NCBI RefSeq assembly: GCF_040938485.1
Contig: NW_027272185.1
Location: 434,001 to 498,000 of the forward strand
Length of the DNA stretch: 64,000 nt
DNA from: Diadema antillarum
Lineage: Eukaryota
Reading direction: 5' to 3'
Under the pieces are notes generated by a model. The model did not search any database and was not told the DNA's origin. It worked only from the letters and a program-made list of their open reading frames with translations. Positions 1 to 64,000 of this stretch are shown piece by piece; within the stretch, counting starts at the first letter, position 1; each line of letters starts with the position of its first letter. A program made the position numbers and the translations under genes.

Positions 1-11463: not shown

Positions 11464-12760
11464 CTAGTTGTTGATAGTCACGTTACATCCGTGGAAGTGG
11501 AAAACGTTTCCACCGCTCTCCGAACGAACGTGACCGGTGTTCCTCCTGACCGTGATTGACGATCTCGACTGTGTACTAATAGTTTGGTTTTGGGTTAGAA
11601 CGCTGTTATCCTGCCGGATATCGCACTCATACTCGTCGCCCAGCTCCTGGTTCTTATTGTCCTTGTTGACATCCGAGTATACGCAAGTGGCCAACGATTC
11701 AGACATTTTTTCAGTTTCGTTTGGCTTGTTTTGGAATAGTGCTTCAGCGAATCTGCCGATTTGTGCCCGCTGACACTCTGGATATCGCGAGCCTCGTATC
11801 CACAGGCATCGAGAGTTGTGATGCTGGTTGCCCTTAGACAGTGATTGGTGTACGTTTGCTTGCATCCGGCCTTTTGTGACAGATTTTTCAGTTTGTTGCC
11901 AGTCGTGTTAATGCCTAATGGGGCATTGTCGAACCATGGGGTATCTTGTGCCAGCTCCTTCTTCGAAACATCTTTTGGCCTTTGCCACATCCAAGGGTTT
12001 TTGGGGTTCAACTTCGCTACATATTTCTCAAACGTGGCTACCGGACACCTGAAGTTTCACCCAGTTCAGGCATTTCAAACATCAAGCCAGCATCGGCTTC
12101 TCGGATGACATTTTCGCGGTTTTTTGTTAGAAAGTCTCTCATTTGCACGTATTTCCGTCCGGAATCATCTGCTTTGATGGTAAAGTCTTCAGCTTTCATC
12201 CCACGAATGTTCTCCCGTCCTCGATTACAGTAAAAGGTGAGAACGTCCAAGAAAACCTTATCCTGCAGGCCTCTGGGGGTGGAGAGGTCTAGTGACTCTT
12301 GTATCTTGCTCATGTCGTCTGACGAAATCACGGGTTTGTGTACAACGGATCCTTTACCTTCTTTCTTTGCCTTCACTTTCATCGCTTTGAAAACGCGGTT
12401 TGCTCGAGGAAACTTGCTGCTATCACCAATATCTATTCCATAGTTCTCAACAAAGTATCTCTGAACACCGAACCTAATGTTTTGTAGCGACCTTGTTTTG
12501 TATGATTCTCCATTGTCCTTCCTTATTCCAGAGTAGAATTTGGTCAAAAACTTGTCCAAATCTGTGGTATCCTTGGCGATTTCTTCCAAATCAGTTCCAG
12601 TGAATTTGACAAAGTCCATGAGTTTACTTTTAGCAAATTTCAATACCTTCTTTGTCCCTTTGCTGTCCATGTCATTTAACAGTCGGTCAATCTCTTCATC
12701 TGTCATAACTTGGAAGGAGATGGAAAAGTCCTCCTCCTTTGTTTGATTCACAGACGCCAT
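11464..12760 (-). pseudogene. Tyrosine recombinase (Crypton/DUF3504, KCTD1-ZMYM-QRICH1-like domain), two single-base frameshifts; about 432 aa when repaired
   Basis: Three ORF pieces join up: ...CNRGREN...TKNRE...GLMFEMP, then RCPVATFEKYVAKLNPK...NHCLRAT...SGHKSADSLKHYS, then KMSESLA...FHFHGCNVTINN. The R-K-HxxR-H-Y catalytic set is present. Frameshifts lie at about 12050-12060 and in the T6 run at 11706-11711. Confidence 0.88.
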
Positions 12761-13490
12761 ATCTAAAGGTTTCCGAATGAGTTGTGATTTCAAAACAGAG
12801 TGGACGCACAAAACAAGGCTGGCTACAGCGACGAAACTTAAGCCAATCAGTAATCTAGATCGTCGATCGTGAGATAGACTAGATCAAAGTCAGTAAAAAC
12901 GAGGAGCCATAAAAAAATCTTATTCCAGCAGGAGTTAATTTTTGATAGCACAAGTTTTAAATCCTATAAAATAACATGAGTGGTGGCCTTGAAACTATCT
13001 GGGTAAATGAAGAAATGTTATTCTTACTGAGTTTCCGCTGAAAAATCGTCGGTACGTCCCTGGCGATCGATGAATTTGTGTCATAAATTCAATTTCTTTT
13101 TCAACATGATCTGGTGGATCAGGACGATTTGAGTGTTGTGCCTGTGTACGGCAGACTGTCGTGGACCGGACACGAGTCAATTTTCGGTTAAACACAACAT
13201 TGAGTCTCTTTTTATATTACTAGTGCATGACTGAAATTAGTGTATGAAAAGTTCATTTTTCATTTTACGTGACCTCATTGAGCATAAGCTGGTACAAATC
13301 GAAATCTTGACTTTTGAGACACTGCGCATGCGCCAAAACCTTGAATTAGACAATTTGGGTGCGCGAAAATCCCACGGGCGTGCAGGGATAGAAACTTTTT
13401 CGCGAATGATCATGTGGTACGCTTTGACCAATCAGCAAGCTGGAAATTACTTAGCCATCTTATGATAGATCCTTTCATCATGGATGAACG

Positions 13491-14618
13491 CTACCTTGCC
13501 GTCTGCTCAAAGCTTGCTAGCTGCATGCATACTACACGTACGACTGTGTCCTCCCGTCTTGCGCGTTTGCGATAGAATGCTTTCTTCAGCGCCCGACGGT
13601 AACGGGCATTGGTGGCGCCGTAAATGTAGGGGTTGTTTGCAGAATTTATGTACATGAGAGTCTGAACGATGGGGAAAAAAGGATTGGCTTTGCGGCTGAA
13701 AGCGAAGTAAGTATCGTCACCGATCATCCCAGCAACCACGAGGGCGAGAATTACCACGTGGTATGGGAAGTACAGGAGGAAAAATAAAACACCTGTGATG
13801 ACGAGCATTCGTGTCACGGCGTTTCGCTCCTTGGTATAGCGATAGCGATCTGTGTGGAGGGCCGCTTCGGTCTTGATGCGAGCCGTCAGGCTCCGGATGA
13901 TGAGTGCGTAGAGGATCGAGTTGACGATCAGGGCAAGGAAAAACGGAATCAACTGGAGTGCATTAGCAATATCCACCCACGTGAGCGAAACGGCTTGACA
14001 TATGCCAAACAAAGTCGGAAAATCTTCGTAGGCAGGCTCGTCGGGGTATACTAGGCAGAAAAACATCACTTCGAAGTTTCCTGGAATGAGCAAAGCCGCG
14101 AACACACAGCTTAGGAGCCAGGTAGCGAAAACAACTCTCCTTGTTCTACCCCAGGTTGCGATCCGTCGATGCCAGAACGGTTTGCAAATCGCATAATACC
14201 GCTCGATCGTCACCGCAGTAATAAGCAGGACTGAGGCGTTGCATGCGAAGTCGACGACGAAGGAGATCGTTGAACACCCAGAACCTGTAGGCGTAGGATC
14301 GTTTCTCAGCGGCGATGAGTGAAAACGCCAGAGCTTCTCGCCTACACCGACTGTCAGGTAGATCAAGTCCGCCACAGCGAGGTTGACAAGGTAAAAGTTT
14401 GTGATTGTCCGTATGGACGGGACACGCGCCACGACGATAAGAAAGAGAATGTTACCGAAAAGGCCGACGGCCAGCACGCAAGGGAGCACGTAGCCTTTGA
14501 TGACCACTTCCACCTCATCCGGAAGGAGACTTTCGGCTTCCTCTTTCGATAGATTCACCATCATGTGTCCGTCTGCCAAACAGAGTTCATCGAGCTCTTG
14601 TGCCGTAGAGTACTCCAT
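13491..14618 (-). CDS. Class A (rhodopsin-like) GPCR, peptide-receptor-like, paralog A (375 aa)
   Basis: Seven hydrophobic segments with GLFGN (TM1), NLAVADL (TM2), ERY (TM3), W in TM4 and NPYIY (TM7). The CDS is intronless, with a likely splice acceptor (tttctcatcag) 8 nt upstream of the ATG. Confidence 0.95.
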   Translation of the reverse strand: MEYSTAQELDELCLADGHMMVNLSKEEAESLLPDEVEVVIKGYVLPCVLAVGLFGNILFLIVVARVPSIRTITNFYLVNLAVADLIYLTVGVGEKLWRFHSSPLRNDPTPTGSGCSTISFVVDFACNASVLLITAVTIERYYAICKPFWHRRIATWGRTRRVVFATWLLSCVFAALLIPGNFEVMFFCLVYPDEPAYEDFPTLFGICQAVSLTWVDIANALQLIPFFLALIVNSILYALIIRSLTARIKTEAALHTDRYRYTKERNAVTRMLVITGVLFFLLYFPYHVVILALVVAGMIGDDTYFAFSRKANPFFPIVQTLMYINSANNPYIYGATNARYRRALKKAFYRKRARREDTVVRVVCMQLASFEQTAR

Positions 14619-15180
14619 GATGGCAACTGATGAGAAACGCCGTTTTTACGTCAGCTATCAAAACAATGCAGGAAACCTTAGTGGTACCCCTTCAAAAATA
14701 CAAAGAGCAGCATATTACTGTAATCTGTGGAATCTCCTGACGTAACACACACGTGCATGAAAACTATCGGTTTCTTGTGTCTTTCAAGAAGCTAGAGTAA
14801 AAATGCAGATTGACGGAAAGTATGAAACAGAGCTTAGTCATGGACGCACAATTCATTTTCTCAAAAACTCATTCTTAATCTAGCTCAGCTGGGTGGTACA
14901 CTATCTACATAAACATTCAGCAAGCAAGGCAGATAATTACGCGATGCTGGCGTCATCGTTCTAATGTCCAATTACTGCACATCTCAGTCTGATTCGTTGT
15001 GTAGTTGATTTCGACCGCCAAAAGTTTTGACCGCCAAAAGTGATTCGATCCTATGCCGGAGCAGCGAGACCAATGGGGGTAGCAACGTTCTGCTCACGAA
15101 TACGCAGCCAAGTGGGGGTATTTTGAGCTGGACTTGAGATTAAAGAAGTCGCTATGACAGCAGTTGACATCGATCTACGA

Positions 15181-15188
15181 TGACGTCA
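15181..15188. promoter_or_regulatory. CRE-like TGACGTCA upstream of GPCR A (conserved at 27708-27715)
   Basis: A perfect palindromic CRE about 560 bp 5' of the ATG, kept in both copies. Function is not shown. Confidence 0.3.
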
Positions 15189-16770
15189 CGGTGAGGGAAG
15201 CTATTGATGCAGCGAAGACCCGTCACCGCATTTCAGCAAGTTTGACAATGTCACTTCGTGGCGCGATGAATAGCAAACAGAGAAATAGGTTAATTGAGAA
15301 ACGGAAACTATTGAAACATTCAACTCGGAGAGATATAACAATAATTTCCTGTTATGCTGTTTGATCATGTAGGTCGATGTACCGGCCTCTCTCGAACTGG
15401 CCTATTTATACATTCGCCGAACACACACGCGCAAGTAAATTGTACCAATTTACACAACTGCTCGCACACGCGCACGCGCGAACACGCAGAAGGTCCTCTT
15501 TAATATTCTCTCGGTGTTTTTTTTTTAAGGAAAAACAAGAAACTTATATTGGCGGGAACGCGACTACACTCGACAAATTTAACACCCATGCTTCTAGTAA
15601 AGTGAATTGATCGAATACTGGACAGTAGCGGAAACGACACTATATATGAGGTCAATTAGAGAGAAGAAATATAATCTGACAAGGAGGAACTCTGCTTAGG
15701 TACATTGTTGAGTGCTAAATGGCGACTGCATGTCAAACTTCTTCTGCCCCCATACTCGCAAAACGATCGCCACACAAGTTTGAAGTTCTCAGTAAAAGCA
15801 GCATAGTCTGTTTAAAAGTAAGTTGTCTCTACTCGTTATTACACATACGGTGAAACTAAAAATAGGGGAGAAAACCTGATTGATGATATGCCACTAAGTT
15901 TATTGAAATACATTGAAATGCATCGATTTAGTGGCAGTGCTGATACTGAGAAAATTCTGCTAAGCGAAGATCATTTTGTCTATAATAATACAGCAACATA
16001 TTATGAATATACCTGTACCTATGTATGTGTGTATAATGTATATGAAATAGTATTAGTTTTCTTCTATTCAAGTTCATCAGTCTTTTTGATGAAACATATT
16101 ATGATATGGTTTAATCTCTACAACGTTTCAAAAGATCAAAGTAGAGCAAGATCTGAGTGATGGAAGTTTCTTCTCTCTCTCTCTCTCTCTCTTTCTCCTT
16201 CTCCCACTGTATACGGAAAACGGAGGTGTGTTGTTACTATGCACATATCTTGCCCGATGTGGGCAAAGCTATCAGTTACATCCATTAAAGGATGTTTACC
16301 TACGGTTTTCACTCAGCATTTTAGTAATATGACATTTTAGAAGAGGTTGAACGAACCTTAGCGCTTGAAATGAAAAGCAGGGTTTGGACACAATGGCGGT
16401 GACTTGTGTAAATCAATCCACAGGATGTATGGTTAGATATTTTCTTCATGATAAATAAAAACTGATACTTATGATAAAAGGTCTATCCTGAGGTGGTAAT
16501 ATAAGATTACACCACCTTTTCAAATTAATGTAAAAAGCCTGGATGAAAATATTAACCGCTGATTAAAGTAGAGTGTATCATTACATTTACCCCGCTATTA
16601 GCCTGTGATCTGCCATTCATTTTGATTTCATTTAATTATACTTCGTCCAATTTTATTTACTTGTCAAAATAGTCTGTTTTCTCATTTCTTCCTGTGCCTA
16701 TAAGATCGCTGTACCTTTTGAACTCCCTCTGCTTCCTCTCTCAAATCCATTATCATGGTCGTTTTATGTG

Positions 16771-17125
16771 CATGTCCTGCTGCAAAGAACACAGTGTTTC
16801 ACAGTGTGATGAACACAGCGTTTCACAGTGTGATAACCACAGTGTGAACAAAGTGTTAACACAGTATGAACACATTGTGAACACGTACACTGTGACATCT
16901 CCTCACATTGTTAAATTAGAGGGTCTTGACAGTGTGAACACAATGTGAGTCGTTAATTCACAGTGTGAAACAAAGCATTAGTATGTGAACACTCTGTGAA
17001 AACCACACCACAGTGTGAAATCATCTTCACACTGTTGAATTCGAGCATTTTCACAAAGTCGACTACATGAACACACTGTGAACACACTGTGAACTCAATG
17101 TGGGACACTGTGTTCTTTCCGCATG
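16771..17125. mobile_element. MITE-like element with internal CACAGTGTGAA repeats
   Basis: IR AAAGAACACAGTGT (16784-16797) / ACACTGTGTTCTTT (17105-17118). The paralog is at 29313-29633. Confidence 0.6.
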
Positions 17126-17940
17126 TTTCTGTCATATTAATAAGTATTATGACGGAGGGAGCGAAGACCTATTCTACATTATATATATAGTCGTTTTTCT
17201 CTCTCTCAAGCAATTTCGCATTTGTTCATGAATGATTTGTTCAGCTTAAATCGGAATAGTTGTGCAGTCCTGATTTAAACAATATTATGTTTCTCATCAT
17301 CACCTGTAGAGTTTTGTCCTATTGACACAGTAATGAACAATTTTCGAAGTGATTCGTTTTTCCTTTTTTTACAATGGTAACTCTAGTGGCTATTCATGGA
17401 CATGATTGTTTTTTTAACATTATGGCCTTTATAAGGACAAAATAAGTAATTTCGTAGCAACATATGTACATGCACGTTTTGACAATGCATATAAAGGAGA
17501 AACGATCCTTTGGCGAATATTTCGGTGTCTGTGTGGATAATGACGATTCCCTCATAGGCCCTTTTAATGGTGCATCTCTGCGTTCAATTAGTTGATTGAT
17601 TTTGCAATGGATTGACGCTCAAGTTGGAAATCTCCTTCGTAATATAAATGGGACGAGCAAACCTCTTGTCTGTTCGTGGAATTATCTATGTTAGAGCAAA
17701 GGATGCGTGAAAAGATGTGGTCTATAGCAACGGCGTAAATCCGTACTGAGGAGTGGGGGGGGGGGGGGGGGAGATGATCGGATAGTCAACATCACCACGA
17801 TTACAAGCCCATAAGCGGACCGGCGCAGCCTTGGGGGGGGGGGGGGGGGGCTTGGTAAAGCTTGGTGCCCCCCCCCCCCACACACACACTTTTTTTTAGT
17901 AAGAAGACTTATTTTTTTGAAATACCCGTGCGAGGAGCGG

Positions 17941-18515
17941 TGCATGTTTTTGCGCGTTTTGTCGACTTGAAACAGTCCCACTTGTTTAAGGTAGCAATAT
18001 ATTTTGATGTCGATTATTATTAAACAATTTGGCTATAAAAGGGTATCATAAACTTCTTGCATTAATTCTTACACTGATTATCATGAACGCGATTTAACCC
18101 AAGCGAGGGAGGGGGGGGGATGAGGGTGAGGGTGAGGATGCTGGACGGGGATGTTCCCCTCCTATATACCGGTGAGAACTGTTTGCATTGTGATGTTGTA
18201 AATGGTTGGGGGGGGGGGGGGGGGCGAGGGTGTGGGAGGGGTTGTTCCCGCTCCCACGGTGAGAACTTTTTGCATTTTAATGTTGTAAATGGTGCAATTT
18301 GATGCATGTTTTTGCGCGTTTTGTCGACTTGAAACGGTCCAAATTGTTTAAGGTAGCAATATATTCAAATGTCGATTATTATTAAACAATCTAGCTATAA
18401 AATTGCATCATAAATAAACTTCTTGTATTGATTCTTACACTGAATATCATGAACGCGACCTAACCCGAGCGAGGGAGGAGGGTGAGGGTGAGGGTGCCGG
18501 ACGGGGATGTTCCCC
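17941..18515 (+). repeat. Two diverged copies of a ~363-bp G-run-rich unit
   Basis: tgcatgtttttgcgcgttttgtcgacttgaaac occurs at 17941 and 18304, and each copy is followed by similar blocks. Confidence 0.8.
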
Positions 18516-18517
18516 CT

Positions 18518-19135
18518 GCAACTGCTGGCAATTACTGGCGGCAACATCAGGAGAATGGCATAACGATTAGATGCGAGCGAGCTTTAAAATTTTGACAGTT
18601 TGCAGTCCCAAAACTGCCATTTGTAGCTATATTTCTTCGCTTTGGAAATAAAGGGGGAGGGCGCACCGGGCGCAACTGCTGACAATTACTGGCAGCAACA
18701 TCAGAAGAATGGCATAACGAATAGATGCGAGCGAGCGGAGCGAGCGAGCTTGAAAATTGTGACATTTTACAGTCCCAAAATTGCCGTTTGTAGCTATATT
18801 TTTTCGCTTTGGAAAGTAAGAGGGGTCGCACCTGGCGCAACTGCTGGCAATTACTGGCAGCAACATCAGGAGAATGGCATAACGATTAGATGCGAGCGAG
18901 CGGAGCGAGCTTGAAAACTTTGACATTTTACAGTCCCCAAACTGCCGTTTGTAGCTATATTTTTCGCTTTATAAATAAAGGGGGCGCACCGGGCGCAACT
19001 GCTGACAATTACTGGCAGCAACATCAGGAAAATGGCATAGCGATTAGATGCGATCGAGCGAGCTTGAAAATTTTGACATTTTACAGTCCAAAAACTGCCG
19101 TTTGTAGCTATACTTTTTCGCTTTGGAAATTAAGA
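18518..19135 (+). repeat. Tandem array of four ~160-bp units
   Basis: gcaactgctg.caattactggc starts at 18518, 18672, 18837 and 18995 (periods 154, 165, 158). Confidence 0.9.
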
Positions 19136-20469
19136 GGGGGGGGGGTAGTCAAGGGTGTCGGTTTATGATTGTCATGTTTATGATTATGTCATGTTTATGT
19201 TCATGATTAGGGGAGGTATGACCTGAAACTGCAACTGGAAGTAGTAAATAAAATTAAGGCAGCCAATGTATTTATCGACATACATAAATACACATAAAAA
19301 CAGGTGCTGTTGATAATTCAAAAGTACAATTGTATACCCAATTAACTTAACAATACTTTAACACCCGTTGTTCAGAAAACATTCATTCTTGAATTCATTC
19401 TTCATTTTAATTCATTTAAATAGAGTTCCTTTTTTGGTACTTTTCAAGCCACAAGCATCAATATGGCATTATCTACAAGGAGAGGATGCAACCAAATGAC
19501 GGGTAAAATTATGTCACCATTCTTCATGAAATGCTTTTGGTAAGATTTGGCGCAAATTCAAGCAAAATCTCTGGGGTCGGGTTAACAATTGTCTGAAAAT
19601 AGGTTGATTTGATGTGGATTAACCCTAATTGATTGATTTTAATCAATACCTTGATATGTTTGAAGAAAAATCCCTACTTCTTAAATTCCCGCAGCAGTGC
19701 TTGAATACTGCCATATATTTTGCTGGGGTTTTTTATTACAAATTTCGCAAGTCGCGATGCATGAATGCCACTTCTGCAAAAAATCATGTACGCAAAAAAA
19801 TAGTGTTTACAGTATGGTTTCTTTCATAAGAGAGAAATCATACAAGTTTGCATGTTATTGTAGGCGTCATAAGGGTACATCCTTCAGAGCACATATTTAG
19901 CAGATATTTTTGAAATCTTGATTCTGTATGGATACGGAGGCCACACATAAATTTTCTTTACAAAATTCACAGCTTCAGATTGTGCATATTTCTTTCGGTT
20001 CTGAATTAATTTTTCTCAAATACTGTAAGCGCTGAAAGCAATCAGAATTCAATAAAAAGCATACATGCTGATAGTTCTCTTTGCTTGAAATTGCCAAATT
20101 TATTTAATTGTTATTCTAGAGTGCCCTCTATTCAACTATTGATCTTCCCCTTTAAAACAAAGCATGTTTTCCATCTGCATTAGGGAAGTTCAGACTATAG
20201 CTACATTAAGAACAATTGACGGTTGACCCAGCATTCAAGAATGATGTGATAAAGTCACCGCCATCTTCGCAACAAAGAGTGATGATGTGAGCTGTCAATT
20301 AACAGAGTAGGTCATGGATCATGATAATGGCTTCAGAGTTGTGCATTCATGTATGCATATGATCTTGTTGACATTTTAATTACCGGTATGTTTTTTTAAT
20401 TTTTTCAGCCTAAATTGTGTTTAGGCGCAGCCAACCAGGAACAGCATGACAGATAAGAGCCTAACTGTG

Positions 20470-20753
20470 CAGAAACTCCAACTCTCCCGCTTTCGACGGG
20501 AGATCTCTCGCTGACAGCCCATTTTTTCAAAATCTCCTGTTCTTCCGCTTGAAATGATTTCCTACTTAGTGGCAGCGTATGTTGAAATATAAGCCTTAGA
20601 TAGCATGACATAACATCTGGAACCCTCGAACTGGACCCCAGCCACAAGGAACTCCGCGCTTCGCGCACATCAAGTTGGAGTCTCCCGTTTGCCAGGGTTT
20701 CAGGCGGGAGAATCTCCAGATCAGAAGGTGCATGCTTGGGGTTGGAGTCTCTG
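20470..20753. mobile_element. 284-bp MITE with CAG termini and 6-bp TSD (hAT-like)
   Basis: TIR CAGAAACTCCAAC (20470-20482) / GTTGGAGTCTCTG (20741-20753), one mismatch. TSD ACTGTG at 20464-20469 and 20754-20759. Confidence 0.7.
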
Positions 20754-22290
20754 ACTGTGATACATTGTATGTTCATTAGCGTGTAGCTACAAGTAATGGT
20801 TATTCATGACTAAGTCATAAGTTGGCTGTCTCTCAATGTAATTCAGGTTGTTGACATTTTGCTCGCATATGCTCCAATGGCAATATAGTTGGAGGAGCCA
20901 GCCAGGATCTTGTGCACAGCCAAGCCGAAGCGAGACTGAATGTAACCTCAGCACATTTACGGTTTGCCCGAGATCGGCGCTATTCGGGCGCTGGAAACAT
21001 AGCATTTGCATCTAAGCATTGATATGATCGGATAGCATGGGCGTCAATGGGTAACAACATGCAATATTTGCCAGTACACAACTTTCAAACAACACCCTCT
21101 TGAATGCCGTGTCTGAGTCCCTTTAATGACAGGTTTTTCATAATACAGTAGTAGATTCTACATGAGACTTGACTTGTGGATGCAGTGTCTGTCACACGGT
21201 GTAGATCTTGGGTAGATCTGAACTAACTTAATAGGTGGCCGCTCACTGAAGTGCCTTAAATAGCCTTTTACCCTTGTATACAGTACTACTAAAGTATAGT
21301 CATAAGCCCAAATATATCAATATCACTAGACTAACGTGCCCAAAACATCCACTGCATGCTAGTTTTGAAATATATGGAAACTTACCACATGAAATAAACT
21401 TACACCAGATTGTGAAGTGAATGTTGCTGATTAAGATGATTAAACTGCCTATACAAGTTTTTTTTTTCTCTTTTTCAGAAATAATGCCATGCATATATCA
21501 TGTCATTTCAGTCACCTTTCAACATATTTAAGTATTGTTTGCATTAAATCTTGACCGTCACTATTTCAACTCCAGTATTTTTAGTAAAGCGCCAATAGTT
21601 GTGGTGCAATGAGTTTTGCCCAAACCAACCCCTCTTGCACTCTAGCAAAACTGAAGTTTTTTTTTTAATGCAAATTATAGAAAATAACATCAACTAATAA
21701 CAGATTGTGGAATGATTGGCACAGATTCAAAACAATCTAGTATACAATCTATTTTCAGAAATATTGCTATGCATATCGCATCACCTAACTTCTGTACTTT
21801 CAAAAGTGCTCGGCATAGAATTCCCAATCCTCGATCACTATTCAATATTTTCACTGGAAAACTAAAAGCATTGTAAACAAAGTTACAAACCTAATAAAAA
21901 GGCTCTAAGTAGTAAAAGGGGTAATTGAAATTGCACTAAAGGTTCTATGGAAAAACTATGGCATTCAAAAGGGCGTTGTTTGATAGTTGTGTACTGGCAG
22001 AGAGTGCATGTTACCTACAAAATTGTATCAGTGACACAAATGTCATGCGAACACATCACCACTTTTATACGCAAATACCATGTTCCGGGCACCGGAATAC
22101 AATTGTAAATGGTTCTCAGGGTACATTGTAAATGTGCCGAGGTTACATCAATCTCGCGTCAGCACAGCAGCCGATCTTGGCTGGCTCTGCCCACTTCACC
22201 CAAGTGTAATGTCAACAAATCTTATTACGTTGAAACACAGTTAGCTCGTGAATTATCATTAGCTAATGAACACAGACAACATATAATAAT

Positions 22291-22813
22291 TCAATTCAAT
22301 AGTTTATTTATTTCCATCATCACAAAGAAAAGAAAAGAAAAAGTTGACATAATCCAAAGTGATACAATTCTTTTTTTCAATTTCTCTTACACTCGTCCGA
22401 TAGAGGATTTTTCAATACAATATAAAGTATATTATACACGAATGATGTCGTAAAAAAGAAACAATGCACTTTGTCATGGCAACAAAAAGAGTAAATAATC
22501 ACAATGATGGAAAACAGTGTTCCACTAAAAAAGCCACGCTTGTAAAACGTGGAACACTGGAACAAAACAACAACAGCACCAATTTGATTATACCAATAAG
22601 ACATATTCATTTTAAATTCTTCTATACACTATTGTACATTTTACTCATTAATATAATGATGTTGATACTATGAACAATACTTACTGGGATTTTAGGATGC
22701 AAACGTATAAACTATATAACATATCACATTTGTGGCACAGACACTATGGGGCCAGGTGTGCCAGGAAAATTGAATGGAAAGGAAGATATGCAATCGGCCA
22801 CAAAATACATAAT
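22291..22813 (-). mobile_element. Copy-B-specific insertion resembling the 3' end of a non-LTR retrotransposon
   Basis: Absent in copy A (about 1470). A 5-bp direct repeat ATAAT lies at 22286-22290 and 22809-22813. On the minus strand, AATAAA is followed by a (TTGAA)n-like tail, and there is an 11-bp stem at 22515-22525/22549-22559. No clear ORF. Confidence 0.45.
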
Positions 22814-22917
22814 GGAGTGACATGGCTGGCCCCGCCTACTGTATTCAAAGAAAACATGATTGAAATGTAAAGAAGAACATGTTGCACATGGGCAACCGCA
22901 AACCCCTGATCATGATC

Positions 22918-23237
22918 GGGGGGGGGGGGGGCGTTCTCAAGTAGTAAGGTGAACGCGCAGGGATGTGCGGTGCAAATGGGTAAATCTTTCGCGACAATCC
23001 CTAAACATGGTTCGGGTTTGGACTTCAAAATCCTTAAACCTGCGCCTCTTTTTACTCAAATCTTTAAAAATGCCCCCACTTTTACTAAAAATGGGTCACA
23101 TTTCACACACAAAAAAAAAATCCTTAATAATGGGTATGGTTTCTGGCTAAATAACACTTAAACATGGGTGGGTTTGGAGGCTTCGGCCGCACCCCCCCCC
23201 CCCTCCCGTCATAACGCAATCTAAGCACCCCCCTCCC
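22918..23237. mobile_element. Paralogous poly-G/poly-C MITE in copy B
   Basis: Flanked by the palindromic 10-mer GATCATGATC at 22908-22917 and 23238-23247. Confidence 0.65.
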
Positions 23238-25120
23238 GATCATGATCCTTGACCTCCAGTCTACACACTGTTGATTGACAGCTCACGTCGTCAATCTTCA
23301 AAACAAAGATGGCAGTGACTGTATCACATCATTCTTGAATGACATGAGTAGAAGACTGTGTAGGTTTTGCAGGAATTGCAGCAGCAGCACACTACATGCA
23401 GTACAGACTACAGTAATAGCACTGCGTACACATGGCACTGGGATTTATTAGAGTCTAGGGACTAGACTAGCCTAGGCCAGGCTAGGGTCTGGCCTAGCTA
23501 GCTCTCAGTCTCATTGAGTTTGATTCAAACTTACAGCTTAGACCTCTAGGCCCTATATTAATCTTAAATAATTTTCTTCTAATAACAGTCACCACTTCAA
23601 TAGGGCCTACCATAGCCAATGGAGTTTGCTCTTGTAAGTCTTCGAATCATGATAAATTTTGGTACAAAAATGGTTGGTACTAAACTAAACAGTTCAGATG
23701 TGGTTCTACTGAGTACCGTACTTCATATTTCTAAGAGTAAGACCTAATAGTGGTGAAAAAGGCTTTTATAAAATCCAAAGTTTAGTGATGACATCCACAC
23801 ACTCATTGCACTGACGATTCTACAGGACATCAGTGTTACTTTAAATCATGAAAAATGTGGTAGGGCCTATGCAAGATGTACCTGTATGCCTAATGCAAAT
23901 AGGTTCTAACGTTACCTCTAACTGTTATTGTTAACGTTAGTATTCTGAGAAATATTTTGGAAGCCTTTTTAGCCCTTTATAGGTGCCTACTTTGAAATTA
24001 GCTGAGACTCAGATCACAGACCACAGTCCTTTCTTGTTGTGTTAATGCAAGATATTTATTGACAACTGTGTTGACTTGAGCTGCCACCTATTCCTGTAAC
24101 AGTTGGGCTGTAGCAGTTAGGGCTAACCCAGATCAGATGAGGCTGTTAATGAGTGTTATGTTAGGGCCTATACTTAGAACCTCTAAATAGGCCTACGGTA
24201 ACATTTAGTGTTTTTTTTTTTAATTTCTTTATAACGGTTAGGGCTAGACCTCTAACGTTAACATAGTAACGGTTATGCGGTACAGCCTAACGTTAGGTTC
24301 TATAATTTATTGTTCCACTTTTAGCGTTAGTTTTACTTAAACCAGGAAGATCGATGCACCTAACGTTAGTATATTTACTATAATTTCAATTAGATCTAGC
24401 AAGTTAGATCTAGATCTTGCTAGTATTCTAGAGTCTAGAGAATAGATCTAACATTACCACTGGTTACCAGTCCTTTAACGTTAGGCTTTAGTTTATCTTT
24501 TTGATGTGAGCGCTCTTCATATTTTTGAATTGATGTGAAAAGAGAGACTCAGAAACAGAGAGTAACACTGCTAACACTGTTAGATCTATTTTGTTTGGGT
24601 CACTAAAAATAAGCCTTATCATTGATATCTAGGTTACATAGGGACCCTATGTATCGACATTGCAATTGCGATCGACTGTGCGACAACATGATGTGGTTAC
24701 AGCCAGGTTTTTAAACGTTAATATAGAATCTAGCGTTACGTTAGTTTAGAATTAGAGTCTAACGTTAACGATAGGTTTATTCTAAATCTAATCGCTAACG
24801 CTAAACGGCGGTAGCACATTTTGTGATAAATTTCAGATAATTAATAGATCTACGTAAAATACCTCCACAAAGGAGGCTGACGATCACGATTTCCCCGAAA
24901 CTAGGACCCCATAATAAAGACTAACACTAACAGAACACACTCTAACGGTTAGATGATAGATCTAAAGTTAGGCCTAACGTATTAGTCTAACTTAAATAAT
25001 AGATTCTGATCTAGGCTACAGTGTAGGTCCACATGATCATGATACAAATTGTAGTGTTACTGCGATCAGCGCGCTCACTTCGTGAGCGGGAGGGTCGCGG
25101 GGCTACAACTTGTGTAATGT

Positions 25121-25740
25121 TATACAAATGATGCACAGGATAGAGTGTGTTAGTGAAGGTGCGGCGCGCTCGAGAGTATTGACTACAATGGTGCGACATG
25201 CACGAGGCGCAGCCGAGTGCATGTTTGCAACCGTTGTCAATACTCGAGAGTGAGCCGCACCTTCACTACCGCCACGAAATAATCCTGTGCATCATTTGTT
25301 TTATAAAATGGGTCGAAAACTAACAGCATTATTCACGTACCTTTGTGGGTCAATACCAGTCAGCTACATGTAGCACTCGCTCAAAAGTCAAGATGTCTGA
25401 AGATGTTCGTCCCAAACATTTACGCACGTCGCACTCGGAAATCCCGCACATAAGTACTTAACTGTACGTACGTATAAGAGTACATACGTACGCCACGTGT
25501 TATGCACAAGAAAGGCCGCCGGCTGTTGTGGCAGCCCGAACTAGAAGTTGTTTACAGGATTGACAGCGCGTATAGTAGCGCGTGACGCACTTGTAACAAC
25601 TGATTGAGTGCGCACTGCTAGTGTAAACATTGTGACGTACGTCAGGCCCCGGCCGTGCATTTACTAAGAAATTAATGCACGCACACGTGACTCATTTCAG
25701 CGCTTCCAATTGGCTACATTCTTGAACCCATTTTATAAAA
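25121..25740 (+). mobile_element. Non-coding 0.62-kb element with the same hairpin + split-IR architecture as the YR element (putative non-autonomous Crypton-like)
   Basis: Absent in copy A (site 10767/10768). Perfect arms 25125-25141/25282-25298 (17 bp) and 25151-25165/25254-25268 (15 bp). IR 25299-25313/25726-25740 (15 bp). Apex GGC-GCA-GCC at 25206-25214. Confidence 0.8.
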
Positions 25741-26002
25741 CTTAGTTACACTGTACAGTGCCAGTGGTCGTGCTGGTACAGCATTCATGCCATGGCACAC
25801 GTTGAATTGAAAGTTTGACTTACACATTCATGGTTCAAACGTGTTTGTTTTTTCTTGTAAGCTTTAGATCGAGATCTACTTACCTTTCTTTTGGTTTTGA
25901 AGTGACAGGCGAACTGCCCTCTACTTGAACAGACAGGTGCAGAAACTGCAACTCTACTTTATAGATCCTTTCATCATGGATGAACGCTACCGTGCCGTCT
26001 GC

Positions 26003-27124
26003 TCAAAGCTTGCTAGCTAGCTGCATGCACACTACACGTACGACTGTGTCCTCCCGTCTTGCGCGTTTGCGATAGAATGTTTTCTTCAGCGCCCGACGGT
26101 AACGGGCATTGGTGGCGCCGTAAATGTAGGGGTTGTTTGCAGAATTTATGTACATGAGAGTCTGAAAGATGGGGACAAAAGGAATGACTTTGTTGCTGAA
26201 AGCGTAGTAAGTATCGTCACCGATCATCCCAGTAACCACGAGGGCGAGCGTTACCGCGTGGTATGGGGAGTACAGGAGGAAAAATAAAACACCTGTGATG
26301 ACGAGCATTCGTGTCACGGCGTTTCGCTCCTTGGTGTAGCGATAGCGATCTGTGTGGAGGGCCGCTTCGGTCTTGATGCGAGCCGTCAGGCTCCGGATGA
26401 TGAGTGCGTAGAGGATCGAGTTGACGATCAGGGCAAGGAAAAACGGAATCAACTGGAGCGCATTAGCAATATCCACCCACGTGGGCGAAACGGCTCGACA
26501 TCGGCCATACAAAGTAGGAAAATCTTCGTAGGCAGGCTCGTCGGGGTATACTAGGCAGTAAAACGTCATATCGGAGTGTCCTGGAATGAGCAAAGCCGCG
26601 AACACACAGCTTAGGAGCCAGGTAGCGAAAACAATTCTCCTTGTTCTACCCCAGGTTGCGATCCGTCGATGCCAGAACGGTTTGCAAATCGCATAATACC
26701 GCTCGATCGTCACCGCAGTAATAAGCAGGACTGAGGCGTTGTATGCGAAGTCGACGACGGAGGAGATCGTTGAACACCCAATAGAACCTTTATTAGGCGT
26801 ATGATCGTTTCCCAGCGGCGATGAGTGAAAACGCCAGAGCTTCTCGCCTACACCGACTGTCAGGTAGATCAAGTCCGCCACAGCGAGGTTGACAAGGTAA
26901 AAGTTTGTGATTGTCCGTATGGACGGGACACGCGCCACGACGATAAGAAAGAGAATGTTACCGAAAAGACCGACGGCCAGCACGCAAGGGAGCACGTAGG
27001 CTTTGATGACCACTTCCACTTCATCCGGAAGGAGACCTTCGGCTTGCTCTTTCGATAGATTCACCATCGTGTGTCCGTCTGCCAAACAGAGTTCATCGAG
27101 CTCTTGTGCCGTAGAGTACTCCAT
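26003..27124 (-). CDS. Class A GPCR, paralog B (373 aa)
   Basis: Same motifs as paralog A, about 31 substitutions and two one-codon indels. A 4-bp duplication (gcta, 26012-26019) shortens the C-terminal tail. Confidence 0.95.
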   Translation of the reverse strand: MEYSTAQELDELCLADGHTMVNLSKEQAEGLLPDEVEVVIKAYVLPCVLAVGLFGNILFLIVVARVPSIRTITNFYLVNLAVADLIYLTVGVGEKLWRFHSSPLGNDHTPNKGSIGCSTISSVVDFAYNASVLLITAVTIERYYAICKPFWHRRIATWGRTRRIVFATWLLSCVFAALLIPGHSDMTFYCLVYPDEPAYEDFPTLYGRCRAVSPTWVDIANALQLIPFFLALIVNSILYALIIRSLTARIKTEAALHTDRYRYTKERNAVTRMLVITGVLFFLLYSPYHAVTLALVVTGMIGDDTYYAFSNKVIPFVPIFQTLMYINSANNPYIYGATNARYRRALKKTFYRKRARREDTVVRVVCMQLASKL

Positions 27125-29312
27125 GATGGCAACTGATGAGGAGAAACGCTGTTTTTACGTCAACTATCAAAACAATACAGGAAACCTTGGTCAAAGAGCT
27201 TTTTGATTAGGACTCTCTTTACCCTTTCAAAAATACAAAGAGCAGCATTTTACTGTAATCTGTGGAATCTCCTGACGTAACACACACGCGCATGAAAACT
27301 ATCGGTTTCTTGTCGTGTCTTTCAAGAAGCTAGAGTAAAAATGCAGATTGACGGAAATATGAAACAGAGCTCAGTCATGGACGCACGATTCATTTTCTAA
27401 AAAACTCATTCTTATGTGGGTGGTACACTATCTACATAAACATTCAGCAAGCAAGGCAGTACGTGATGCTATGCTGGCGTCATCGTTCTAACGTCCAATT
27501 ACTGCACATCTCAGTCTGATTCGTTGTGTAGTTGATTTTGACCGCCGAAAGTTTTGACCGCCAAAAGTGATTCGATCCTATGCCGGAGCAACGAGACCAA
27601 TCGGGGTAGCAACGTTCTGCTCACGAATACGCAGCCAAGTGGGGGTATTTTGAGCTGGACTTGAGATTAAAGAAGTCGCTCTGACAGCGGTTGACATCGA
27701 TTTAGGATGACGTCACGGTGAGGGAAGCTATTGATGCAGCAAAGACTCGTCACCGCATTTCAGCAAGTTTGACAATGTCACTTCGTGGTGCGATGAATAG
27801 CAAACAGAGAAATCGGTTAATTGAGAAACGGAAACTACTGAAATATTCCACTCGGAGAGATTTAACAATAATTTCCTGTTATGCTGTTTCATCATGTAGG
27901 TCGATGTACCAGCCTCTCTCGAACTGGCCTATATACCTTCGCCGAACACACGCGCGCAGGTATTTATTGTACCAATTTACACAACTGCTCGCACACGCGC
28001 ACGCGCGAACACGCAGAAGGTCCTCTACATACAATATTATCTCGGTGTTTGTTTTTTTTTTAAGGAAAAACAAGAAACTTATATTGGCGGGAACGCGATT
28101 ACACGCGACAAATTTAACACCCATGCTTCTAGCAAAGTGAATTGATCGAATACTGGACAATAGCGGAAACGACACTATATATGAAGTCAATTAGAGAGAA
28201 GAAATATGATCTGACAAGGAGGAACTCTGCTTAGGTACATTGTTGATTGCTAAATGGCAATTGCTTGTCAAACTTCTTCTGTCCCCATACTCGCAAAACG
28301 ATAACCACACAAGTTTGATGTTCTCAGTAAAAGCGGCATATAGTCTGTTTAAAAGTGAGTTGTCTCTACTCGTTATTACACATATATTAACACGGTGAAA
28401 CTAAAAATAGGGGAGAAAACCTGATTGATGATATGCCACTAAGTTTATTGAAATGCATTGAAATGCATCGATTTAGTGGCAGTGCTGATACTGAAAAAAT
28501 GCTGCTAAACGAAGATCATTTTTGTCTATACCAACATAGCAACATTATGAATATACCTATGTATGTATATATATATATATATAATTTATATGAAATAGTA
28601 TTAGTTTTCTTCTATTCAAGTTTATCAGTCTTGTAATTGATGAAACATAATAATATGGTTTAATACGGTAACGTTTCAAAAGATCAAAGTAGAGTAAGAT
28701 ATGGGTGATGGAAGTTTCTTCTCTTTCTCTCCCTCTCTCTTTCTCCCACTATATCCGGAAAACGGAGGTGTGTTTTTACTATGCACATATCTTGCCCGAT
28801 GTGGGCAAAGCTATTAGTTACATACATTAAAGGATATGTTTACCTACGGTTTTCACTCAGCATTTTACTAATATGACCTTTTAGAAGAGGTTGAACGAAC
28901 CTTAGCGCTTGAAATGAAAAGCAGGGTTTGGACACAATGGCGATGACTTGTGTAAATCAATCCACAGGATGTATGGTTAGATATTTTCTTCATGATAGAT
29001 AGAAACTGATACTTATGATAAAAGGTCTATCCTGAGGTGGTAATATAGGATTACACCACCTTTTCAAATTAGTGTAAAAGGCGTGGATGAAAATATTAAC
29101 CGCTGATTACAGTAATAGTGTATCATTACATTTACCCCGCTATTAGCCTGTGATCTGCCATTCATTTTGATTTCATTTAATTATACTTCGTCCAATTCTA
29201 TTTACTTGTCAAAATAGTCTGTTTTCTCATTTCTTCCTGTGCCTATAAGATCGCTGTACCTTTTGAACTCCCTCTCCTTCCTCTCTCAAATCCATTATGG
29301 TCGTTTTATGTG

Positions 29313-29633
29313 CATGCCCTGCTGCAAAGAACACAGTGTTTCACAGTGTGATAACCACAGTGTGAACAAAGTGTTAACACAGTATGAACACATTGTGAAC
29401 ACGTACACTGTGACATCTCGTCACCTTGTTAAATTCGAGGGTCTTGACAGTGTGAACACAATGTGAGTCGTTAATTCACAGTGTGAAACAAAGCATTAGT
29501 ATGTGAACACTCTGTGAAAACCACACCACAATGTGAAATCATATTCACACTGTTGATTTCGAGCATTTTCACATAGTCGACTATTATGAACACACTGTGA
29601 ACTCAATGTGGGACACTGTGTTCTTTCCGCATG
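29313..29633. mobile_element. Paralogous CACAGTGT-rich MITE-like element in copy B
   Basis: Same IRs as 16771-17125, with fewer internal repeat units. Confidence 0.6.
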
Positions 29634-29747
29634 TTTCTATCATAGTTACTAATAAGTATCATGACGGAGGGAGCGAAGACCTATTCTACATTATGTACTG
29701 ATGATAGTCATTTTTCTCTCTCAGGCAATTTCGCATTTGTTCATGAA

Positions 29748-30548
29748 ATTACTATCTGCTTGTTAAGAAAGTGTGCGATTGCAATTACTGATAATGACTA
29801 TTTCAAGAAGCATAATAATGATAAAGACTGTGATAATAACTCCCAGATATCTACAAAGACAACGTTATCAGGGTGGCAGTGGTTAAAAATGATAAAGGCG
29901 CACTCTTCCTTTACGTACTATGTACCCCACTCCTTTCTCTTGATGTTTGTATACATGGTGTATGAAGTAAAAATGGGGCACACTTCATATCTGAGAGAAA
30001 AGGCGAGAGTTAAGGCTGTTAAGTTATTCCTCCACTAGCGCTTAGGGTGCTATGACTATTTTCCATTTGCTAATTCATGAAGCTCCAATGTCTATAGATA
30101 CGGCTCCGTTCCTACACGGCCGCAGCGATTGCATAACAGGTTATGCACAGTATTACTTTTCTACTTACCAAGCTTTCAGACTGGACTCTTTCCAGATTTA
30201 GTAATTTCTAAGCGTTTGAATCGAAGCCGGTTAAGTAAACAAAATGCAGCTGATATTTGTGATTCTTTTTATTTAACCCTCTTTCTCTCTCTTTATTTGT
30301 CTGAATGTTTTTGTGTCTGCATGTTTTCGTGTGTCTGTGTTATTGAGACGGGCCTTAGTATTGTTCGCAACCATAAATTCTCTTCGTTTCCCCAGTCCCC
30401 CTGAACAAACCGTCATAGCTTTTGATTACTCGTCACTATGATTTATAACAAGCAGAGCAAATATTATCAGAATCCAACATGGCCGAGGATTTGTGACGCA
30501 TGTTTGTTTTGCCCGAGATTATACAGTAATATTCTATTGCTCCATGAA
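29748..30548. other. ~800-bp segment present only in copy B, bounded by CATGAA direct repeats
   Basis: CATGAA at 29742-29747 and 30543-30548. Copy A has a single catgaa near 17228. Confidence 0.55.
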
Positions 30549-31689
30549 TATACTTGCCTTTGTTCAGCTTAAATCGGAATAGTTGTGCAGTCCTGATTTA
30601 AATAATATCATCTTTCTCATCATCACCGGTATAGTTTTGTCCTATTGACACATTAACGAACAATTTTCGAAGTGATTCGTTTTTCCTTTTTTTCCAATGG
30701 TAACTCTAGTGGCTATTCATGCACATGTTTTTCTTTTGTAAAACATTATAGCCTTTATAAGGACAAAATAAGCAATTTCGTAGCAACATACATGCACGTT
30801 TTGACAATGCATATAAAGGAAAATGATCCTTTGGCGAATATTTTGGTGTCTGTGTGGATATAACGATTCCCTCGTAGGCCCTTTTAATGGTGCATCTCTG
30901 CGTTCAATTAGTTGATTGATTTTGCAATGGATTGACGCTCAGGTGGGAAATCTCCTTCGTAATATAAAGGGGACGAGCAAACCTCGTGTCTGTTTGTGGA
31001 ATTATTCATGTTAGAGCAAAGGATGCGTGAAAAGATGTGGTCTATTAGGACACCACTGACTTATTTGATAGTCCTTCACACATCTGGATATTCCGGGCAC
31101 GTTCCACAAACTTGGAGTATTTGTGCTCACACTGACCTTTCCTATCCTTGCACACGGCACGTAGCAATCATGTCAATGTCAAATTGTCGATCACGCTCTC
31201 CATCGGTCGCCGATGAATGTTGGCGCCATTTCTTGTGACGTCACGTACAATGATTTCGACGTGACAGAACAAAGATGCCTCTACACAATAGCAGGACGAT
31301 GGAAACAGACACTGCATCAAACACTAATACATGTACCGTATACATCAGATACATTGTATGTGAATAGTCATGATAGTTTATATGATATTCTTATATAACA
31401 GACATTCCGGATTGAAAGGAACGTTCACATTGTTCGCTCTCTCGCTTAAGGCTGTTGAGTTCCTCACGCACACACCATGGTTAAGACAGCCAAGTTATCT
31501 TACAAGCCGACTAATTGTCGTCTTGAGGGAGGAGGGGTCTCGGGGCTCAGATTTATGAGTGCTTTCGGGTATGCCATCAAACGGAGCACAGAGTGTTAGA
31601 AGCCATAGGGAATCAGATTATTGTTAAAAGCCACAAGACTTGGCAGAAGTAGAAAGTCTTCAGGTGAGATCGGTACCCCATACGGGTTA

Positions 31690-31870
31690 AAATTATTCCG
31701 AAGGTTCACGATTCCGAAGGTTCACGATTCCAAAGATTCATAATTTAGGAAATGACATAAGGTTCGAATGATATCCCGAAGGTCCGTTAAAAACGGAAAT
31801 GAAGTAGGGTTCTTTACTATACGGAGGTTCGCTAAACCGAAAATGAAAAGAGGTTCTCTATTCCGGAAGT
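31690..31870 (+). repeat. Fragment of the TTCCGAAGGTTCG repeat family
   Basis: Repeated attccgaaggttc units, same family as 42689-42971. Confidence 0.6.
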
Positions 31871-34008
31871 TCCTTAACTCAAAGAGAGCTGAATTTCAAC
31901 TTTAAAAAACGCAAAAGCTCCCTCGTCATGGTCGCTACATGAGGGTATCCCCCTCCCAAACCCTTGCACCGCTCGGTCGCTGCGCTTGCATATTACATTT
32001 TCAAATACATTGATCGGTAAATCAAAAAAAAAAAGATCATAAAACAATAACTCTATTTTGTTTGACGCCTTTTCTTGCAACATGAATACATGTACATTAT
32101 AACCGAAGTATACCCCATCCCAGACATCCTCCCTTGTGCGTTTCCTCGAATATTGAACATATTGTTCTTGCACCACATGAACACATTACTGCGTATACGG
32201 CCATGAACTCGAGTAGCGTCTCTCGCACTCCATAACATTCATTACCAGGAAGTGATCAACTTGAAAGGGGGTAAATGACATCTTCAGTAGCACAAATCCA
32301 AGGATAATGCTGAACGTGGTATAGATAATAGGTTATATCAATTCAGTAGACACGAAGATGGTCAGAGGCTTTTCTTCATAGCTGATATTACGTCAAAACA
32401 AACGACATGTATTAAAGGGGCATATTTGTCTATTATAAGGATCTACTTCTTTGAACCCCACTCCCCGATTAGGAAAACAATCTTAATTACATACGGGACT
32501 GTAGTGGAATATATGGCTGCCTAATCTCTTGCTGGTCCCTTGCTGGTTCCTGAGAACAAAAGAAAGTTGATAGTCTTTCCTTTCAGACTCACTGATTTAG
32601 TTCTTATTTTCTATATCAAAATATACTTTTTCTTCATTCATATGTAACAATTTTTTCGGATTGTTGGTGCAACAGATTACTACAATACATCTCTTTCACA
32701 TATCAAAATATATCTTTTGACCAAAGATACACTTTAATCATTCATACTCCATGTAGAGGATAAAGAACAATAGGCCTACGTGCTACAGAAAGTAAAACTC
32801 ATAAGGCTATATACGTGATTTGCATCAAGCAAGGAGTATTACAATAATGAATGTCTGGTACAGCTTAAACGCAATCGAAGTGAACAATACTTGTAGGCCT
32901 ACATCGAGAACTTGAAGTGAATCAAATCATCACAATATGTGAAACTGTACGCATGATTTGCACATTCATGTACGTTTATACAAAACTTATACCAGTCATG
33001 TATAGCATTTCCAATTGATACCATTGCTTTAAAAATGTGACAAGAAGATGACAGCGCAGAGTCACAAGGGCGAAATATGAAAGTGGAGCCGCGATATGCT
33101 ACAAAGTACTTAGCACGAAATGTTATGTATTTTTTTGTGTGTTTGAGAGTATCGCGTGGCTCAACGTAAATAAGTTTAAACTAAGCTGCTTATGGTACCA
33201 TTTGCTAGATTTTTTTCAACCAAAAGCAGTCATGCGAGGTACATGATGCAAGCTATAAATGGTCAAAAAGCCTACATTCTATTTCACTTTTCAATTATCT
33301 TTGAAACCTATCAATTCTTATAGTAACAGGGCCCACTGAATTCTCAGTCTTGAATTGACATTATGCTGTAGACTTCATCGTATCACTTCCAAATTTCGTG
33401 ATGGGGTGTCCAACAGATTACATTCGACAAATATCACACCACTTCCCTGTACAACAACACGCACACGTGACATAGAGGCTGCAGTTACCATTCTGTAAAA
33501 CACATTCATTTTAACAAGGCAGATAGTGATTACAATATGGTAATAACAGAATAAGCGGTAATAACATCGTGCAATAATATTGGTCACATGCAGTTCTTAC
33601 GCTGACATGCTATCATCTATGATTGCGTTTATTTCTCTTGGTAAGCGCATGTCATGGAAATAATATTGTGTTTCACTGAAGTTTTGTACCAAAATCAAAT
33701 AAAAAAAAATGAACAACATCAAATTACAGAGGTATGGTTTCTGAGGCTTGAAAAGGATGCAAACTTCATGTAGGCCTAGCTGTATTCTTGAAGCCTCTGT
33801 CCTTGCGAGTACAATCAGCGGACCAGGACGATTGGCTGGTGTCGTCAACACTGCGATCTGTTTGATGCTTTTCTTAAAAAAACGAATAAAGCATGATTAT
33901 TTACCACACAATATATCAGACATTCCTACTTTGCATGTTATTGAATATAATAGCTATCGGTCTCCTTATTCTCTGACAGTGCTTCCTCCGAATACAAGTG
34001 CTCACTTG

Positions 34009-34136
34009 TTGCAACTGATTGACAAATTGCCCAACATCGACGTAAGTAAGCACTAAATTGATCAGTGTTTCAGTAGTAGCCATGATAAAAATCATGGGCG
34101 TACGTCGATGTTGGGCGATCTGTCAATCAGTTGCAA
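34009..34136. repeat. 128-bp palindrome (mini-MITE or hairpin)
   Basis: 36-bp arms at 34009-34044 and 34101-34136 with 2 mismatches, and a 56-bp loop. Confidence 0.85.
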
Positions 34137-34937
34137 TGAAAACATCTCGACGGAAGAATTTCCTAATTTGAATAAGTGCTAACTTGTGTTTCAGATAATG
34201 TTATGAATAGTATAACGTATAATATAGGCTCCTAAATCAGTATAATTTGTGCAGTTTGACATACAGTAAGCCCTACGCTTATACGCAGAGACAGACCCAC
34301 AGTTTAATCGGACGCCATTAATAAGGCACTAAGATTCTCTGAGACAAGTTGAGCAAACACAATTTAATATTGTTCTATGATAAAAAAATGAACGTTGATA
34401 CACCTTCAAAGGGATGTTTCCAAGGTACGAGATTAAAGCCGCCATGTCTCTGCCTGTAACTCGGAATTGTCCGCTCATCTGTAATGAAAAGACGATAAAC
34501 GGGGACGTTACCCCCCCCCCTTCCCCACTGCAAGAATTCTCCCCTCCCCCACCTGGTTAGAAAATGTCAAATTTGATTAAAATGTTAATAACTTGCTCTA
34601 TTAGTGGTTCACACGAATGACGTGCCGATATATGCCGATGCTGGCTAATACAACCACCGATATACTTGTTCATCATTGCCTTTTCATACAGAGTTGGGTT
34701 TTTTTACCATCAAATGAATGAGATAAGTACACAGCTTAGTCCTATCATAGGGTTCTAAAGCCTCTATTTCCTCTCCTTAGTAGTTTTCAAACACTAACTT
34801 GTGACTCATTATTAACCGTAACATCGCCAAAGATTGTCATACCCGTCCTGACACTGTCTTTAAAGGGTATAGTTACCGAGGAATACAAACTAGCAATTAA
34901 AGCAAGGATAGGTTGGGAATAGAAGAACCAAACGAGC

Positions 34938-35574
34938 TTAAAGCTTAAAGGCTGCCATCTCGTCATAATATTGTTGAGTGGCGTCGATGCATTTAATGGT
35001 ATCCGGTTTCATCTCGCTCCGGGGTGGCGCCGGCTTCGGGGTCTGGAACCCGGTGCTTTTTAAGGTCATCTCGTGCATTTTCTCCTGTAAAGGAATCAAG
35101 CACCGCCACGTCTTGACAATATCCGCGCTCCCGTCCCACTCCAGAAGAGCATCGGTGTACGGCATACCGACAGCCTCGCACAACTTCGGCAGATACAGCG
35201 CCGGATTCGTGGCCAAATCGTCAGAATCGATCACAGTCGGGTTCGGATCGATGCTCTCTCGGACGTGCTTCCACAAATCGTACTGACACTTGTACGTATA
35301 TCCAGGCATCATGAATGGAACGTCCGTTGTCATATCAAAGGTTTCCTCCTCCAGCGGTTTGCCTGCCGACATTCCCTCCGTCATTTGCTTGAAGAGCAGC
35401 CGACGCCAGGAGGGAAACATACGATCTGGGCGTCGGATAAGGAAAACGTGCTTGAAGTTAGCCTCCTTGCTGGGCAGCATGTCGTAGAAGTCTGTGACCG
35501 CATACGCCATGTCCTTGATGACGTATGACTTGTCTGCTGGTAACGAGTCTAGCTGCATTCTTGCACTGTCGCGT
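34938..35574 (-). CDS. Sulfotransferase-like protein, exon 3 of 3
   Basis: The acceptor aatcag|A fits phase 2. The exon encodes VIKDMAY, HVFLIRRP, VIDSDDL.TNP..YL.KLCEAVGMPY..ALLEW, typical of the sulfotransferase-like family that also forms the N-terminal domain of plant BCAT-like protein 2. Confidence 0.88.
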
Positions 35575-36698
35575 CTGATTGGCCAGAAAATAATGCACAA
35601 GAATGACCATGGTCATTAAACAAATAAAAACAATAGCATTTTTTTTAATCAATAAATTGTTATAGAGTCATTTTCGTTGTTGACAATAATTCAGACGAAA
35701 CAATGACCTTGACAGTCTAAATTAGCGTAATTTTATCGGGACAAAATACTACCGCATGTACCTGAATGTCTAAGGTAACCCGGCTATCCCAGATATGACA
35801 CTGACAGAATTTAATGAAGCCGAAACTATGAATAGTAACTCACAACAATATTGGGCATTTGCGGTTTGCCATTCGGTTAGATTCGCGTTCCTTTGAAATG
35901 GCATGGCCTTGAAATACAAAGAAATGTAAAGTACTTGGTGTCCATGTGTGTGTTATCAGTCTTGATCACATACAAATCTTTTCAGATCAGCAAATCTGTA
36001 CGAAAATGTAGAGGTTGGATAACAGGTAGCGTATCAGATCAGTAACTCATTAAGGATAATAATATGGTGTATGAGAGCTCCTCATCACGACAATGATATC
36101 TGGTAAATGAAATGGATGAAGCGGATCACCAAATGCACCCAAAACGCCCAAGCAACCGCGACGCACATGCGTGTTGACGAATTAATGAATCAACAGGGAA
36201 AAGCTACTTGAAAATGCTCCTGTGAGCGAGCGGAGCGACCGATCACGGGCGGGGGCTGGGGGGACTTGGGGATGTGAGGAGGGGAGGTTGGTCGGGAACT
36301 TACGTTTAGGGGGCTGAAGTAGTGCGATTTTGTACATGCATGCCATGTACACTAGTCACTAACATTTTACGGTCAATGAGTGAAGATGGCCACAGACATC
36401 ATTTTGGAGCCTGTTTGATCAACATTTTGACAGATCATAAGTGAGTCAGGAGTGAATGAGGTATACTATCTTAATTATTTCAGGGCATATTTTAATCATT
36501 CATTTACGTTGAAATTGAAATTAAAGCAATGCTTCAAGACGTAAACTAAACTACTAAACATGGGTTGTGGTGCAGGCGGCATAGAAAGTTCTCAGTGGTC
36601 TTTCGGGGACAATATTATGAATTTTCCAGAAAGTTGTGAAACAAAAAACAATTATGCTTCCTGTTTTTGTTTTTCTGGTCTTTTCCCTTTTCACTCAC

Positions 36699-36886
36699 AG
36701 TATGAGCGATGCGTCCATTTCTCTTGGATGAAATTTATTTTCCAAGGGCGTTCCCTTAACTTTGGCCGCCATGTCGGCTTCGAAGGCTGTGAGGTTAAAG
36801 TCTTTCATCAGCCTCGGCATCTTAAAGCCCATCCTGGTGTACAGGAAGTCGACGAAGAAGGCGTGACAGTACGGCTCGCACCATGC
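36699..36886 (-). CDS. Sulfotransferase-like protein, exon 2 of 3
   Basis: cag|AWCEPYCHAF...REMDASLI+CT|gtgagt. 188 bp, phase 0 to phase 2, with an xEPY motif. Confidence 0.85.
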
Positions 36887-37989
36887 CTGGCAGAAATAAT
36901 CAAAATATAAGAACGGGAGGAAGAAATAAAAATTAAAAATCAAGAGAATAAGCAAAACTCAGAATGGGGAGGCTCTTCAAAGACCACGGAAATTTGTCAA
37001 TTGCAAAAAGATACTTTGTTAAAGCAATATTCAATGCTCATTAAGAAAGATTGTCTCACTGAAACAAACACAGAGGAAATATTGCTAGGTAGGGCAAACT
37101 TCCGACAAGCTTTATGGTTTTTACGGGCAACTTTTGTGAATAATACATGCATAAAATTCTAATCATTAAAGAACCGGCCAACTGACCATAGTTATCTTAG
37201 CGAGGAAACTACATACGCCCCATGTCTTGCGAAATTTAACTTTCATTTTCGATAGAATACACACCATCAGAGCCGTGAAAGCAATGTTTTGACGAAACGA
37301 TTATCCTAGATTCGAACATAATATTATAAGCAACTCAAATCCGGAAAGAAGCATCATCGATCAGAAAATCAATCCCTTGTTCTAACCAAGCTGAGAAAAT
37401 CACGGTAGTCATGGTAGCTATACTTGTGTGTGTGAAATTACATATGAATAGGAAGCCTCTTCACTTGTTTACTATACACACAACCAATGTCACTCCTTGG
37501 TTAAAACATGAACCTACTAGATAAGTGAACTATCATCACCGCCGCCATCTAATTATGTGCTTCTTAAGGAGTACGTTGAGATATTTGGACAATTACGATT
37601 GTATGATCGTGTATCGTCACTGACAAAAGAACTGTTTCCCTCATTTCGATCTTATTTGGCTGAGGTCCCTTTTCAGGCCCAACTGCCTTTGAATAAACAC
37701 TGAAAATGGGGATCAACACATTTTTTGTCCATCCATAGAACACTGGCAGCTGTCTGCAACGTTGCGCATGCGTGTCGAGTATATCAAAGGAATGTTACCA
37801 CGGTTGCGTTCTAATAGAAGGGTTGTCGGGGTAATGTCGGTGTAAATACTCTAGCTACGGCTAGGGTAGAATTAGGCAAGAATCACCGCGACAACGTCCA
37901 AGCAACATTTTGCGAGGACCGGTTTAACAGGCAGGGCTGGGGGAAAAAGATTACCTGGACGCTACCCGGGGAATCGGGGAATCGATTCG

Positions 37990-38350
37990 GGGAAGCTTTC
38001 CAGTCTCCAGTTGGTAGCGACGACGTCTCCTTCTAGTAGCGGCCAAGTTGTGGAGATTATTTTATTCGCTATACACGTATGTAGGTCTCCGAGACGTCTC
38101 CGCGACTTATGCGGAGACCCATTAACTGGGACCTACGGGAGACGTCGCGGAGAAGTGTCCGCGACTCAGAAGACGTCCCGCAGATGTGGCGGCGACGTCT
38201 CCGCGACTCCCGGACGAATAAATTATCATCTTATTTGAAGACGTCTCTGAAATCGCCGTGGAGTTATAGTCGCCTTCTTGGTGAGAGCGCAAGCCATTTT
38301 TGGTCTGTCGAGTCGCACGAGTGGCGGCTGCAGTCGCGACGAAGTCTCCA
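37990..38350. repeat. GC-rich repeat built from GAGACGTC/GTCGCGGA inverted motifs (intronic, MITE-like)
   Basis: Many copies of gagacgtc, gacgtctccgcgac and gtcgcggaga on both strands. Ends not resolved. Confidence 0.5.
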
Positions 38351-40227
38351 GTGATCACCGAGATACGCCTTTTAATACACATGCATGTCAATACCTGGAA
38401 ATCACCTATAATTTGCACGGCTAACTTGGTGCTACGTCGGGAAAAACTTGGAAGCACTTTGAGCAAAGATTCTGGCTGACAGGAGCAACCTTCGGTATTG
38501 CATGATATGCTGGTATACCATAGGGCCTATATCGTTCGTTACGTCATGGACCTACTACACATGGGCACTCATCATTTCCTAAAAATGCATGTCTTTGTCT
38601 ACGTCAAAAGTGTCACAAAAACATTTTAAACATTCTTCCCTGCTTTGATCTCATGATCTCCGCCGCCGGCAAACCGGGGCAAAACACAACGCAGCTTTGA
38701 AAAATCTATAAACTGGAAATGCGCAGAAGATAACAACTTCCTTAAATCAAGGAAAATGTATGTGCAGTTGTGGTATGTATTGGTATGTCACCGCACAGAC
38801 ATTTTCATCAGCGAAATGCAGGTACTTTTGAAGAGAAAGCCAAGTTTTTTGCTAATTGATCATGTCATTTGTCATCTCATTTTCCACCTTTTCCGCACAT
38901 TTTTCCAGAGTAAAAACAGATAGTAAGGGAAGAGGATATATGTCTGTCTTACTATTAGGCAAGGTCATAATGTGTGAGCGCTAGAGAGCAAATTGGTAAT
39001 TTCCAATCCAATGAAAGGAGATAAGTCATGTTCTGAGGTTTGCTGCTTCTCATCATTAGCGTTTATTCTTCTTCTTCTTCTTCCTATACTGTGCAGAACC
39101 TCCTAAGAGTATAGACGTTTCAGACCGAAAAAGGCGCATCAGCCAAATAAGACCGGAATAAGGGAAACAATTCTATTGTCAGTGACGATGCATGGTTATG
39201 CAGTCACCATTTTTGAGACACCTGTATGTATACTCATTGAAATGCGCATAGTCAGGTGGCGGCGGATCTCGCACTTCGAAGTGTTAGGTTTCGTTGAAAG
39301 TACATGTACATTCGTTAATAGGTCTATGGTTACGTGCACAGAATTCATCAATTTTATGTTTAAACGAACGAGTCTTGATTATTGTATTCATGGTGTATAT
39401 CCAATAGAGATTTCCCTGTCTTATCATACTCCTGGCCAAATATTTGAAGGAGACCTCCGGATGATTTTCAGATTTTTGCATTTGAACAACTATAAATTAG
39501 TTATACTGAAGACAGAGTTTCAGAATTTGTGATAATTGGGATGAAGAATAAGAATATTTTCAAAACTTAGAACAAATTGCAATGAACAAGGATGATGACA
39601 TGGCAGAGTCACCATAAGAATGCATGAGTTGGGGCTAAAGGAACCAGCACAAAAGAAGAAGGCATGCATAGATTATACACAGGTGAACTCGCAAGCAAGC
39701 AGTATTGTAATGGAATTACACTGCTACATTTCTGAAATATGTGAACCTCCTATATGTCATCATCCTTGTTCAGTGTAATTTGTTTAAGGTTTTTCAAACT
39801 ATTGTTTCTCTGCTCAAGAACCACAATAAATTCCACAAATCTATACATGGAGTTGTCGATTTATGTACTACATGATGTGAAATTATGAAAATCGTCTGGA
39901 ATGTCCCTTTAATGATATTTCCCGCGATAATAGGTCAAACCTGCTATCTTTACAATTACTGTCTTCGTAAATAACGTGTCAAACATATTCCAATACTTGA
40001 TAATTATTGTGTAGTTTGGATACCTTGGTTCCCACAATCATGTGGAGTGCAAGCACTTTGGTTGCCAGTATCGATTTTTGTTATACACGAAAATCTGGCA
40101 TAAAGTTTAATTGTATATTGTTAACCGCATTGCCTGTCACTAATGATAGTTCGCAGGGTATTCGATGCGACAGACTATGTACTTAATACTATTGTCTGTG
40201 GAATATCTCCAGACCAATACTTCTTAC

Positions 40228-40326
40228 CTGAGTGTTCGGTTGGAAACTTAAGCACTTGAGGATGCAAGTAGAGATTGATCGTGGTACGCCCCAGATGATC
40301 ACACGAAAAGTCTTCTCGTCCGCCAT
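40228..40326 (-). CDS. Sulfotransferase-like protein, exon 1 of 3 (gene join 40228-40326, 36699-36886, 34938-35574; 307 aa)
   Basis: Read manually: MADEKTFRVIIWGVPRSISTCILKCLSFQPNTQ then a GTAAGA donor (phase 0). WxxPRSxST resembles the sulfotransferase 5'-PSB loop. Confidence 0.85.
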
Positions 40327-42688
40327 GTTGGAGTCTAGTGTGTTCTTCGAGTCTACGCGTCTATAATTATAAGATAAGGAGGAAGACCGAAATTTAATTG
40401 TCAGCTAACCCTACGCAGGACTTCATCACTGGTAACAGACTAGCTGCCACAATGTCATTTTATTTCCAGACACGGACTTTTAGTTTTAGGCACGACACTG
40501 GTTTGCTTTGTACACGCCACTAGCTGCGTCCCATAAATACATGAAGTTATGTTCTCGGGAAGTATCTTATAGGCCTATAATAGATAGATTTTCGCGATCG
40601 ACGCGGACGTTCAGAGGAAAAAAACCTGTTCTGCGCATGCGCAAATTTGCTTATCAAAATCGATCTCTCGTTGTCTGAGTTTTCACGGTCGGTGCTGGGC
40701 CATTTTTGCGTCCGCTCGAATTCACGACGCAGAGAGCTACTTGATGCACTGATCAATATGGTGGCGCCATTTTTACTTATTTGTATAGGTTACGTCTTTG
40801 CACAATCTAATGCCAGTACTTTGCAACACGACGCAGGGAGAGAGGACGGCCAGCGCAATCGTCGCCTAAACGTCCGCGTCGCAAATCTAAAGCTCGTAGG
40901 TTTACCGGATATTCTTTTCGGTGCAAATGTATTGTTTCCCCGCCTCCTTCATCTTATATCCAAAGGTAGTGTTGATTATCGGCGACGGGTTCAGGAGACA
41001 AGGAACTTTCGTGGTATATGCTACAGGCATCACACAGCATCCAGGTTTAAAATGCCATTTAGCAAATCTCAAAAAGACATACCAGATGTGTGTGACAACC
41101 CTTTAGTATTGCAGTGTCTAGAATCGAGACTACAAACATGCACATTATATCATCTACAATTTGCATGTCATCGACACTTGCATGTTATCTACACTTTGCA
41201 TGTTGACAAGCACGTCATTGTGGGCCTTTTATCAGGGTCCTCTCGCTGTAACGGGCGAGCGAAGCGACAACATATAGCGCTCGATCGCGCAACCCCACTC
41301 GGGTATAGGCTCTCTTCACCATACAGCGAGAGGGCCTTGACAAAAGGCTACGTTAATATATTCATTACTACTCAGAAATTCAGAATGAGACCGTATGAGA
41401 CTTGTAAGCAAAGTCTTCTGAACTGTAGGCCTGCAATCACTGACTCGACCCGAATCACTCAGTCGCGTGAAGTATGTGTGACTGTATGACTGATGAGATT
41501 GTTCTGTACGTGGTTTGAGAAAGCAGTAGAATCCAGGCGAGAAAGCGAAGCGATCGACCAATCAGGAGAATGGGGGGGGGGGGGGTGGTAGTTGCCTACT
41601 TCCCTGAGGGAAAATGTGAAATTTGATAAGTAAAATGACTCGGGCTACTTAGAGGTCCCATTTCATTTTCAATGATCATCAATTGATGAGACTGCTGGAT
41701 GAATTCCGGACATCAGTCAGTTTTACTTAATTGTAACAATCATGCATAAGACCAGAAATAAATTAACATGTCCTCATTCAAGATGAAGGACAACAATAAT
41801 GTTACAATTTGCATTAAGTTGCTTCAAGGGAAAATCATAACTGTTTGAAAAAGTAAACATAATTGTGTTTTTAGCGAAAACTGTTCAAGTACGTGAGAGG
41901 TGATAAAACCACTCCGCCGAGTGAGTACATTGTACATAGGCCTATGAGCCAAGATATGGTTTCTTTTGAACACGTATTGTGTTGAAATGTTTTTGGTAAT
42001 TCATTCGCCGGCCGGTAAAAGGGGTACATGAAAATTCTACGTTAAAAGCTTCGTGAGGGGAGATGTTAACTGTGCGTTGGAATGCTTCAATGTTTCCCAC
42101 TGAACTTTTCATTAGTTGGAAAAAAAGACAAGTCCCGCTTCCATGGGAAACGTTAAGGGTGACAATGGGGAGGGAAGATCTTGCTCTGTATCACAATGGA
42201 TGTCTAAGGTGGAGGTGGGTGGGAGGTACAAAGACTCGCTCTCTAAGGAGTAGACAATCACATAATTATTTTCTATTATTTTCTTCATGCCATCGATATG
42301 TCTGAAAATAAGCACTTAATTCGTTTTTCATAAGACAACCATGCATTCGGTATTTACTTGCCAGTCTGGTGTACCTATATAGCTGCAGCTCGTTCAACCT
42401 ACGTTGTCACTCCCACAGACTTTTCGATGTGGATATCATAACACGCAACCGGGGTAGAAAGTAGGCCTACCCGACCATCATCACAATCATTACATATCAC
42501 GTCATTCCTTGGTGCTATTTTGGCTTTGCTCAGTGAGAAGATGGCAGAGGTAATTTTTCAAAACTGGAAGGCCTATATGGACACACTTCATTGTCTTTCT
42601 TTCTAAGTTTTGTGGTTTTTTTTTTTTTTTTTTTGTTCTTGCGTCCATGTTAACCAAACGAAACAAAATCCACCTCCAAACCCTAAGG

Positions 42689-42971
42689 GGTGCTGTTCGT
42701 TATTCCGAAGGTTCGCTATTCCGATGGTTCGTTATTCCGAAGGGTCGTTAATCCGAAACACACAAATTCCCTATACCTTGAGGTTCGTTAATCCGAAAAT
42801 GAAACAGGGTTCGTTAATCCGAACATTATTGTGGCGTTATACCGAAGGTTCGTTATTCCGAAGATTCGTTAATCAGAAAATGAAATTCGGAACAATGAAC
42901 CTTCGGAATAACGAGTCTTCGGACTAAAGAGCCTTCGGAATAACGAACCTTCGGAATAACGAGCTGTAACC
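42689..42971. mobile_element. MITE built of ~16-bp GTTCGTTATTCCGAAG repeats
   Basis: Forward units on the left and reverse-complement units on the right. The terminal IR core is tcgttattccgaaggttcg / cgaaccttcggaataacga. Confidence 0.75.
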
Positions 42972-43025
42972 AACCTAAGTACGTTGCAAGTTTTGCAACC
43001 CATATGATACACAAACGCGCATAAT

Positions 43026-43028
<3 letters not shown>

Positions 43029-43060
<32 letters not shown>
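43029..43060. repeat. (CA)n microsatellite
   Basis: Direct reading. Confidence 0.95.
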
Positions 43061-43063
<3 letters not shown>

Positions 43064-43448
43064 ATGATATTTTACGATGACGCACTCAAACACCTGTTGT
43101 TTATTATTTCCACCGTTTGGGTTTCGATTCTCATTGTAGATGTATACTCGCGAATGGTGATTATGAACACATTGTCTGAGAATTTTCAATAGTGTAGGCT
43201 GCAGTCTGCAGTACTTTTGCCCTTTGCGTGCCGACAAATAAAAAAAATGAAATATAAGATGAGACATCGCCGAAAGTGTGACGTGTGGAATGTTAGGAGA
43301 AAGTCGGCATTCGTCTGTAATTATTCGTCCGTGTTGACGTCCTTCTGTGCCCATGGATTGTGCTGACCATTTGCTTGGGATTTGAAGAATTTGGCAGACT
43401 CGTTTCAACTCAAAATGTTTCCACACGTACAGTCAATAAAAAAACTAC

Positions 43449-43454
43449 ATATAT

Positions 43455-43526
<72 letters not shown>
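43449..43526. repeat. (TA)n microsatellite
   Basis: Direct reading, one interruption. Confidence 0.95.
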
Positions 43527-43529
<3 letters not shown>

Positions 43530-44778
43530 GTACCCTTATGCGCCCAAAAGGTGTTTCCAATGTCCTTTTTTTTATAGCGATGGTTATGGCACAAATAGGC
43601 CTACTGACAATGACAGGATTGTTCAGGGACACATTATAATAACTTCCAACTTTTCAGCGGCTCTGAACCTTAACAAACAATCGCACGATAGGTCTCATCG
43701 GCATTCACATCTACATTAATTAGAAGTTTGAACATCTAAAGTTTGTTTGTTTGTGGTGCAACAGAGTTGTGAGGGACAGACCACTTAACAAAATACACGT
43801 ACATTAAAGAATAAAAAAACAAACAAACATGTTGATTAAGCATCAGCATCCGTTATTCATAATCATGCAACTCATTAATCAGCTCTAGTCAAACATGTCA
43901 CCACTTTAAAGTCTCCGTTTAGACTTTTCACAGAGTATTTCCTTCAAGAGATTACTTCAGGCACAAACACATGTTGATTTAAAGAGGTGCAGGTAAATCT
44001 GGCGTCTATAAGTTTTCTTTATTACCTCCTCAGTATTTCAAACACAAACACACAGTCATTCTTTAATACGCATACATTCATCTATAGACACATGCGGAGT
44101 CTTTCACACAAACAGAATGTTTATCAAATTGAATGAAATTGAGGAAGAACCGGTCGAGTTGATGGTGTAAGGACGAGGTCTGTTCATCGATCGGGATTGG
44201 GTTGTTAGGGAGGTGACCGCTATATAATGGGTCTATAATACAGCAATTTCATAGGGTGGCCGCTATAGACAGGTGGCTGTTATAAGCAGGTGGCCGCTAT
44301 AGAAAGGTGGCCGCTAGCTTCTCATTTTGTATCCCGTAGTGAAAATCTACCTGCGTATTAGCGCGGCCACAAAAATTAAGCTGACCGTGAAATCAGACAA
44401 GAATACGTTGGCTTTTACGTTGATTGCGTGAATTGTACCCAGTTGTAGCTCAGCCACAATTGCACACAGATGATATTTTTATGATTTCCCTCGCCGTGAA
44501 AAGCCGTCTTACCACTAACTTGACTAGATCTAGGCTCCAGTAATGCCGCCCTGAATAGATATGCTACAAAGGCAAAGACAGCTCCTAATAACATCTTATA
44601 GAATTTTACCAAAATGCCGACTGATTAGTGATTAAAATCCCTTTGAATAAGGACAATAGGGTACTTGTTTGGGTATTGTTTCACATCAACTTCGCACAGC
44701 ATCAATCCCCTCTAACTCACTCATTAACCCCATTCATGCAAACAGGTACCAACACGGTGCAGTTCTTTAAAAATTAAC

Positions 44779-44920
44779 NNNNNNNNNNNNNNNNNNNNNN
44801 NNNNNNNNNNNNNNNNNNNNNNNNNNNNNNNNNNNNNNNNNNNNNNNNNNNNNNNNNNNNNNNNNNNNNNNNNNNNNNNNNNNNNNNNNNNNNNNNNNNN
44901 NNNNNNNNNNNNNNNNNNNN
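44779..44920. other. Assembly gap (142 N)
   Basis: Run of N. Confidence 1.
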
Positions 44921-45204
44921 GTAAACAAAATGATGTAAATTGTACTAAAAAAATTGTTACAGCTTCACGTGCAAACTTATTAGCTGTTTTGTTGCTGTTG
45001 TTTTCTAAGAATAACATTGTGAAAATCATGTCCGGAATTATAATGTGATTTTATACACTATGCTAAAGGATATCTTTTTGCAGAGGGGTTAACTTGAAGT
45101 CAGTTTTCAAAAAAATGGAGTGAATAAATACGTACATAATTTTGCAAAATTCGTAATTTTCAGGACTTTGTGAATAGCTAGTGCTATTTCTGGCCGAAAT
45201 TTAA

Positions 45205-45973
45205 CCCTATTCTAACTGGGCTATTTGAGACCAAGTTTTTACTGACGGGGGTCAATTTGACCCCCCCTTCAGATCTTGGCCACCGATCGCGCGATCGCCG
45301 CGAAATTTTGCCTGAAGATAGAGCTGGATGTCAACTACAAGAATACATGGTCATACAATAGAAAAATATTGCCTTTCTACTTTTAATAAATTAATTATGC
45401 AAATTTGTGCATGAAATCATATTTTCACCTAAAACTCCATTAAAAAGACGAGAGGATTGCTAAATTTTTGTGTCAGAAATCCTCATGACACATCAAACAA
45501 TTTTCGTGTAATAAAATAGCAAAATTGAAATCAATTTCTTTTGTTTTTTATTGTTTTGTTAATTTTTTATGTATTTTATTGTTTTTTCGACCTTTTGTTT
45601 TCTTTTCTTTTTTTCGCCAAAATATGTTGCAGGCACTTCTTCAGGCTTATCTACACCAGAATTGATTAATTTCAATGGTTAAAAGTTGAAATAATCTAAA
45701 TTATATCAATTTAACCAAAAACACAATTTGCATTGGATTTGCATACGATATCATGAATTTGAGCTGTTTTTTGGTTGACATGCATATCCCAAACATTACG
45801 TAACTTCAAAACGGTGTACCCAGACATCGCAAATTTGGTCTCAAAATATGCGGGAGACTTCAATGAAAAAAGTCGTGAAACGACGCGGCAAAATCTTTGC
45901 CCGTTGCGAAATCCTGGCGCAAAACGTCGAGGGGGGGGGGGGTCAATTTGACCCCCTCCCAGTTAGAATAGGG
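45205..45973. mobile_element. piggyBac-like MITE (TTAA target)
   Basis: TTAA|CCCTATTCTAACTGGG...CCCAGTTAGAATAGGG|TTAA, a 16-bp perfect TIR. Confidence 0.85.
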
Positions 45974-46584
45974 TTAATCCTCCCAGTACGGCATTCAAAG
46001 CCACCAGAATAAAAAAGCCTCCGGTGATACCATCTACTCTCCTACGTGCACTACACTAAGTACATATTATATGTGTACATGCACTCATTTGAGAAAAGAA
46101 AATTATCACACAGACAGCCTATACAGTGTCAGCTATATCCTATTCGTGTGCTGCTATCATACCCAGATAATGACTGCATAGGATTATATGAATAATGCAT
46201 ATGACTTCTCCGTCTCTTTCTCTGTACACCTCTGCACGATGGTCACACTTGCATACCTGTACATAAACTAGATACGAGAACTCAATTCACCCATCTGTAT
46301 ATAGCTGTATATAAGTGTATGTGTACTTGATTTAGGAAACAAAACACATGGAAAATACATACAGTACAATATATAAATGCTATTCTGTAGCCATATGTGG
46401 TTTATTTCTGTAAGAGGTGCATGACGGGTCCATACAAGTTTTTATCCACGAATGACCTCTGTCATCAATCTGACGTACAGGCACACACACCAAAGAATGT
46501 GACAAATACAGCACATTGTACAGTATCAAAATTTCCTACCCAAGTTAAAAAACAAACAAACAACAACTTTAATAAATCCATCTA

Positions 46585-47106
46585 CAGTTGAACCTGCCTT
46601 AGCGGCCACCTGTCTATAACGGCCACTGAAGAATCCCCCCGACAGAAAAGCCCTGTTTAAGACCCTGTGTATAGCGGCCACCTGTCTAACGCGGCCAGCG
46701 GCCACAACTTTTGTTTCCCGTGGTATACTTTAAATTGTCTAAAGCGGCCAAAGAAACGACGGAGCCGTAGCCGAGCAGATAATTCAGCGTGTTTTGCCGC
46801 TTTGTAGCCGTGCCACTTATTCCTGGGCAACGTTCAGTGATCACCCTCGCTTCAGTCATCACTCATTCAGTCATAACAATGCACTGCTTTCTTCAGAATT
46901 GTACACATGCTACTGTGCAACAATTTCATAATCACCATGCATTGTTCAATGCATGAAACACACGTGTGCATATGTACACACATGCATGTTCAATGTGCAT
47001 GTACATGAAGGCTATGCACTTGGATAACCCGTCTATAGCGGCCACCTGTCTATAACAGCCACTTTTTTCGTCTCCCTTGGGTGGCCGCTATAGACAGGTT
47101 TGACTG
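46585..47106. mobile_element. Tc1/mariner-type MITE (TA TSD)
   Basis: TA|CAGTTGAACCTG...CAGGTTTGACTG|TA, with repeated gcggccacctgtctata units. A truncated relative lies at about 44210-44330. Confidence 0.8.
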
Positions 47107-48289
47107 TATTTAACACTGGGAGCAGTGATTTAAAAAAAATATTTTAATTACCTGTATCACAATTGATGCGTATGTATAATTCAGATGTATTACAAAACAC
47201 CCTACTGTACAAAGATTTTGCAGTAAAGCCGTAAATACATTGTACTGTATAAGGAGACATCACTAATTTTCTCAATATCGGTGATGGTTTACTAGTACAA
47301 ATGTATTCTAGAAACATTTTTTTTTTTATTAAACTACTGTTCATATTTTGAATATTTAACAATACTTAACATTGAATACAGTGATTTACATTTTCATGTT
47401 GATTATTTTTACCCCTAACTCACAATTTAGAACTACAGTGTATTTTGAAGCACTAAACCTGATGTTTTGTTTTGTTTTTGTTTTCATCTGCAAATATTAG
47501 CAAGGCAAACACTGATCATAGATGCTAATTGCAATCCTTGAGAAACTTTGGGGAACACTGGCAGGGCCACCAGAGGAGGCCACAGTGTGATAAAAGTTGT
47601 ATGTGTACTAAACAATGACGGTGAGTCTTCAATGATACACAAGCATAAAATAGCCAGTTCTCCAAGGTGTGTGTGGGTGTGTGTGGGTGTGTTGGGGGGG
47701 GGGGGGACTGGATAGATACTGGTGAAATGTCTCATACATGAACGCCCTTTTTTCATTTTGCAGAAAAGTTTTCAAACTACATGTACATGTATATTAATCT
47801 GTGTAAGAAGATTTAATGATAAACTTGATTATCATAAACTGTTTTTGTGTAGACATGAATGGAAGCTCTGCGTGTGTGTGTGTATGTGCATTTGGGTATT
47901 TGCTTCTCTTTAGTGAAACACACCAGTGTTACACGCCACGGAATTGCACGCAATAGTATGTGTTTTGATAATACACTTTGAGGGCACTTTGCACGTTTTG
48001 TTTCTATTTTTTATTCATCAGGATTCAAGTTTCATTTCCTGGAAACCAGAAACATGTCGTGTGTGTATTGGACTGACATCTCAGGAATACACAAGATGTC
48101 TACAGCCCATATATCTGGACCAGGCAACAACTGGAATCCCTACAGACGCAGGAAAAAACAAACAAACACAACAGCACTTGCGACAATGGACCAGAGGGTC
48201 TTTGCGAGAAATTCATCATGTTCTCATTTGTCTCGTCATTGTCAATGCTCTGCCTGTGATGCCTCATACTTCTGGGGAACTTGTCTTAG

Positions 48290-48374
48290 CCCGTTGAGGA
48301 TGGTTTGATTTTGCTTCAACACACATTTCTCATAGACACCTGCCCGAGTATACTCGGGACTCGTCCTCAACGGG
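48290..48374. mobile_element. 85-bp piggyBac-like mini-MITE
   Basis: TTAG|CCCGTTGAGGA...TCCTCAACGGG|TTAA. Confidence 0.7.
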
Positions 48375-48682
48375 TTAACATAGTCCTCACTAGCTCTGTG
48401 TCATCTGCTGCCAACCACCATCAAATGTGCAAGGTCTGGTAAACAGAAGAGAAGCTTTTGGTCCCTGTCTCAATGCGCAGTCTTGTATACAGTCCATGCA
48501 GGTCCACATTATGATGAAACTTAACTCTTCACCCACCCTTCACAACTTTGACACTGCTTCTCCCCATGCCCTGACCTCAGTCACCGCTGATTTGCATGTG
48601 AAACAAAGTGCTGCAAATCCGAGAGATGCCAGTTCATACAGGCTGTCAGTAGTTTTTCTTGGGAAATCCCAATCAGGGAGCA

Positions 48683-48792
48683 TCATGCTTTAGCGGACCC
48701 TTCAATCCTCTCGTCCGGGGCATTCCCGTCACTGTTCTGGTAGTAGTTTTCATACTTGTACTCGGTGAATGGCACAGTATACGGGATCAGGC
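48683..48792 (-). CDS. MRPS18B: MRPS18B exon 8 (last coding exon)
   Basis: cag|GLIPYTVPFTEYKYENYY...AKA*, phase 1 consistent. Confidence 0.85.
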
Positions 48793-49086
48793 CTGAAAAT
48801 AAAGAAATGTAAGACAACATGAAAGACAGCAAGGATTTTCCAGAGAAAGAAAGTCACTTTCTCATAGTGCAATAACACTTTACAAAAATCAAATGTTATG
48901 TACACGATGTACTTTTTCATCATTTTTATGAATTACATAGCATTTGCAACAATAAAACACAACCGCAATGGTTTACTGCACCTCACTTTTTGTAAAGTTC
49001 ATAATTGTATAAGACGTTGGCAATCAGGGAACAAACAGTTTGCTTTAATATGTAAAGGAACTCGGCTGAGACCAAGTACAATGTAC

Positions 49087-50222
49087 AACTAGAAATAGCG
49101 ACTGGTATGCCTCCGCCATAATGCATGGTTCTCCTATTTTATAGTACAATGTTTTGACAATGTGTGATGACAGTTTCACATAATTGGCAAAATATTAAAA
49201 TGACAGATTTGTCACAAATGTGTTGAATGTTCACTTTCCTGAACTACTGTAGGTTTAATTGGATGAACAGCTAAAGAGTGCAGATATTTGGGAATTTAAG
49301 GATTTTTACTTGACTTTTAACCCTTTTATAAGTTTATGCATTGAGTGATTTTCAAGATATGGAGAAAAAGTGTCATTTCAGTATTAAATGGTAAAATAAT
49401 AGCATTTAGACCTGGCCTCTGACCCTTGACCTTTAACCTTATGACCCTAAAGTTCCCGAGAGAATCACTGTCAGGTAGAACATGCATAAATATGTACTAA
49501 GTGTCATGATGATACCCTACGTCACATTCGAGATATGGAGGAAGAAGGGAAATTTAGCATTTTCACTTGACCTTTGACCTTTTGGCAAGAAACTTCCGAG
49601 AGAATCTCTATTGATTAATACATGTATACATCTAGTTAAAAGAAAAATCCTGCAGGCATTGCATAAATATGAGGGAGGTAGTGACATTCTGAGGAATTGA
49701 ACTTGACCTTTGACCCCTGACCTGTGACCCATGACCCCCAAATTGTCCCTAGATAATCACTGCCAGTCAGTACATGCATATACACTAATTTCCATGAAGA
49801 TACCTTGAACCATTTTTTTGAGATATAATGGAGAAAAACGTGAAATTTCCCACATTTTTACGTGACCTTTGACCTCATGACCCGAAACTTATGTGGTAGT
49901 ACATGTATACACCAGGTTTCAAGAAAATATCTTTGGGCATTGCATGGATATGGGGGAAATAGTGAAATTTTGAGCATTTGACCTTGGCCTTTTGACCTTT
50001 GACCTTGAGCATGTGGCCCCCCCCCCCCAAAAAAAAAAAAGTTGCTAGGCACAACTTTGCCCACTCGTACATATACATGCCAAGTTCCATTAGGATACCT
50101 CAAACGGTTCTTTAGTTACGCTCTCCACAAATTGATTACGGACGGAAGGATGGACGGACAGATGGACAAACCAAAAACATAATGCCTCCGTCACTACTTC
50201 GTGCGCGGAGGCATAGAAAAAA
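49087..50222 (-). mobile_element. Second HINE, same family as 2848-3983, minus orientation
   Basis: ATGCCTCCGCC at 49107-49117 and CGGAGGCAT at 50206-50214, with a (GGAC)n tract at about 50139-50168. The body is colinear with the reverse complement of 2848-3983, and the 3' hairpin is partly deleted. Confidence 0.85.
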
Positions 50223-51691
50223 ACAAGAGACCCGGGGGTCACACGCTCACCTGAGTATCACAAGTTCACCTTCCATGCATTCTTGCAGACTCTTACCTGA
50301 GAACATTGGAAACTTATGGTGGGGGTAGCTTGAAGAGTGGGGGCATGGTGTCCATTTACATATTCCATCACACTGGTAAAAAATACCTACCAAGTACACT
50401 GTACTTTATAGAATGTTGGATTATGCATCTTGGGGGGGGGGGGGGGGGGGAAGACTTAAAGCCCTATCACTTTTGATTAGAACTAGAGAAAAACATTATT
50501 GAATATTCATTAATTTAGGAGGTTTGGACCCCCTGGGGCCCCAAGGGAAAGCATGGAGCCAACTTAGTGAAATCTTATCCCAATGGGAATGCCACTTGCC
50601 AAGTTTGGTGAAAACTCATTATGTTGTTTTCAGTAAGATGAAAATTTAGGCACGCATTTGGACCCCCCCCCCAAATCCCATCAAGCTTCCTTGAGTCCCA
50701 AGGGGGGTGGAAAGGGGGGGGGGGGGGGTAGAAAGGGCACCCCTGATTTTCCCATGAACAAACTTGAAACAACAGTCATCAATATACTGACTCATTGTAT
50801 CAACTTAGCTCAATCACTTCTGGTTCCGGAGAAAATCTGCAAAGATTCCTTACAGGAGGGGGGGGGGGGGGAACCCTTGGGGCCCCCAGGTGGAACATGG
50901 TGCCCATTTGATGGAATTGAGATTCTATCCCACTAGGGATGCTACCTGCCAATTTTGGTGAAAATTTGTGCTGGGTTTTTAAGAAAAAGATGAAAATTTA
51001 CAATTTCGGTCCAAATTTAGGCCCCCTGGGGCCCCCCAGGTGGGGCATGGTGCCCATTTGATGGAATTGAGATTCTATCCCCCTAGGGATGTTACCTGAC
51101 AAGTTTGGTGAAAATTTGTGATAGGGTTTTTAAGAAAAATATGAAAATTTACAATTTCGGTCCAAATTTAGGCCCCCTGGGGCCCCCCAGGTGGGGCATG
51201 GTGCCCATTTGATGAGAATGAGATTCTTTCCCCCTAGGGATGCTACCTGCCAACTTTGGTGAAAATTCATACTGGCATTTTCAAGAAAAAGATGAAAATG
51301 TACAATTTGGGCCCCATTAGGACCCCTCCCCACCCCCCCTCCCCTGGGTCCCAAGGGGGGCACCCCTGATTCCGCCATGAACAAACTTGAAACTGCAGTC
51401 ATCAATGTACTAATTCATAGTATTAACTTGGCTCTATCACTTCTGGTTCTAGAGAAGAAGATTTTTTAAGATTCCTTCATTTTGGGGGGTTTGGGCCCCT
51501 CTAGGGGCCCCCAGGTGGGGTATGGTGCCCACTTGAACAAATTGAGATCCTATCCCCCTAGGGATGCTACCTGCCAAGTTTGGTGAAAATCGGTCAAGGG
51601 GTTCTCAAGAAGAAGATGAAAATGTAAAAAGTTTACGCACGACGCACGCCGGACACCGCACGCCGGACGCCGGACGAAGAGCGATCGCAAT

Positions 51692-51724
<33 letters not shown>

Positions 51725-51729
51725 TAAAA
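50221..51729 (-). mobile_element. HINE/pearl-like element of a second family with an internal ~150-bp tandem array
   Basis: SubTIRs GCTCACCTGAG (50245-50255) / CTCAGGTGAGC (51711-51721), internal IR at 51693-51703, terminal hairpin GACCC..GGGTC at 50229-50240, and a GC-rich microsatellite at about 51637-51677. Repeat units start at 50879, 51028, 51179 and 51504. Confidence 0.82.
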
Positions 51730-51794
51730 GACAAAAAATTAAAGTTCTGGCACACATGATGTGCAATATCATCATACTATAATGTGATTAACAT

Positions 51795-52165
51795 TTGTCT
51801 GTCTGTCTGTCTGTCTGTTTGTTCCTCTACTCCTCCCAGGTCCTTGGTCTGATCTCCATCAAACTTAGTGGGTGGATGCAGGTTCACCGCAAAATTTCTC
51901 TTGAGGGGTTCATTTTTGGAAAGGTCAAGGTCACTGGGGTCAAAGGTCAAATAACTGCTTTTCGCTACTCCTTGGGATTCCCCAAGAAATATCCTCAATG
52001 GGGATTTCCAAGGTGTAGGCCTACTTATATGGGGACTCCCCCAGAAATATCCTCAATGGGGATTTCCCAGGTGTAGGCCTACTTATGCTTCCAGCAAGTT
52101 TGGCCAAGATCGGACCAAGGAGTAGCGCAAAACAGTTATTTGACCTCCGTTGACCCGTGACCTTG
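51795..52165 (+). mobile_element. Truncated HINE-like fragment with (GTCT)n and a 58-bp tandem duplication
   Basis: (GTCT)n at about 51797-51816, ggtcaaaggtca motifs shared with the other HINEs, and a duplicated agaaatatcctcaatggggatttcc block at 51985 and 52043. Confidence 0.55.
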
Positions 52166-52337
52166 ACCATTTCTGGGGGAGTTCTCACTTAAATTGTAAG
52201 TACATACCAAACTACTGCGATAACTTCATCATAGCCCCCCCTCCCCCCATGCCCCACTTCGGCTGATTCAGCACTCCACGAGTACATTGACTAGTTTAGA
52301 TGAAGTCAAGTATTACCATCCAACATCTTCACTACAT

Positions 52338-52500
52338 CAGGGGCGGATCCAGGAATTACGTAAAGGGGAGGCGCCTTTACAATATTAAAAGAGGGCGCAG
52401 GCGCCTCCCCCCCCCCCCCATTTTTTTTTTCTTTTTATTTCTTTTGTTGAACAAAAAAAAAGGGGGCACGCCAATGCGCCCCCCTCTGGATCCACCACTG
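52338..52500. mobile_element. CAGGGGCGGATCC-type MITE
   Basis: CAGGGGCGGATCCAG...CTGGATCCACCACTG. A relative lies at 55655-55817. Confidence 0.7.
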
Positions 52501-52643
52501 CAACATTTTATGAAATGTTGACTCAGTCAAGCAAAAACATATGGAATGTATTTTATACAGGTTGGGCGTATATATGAATGCTAAGGCAACCAAAAACATG
52601 ACCATTTAGGACTGATTTTAGCAATGTCCACTCGTACACTCAC

Positions 52644-52703
52644 CATGCTGCTTTGCCTTCTCTATGGTTGCACACAGCTTTTTGTACTGTTGTTGACATA
52701 CCC
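52644..52703 (-). CDS. MRPS18B: MRPS18B exon 7
   Basis: GVCQQQYKKLCATIEKAKQH+G resembles human [21 protein letters not shown]. Intron phases are consistent. Confidence 0.93.
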
Positions 52704-53359
52704 CTGGTGGGAAAGAAAAATCAAATGGCAACAATCATTAGGAAGCTACCATATTTGATTTGGAATACATATGCCTCATTGCAAATCACTGCAGGGGTGG
52801 AGGGGGGGGGCATGATGCATAAGCTTATAGGAGTTGAGGACCTGCTAGCGTGAGGATTCATGGGTAGCTCGATTCATTCGCTGCCAACTTGGGTAAATTT
52901 GAAACCACAAAAAGCACCAGTCAGTGAATAGTTGCATCGAGGCATTTGCTCGTCGGTTAATGGTCAACTCCAGTAGAGATTCTTAGGCTGTGTATGCACT
53001 TTGATACACATAGATCAGTAATAAAGCTGTATTGACCGATTCTGTGACGCGCTATGTGTATTTTTGGCATGGGCAGCGCCATTACTCGGTGTCTTAGCCG
53101 ACCCCCCCTTCCCACTCCCCACCCCTCTCCCTACATTAGCACGCACGCAGAATGAAAAACTGCTTTAGCCAATGGGCGTCTCGTACTGAGTGCATGAATG
53201 CTTGCTTAGTGCGCGAACCTTTGTTACAAGTGCGTGATAAACATGTTGCCCGGGGTGGGGTCTTTTGAAATGTATGTGATTAGCTGAACACAAGATATGT
53301 TGTATTAGCTTTGCACATTACATAATCTTGTACAAGGCAAAGATATGTTCACTGCAATA

Positions 53360-53537
53360 CAGTGGACTCCCATTATAACAAAGTCCTCGGGACCGGCAAT
53401 TTTCTTTTGAAATTCCATAATAACCAAACAAATAAACAATAAAAAACATAAGAGTGGATCATTTTGCGGCCCAAATTCTTATTTTGTTGTAACTGGAATT
53501 TTGTTATAACCGTGTTCGTTATAACGGGAGTGCACTG
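53360..53537. mobile_element. Tc1/mariner (Tigger-like) MITE, short form
   Basis: TA|CAGTGGACTCCCATTATAAC...GTTATAACGGGAGTGCACTG|TA. Confidence 0.8.
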
Positions 53538-54384
53538 TACATGTACACTGTGTTTTCGTCAATATCACTTTTTACAGCAAATGCACCATGCCCTAAGAAT
53601 TCAAGACACAATACATAATTATCAATCATTACTTTCTTAACTCACTGATAAACTAACAAAATAAGGTGCATATGCACAATTTCATGCTTGCTATTCTGCT
53701 TTGATAAATATCTAACTGAACATAATACAAGCAAATTTGGGTGGAGAGCAGAAGGATTATCGGAAATGCTTTACATGTTAGGAAATTGGATCTAATCTTT
53801 CCAGATCTCACAGACATGTAAAGTTGATGAACTGCTGGTACTATGGTGTTCTAACACCATTTCATGGACACAGTTTTCATGTTTTAATTGAAATTGTGTG
53901 ACAAAACAAACAAATACATCAAAAGTTTAAATATCTTAACATATTAATGGCAGTTATATCAAACTCCCCACAATTTCTATTCCTATAATTATTCAATTAC
54001 CTGAATGGCTACTCTAAGAAATTCTCAGTGATATTTAATGGTAGTGGTTGCCTTGTTTTTTCCTTACTACATGTATTTCCTTTCACAGTGAACATTAATA
54101 GGATACATTTTGTTTCCAACTTTCAGAGAGTAACATATCCTGTTCAAAGCTGTAGGACTGCTCAACTTGACAAAGGCAAGTGGAATTACATTTCTCAGAC
54201 TGTCATTTTTTTCTAAAAAGATATGCCTAAACAGGCACTGATGTGTACAAGTATCATATTTTCTCATGCTCAAGTAAAAAACAAATACAAAAGACAAAAA
54301 CCAACAGACAAAATTTTATTGTTTCTTTCAGTGATGATTACTTGCAATCTCAACTACACATGAGTTATATGAGCATTAAAATAC

Positions 54385-54451
54385 CTGTCCGGAAGGTGGA
54401 GTATATGTCCCATGAATGTGGACAGATGAACTGCTCCAACAGCTTCACATT
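54385..54451 (-). CDS. MRPS18B: MRPS18B exon 6
   Basis: NVKLLEQFICPHSWDIYSTFRT+G resembles human NVKLLEQFVCAHTG. Confidence 0.95.
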
Positions 54452-54569
54452 CTGTGAGGAAACAGTTAAAACAAAAACAAAAAATTTGAGGCATAAATGA
54501 TAATAAAATCAGTAACATACTGTTTTATAATACCTCAATTAACTCTGCCTGAGTGCTCAAAGGGCTTAA

Positions 54570-54598
54570 CCCTAGGGCTATTTAGGTAGTTGATAGAG

Positions 54599-54647
<49 letters not shown>

Positions 54648-55324
54648 CTCCGACGAAAATTGGCACACACATTGCCTATGATGTAATCTAAAATACCATG
54701 AAGTTAATTTTCAAAAGAATTGTCGTTTATGCTAAATTATGCTAATTTATGCATAATGATCCATGAAATCAGACTATTTTGTGTAAATCACTAAATAAAG
54801 CTCAAAACAGGCACATTTTTTGTGTAGACATTCTTTTTAGTGTCCTTAGCAAATGTAGTAAAAGAAATTGTGATATCAGAAAAAATTCGTAAGTATTTTA
54901 TTGTTTTTTTGAATTTCTGGTAAATGTATTTCATTGTTTTTTCGACTTTATGTTTTTCATTGTTTTTTCGATGAAATTTGTCCGCGACATCACTCCGAAC
55001 AAGAAAATATGTTATTCATTGATTTTAATCAATAAAACACCAAAATAATGCTTTTATGAAATTTGCCTGTAAGCACAGTTTGCATTGAAATTGTACACGA
55101 ATTCACGTTTTTGAGCAATTTTTGGTCTGACATGCATGTACATATTTATGTGTAAATTCGGAACCGCGCGCCCAGGCGTCGCAAATTTGGTGTCAAAAGA
55201 TGCAGGAGACTCGAAAGGAAAAAGTCACGAAACGTCGCGGCGATAGCTTTTTGCGATTGCGATACATCACGCGGAACGTCGAGGGGGGGGGGGCCTCAGA
55301 GGCCCCCCCCCGGCCTAGTTAGGG
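54570..55324. mobile_element. piggyBac-like MITE related to 45205-45973
   Basis: TTAA|CCCT...AGGG|TTAA, sharing the internal block gcaaatttggt.tcaaaa.atgc.ggagact with 45205-45973. Contains a 47-nt G run at 54601-54647. Confidence 0.75.
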
Positions 55325-55654
55325 TTAAGTGCATGGATGACAAATATTGGCCACAACAAACTTGTAACTACATGTACCATATTATACATCAGCCTAGCGA
55401 GTAGATCTCTTTCTCTCTAAACAGCAATTCATTTGGAGTTTATAACTCTTTGGGTATAGCTGTAGTTGTGAACTGCAGGGATGTTGGCGCAACACCAAGT
55501 CAGGAAATGTAGGGTCTCTTGCAAAACATTGAAGTCAAATTTCTAATTACCTAATACTAGTATACAATCTCTCCTCGGGAATGCTTTCATTAGTGTCATA
55601 AGGAAACATGAGGTGACTCAGAGACATGATGTAGTCTGTAGAAGTGATGGATTT

Positions 55655-55817
55655 CAGGGGCAGATCCAGGAATTCTGTAAAGGGGGGGCGTGACTAATAT
55701 TTCTGGTGCCACTTCCGGGTTTCATTTCATTTTTTCTTTTTATTTCTTCTGTTTTTCACGAAAGTTAAAGAGGGGGGGGGGGTGCGCCGGTTGCGCCCCC
55801 CTCCGGATCCGCCACTG
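55655..55817. mobile_element. CAGGGGC.GATCC-type MITE
   Basis: CAGGGGCAGATCCAGG...CCGGATCCGCCACTG. Confidence 0.7.
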
Positions 55818-56289
55818 GGTTCAATAATAGTGTACATGTATTCAAAGGCAGACTAGAAGCATGCTTCATAATGGAGGTACATTGTAAGGTCGTCTTAACG
55901 TTAACTCGATGACATACTAGACATCTGTCTCAGTAGATTGACTAAAAGTGATACACACCGAGTTGAATAACAATTCTTTGTACATAGCCAGAAGGAAAGT
56001 AATAAAATGCCCACATGCAACAGCACATCACAGGAATGGGAGCTACCACTTCCCAATGAAAGATTCAGAAATGAGAACAGAGTGCTTTGACTACAGTGCT
56101 GCTACCAAGGGACATGGAGTTTGAACCTGGAACCCTACAAATGAGAGCTTGCGGTCTTATCCACACAGCCGTACCAGCTCCCTGTTTTGCCACATCATGC
56201 TAATCACCTGACCAAGCAAGCTTTTAAAGGTGGCACACCCCATTCAAAAAGAAGAAACATTCCAGAGATTTCCTCTTGCAACAGAGTAA

Positions 56290-57048
56290 TTTAAGTTTCA
56301 TAAGGAAATATTTGTCTTAATCTGCAGCTGAGATACTTATTCATGCTTTGATTTCTTCTCGGTTGGATTTTTTGCATTCATTGTTGTGTAATCTTCCAAA
56401 AAAAGATGTCACAAAACTTAAACGGTTGCAAAATTCTGCCGCCCGATTGTTAACTTTTACTAATAAGTTTGATTCCATATCACCAGTTCTCCGTTCCTTA
56501 CATTGGTTACCTGTAGAAAAAAGGATTATTTTCAAGATTCTGTTATTAGTACATCATTCAGTTCATTCTTTTTCCCCCATATACATAAGTAATTCTGTTC
56601 AAAAATATAATCTGACACGAAGGCTACGTTCATCATCACATACATTCTTACTCCAAACACCCAGAGTAAACCATGGGTATGGTGATCGTGCTTTTTCCGT
56701 TATGGGACCAAAATTGTGGAATCAGTTACCTCCTCAGTTAAGGGAACTATCATCGACAGAGTCATTCAAATCCAAACTTAAAACTTATCTGTTCCTTTCA
56801 TACTGAGGACTGTAATTGCTGTATGTCATCAATGTTGGATCAATATTGGATTTTTAATTGGTATATGTTGTATTCTTTATTTGGTAGTATATATTTGTTT
56901 TTGTTTACCATTTTCTTCTTTGTTGAAATGCTTGAATATGTATATGAATGTAAATATATGATATCTTTTCATTTTTGAAGCCATGAGCACTGAAAAGTGG
57001 ATCTGTGCGCTATACAAGTAGCCACTTTTATTACTATTATTATTATTA
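56290..57048 (+). mobile_element. 5'-truncated L2-type LINE (ORF2 C-terminus, 3' UTR and TAT tail)
   Basis: HALISSRLD...LQNSAARL...LHWLPV..RI.FK...RAFSVMGPKLWNQLP...FKSKLKTYLF is the typical L2/CR1-group ORF2 end. An upstream in-frame stop is present, and the element ends in (TAT)n. It lies antisense in an MRPS18B intron. Confidence 0.88.
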
Positions 57049-57196
57049 ATAAAACAGACACACAAAAGCTACAACAATGCACATTTTCAGATTTAACTGA
57101 GCTAATCTTCTTAGCAAAAAGCCTGTCAAAGGCTAGGTACCCACAAAAGCCACAACAACTGGGAGGAAAAATAGAGGAGATAGTAAAAGGACTGAC

Positions 57197-57277
57197 CTTG
57201 TAGTGCACAAGGAGATTTGAATCTCTGCAGATTGGGCAAGGGTTGCCACATACACTTTGCTTCTCACCGTGTCCTCT
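57197..57277 (-). CDS. MRPS18B: MRPS18B exon 5
   Basis: RGHGEKQSVCGNPCPICRDSNLLVHYK contains the diagnostic GNPCPICRD. Confidence 0.95.
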
Positions 57278-57776
57278 CTGGAGAAAAGATGGACAGAACA
57301 CAGCATCATTAAATTGTACATGAAAACGAGGAGCTTCATTACACATATTCAGCATGCTTACTTGGATTTCATTAAAAAAACAAACAAACAAAAAACAAAC
57401 AAAACTCATCTAAAGGGTGGTCCTTTAGGGGGTTAAACTGCTTTGAAAATATGGGCATAAAACATGACACAGAACATCGCACGTTAGCAGCACCATGGTA
57501 ATGTTGAAGAAACTGGTGGCGCAAAGTGTATACACATTGCTCATGCCACTACTCAGAGATGCAGGCAACTCCTGTTGTAACAAAGTCATCTAGACCAACA
57601 GTTTTCCTTGGTTATAACAAAATTTCATCGTAACCGAAGAGAATTTTGAGCCTCAGATGTACGTGATAATACGTTTGGGACCTGAATCCTTACTTTGTTG
57701 TAAAGAAAATTTTGTTACAACTGTGTTCGTTCAAACAGAGCACCCTTATTAGAAATACCCAACACTTGTTACTTAC

Positions 57777-57797
57777 TATGCACTTCTTCCTGGTTTT
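57777..57797 (-). CDS. MRPS18B: MRPS18B exon 4 (21-nt microexon)
   Basis: tttttctttgcag|KTRKKCI|gtaagt corresponds to human RTRKTCI. Confidence 0.88.
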
Positions 57798-58154
57798 CTG
57801 CAAAGAAAAAGAGACAAGACAAATGTCAAGACTAGTAAACTGGTAATACAGAAAGATTACCGTATCACCTTTTTTCGGTAGCACAAATCAAGGACAGTAT
57901 GTAATTAGACATGAACAGTTGCATCAAATCAAATTAGAAATGAAAAGTGGCATCATCTGCATAAAAGTTTTGTTGCAAAATACTCAACAAGGAGAAAGGG
58001 TGGCAGTTACTGAATTATCAACCAAATACATGAATTTCAAGACAATCTTGCACACTCATCGATGGCAGAGTTGTGAGATGATGACCTCACTTGGCCCAAT
58101 TTTCTGCGTGTGGTTGCAACCAAAATCACTATATTTGGTGCAAAACATGAAATA

Positions 58155-58693
58155 CAGTGCACTCCCGTTATAACGAAACGCTCGGGACCGGCAGTTTTCT
58201 TTCGTTATAACGAAATTTCGTTATAACCGAACAAATACAATATAACGAAAACAAGGAACCACGTATATACACTGTAGATCATATTATGTTTGCTGAATAC
58301 TCATCATACACTGAAAAGCTATGTGAAATGTGATGGGATAACTGTATTACAATAATAAACGCAAGTTCCCCTCAGAAACTGTGCGTGACACAAGGAGCGA
58401 ACACACAGTGGTGTGAAGCGTGCACCCATGCAGAGACGCTATAAATGCTTGTTCTGCTACGCATTTTCGAAAGCAATTCGCATTTCGTTATAACGGAGCA
58501 CATTTCTTTTGTTTTTCTTTGTCTGTGGCGCTCGGAAAAGACTTCGTTATAACGGAAATTTTGCTATAACCGTGTTCATTATAAGCGAATTTTGTACCAT
58601 AGACTTTAATGGTGATAATTTTGGGACCAGAAGATTTACTTCGTTATAACGAAATTTCGTTATAACCGTGTTCATTGTAACGGGAGTGCACTG
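58155..58693. mobile_element. Tc1/mariner (Tigger-like) MITE, long form
   Basis: TA|CAGTGCACTCCCGTTATAACGAA...GTAACGGGAGTGCACTG|TA. Confidence 0.85.
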
Positions 58694-58833
58694 TATTGAA
58701 ATTCTGTACCTTTCTTATTTCATGTTCAAGTTTGATAACACTTCTGTTCTCCTCTACGGCCAATTTTTCTCCATTTATTAAGGTCACCTTTATTAAGGTC
58801 ACCTTGATGACGGAGAATTGTAATTTTACCTAC

Positions 58834-58910
58834 CGTTGGGGCAAGCCTTCCTTTATGGTTCCTCTTGTAGTTTGCCCAAACTGGTTTGTTGCCATACTTT
58901 TCAAAGTATT
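58834..58910 (-). CDS. MRPS18B: MRPS18B exon 3
   Basis: EYFEKYGNKPVWANYKRNHKGRLAPT resembles human [25 protein letters not shown]. Confidence 0.93.
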
Positions 58911-59322
58911 CTGCAAAAGAGATGATATGAAATACAAAATTCTACTTTAGAAATGTTTGAATATACATGCATATACAGGAAGAAATGGCTCTATTCTCTT
59001 TCCAAACTCATATTTATGCATCAAGATTTCCTGGGCTGACAGTTCCCCATTCTCCATGCCAGTCATTATTAACCAATCAAAACATTGAAGTTTAATTGTC
59101 ACATGCTCACAAGTAATTTGTGTGATTATCTTCACAAGTGTCATCTACAACTCCTGAACACATTTCCAAGATAAAGCTAATATAATCCACTTAACATACA
59201 CTGTATGTGTTCTTCATGATACACTGCAGCTGAAGTTCCTGAAGTGAAATGAATGAATGATATTCCAGAGTAGGATAGAAATCACAAAATATCAACCTAA
59301 TTCTTGCATGGTCATTTCTTAC

Positions 59323-59479
59323 CATCACTTTCAAGGTAATCTAGCGCTTGCATTAGCTCTGCTTCCGTAGCCTCCCCCGTAGAATCAGTTGCCTTCTTCT
59401 CTGGTTGGTCTGACACATCATCCCACCTCACTACTGACGTTGTAAACCTTTGCAAGCTCCCGATATCATGGGTCACATT
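59323..59479 (-). CDS. MRPS18B: MRPS18B exon 2
   Basis: cag|NVTHD...ALDYLESD+G|gtaaga, matching the YLES motif of the family. Confidence 0.88.
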
Positions 59480-61096
59480 CTGGAAAAAGAAAATAAAAGT
59501 GTGCATCTTATATACAGATATAGGTCGTACACACATGATACGTACACACACATATATGTGAGTTGCATGTGTGAGGTGTCAATTTCTACATGAAGTGAAC
59601 ATATAAATGCAGATATATGAATGAGAAATGATTGTATAAACATACAATATGTACTACAGTACATCACATTGAGCTTGAAATGTCTCATTGATCACTGGAT
59701 TGCACCTGCGCACAGGTTCCAAACCCACAATTACACTTGAAGGATTTGGAACCTGTGCACAGCTTTGTGCACAGGTCAAAAATATTATGGATCAGTTGTC
59801 ATACTAGTCTCCGGAAGGGTTTCAACTGTTTATGCTTGACCAAATCAAGAAAAATCATTGATTTGGGCAGTGAAAGGGACTACTATATTGGAGGAACCAA
59901 ATTTGGCACAACACACTTGCGTACAGCGACAGGGCTATGTAAATACCGATCCCCTAACTGCAACTAACCTGAACGCAAAGCGTTTAATATGCTCCCACAG
60001 CCCAGCTAAAGGGATGGTATAGTACTGGTTGAGGTGAGGATTCAGCTTTTAATATTTAGCAAGATATTTAGAAACTACCATATGAAATGTTACCGAGCAT
60101 ACAATTCTAAGGGAAAATGAAAGTATATTTGATGAAAATCGGCTTTGAAATGACTGAGATATCCAAAAAAAAAAAACGGTAAATCAAAGAGATCCTGGAT
60201 ATTATTAGTGGTGGTCTGTCACAGTTTATTAGAATCGTTTGTTTGGATATCTCAGCCATTTCAAGACCAAATAAACTGTGAATTCCTCTAAGAATTACAT
60301 TTGAGTTTGATTTATTTAAGTTTCAGTTTATAACAACATATATGTAAAAGAAAATTTGAATACATAATGGTCATTTAAACACTACACTTTTGTGTTAACA
60401 ATCACCCAATAACATCAACATTAATAGATACACACAGTTTAAACAATCTATAAAAAACACATCAAATACATAATGAATAAATGTTAATACAATCTAAAAT
60501 TATCAAAAAAAGAGCTTCATTGAACATACAATTGATGGTAATAATGTACATAATGAGGTTGCTAAAAGAACCAAGAGATGGCACAAGTGCTAGTAGTACT
60601 CGTAGTGGATGTTGGTCCCTTAATATGTGTTATAATTATAATGAACAAATAAATATGCATCAGAATGCTTTAATAATGCTATTGATTTGTTGTACCTTGT
60701 CTGGAACATTATCTAGGCCTACACAGATTTAATGTGTTTTGCTATTACAGTTACAGTAAGATCTAGTTTATTTCCGAAAGATTTCCTGCCAATCCTGGTA
60801 TAAAATTACCTTACGATTTTTGGCAGAGTGTTCCACAATTCAGCTTAAGATGTTGGGGGACACATGTGTCGCAATAAAATATAAAAAGAATACTAACCTT
60901 CCTTCTTTATTTACAGCCTGTATGTGACTCTTCCAAGTCAGATGACAATACCATTTACCATGCATAAATATTTAAAAGAAAATATTATTATTTAAAAAAA
61001 ACACACACACACACACACACACAAAAACCAAGATGCCTCAGCTCATTCACTTCACAAATGACATCATCTCATTCTGATACCAGTGATAATTTCATT

Positions 61097-61206
61097 AGGC
61101 GTTTTCACATCAGCCCGATGTTTCGAAATAGCGCGCTATTTTCTGACTTGGGAAATTGGAAAATATCTCGAGCTTGGATTTTTATCGGGCTGATGTGAAA
61201 ACGCCT
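61097..61206. mobile_element. 110-bp mini-MITE with 23-bp perfect TIR (Harbinger-like)
   Basis: AGGCGTTTTCACATCAGCCCGAT / ATCGGGCTGATGTGAAAACGCCT, flanked by ATT on both sides. Confidence 0.75.
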
Positions 61207-61853
61207 ATTGTTCCTTTGACAGTAAATTTTCGTTTTTACTTTTAATTTTATAAACCTATTTGTCTATGCTACTCTTTTTCAAATTAACGGTGTTAGGGCC
61301 TCACAATACTAGGTAGACTAGTAGCATGGTGAAGTAACAGCATACATATAATTATTGATATTATTGTTACACCTTGCACCTCCTATTTTAATTAACGACA
61401 GGCTACTGTAATTCGTAATTGCCACTTTTATTCTATAAAATTTATTAAGATGCGATAAATCACTCACGAATTTTCCCTATCATGTTTGTTAATAGGTTGT
61501 TAATTCATAATATTTCATAAGACTAAGAGGTTTCTAATTTAAATCATGTCACAACAAACACACACACACACACACACAAAAGTTGGAAACCTGCAGCCCC
61601 AGGCCTATTCAAACCAAATCTGTATATGTATCACCCCTTCTTCGTTCTTCAGTAACAACTGTGATGTACAATAACCATATGCTGGAGGTCATGGCATGGA
61701 GCGCCCAGCCAATGCCATAAAACACCGGGCGCGCCCCGAGCGCGAGCGCGAGCGAACTGCAGTGCAACTGATGAGTGATGTCTGATGGTTTGGCCTATGA
61801 TCCTAATAAATAATTTACATCATATCTGTCTAGCAAACATGGAGAAAAAGTAC

Positions 61854-61997
61854 CTGGTAGGCCGAAAGCACTTGCATACATTTGGGTGTCACTGGAGCAC
61901 AAAGCTTAACATTTGATAACACCCTGGAGGAAGCACAAATTCGGGCATTCCTTGCGAGGAGCACGAGACACTTTGACGAGTACATGGGAGCTGCCAT
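61854..61997 (-). CDS. MRPS18B: Mitochondrial ribosomal protein S18B, exon 1 of 8 (join 61854-61997, 59323-59479, 58834-58910, 57777-57797, 57197-57277, 54385-54451, 52644-52703, 48683-48792; 238 aa)
   Basis: MAAPMYSSKCLVLLARNARICASSRVLS..., an R/S/L-rich, acid-free presequence-like peptide. GT donor, phase 0. Confidence 0.8.
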
Positions 61998-61999
61998 TT

Positions 62000-62300
62000 T
62001 AACTTCAGTAAGAGGCAAGTTACTAGTTCTCATCTGACTATGGTATTTTGTAAATTATATAATAAGTTGGTCAAAAATATTAATCATTAGATATTTTGAA
62101 AATTGTTATATATTATTTCATGTCAATTTTGTTCCCGTTCTATTTTTGGTAAATTTTTATCCCTATTTATTTTAGATATAGCTCGTACAAATCTGCTAGT
62201 CACGTGTGACGACTGCGCATGCTCATACTATAGGGCGTTGCGTTCTGATGACGTCATTTAGAAGGACCTCGAAAGCGTGGAACTACAACGTATAAACCTC
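62000..62300 (-). promoter_or_regulatory. Probable MRPS18B promoter region
   Basis: Directly upstream of the ATG. Contains TGCGCATGC (NRF1-like, 62214-62222) and TGACGTCA (62249-62256). Confidence 0.4.
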
Positions 62301-64000
62301 TCAAATTTGCTCTGAAATATTCCTTTCATAGACAAAGTAATAAAGTTTACTTAGAATCTGTGTTTGGATCTAGTTTTCAGCATTGTTTTGGCATCATATA
62401 AGAAGCCTTGGTCGCTTCAGAATTTCTATATAAACGGCCATTTAGTAAGCGGCCAGTTGCAGAATTGGATTGCTGTCGAGCGTATACCGACACTGAAGGC
62501 TGATAAGGCATCCCTTCTGAAATTTGGTTCAAAGAAACTGGGGTAAATTGGGTTGTTTTATCACGAAAATGATGCCGTGAGAGGTTTAAACTCCTCATTC
62601 AAGATTCATAGGACTGTAGAATGAACGATGGCTGGACAGGCGATCGAGATTTGTCAGTTCAGGGAGAAAAAGAAAGTGTAAGTTGATGGCGTAGTACAGT
62701 AGCCTGTCGACATGGTCGAACATGTTCTCTTCCTTTCCCATATGTTCAATACAGGATTACTTCTAACAGATAGCAACTTTTCTGCTCGATGTTTCTCGTC
62801 TTCGAAGTCAACTGGAGAAAATATGTCTACCTATCGGTCAGTAACAAATTCAACATGCTTTCAGCGGAAACATCTAGATGAGGAGCCCATGAACTGCGAT
62901 ATGACGTGACCATTTGTTCTTTGATAATGGTGAACGAAGCGGGTTAACCATGGCTCGGATTTCGTGCTTTTCGTGATTTGGTACTGGCTTGTCGCCATTT
63001 TGGAGGAGTGGCCGTCATATGCTAATGAGCTGTGTGGAAATGCAAATTGGGCTACTTCTTTCGCGCGCGCGGCCAGGGCAGTCGTCATCAGCATGAATCT
63101 CCACGGCCGGCCACCTGAGTGCTTTCAACTTGTACGAGCTGCAGTAGATGGATTGGCGGGTGGCCGTGGCTACTCGACTCTCTGATGCTGGGCGGCCGCC
63201 GCCCCGCTGTCTTTCCCTCGTGTTACTGTATTATTTATGTGCGAGCACTGTTGACATAGACCTTAAGACACCGTCCACGTGTAACCTAAATGACTAATGT
63301 TGTTTTTTTTTTTCCAGGTATATATTTTGACTTCTTGCTCCTTTTGTGCTTTGTTGAATTTGACATCCTGTGATTTCATTTTTTTTTTTTTTTTTAAATA
63401 TTGATATGTTACTGGTTGGTAGATTAAGTATTGCTAAATCCATGGAGTTCCTAATCCTAGCTAGAGGGTCTACTCTGGGCAAAATTGCCCTGCTACACTG
63501 CATGATATTCTTCTCCACAGCACTAGCCACTGGGGCACTGGTATAGAAAAACTATAGATCTAGACCCTATAACTGTTATGCAGTATCTACTAGAAATTTT
63601 AGATTCTATGTGATGCTGCTGTCCCCTGTGAACTACAACTGTAAAATGATCAAACCTAGGCTAAGGACTATAATCTAGAAGATTTAGGAGATGCTATCCT
63701 CTCATATTGTTTTTCTACCAGTGTTTTAGACCCGTCTAGTTCTAATATATTGTCTAACGTTAGAGTATTTTTTCCTTGAAAAAAAGGGGGAGACCGAAGT
63801 GAAGAGGGCACCCTTTTTTTTTCTTTCTTTTTTCCTGATGGATAAGCTACTGCACAGTGATAGTTCCACTGCCAGTCATTTTTAAGTACCGGTACGGTAG
63901 CCGGTACAAATCTACAATATATAGGCTACCCATTTGTAGGTTTCAAGGGCTGGAAATGGTAAGAATCAATTGAAACTATCTTTCTTTAGAAGGAAAAAAA

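Follow-up and report, generated by a model that had tools for sequence, protein, structure and literature searches.

To our knowledge, the mechanism by which Cryptons transpose has never been shown, and reviews describe these tyrosine recombinase (YR) elements as having no diagnostic ends and a low copy number. Non-autonomous Cryptons have been described, namely CryptonI-1N1_RPro and CryptonA-1N1/1N2_OL, and terminal repeats of any kind were not found in animal Cryptons by the same authors (Kojima and Jurka 2011, PMC3212892). A short direct terminal repeat is therefore not defining for the animal Crypton groups. A curation guide characterizes Cryptons as low-copy elements with a short direct repeat as the sole distinguishing feature (PMC8969392). 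In bacteria YRs also act on folded or single strands; examples are attP(+) of CTXphi, the integron attC sites and the strand-biased elements SE-6945 and SE-6283 (PMC9345347 and its references 16 and 17). On the side of DNA structure, GCGNAGC is a known, extraordinarily stable DNA mini-hairpin (PMC13037366), and a d(GCA) loop has been described as well (PMC3201870). Here, we analyze N618, an element located in a 64,000-nt stretch of Diadema antillarum DNA (the window; contig NW_027272185.1, positions 434,001 to 498,000), and we conclude with high confidence that it is a non-coding derivative of CryptonA-type YR DNA transposons.

N618 is a discrete non-coding mobile element of 618 bp (Table 1). 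Its consensus has 608 bp, and the window copy exceeds it by 10 bp through three small insertions and differs from it by two substitutions. All 25 copies with independent flanks start with TATACAAATG and nearly all of them end with CCCATTTTATAA. A sequence-only reading of the window had described the order of TATA, hairpin, arm and CCAAT, and all of these are present in the sequence. It had placed the right end at 25740, while the true end is 25738; the A's at 25739-25740 are target bases that extended the inverted repeat by chance. It had also left the junction uncertain by 1-2 bp, an uncertainty that disappears with the clean empty site and the 25 independent copies, which fix both ends. Comparison of copy A with copy B of the paralogous region shows that the insertion into copy B is exact, with zero target bases duplicated and zero lost. 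An ORF scan of the element found no reading frame above 47 aa, and a scan against Rfam gave no match.

Table 1. Features of N618 and of the related loci, in window coordinates (a bar within a sequence marks the junction).
Feature	Position	Strand	Evidence
N618, whole non-autonomous element	25121..25738	+	genome matches, 25 unique copies, paralogous empty site
5' terminal TATA, largely unpaired flap in the predicted fold	25121..25124	+	found in six families with mapped ends; T1-T3 unpaired
Imperfect 174-nt hairpin, arms A and A'	25125..25298	+	inverted repeats, fold z = -11.9, covariation
Apex CGA-GGC-GCA-GCC-GAG, C:G-closed GNA triloop with flanking tandem G.A pair	25203..25217	+	invariant columns in the 7-family alignment
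TT spacer at the A'/B boundary, where the joined ends carry TATA	25299..25300	+	TT in 6/6 families with mapped ends
B arm (splint half) TTATAAAATGGGT, complement of the 3' terminus	25301..25313	+	paired with positions 606-618 when either strand is folded at minimum energy
Non-coding body, with CACGTG (25684-25689) and CCAAT (25706-25710)	25314..25725	+	beyond the termini, nothing similar in six sampled autonomous elements
B' arm and 3' terminus ACCCATTTTATAA	25726..25738	+	conserved 3' motif A.CC.T.TATAA
YR element, decayed autonomous element of putative CryptonA type, same blueprint, minus-strand ORF	10990..13465	+	ends from about 15 insertion sites
Unoccupied target gtaatgt|aacttag in paralogous copy A	10767..10768		BLAST of copy A against copy B and direct reading

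In the 1.75-Gb assembly a 28-mer from the left end has 3,478 matches with at most 2 mismatches, whereas the same pattern read backwards, used as control, has 0. A genome search with N618 returned 2,158 first-look candidates; the best 40 were scored, and all 40 span positions 1-618 with 97-98% identity. The 25 copies with independent flanks differ from the consensus by 0.16-1.0% substitutions, a range that is biased toward the youngest copies since the best-scoring ones were taken. N618 is a very young, high-copy element. This genome-wide search, which the sequence-only reading had proposed, recovered a full-length unit with fixed ends and a target motif. The same reading had named two observations that would speak against it, the TIR and TSD ends of a DDE transposon, and a hairpin and B-arm part that are separate adjacent elements. 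Neither was found: TSD and terminal inverted repeats are absent at the 25 unique insertion sites and at the one exact empty site, and the best matches are contiguous throughout.

The window also contains a YR element whose ORF is frameshifted and matches the QRICH1/DUF3504-like and Phage_integrase families. Its ends, taken from genomic copies, are TATAGGAATAACGC...GCCATCTTATAA, and it has short deletion derivatives of its own. Searched with a protein probe from a more intact copy (L032), the genome yields at least 130 YR matches. Their identity to the probe is 35-54%, and many are open. Our sample of autonomous elements comprises six that were fetched out of these (2.05-3.1 kb) and the element of the window itself. 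One of them, L067, is 2,051 bp long and has a single intact ORF of 450 aa, which scores 42.5 bits against DUF3504 of Pfam (cut-off 29.7, E 9e-11) and 28.0 bits against Phage_integrase (cut-off 27.1, E 2e-6). Because this ORF exceeds both thresholds, the autonomous relatives can be classed, by their coding sequence, as CryptonA-type YR-only DNA transposons with DUF3504 and a tyrosine recombinase. The HCLRAT and GH..SL..Y motifs, which belong to the R-H-R-Y catalytic feature of CryptonA, are readable in the YR sequences. RT is absent from all seven autonomous relatives, which carry a YR only, and the YR ORF always lies on the strand opposite to the hairpin strand and points toward the hairpin.

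The structural core of N618 is a hairpin followed by a segment that we call the splint. The repeat finder reports perfect outer arms of 18 nt (25124-25141 and 25282-25299) and inner arms of 36 nt with 86% complementarity, and TTTTATAA stands directly after the hairpin. When reverse-complemented, the inner A'-TT-B segment reads as the joined ends of the element, 3' end plus 5' end, in 6/6 families. As a complement the splint is imperfect, with TT replacing the TATA of the joined ends.

This layout was seen in 7/7 families examined, N618 among them, while their sequences are otherwise diverged. Recurring in these families and at about 3,480 left ends in the genome, it goes far beyond what chance would produce. 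In every family with mapped ends the element opens with a 5' TATA, the hairpin is followed by TT and the 3' end is TATAA. The hairpin measures 174 nt in N618 and in the window Crypton (CryA, L032 copy), 163 nt in L067, L070 and L072, and 133 nt in L069. The B arm, counted without gaps at 80% identity or more, extends over 21 nt in N618 (13 perfect), 33 nt in the window Crypton (23 perfect), 11 nt in L067, 40 nt in L069, 12 nt in L070 and 64 nt in L072. From the start of CCAAT to the 3' end there are 33 nt in N618, 40 nt in L070 and 38 nt in the four others. L068 and L070 are members of one family. In L071 the hairpin is 168 nt long and a TTTATA motif comes next; this locus was left out of the comparison of mapped ends.

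The sequence-only reading had claimed a common hairpin and split-inverted-repeat blueprint for N618 and the YR element, and this is borne out by all seven families, with stems that covary. Its view of N618 as non-autonomous also agrees with our data, the element being non-coding and having kept the blueprint of the YR element. Two further claims have to be corrected. The elements are not unrelated, since N618 has sequence motifs in common with the others and termini and apex in common with L067, and recognition by shape alone is not what the alignments indicate, since conserved sequence motifs go along with the shape. The 7-family alignment contains a 5' motif TATACAAAT(A/G)A, the apex CGAnGCGnAGCnGAG and, in either arm, (C/T)GA(G/A) at three different heights. 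Conserved as well are a splint motif ATTTG-TT-TTATA, a CCAAT that precedes the 3' end by about 38 nt and, in the alignment of 3' ends, the terminus A.CC.T.TATAA. N618 and L067 are identical in the first 19/19 nt and in the 19-nt apex and agree in 11/13 of the last nt; the two differences at the 3' end are compensated in the B arm. With the L070 family N618 has CCATTTTATAA|TATACAAAT in common across the joined ends.

Judging from these matches, the closest sampled autonomous relative of N618 appears to be the L067 family. Sensitive blastn found no similarity between N618 and the six sampled autonomous families outside termini and apex. Because the similarity is limited to these parts, the true parent of N618 is absent from the six families. 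A tblastn search with the YR found none next to N618-type copies in the loci examined, and no autonomous YR element with exactly the arms of N618 is among the 6 loci read of the at least 130 YR matches. We predict that the partner carries TATACAAATGATGCACAGGAT at the end downstream of its ORF and GAACCCATTTTATAA at the upstream end. Since N618 keeps only the cis-acting parts that are found in every sampled autonomous relative, it most likely depends for its movement on a recombinase that a related autonomous Crypton supplies in trans.

As to how the element moves, we tentatively propose, with a confidence close to even, that it does so as a folded single strand that then undergoes one-strand exchange. 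The + strand, which carries the G.A pairs and the GNA loop, would fold, with the uninterrupted A'-TT-B segment as the base on which hairpin A:A' and helix B:B' stack. The 3' end (...TTATAA) would then lie directly beside the 5' end (TATA-C...), and the two would make up a recombination site that resembles a duplex apart from a small TAT/T bubble. The YR would exchange this single strand with a double-stranded target TA(G/T)|TA....T, where the 5' TAT of the element could pair with the complement of the preferred TAT at +1..+3 of the target during strand swapping, and replication would finish the insertion. A folded strand of this kind would account for the exact junctions, the absent TSD and a copy-out amplification to thousands, while simple excision and reintegration does not readily give thousands of copies. 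The alternative that survives best, less probable than the folded strand but still substantial, has the same non-autonomous Crypton moving as ordinary double-stranded DNA. The palindrome would then be a binding array for the recombinase or accessory proteins, with CGAG-type motifs resembling arm-type sites, the A'-TT-B segment would be a second inverted core site that serves, for example, synapsis, dimer resolution or inversion, and an excised double-stranded circle would integrate at look-alike sites. The classical Crypton model is indeed a double-stranded circle (Goodwin et al., as related in PMC3212892).

The pairing within the hairpin bears directly on this choice. RNAalifold predicts 62 pairs for the seven hairpins, and for 54/62 at least one family has replaced both partners and kept the pair. 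Within a family the 5' arm and the complement of the 3' arm agree at 0.72-0.87 (mean 0.80), compared to 0.48-0.64 (mean 0.56) when the 3' arm comes from another family. Stem mismatches are the same throughout the 25 young copies that were aligned, and both 28-mer counts show them too. Thus, the arms are inherited independently and are not copied from each other, and hence the covariation reflects selection on pairing. Stems that turn over while their pairing is kept argue against movement as double-stranded DNA, since pairing would have no role in a plain duplex.

The mismatches themselves are distributed unevenly between the strands. Across the seven families the + strand has 37 G.A against 4 T.C and 19 G.T against 7 A.C mismatches, counts that are non-independent because the families are related, so that p-values overstate the effect. 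The G.A mismatches are mostly tandem GA/GA pairs at three conserved heights, and in 7/7 families the apex is a C:G-closed GNA triloop on the strand antisense to the YR ORF. Both the excess of G.T over A.C and this apex, a textbook single-strand mini-hairpin (PMC13037366), are difficult to reconcile with a double-stranded substrate. On the other hand, the energy model shows no strand preference, as double-stranded movement would have it. The minimum-energy folds of the + strand and of the opposite strand reach -126.6 and -129.2 kcal/mol, both with the hairpin and the closing helix B:B', under a nearest-neighbour DNA model that gives no bonus to G.A or GNA motifs. An energy-based test of the strands was uninformative, as they fold about equally, and the case for strand specificity is therefore made by the mismatch types. 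The six (C/T)GA(G/A) motifs also fit the double-stranded alternative: with a single orientation and a spacing of about 30 nt they could be protein-binding sites in double-stranded DNA.

A diverged subfamily adds to this side of the argument. In the old subfamily of 79-85% identity (L061, L063) apex and mid-stem stand in the opposite orientation, and the + strand carries T.C in place of G.A. An inverted core of this kind is what one would expect from recombination between inverted sites, and in view of it the orientation of the hairpin may not be strictly essential. However, there is no sign of ongoing inversion. The predicted flop left end has 17 exact matches and 9 with one mismatch in the genome, that is at most 26 compared with the 3,478 flip left ends, and the six flop loci that were read belong to the old subfamily or are rearranged, none being a young copy. 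The inverted core in the old subfamily thus indicates that inversion happened in the history of the family and is not part of the normal cycle. Ongoing flip-flop of the hairpin, by a rolling-hairpin mechanism or by frequent inversion between the junction and the inner site, would have left young copies of both orientations and is ruled out by the rare and old flop ends.

The insertion sites show a preference. At the 25 sites of N618, position -3 is T in 15, -2 is A in 19 and -1 is G or T in 18; on the other side +1 is T in 14, +2 is A in 14, +3 is T in 16 and +8 is T in 22, the last with p about 5e-9 against a background of 31%. The targets of the window Crypton family have T at -3 in 11/15, A at -2 in 11/15, G or T at -1 in 12/15 and T at +8 in 11/13. 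The motif common to both is TA(G/T)|TA... with T at +8. The sequence-only reading had estimated about 220 bp between the insertion points of N618 and the YR element; the homologous distance is 222 bp, and this proximity is better explained by the common target preference TA(G/T)|TA...T than by an interaction of the elements.

Both ends of N618 carry TATA (TATA...TTATAA), and targets do without it, as seen in the empty site gtaatgt|aacttag. A 3-bp duplication of TAT, or a homologous core, is ruled out, for the right flank begins with TAT in 3/25 sites only. The feature of fungal Cryptons, a direct terminal repeat of 4-6 bp common with the target, is not present in N618. Exact junctions at targets that lack a homologous core, with TAT at +1..+3 this rare and -1 rarely the A of the element end, are awkward for a two-strand exchange with an overlap of 6-8 bp and weigh against the double-stranded alternative. 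Head-to-tail dimers were found at 3/25 unique loci, joined as ...TTATAA|TATACAAATG..., or TTATAA|(T)ATACAAATG for all three together. In one of them the second copy starts with ATACAAATG, and in another a young copy abuts an older copy of 89% identity. The dimers indicate that the 3' end of a resident copy is itself favoured as a target, which site-specific recombination at element ends would lead one to expect. They also fit the integration of a double-stranded circle at a resident end.

Other classes of elements are far less probable. We consider it very unlikely that N618 uses a DIRS-like retro-mechanism with transcription, RT in trans and an inner complementary segment that bridges the cDNA ends as proposed for DIRS1. 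In formal terms, the ICR of DIRS is the same device, an inner segment with complementarity to each terminus (PMC13465315). However, none of the seven autonomous relatives encodes an RT, their 2.05-3.1 kb holding a YR only, the inverted arms are adjacent at one end and not placed at two termini, and poly-A, primer-binding site and a 5' truncation pattern are all absent among the copies. Even less credible is a HUH-type single-strand transposon (Helitron, Replitron or IS200/IS605-like) that resembles Crypton ends by coincidence. A missing TSD, a subterminal hairpin, a short target motif and a high copy number are traits of HUH elements too (PMC8969392, PMC10288648), yet the same ends bracket YR-only ORFs in the autonomous relatives, and between such ends no Rep-like ORF was seen. 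Moreover, the ends are TATA...TATAA and not TC...CTRR, and the flanks TA(G/T)|TA differ from an insertion between A and T. A composite of a 180-bp palindromic and a separate 430-bp element, or a DDE-type MITE, is practically excluded: one rearranged locus (L064) does hold a solo shortened hairpin with TATA on both sides, but contiguity from 1 to 618 in 40/40 best matches rules out two adjacent elements, as the pairing of the B arm beside the hairpin with the far end of N618 itself also argues, and TIR and a fixed-length TSD are both absent at 25 sites, which rules out the MITE.

Viewed as a whole, a Crypton-derived N618 that is mobilized in trans is the explanation that we consider probable, with movement as a folded strand as its more tentative part. 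Extending the proposal beyond this element is a possibility that we hold more loosely. Animal CryptonA-type elements in general may transpose by one-strand copy-out, with a strand that self-assembles its recombination site by means of the hairpin and the internal splint. They would then parallel, in eukaryotes, the recombination of CTXphi and of integron cassettes, and the internal complementary region of DIRS might descend from them, with N618 (608 bp) as their minimal natural substrate.

The value of N618 lies in its being a compact, recently active substrate present in thousands of copies that defines the cis needs of the recombinase, about 193 nt at the 5' end plus a short 3' end bearing CCAAT. 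It supplies the target motif, and it makes the model of strand-specific folding and splinted ends directly testable. The layout lets annotators recognize non-autonomous Cryptons in the absence of a coding signal, and through it Cryptons can be linked structurally to DIRS retrotransposons. In open-access full texts we found no description of a hairpin-and-splint layout for Cryptons.

Like the described non-autonomous Cryptons (PMC3212892), N618 is gene-less, has terminal motifs in common with YR-only elements, far outnumbers the autonomous copies and shows no TIR or TSD. However, the cis structure that defines N618 consists of a long hairpin with covarying stems and an inner segment complementary to both ends, and only termini and apex, no long flanking stretches, are common with the sampled autonomous families. 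With about 3,500 copies at below 1% divergence among the sampled copies, it is also unusual against Cryptons that are generally low in copy number (PMC8969392). The apex GGC-GCA-GCC of N618 is like the GCGNAGC mini-hairpin a GNA triloop closed by C:G, and the other families have GAA or GGA in this place. While GCGNAGC is known from phage origins and synthetic DNA, its use as the tip of a transposon hairpin is undescribed in the open-access papers searched. N618 resembles DIRS1-type retrotransposons in the internal inverted complement of its joined termini, in its probable dependence on a YR and in the missing TSD. In contrast to DIRS1, RT, RNase H and methyltransferase are all absent, the arms are adjacent in a hairpin at one end, and the splint abuts this hairpin. 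There are likewise parallels to CTXphi, attC and the SE elements, for which an imperfect hairpin, a one-strand substrate, central unpaired bases, resolution by replication and copy-out with no empty donor site are features that N618, to judge from its sequence, may have in common with them. Those systems are prokaryotic, use Xer or IntI-type enzymes and defined partner sites and have been shown experimentally, whereas N618 resides in an animal genome and would be served by a YR of the DUF3504 type.

The window Crypton, a decayed CryptonA-type tyrosine-recombinase (YR) element in paralogous copy A, and N618, a non-autonomous Crypton-type element in copy B, both lie in the 3' flank of GPCR genes, as judged from their distances to the two tandem paralogues. 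The window Crypton terminates 26 bp past the stop codon of one paralogue; at the other paralogue, N618 stands about 220-250 bp away from the homologous position. At its left flank (window 10980-10989) the window Crypton is preceded in copy A by aactctac-atctgttag, while uninterrupted copy B reads aactctac-ttta at the matching place (window 25948-25951). Since these flanks differ between the copies, the "empty" site of the window Crypton offers no clean match, unlike that of N618; filler, a footprint or divergence could account for the mismatch. An insertion of 7.1 kb (window 2853-9931), which contains a Gypsy-type LTR retrotransposon, is present in copy A only. At its edge lies the sequence of the inverted repeat pair listed below, which is a dispersed repeat.

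Repeats, genes and additional hairpins in the window and at the autonomous Crypton locus L069
Feature	Location	Description
Two short satellite-like arrays	window 18505-19139 and 50561-51616	units about 160 and 150 bp long
Inverted repeat pair, roughly 0.9 kb	window 2863-3756 vs 49316-50203	82-92% identity
Tandem paralogous rhodopsin-family GPCR genes	window 13491-14618 (-) and about 25960-27190	
Gypsy-type LTR retrotransposon ORFs	window 5372-8623 and 8629-9390	matches to gag, RT, RNase H and integrase families
Two more hairpins, CGAG...GNA...CGAG-type apices	L069:5775-5899 and L069:4401-4501	one just beyond the 3.1-kb L069 Crypton, the other within it

Elsewhere in the assembly, two relatives of N618 (L061:1501-2101 and L063:1501-2340) form an older subfamily with 79-85% identity to it. 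Their hairpin is near-perfect, and the apex and mid-stem are inverted; the + strand shows T.C mismatches and a TTC loop. At a third N618-related locus, a solo hairpin that an internal deletion has reduced to about 70 bp, with TATA on either side (L064:1501-1571), adjoins a copy that is itself truncated. The flanking sequence ATACTATAC is repeated there, so the arrangement looks as if an element end had been rearranged locally.

The extra hairpins at L069 suggest that further elements of this type are nested with the Crypton there or lie next to it. In the genome-wide table of YR matches, three open Crypton YR frames of 529 aa lie on one strand at a spacing of 2,592 bp (G000:C104:750682-756577), apparently an entire autonomous Crypton repeated in tandem, head to tail.
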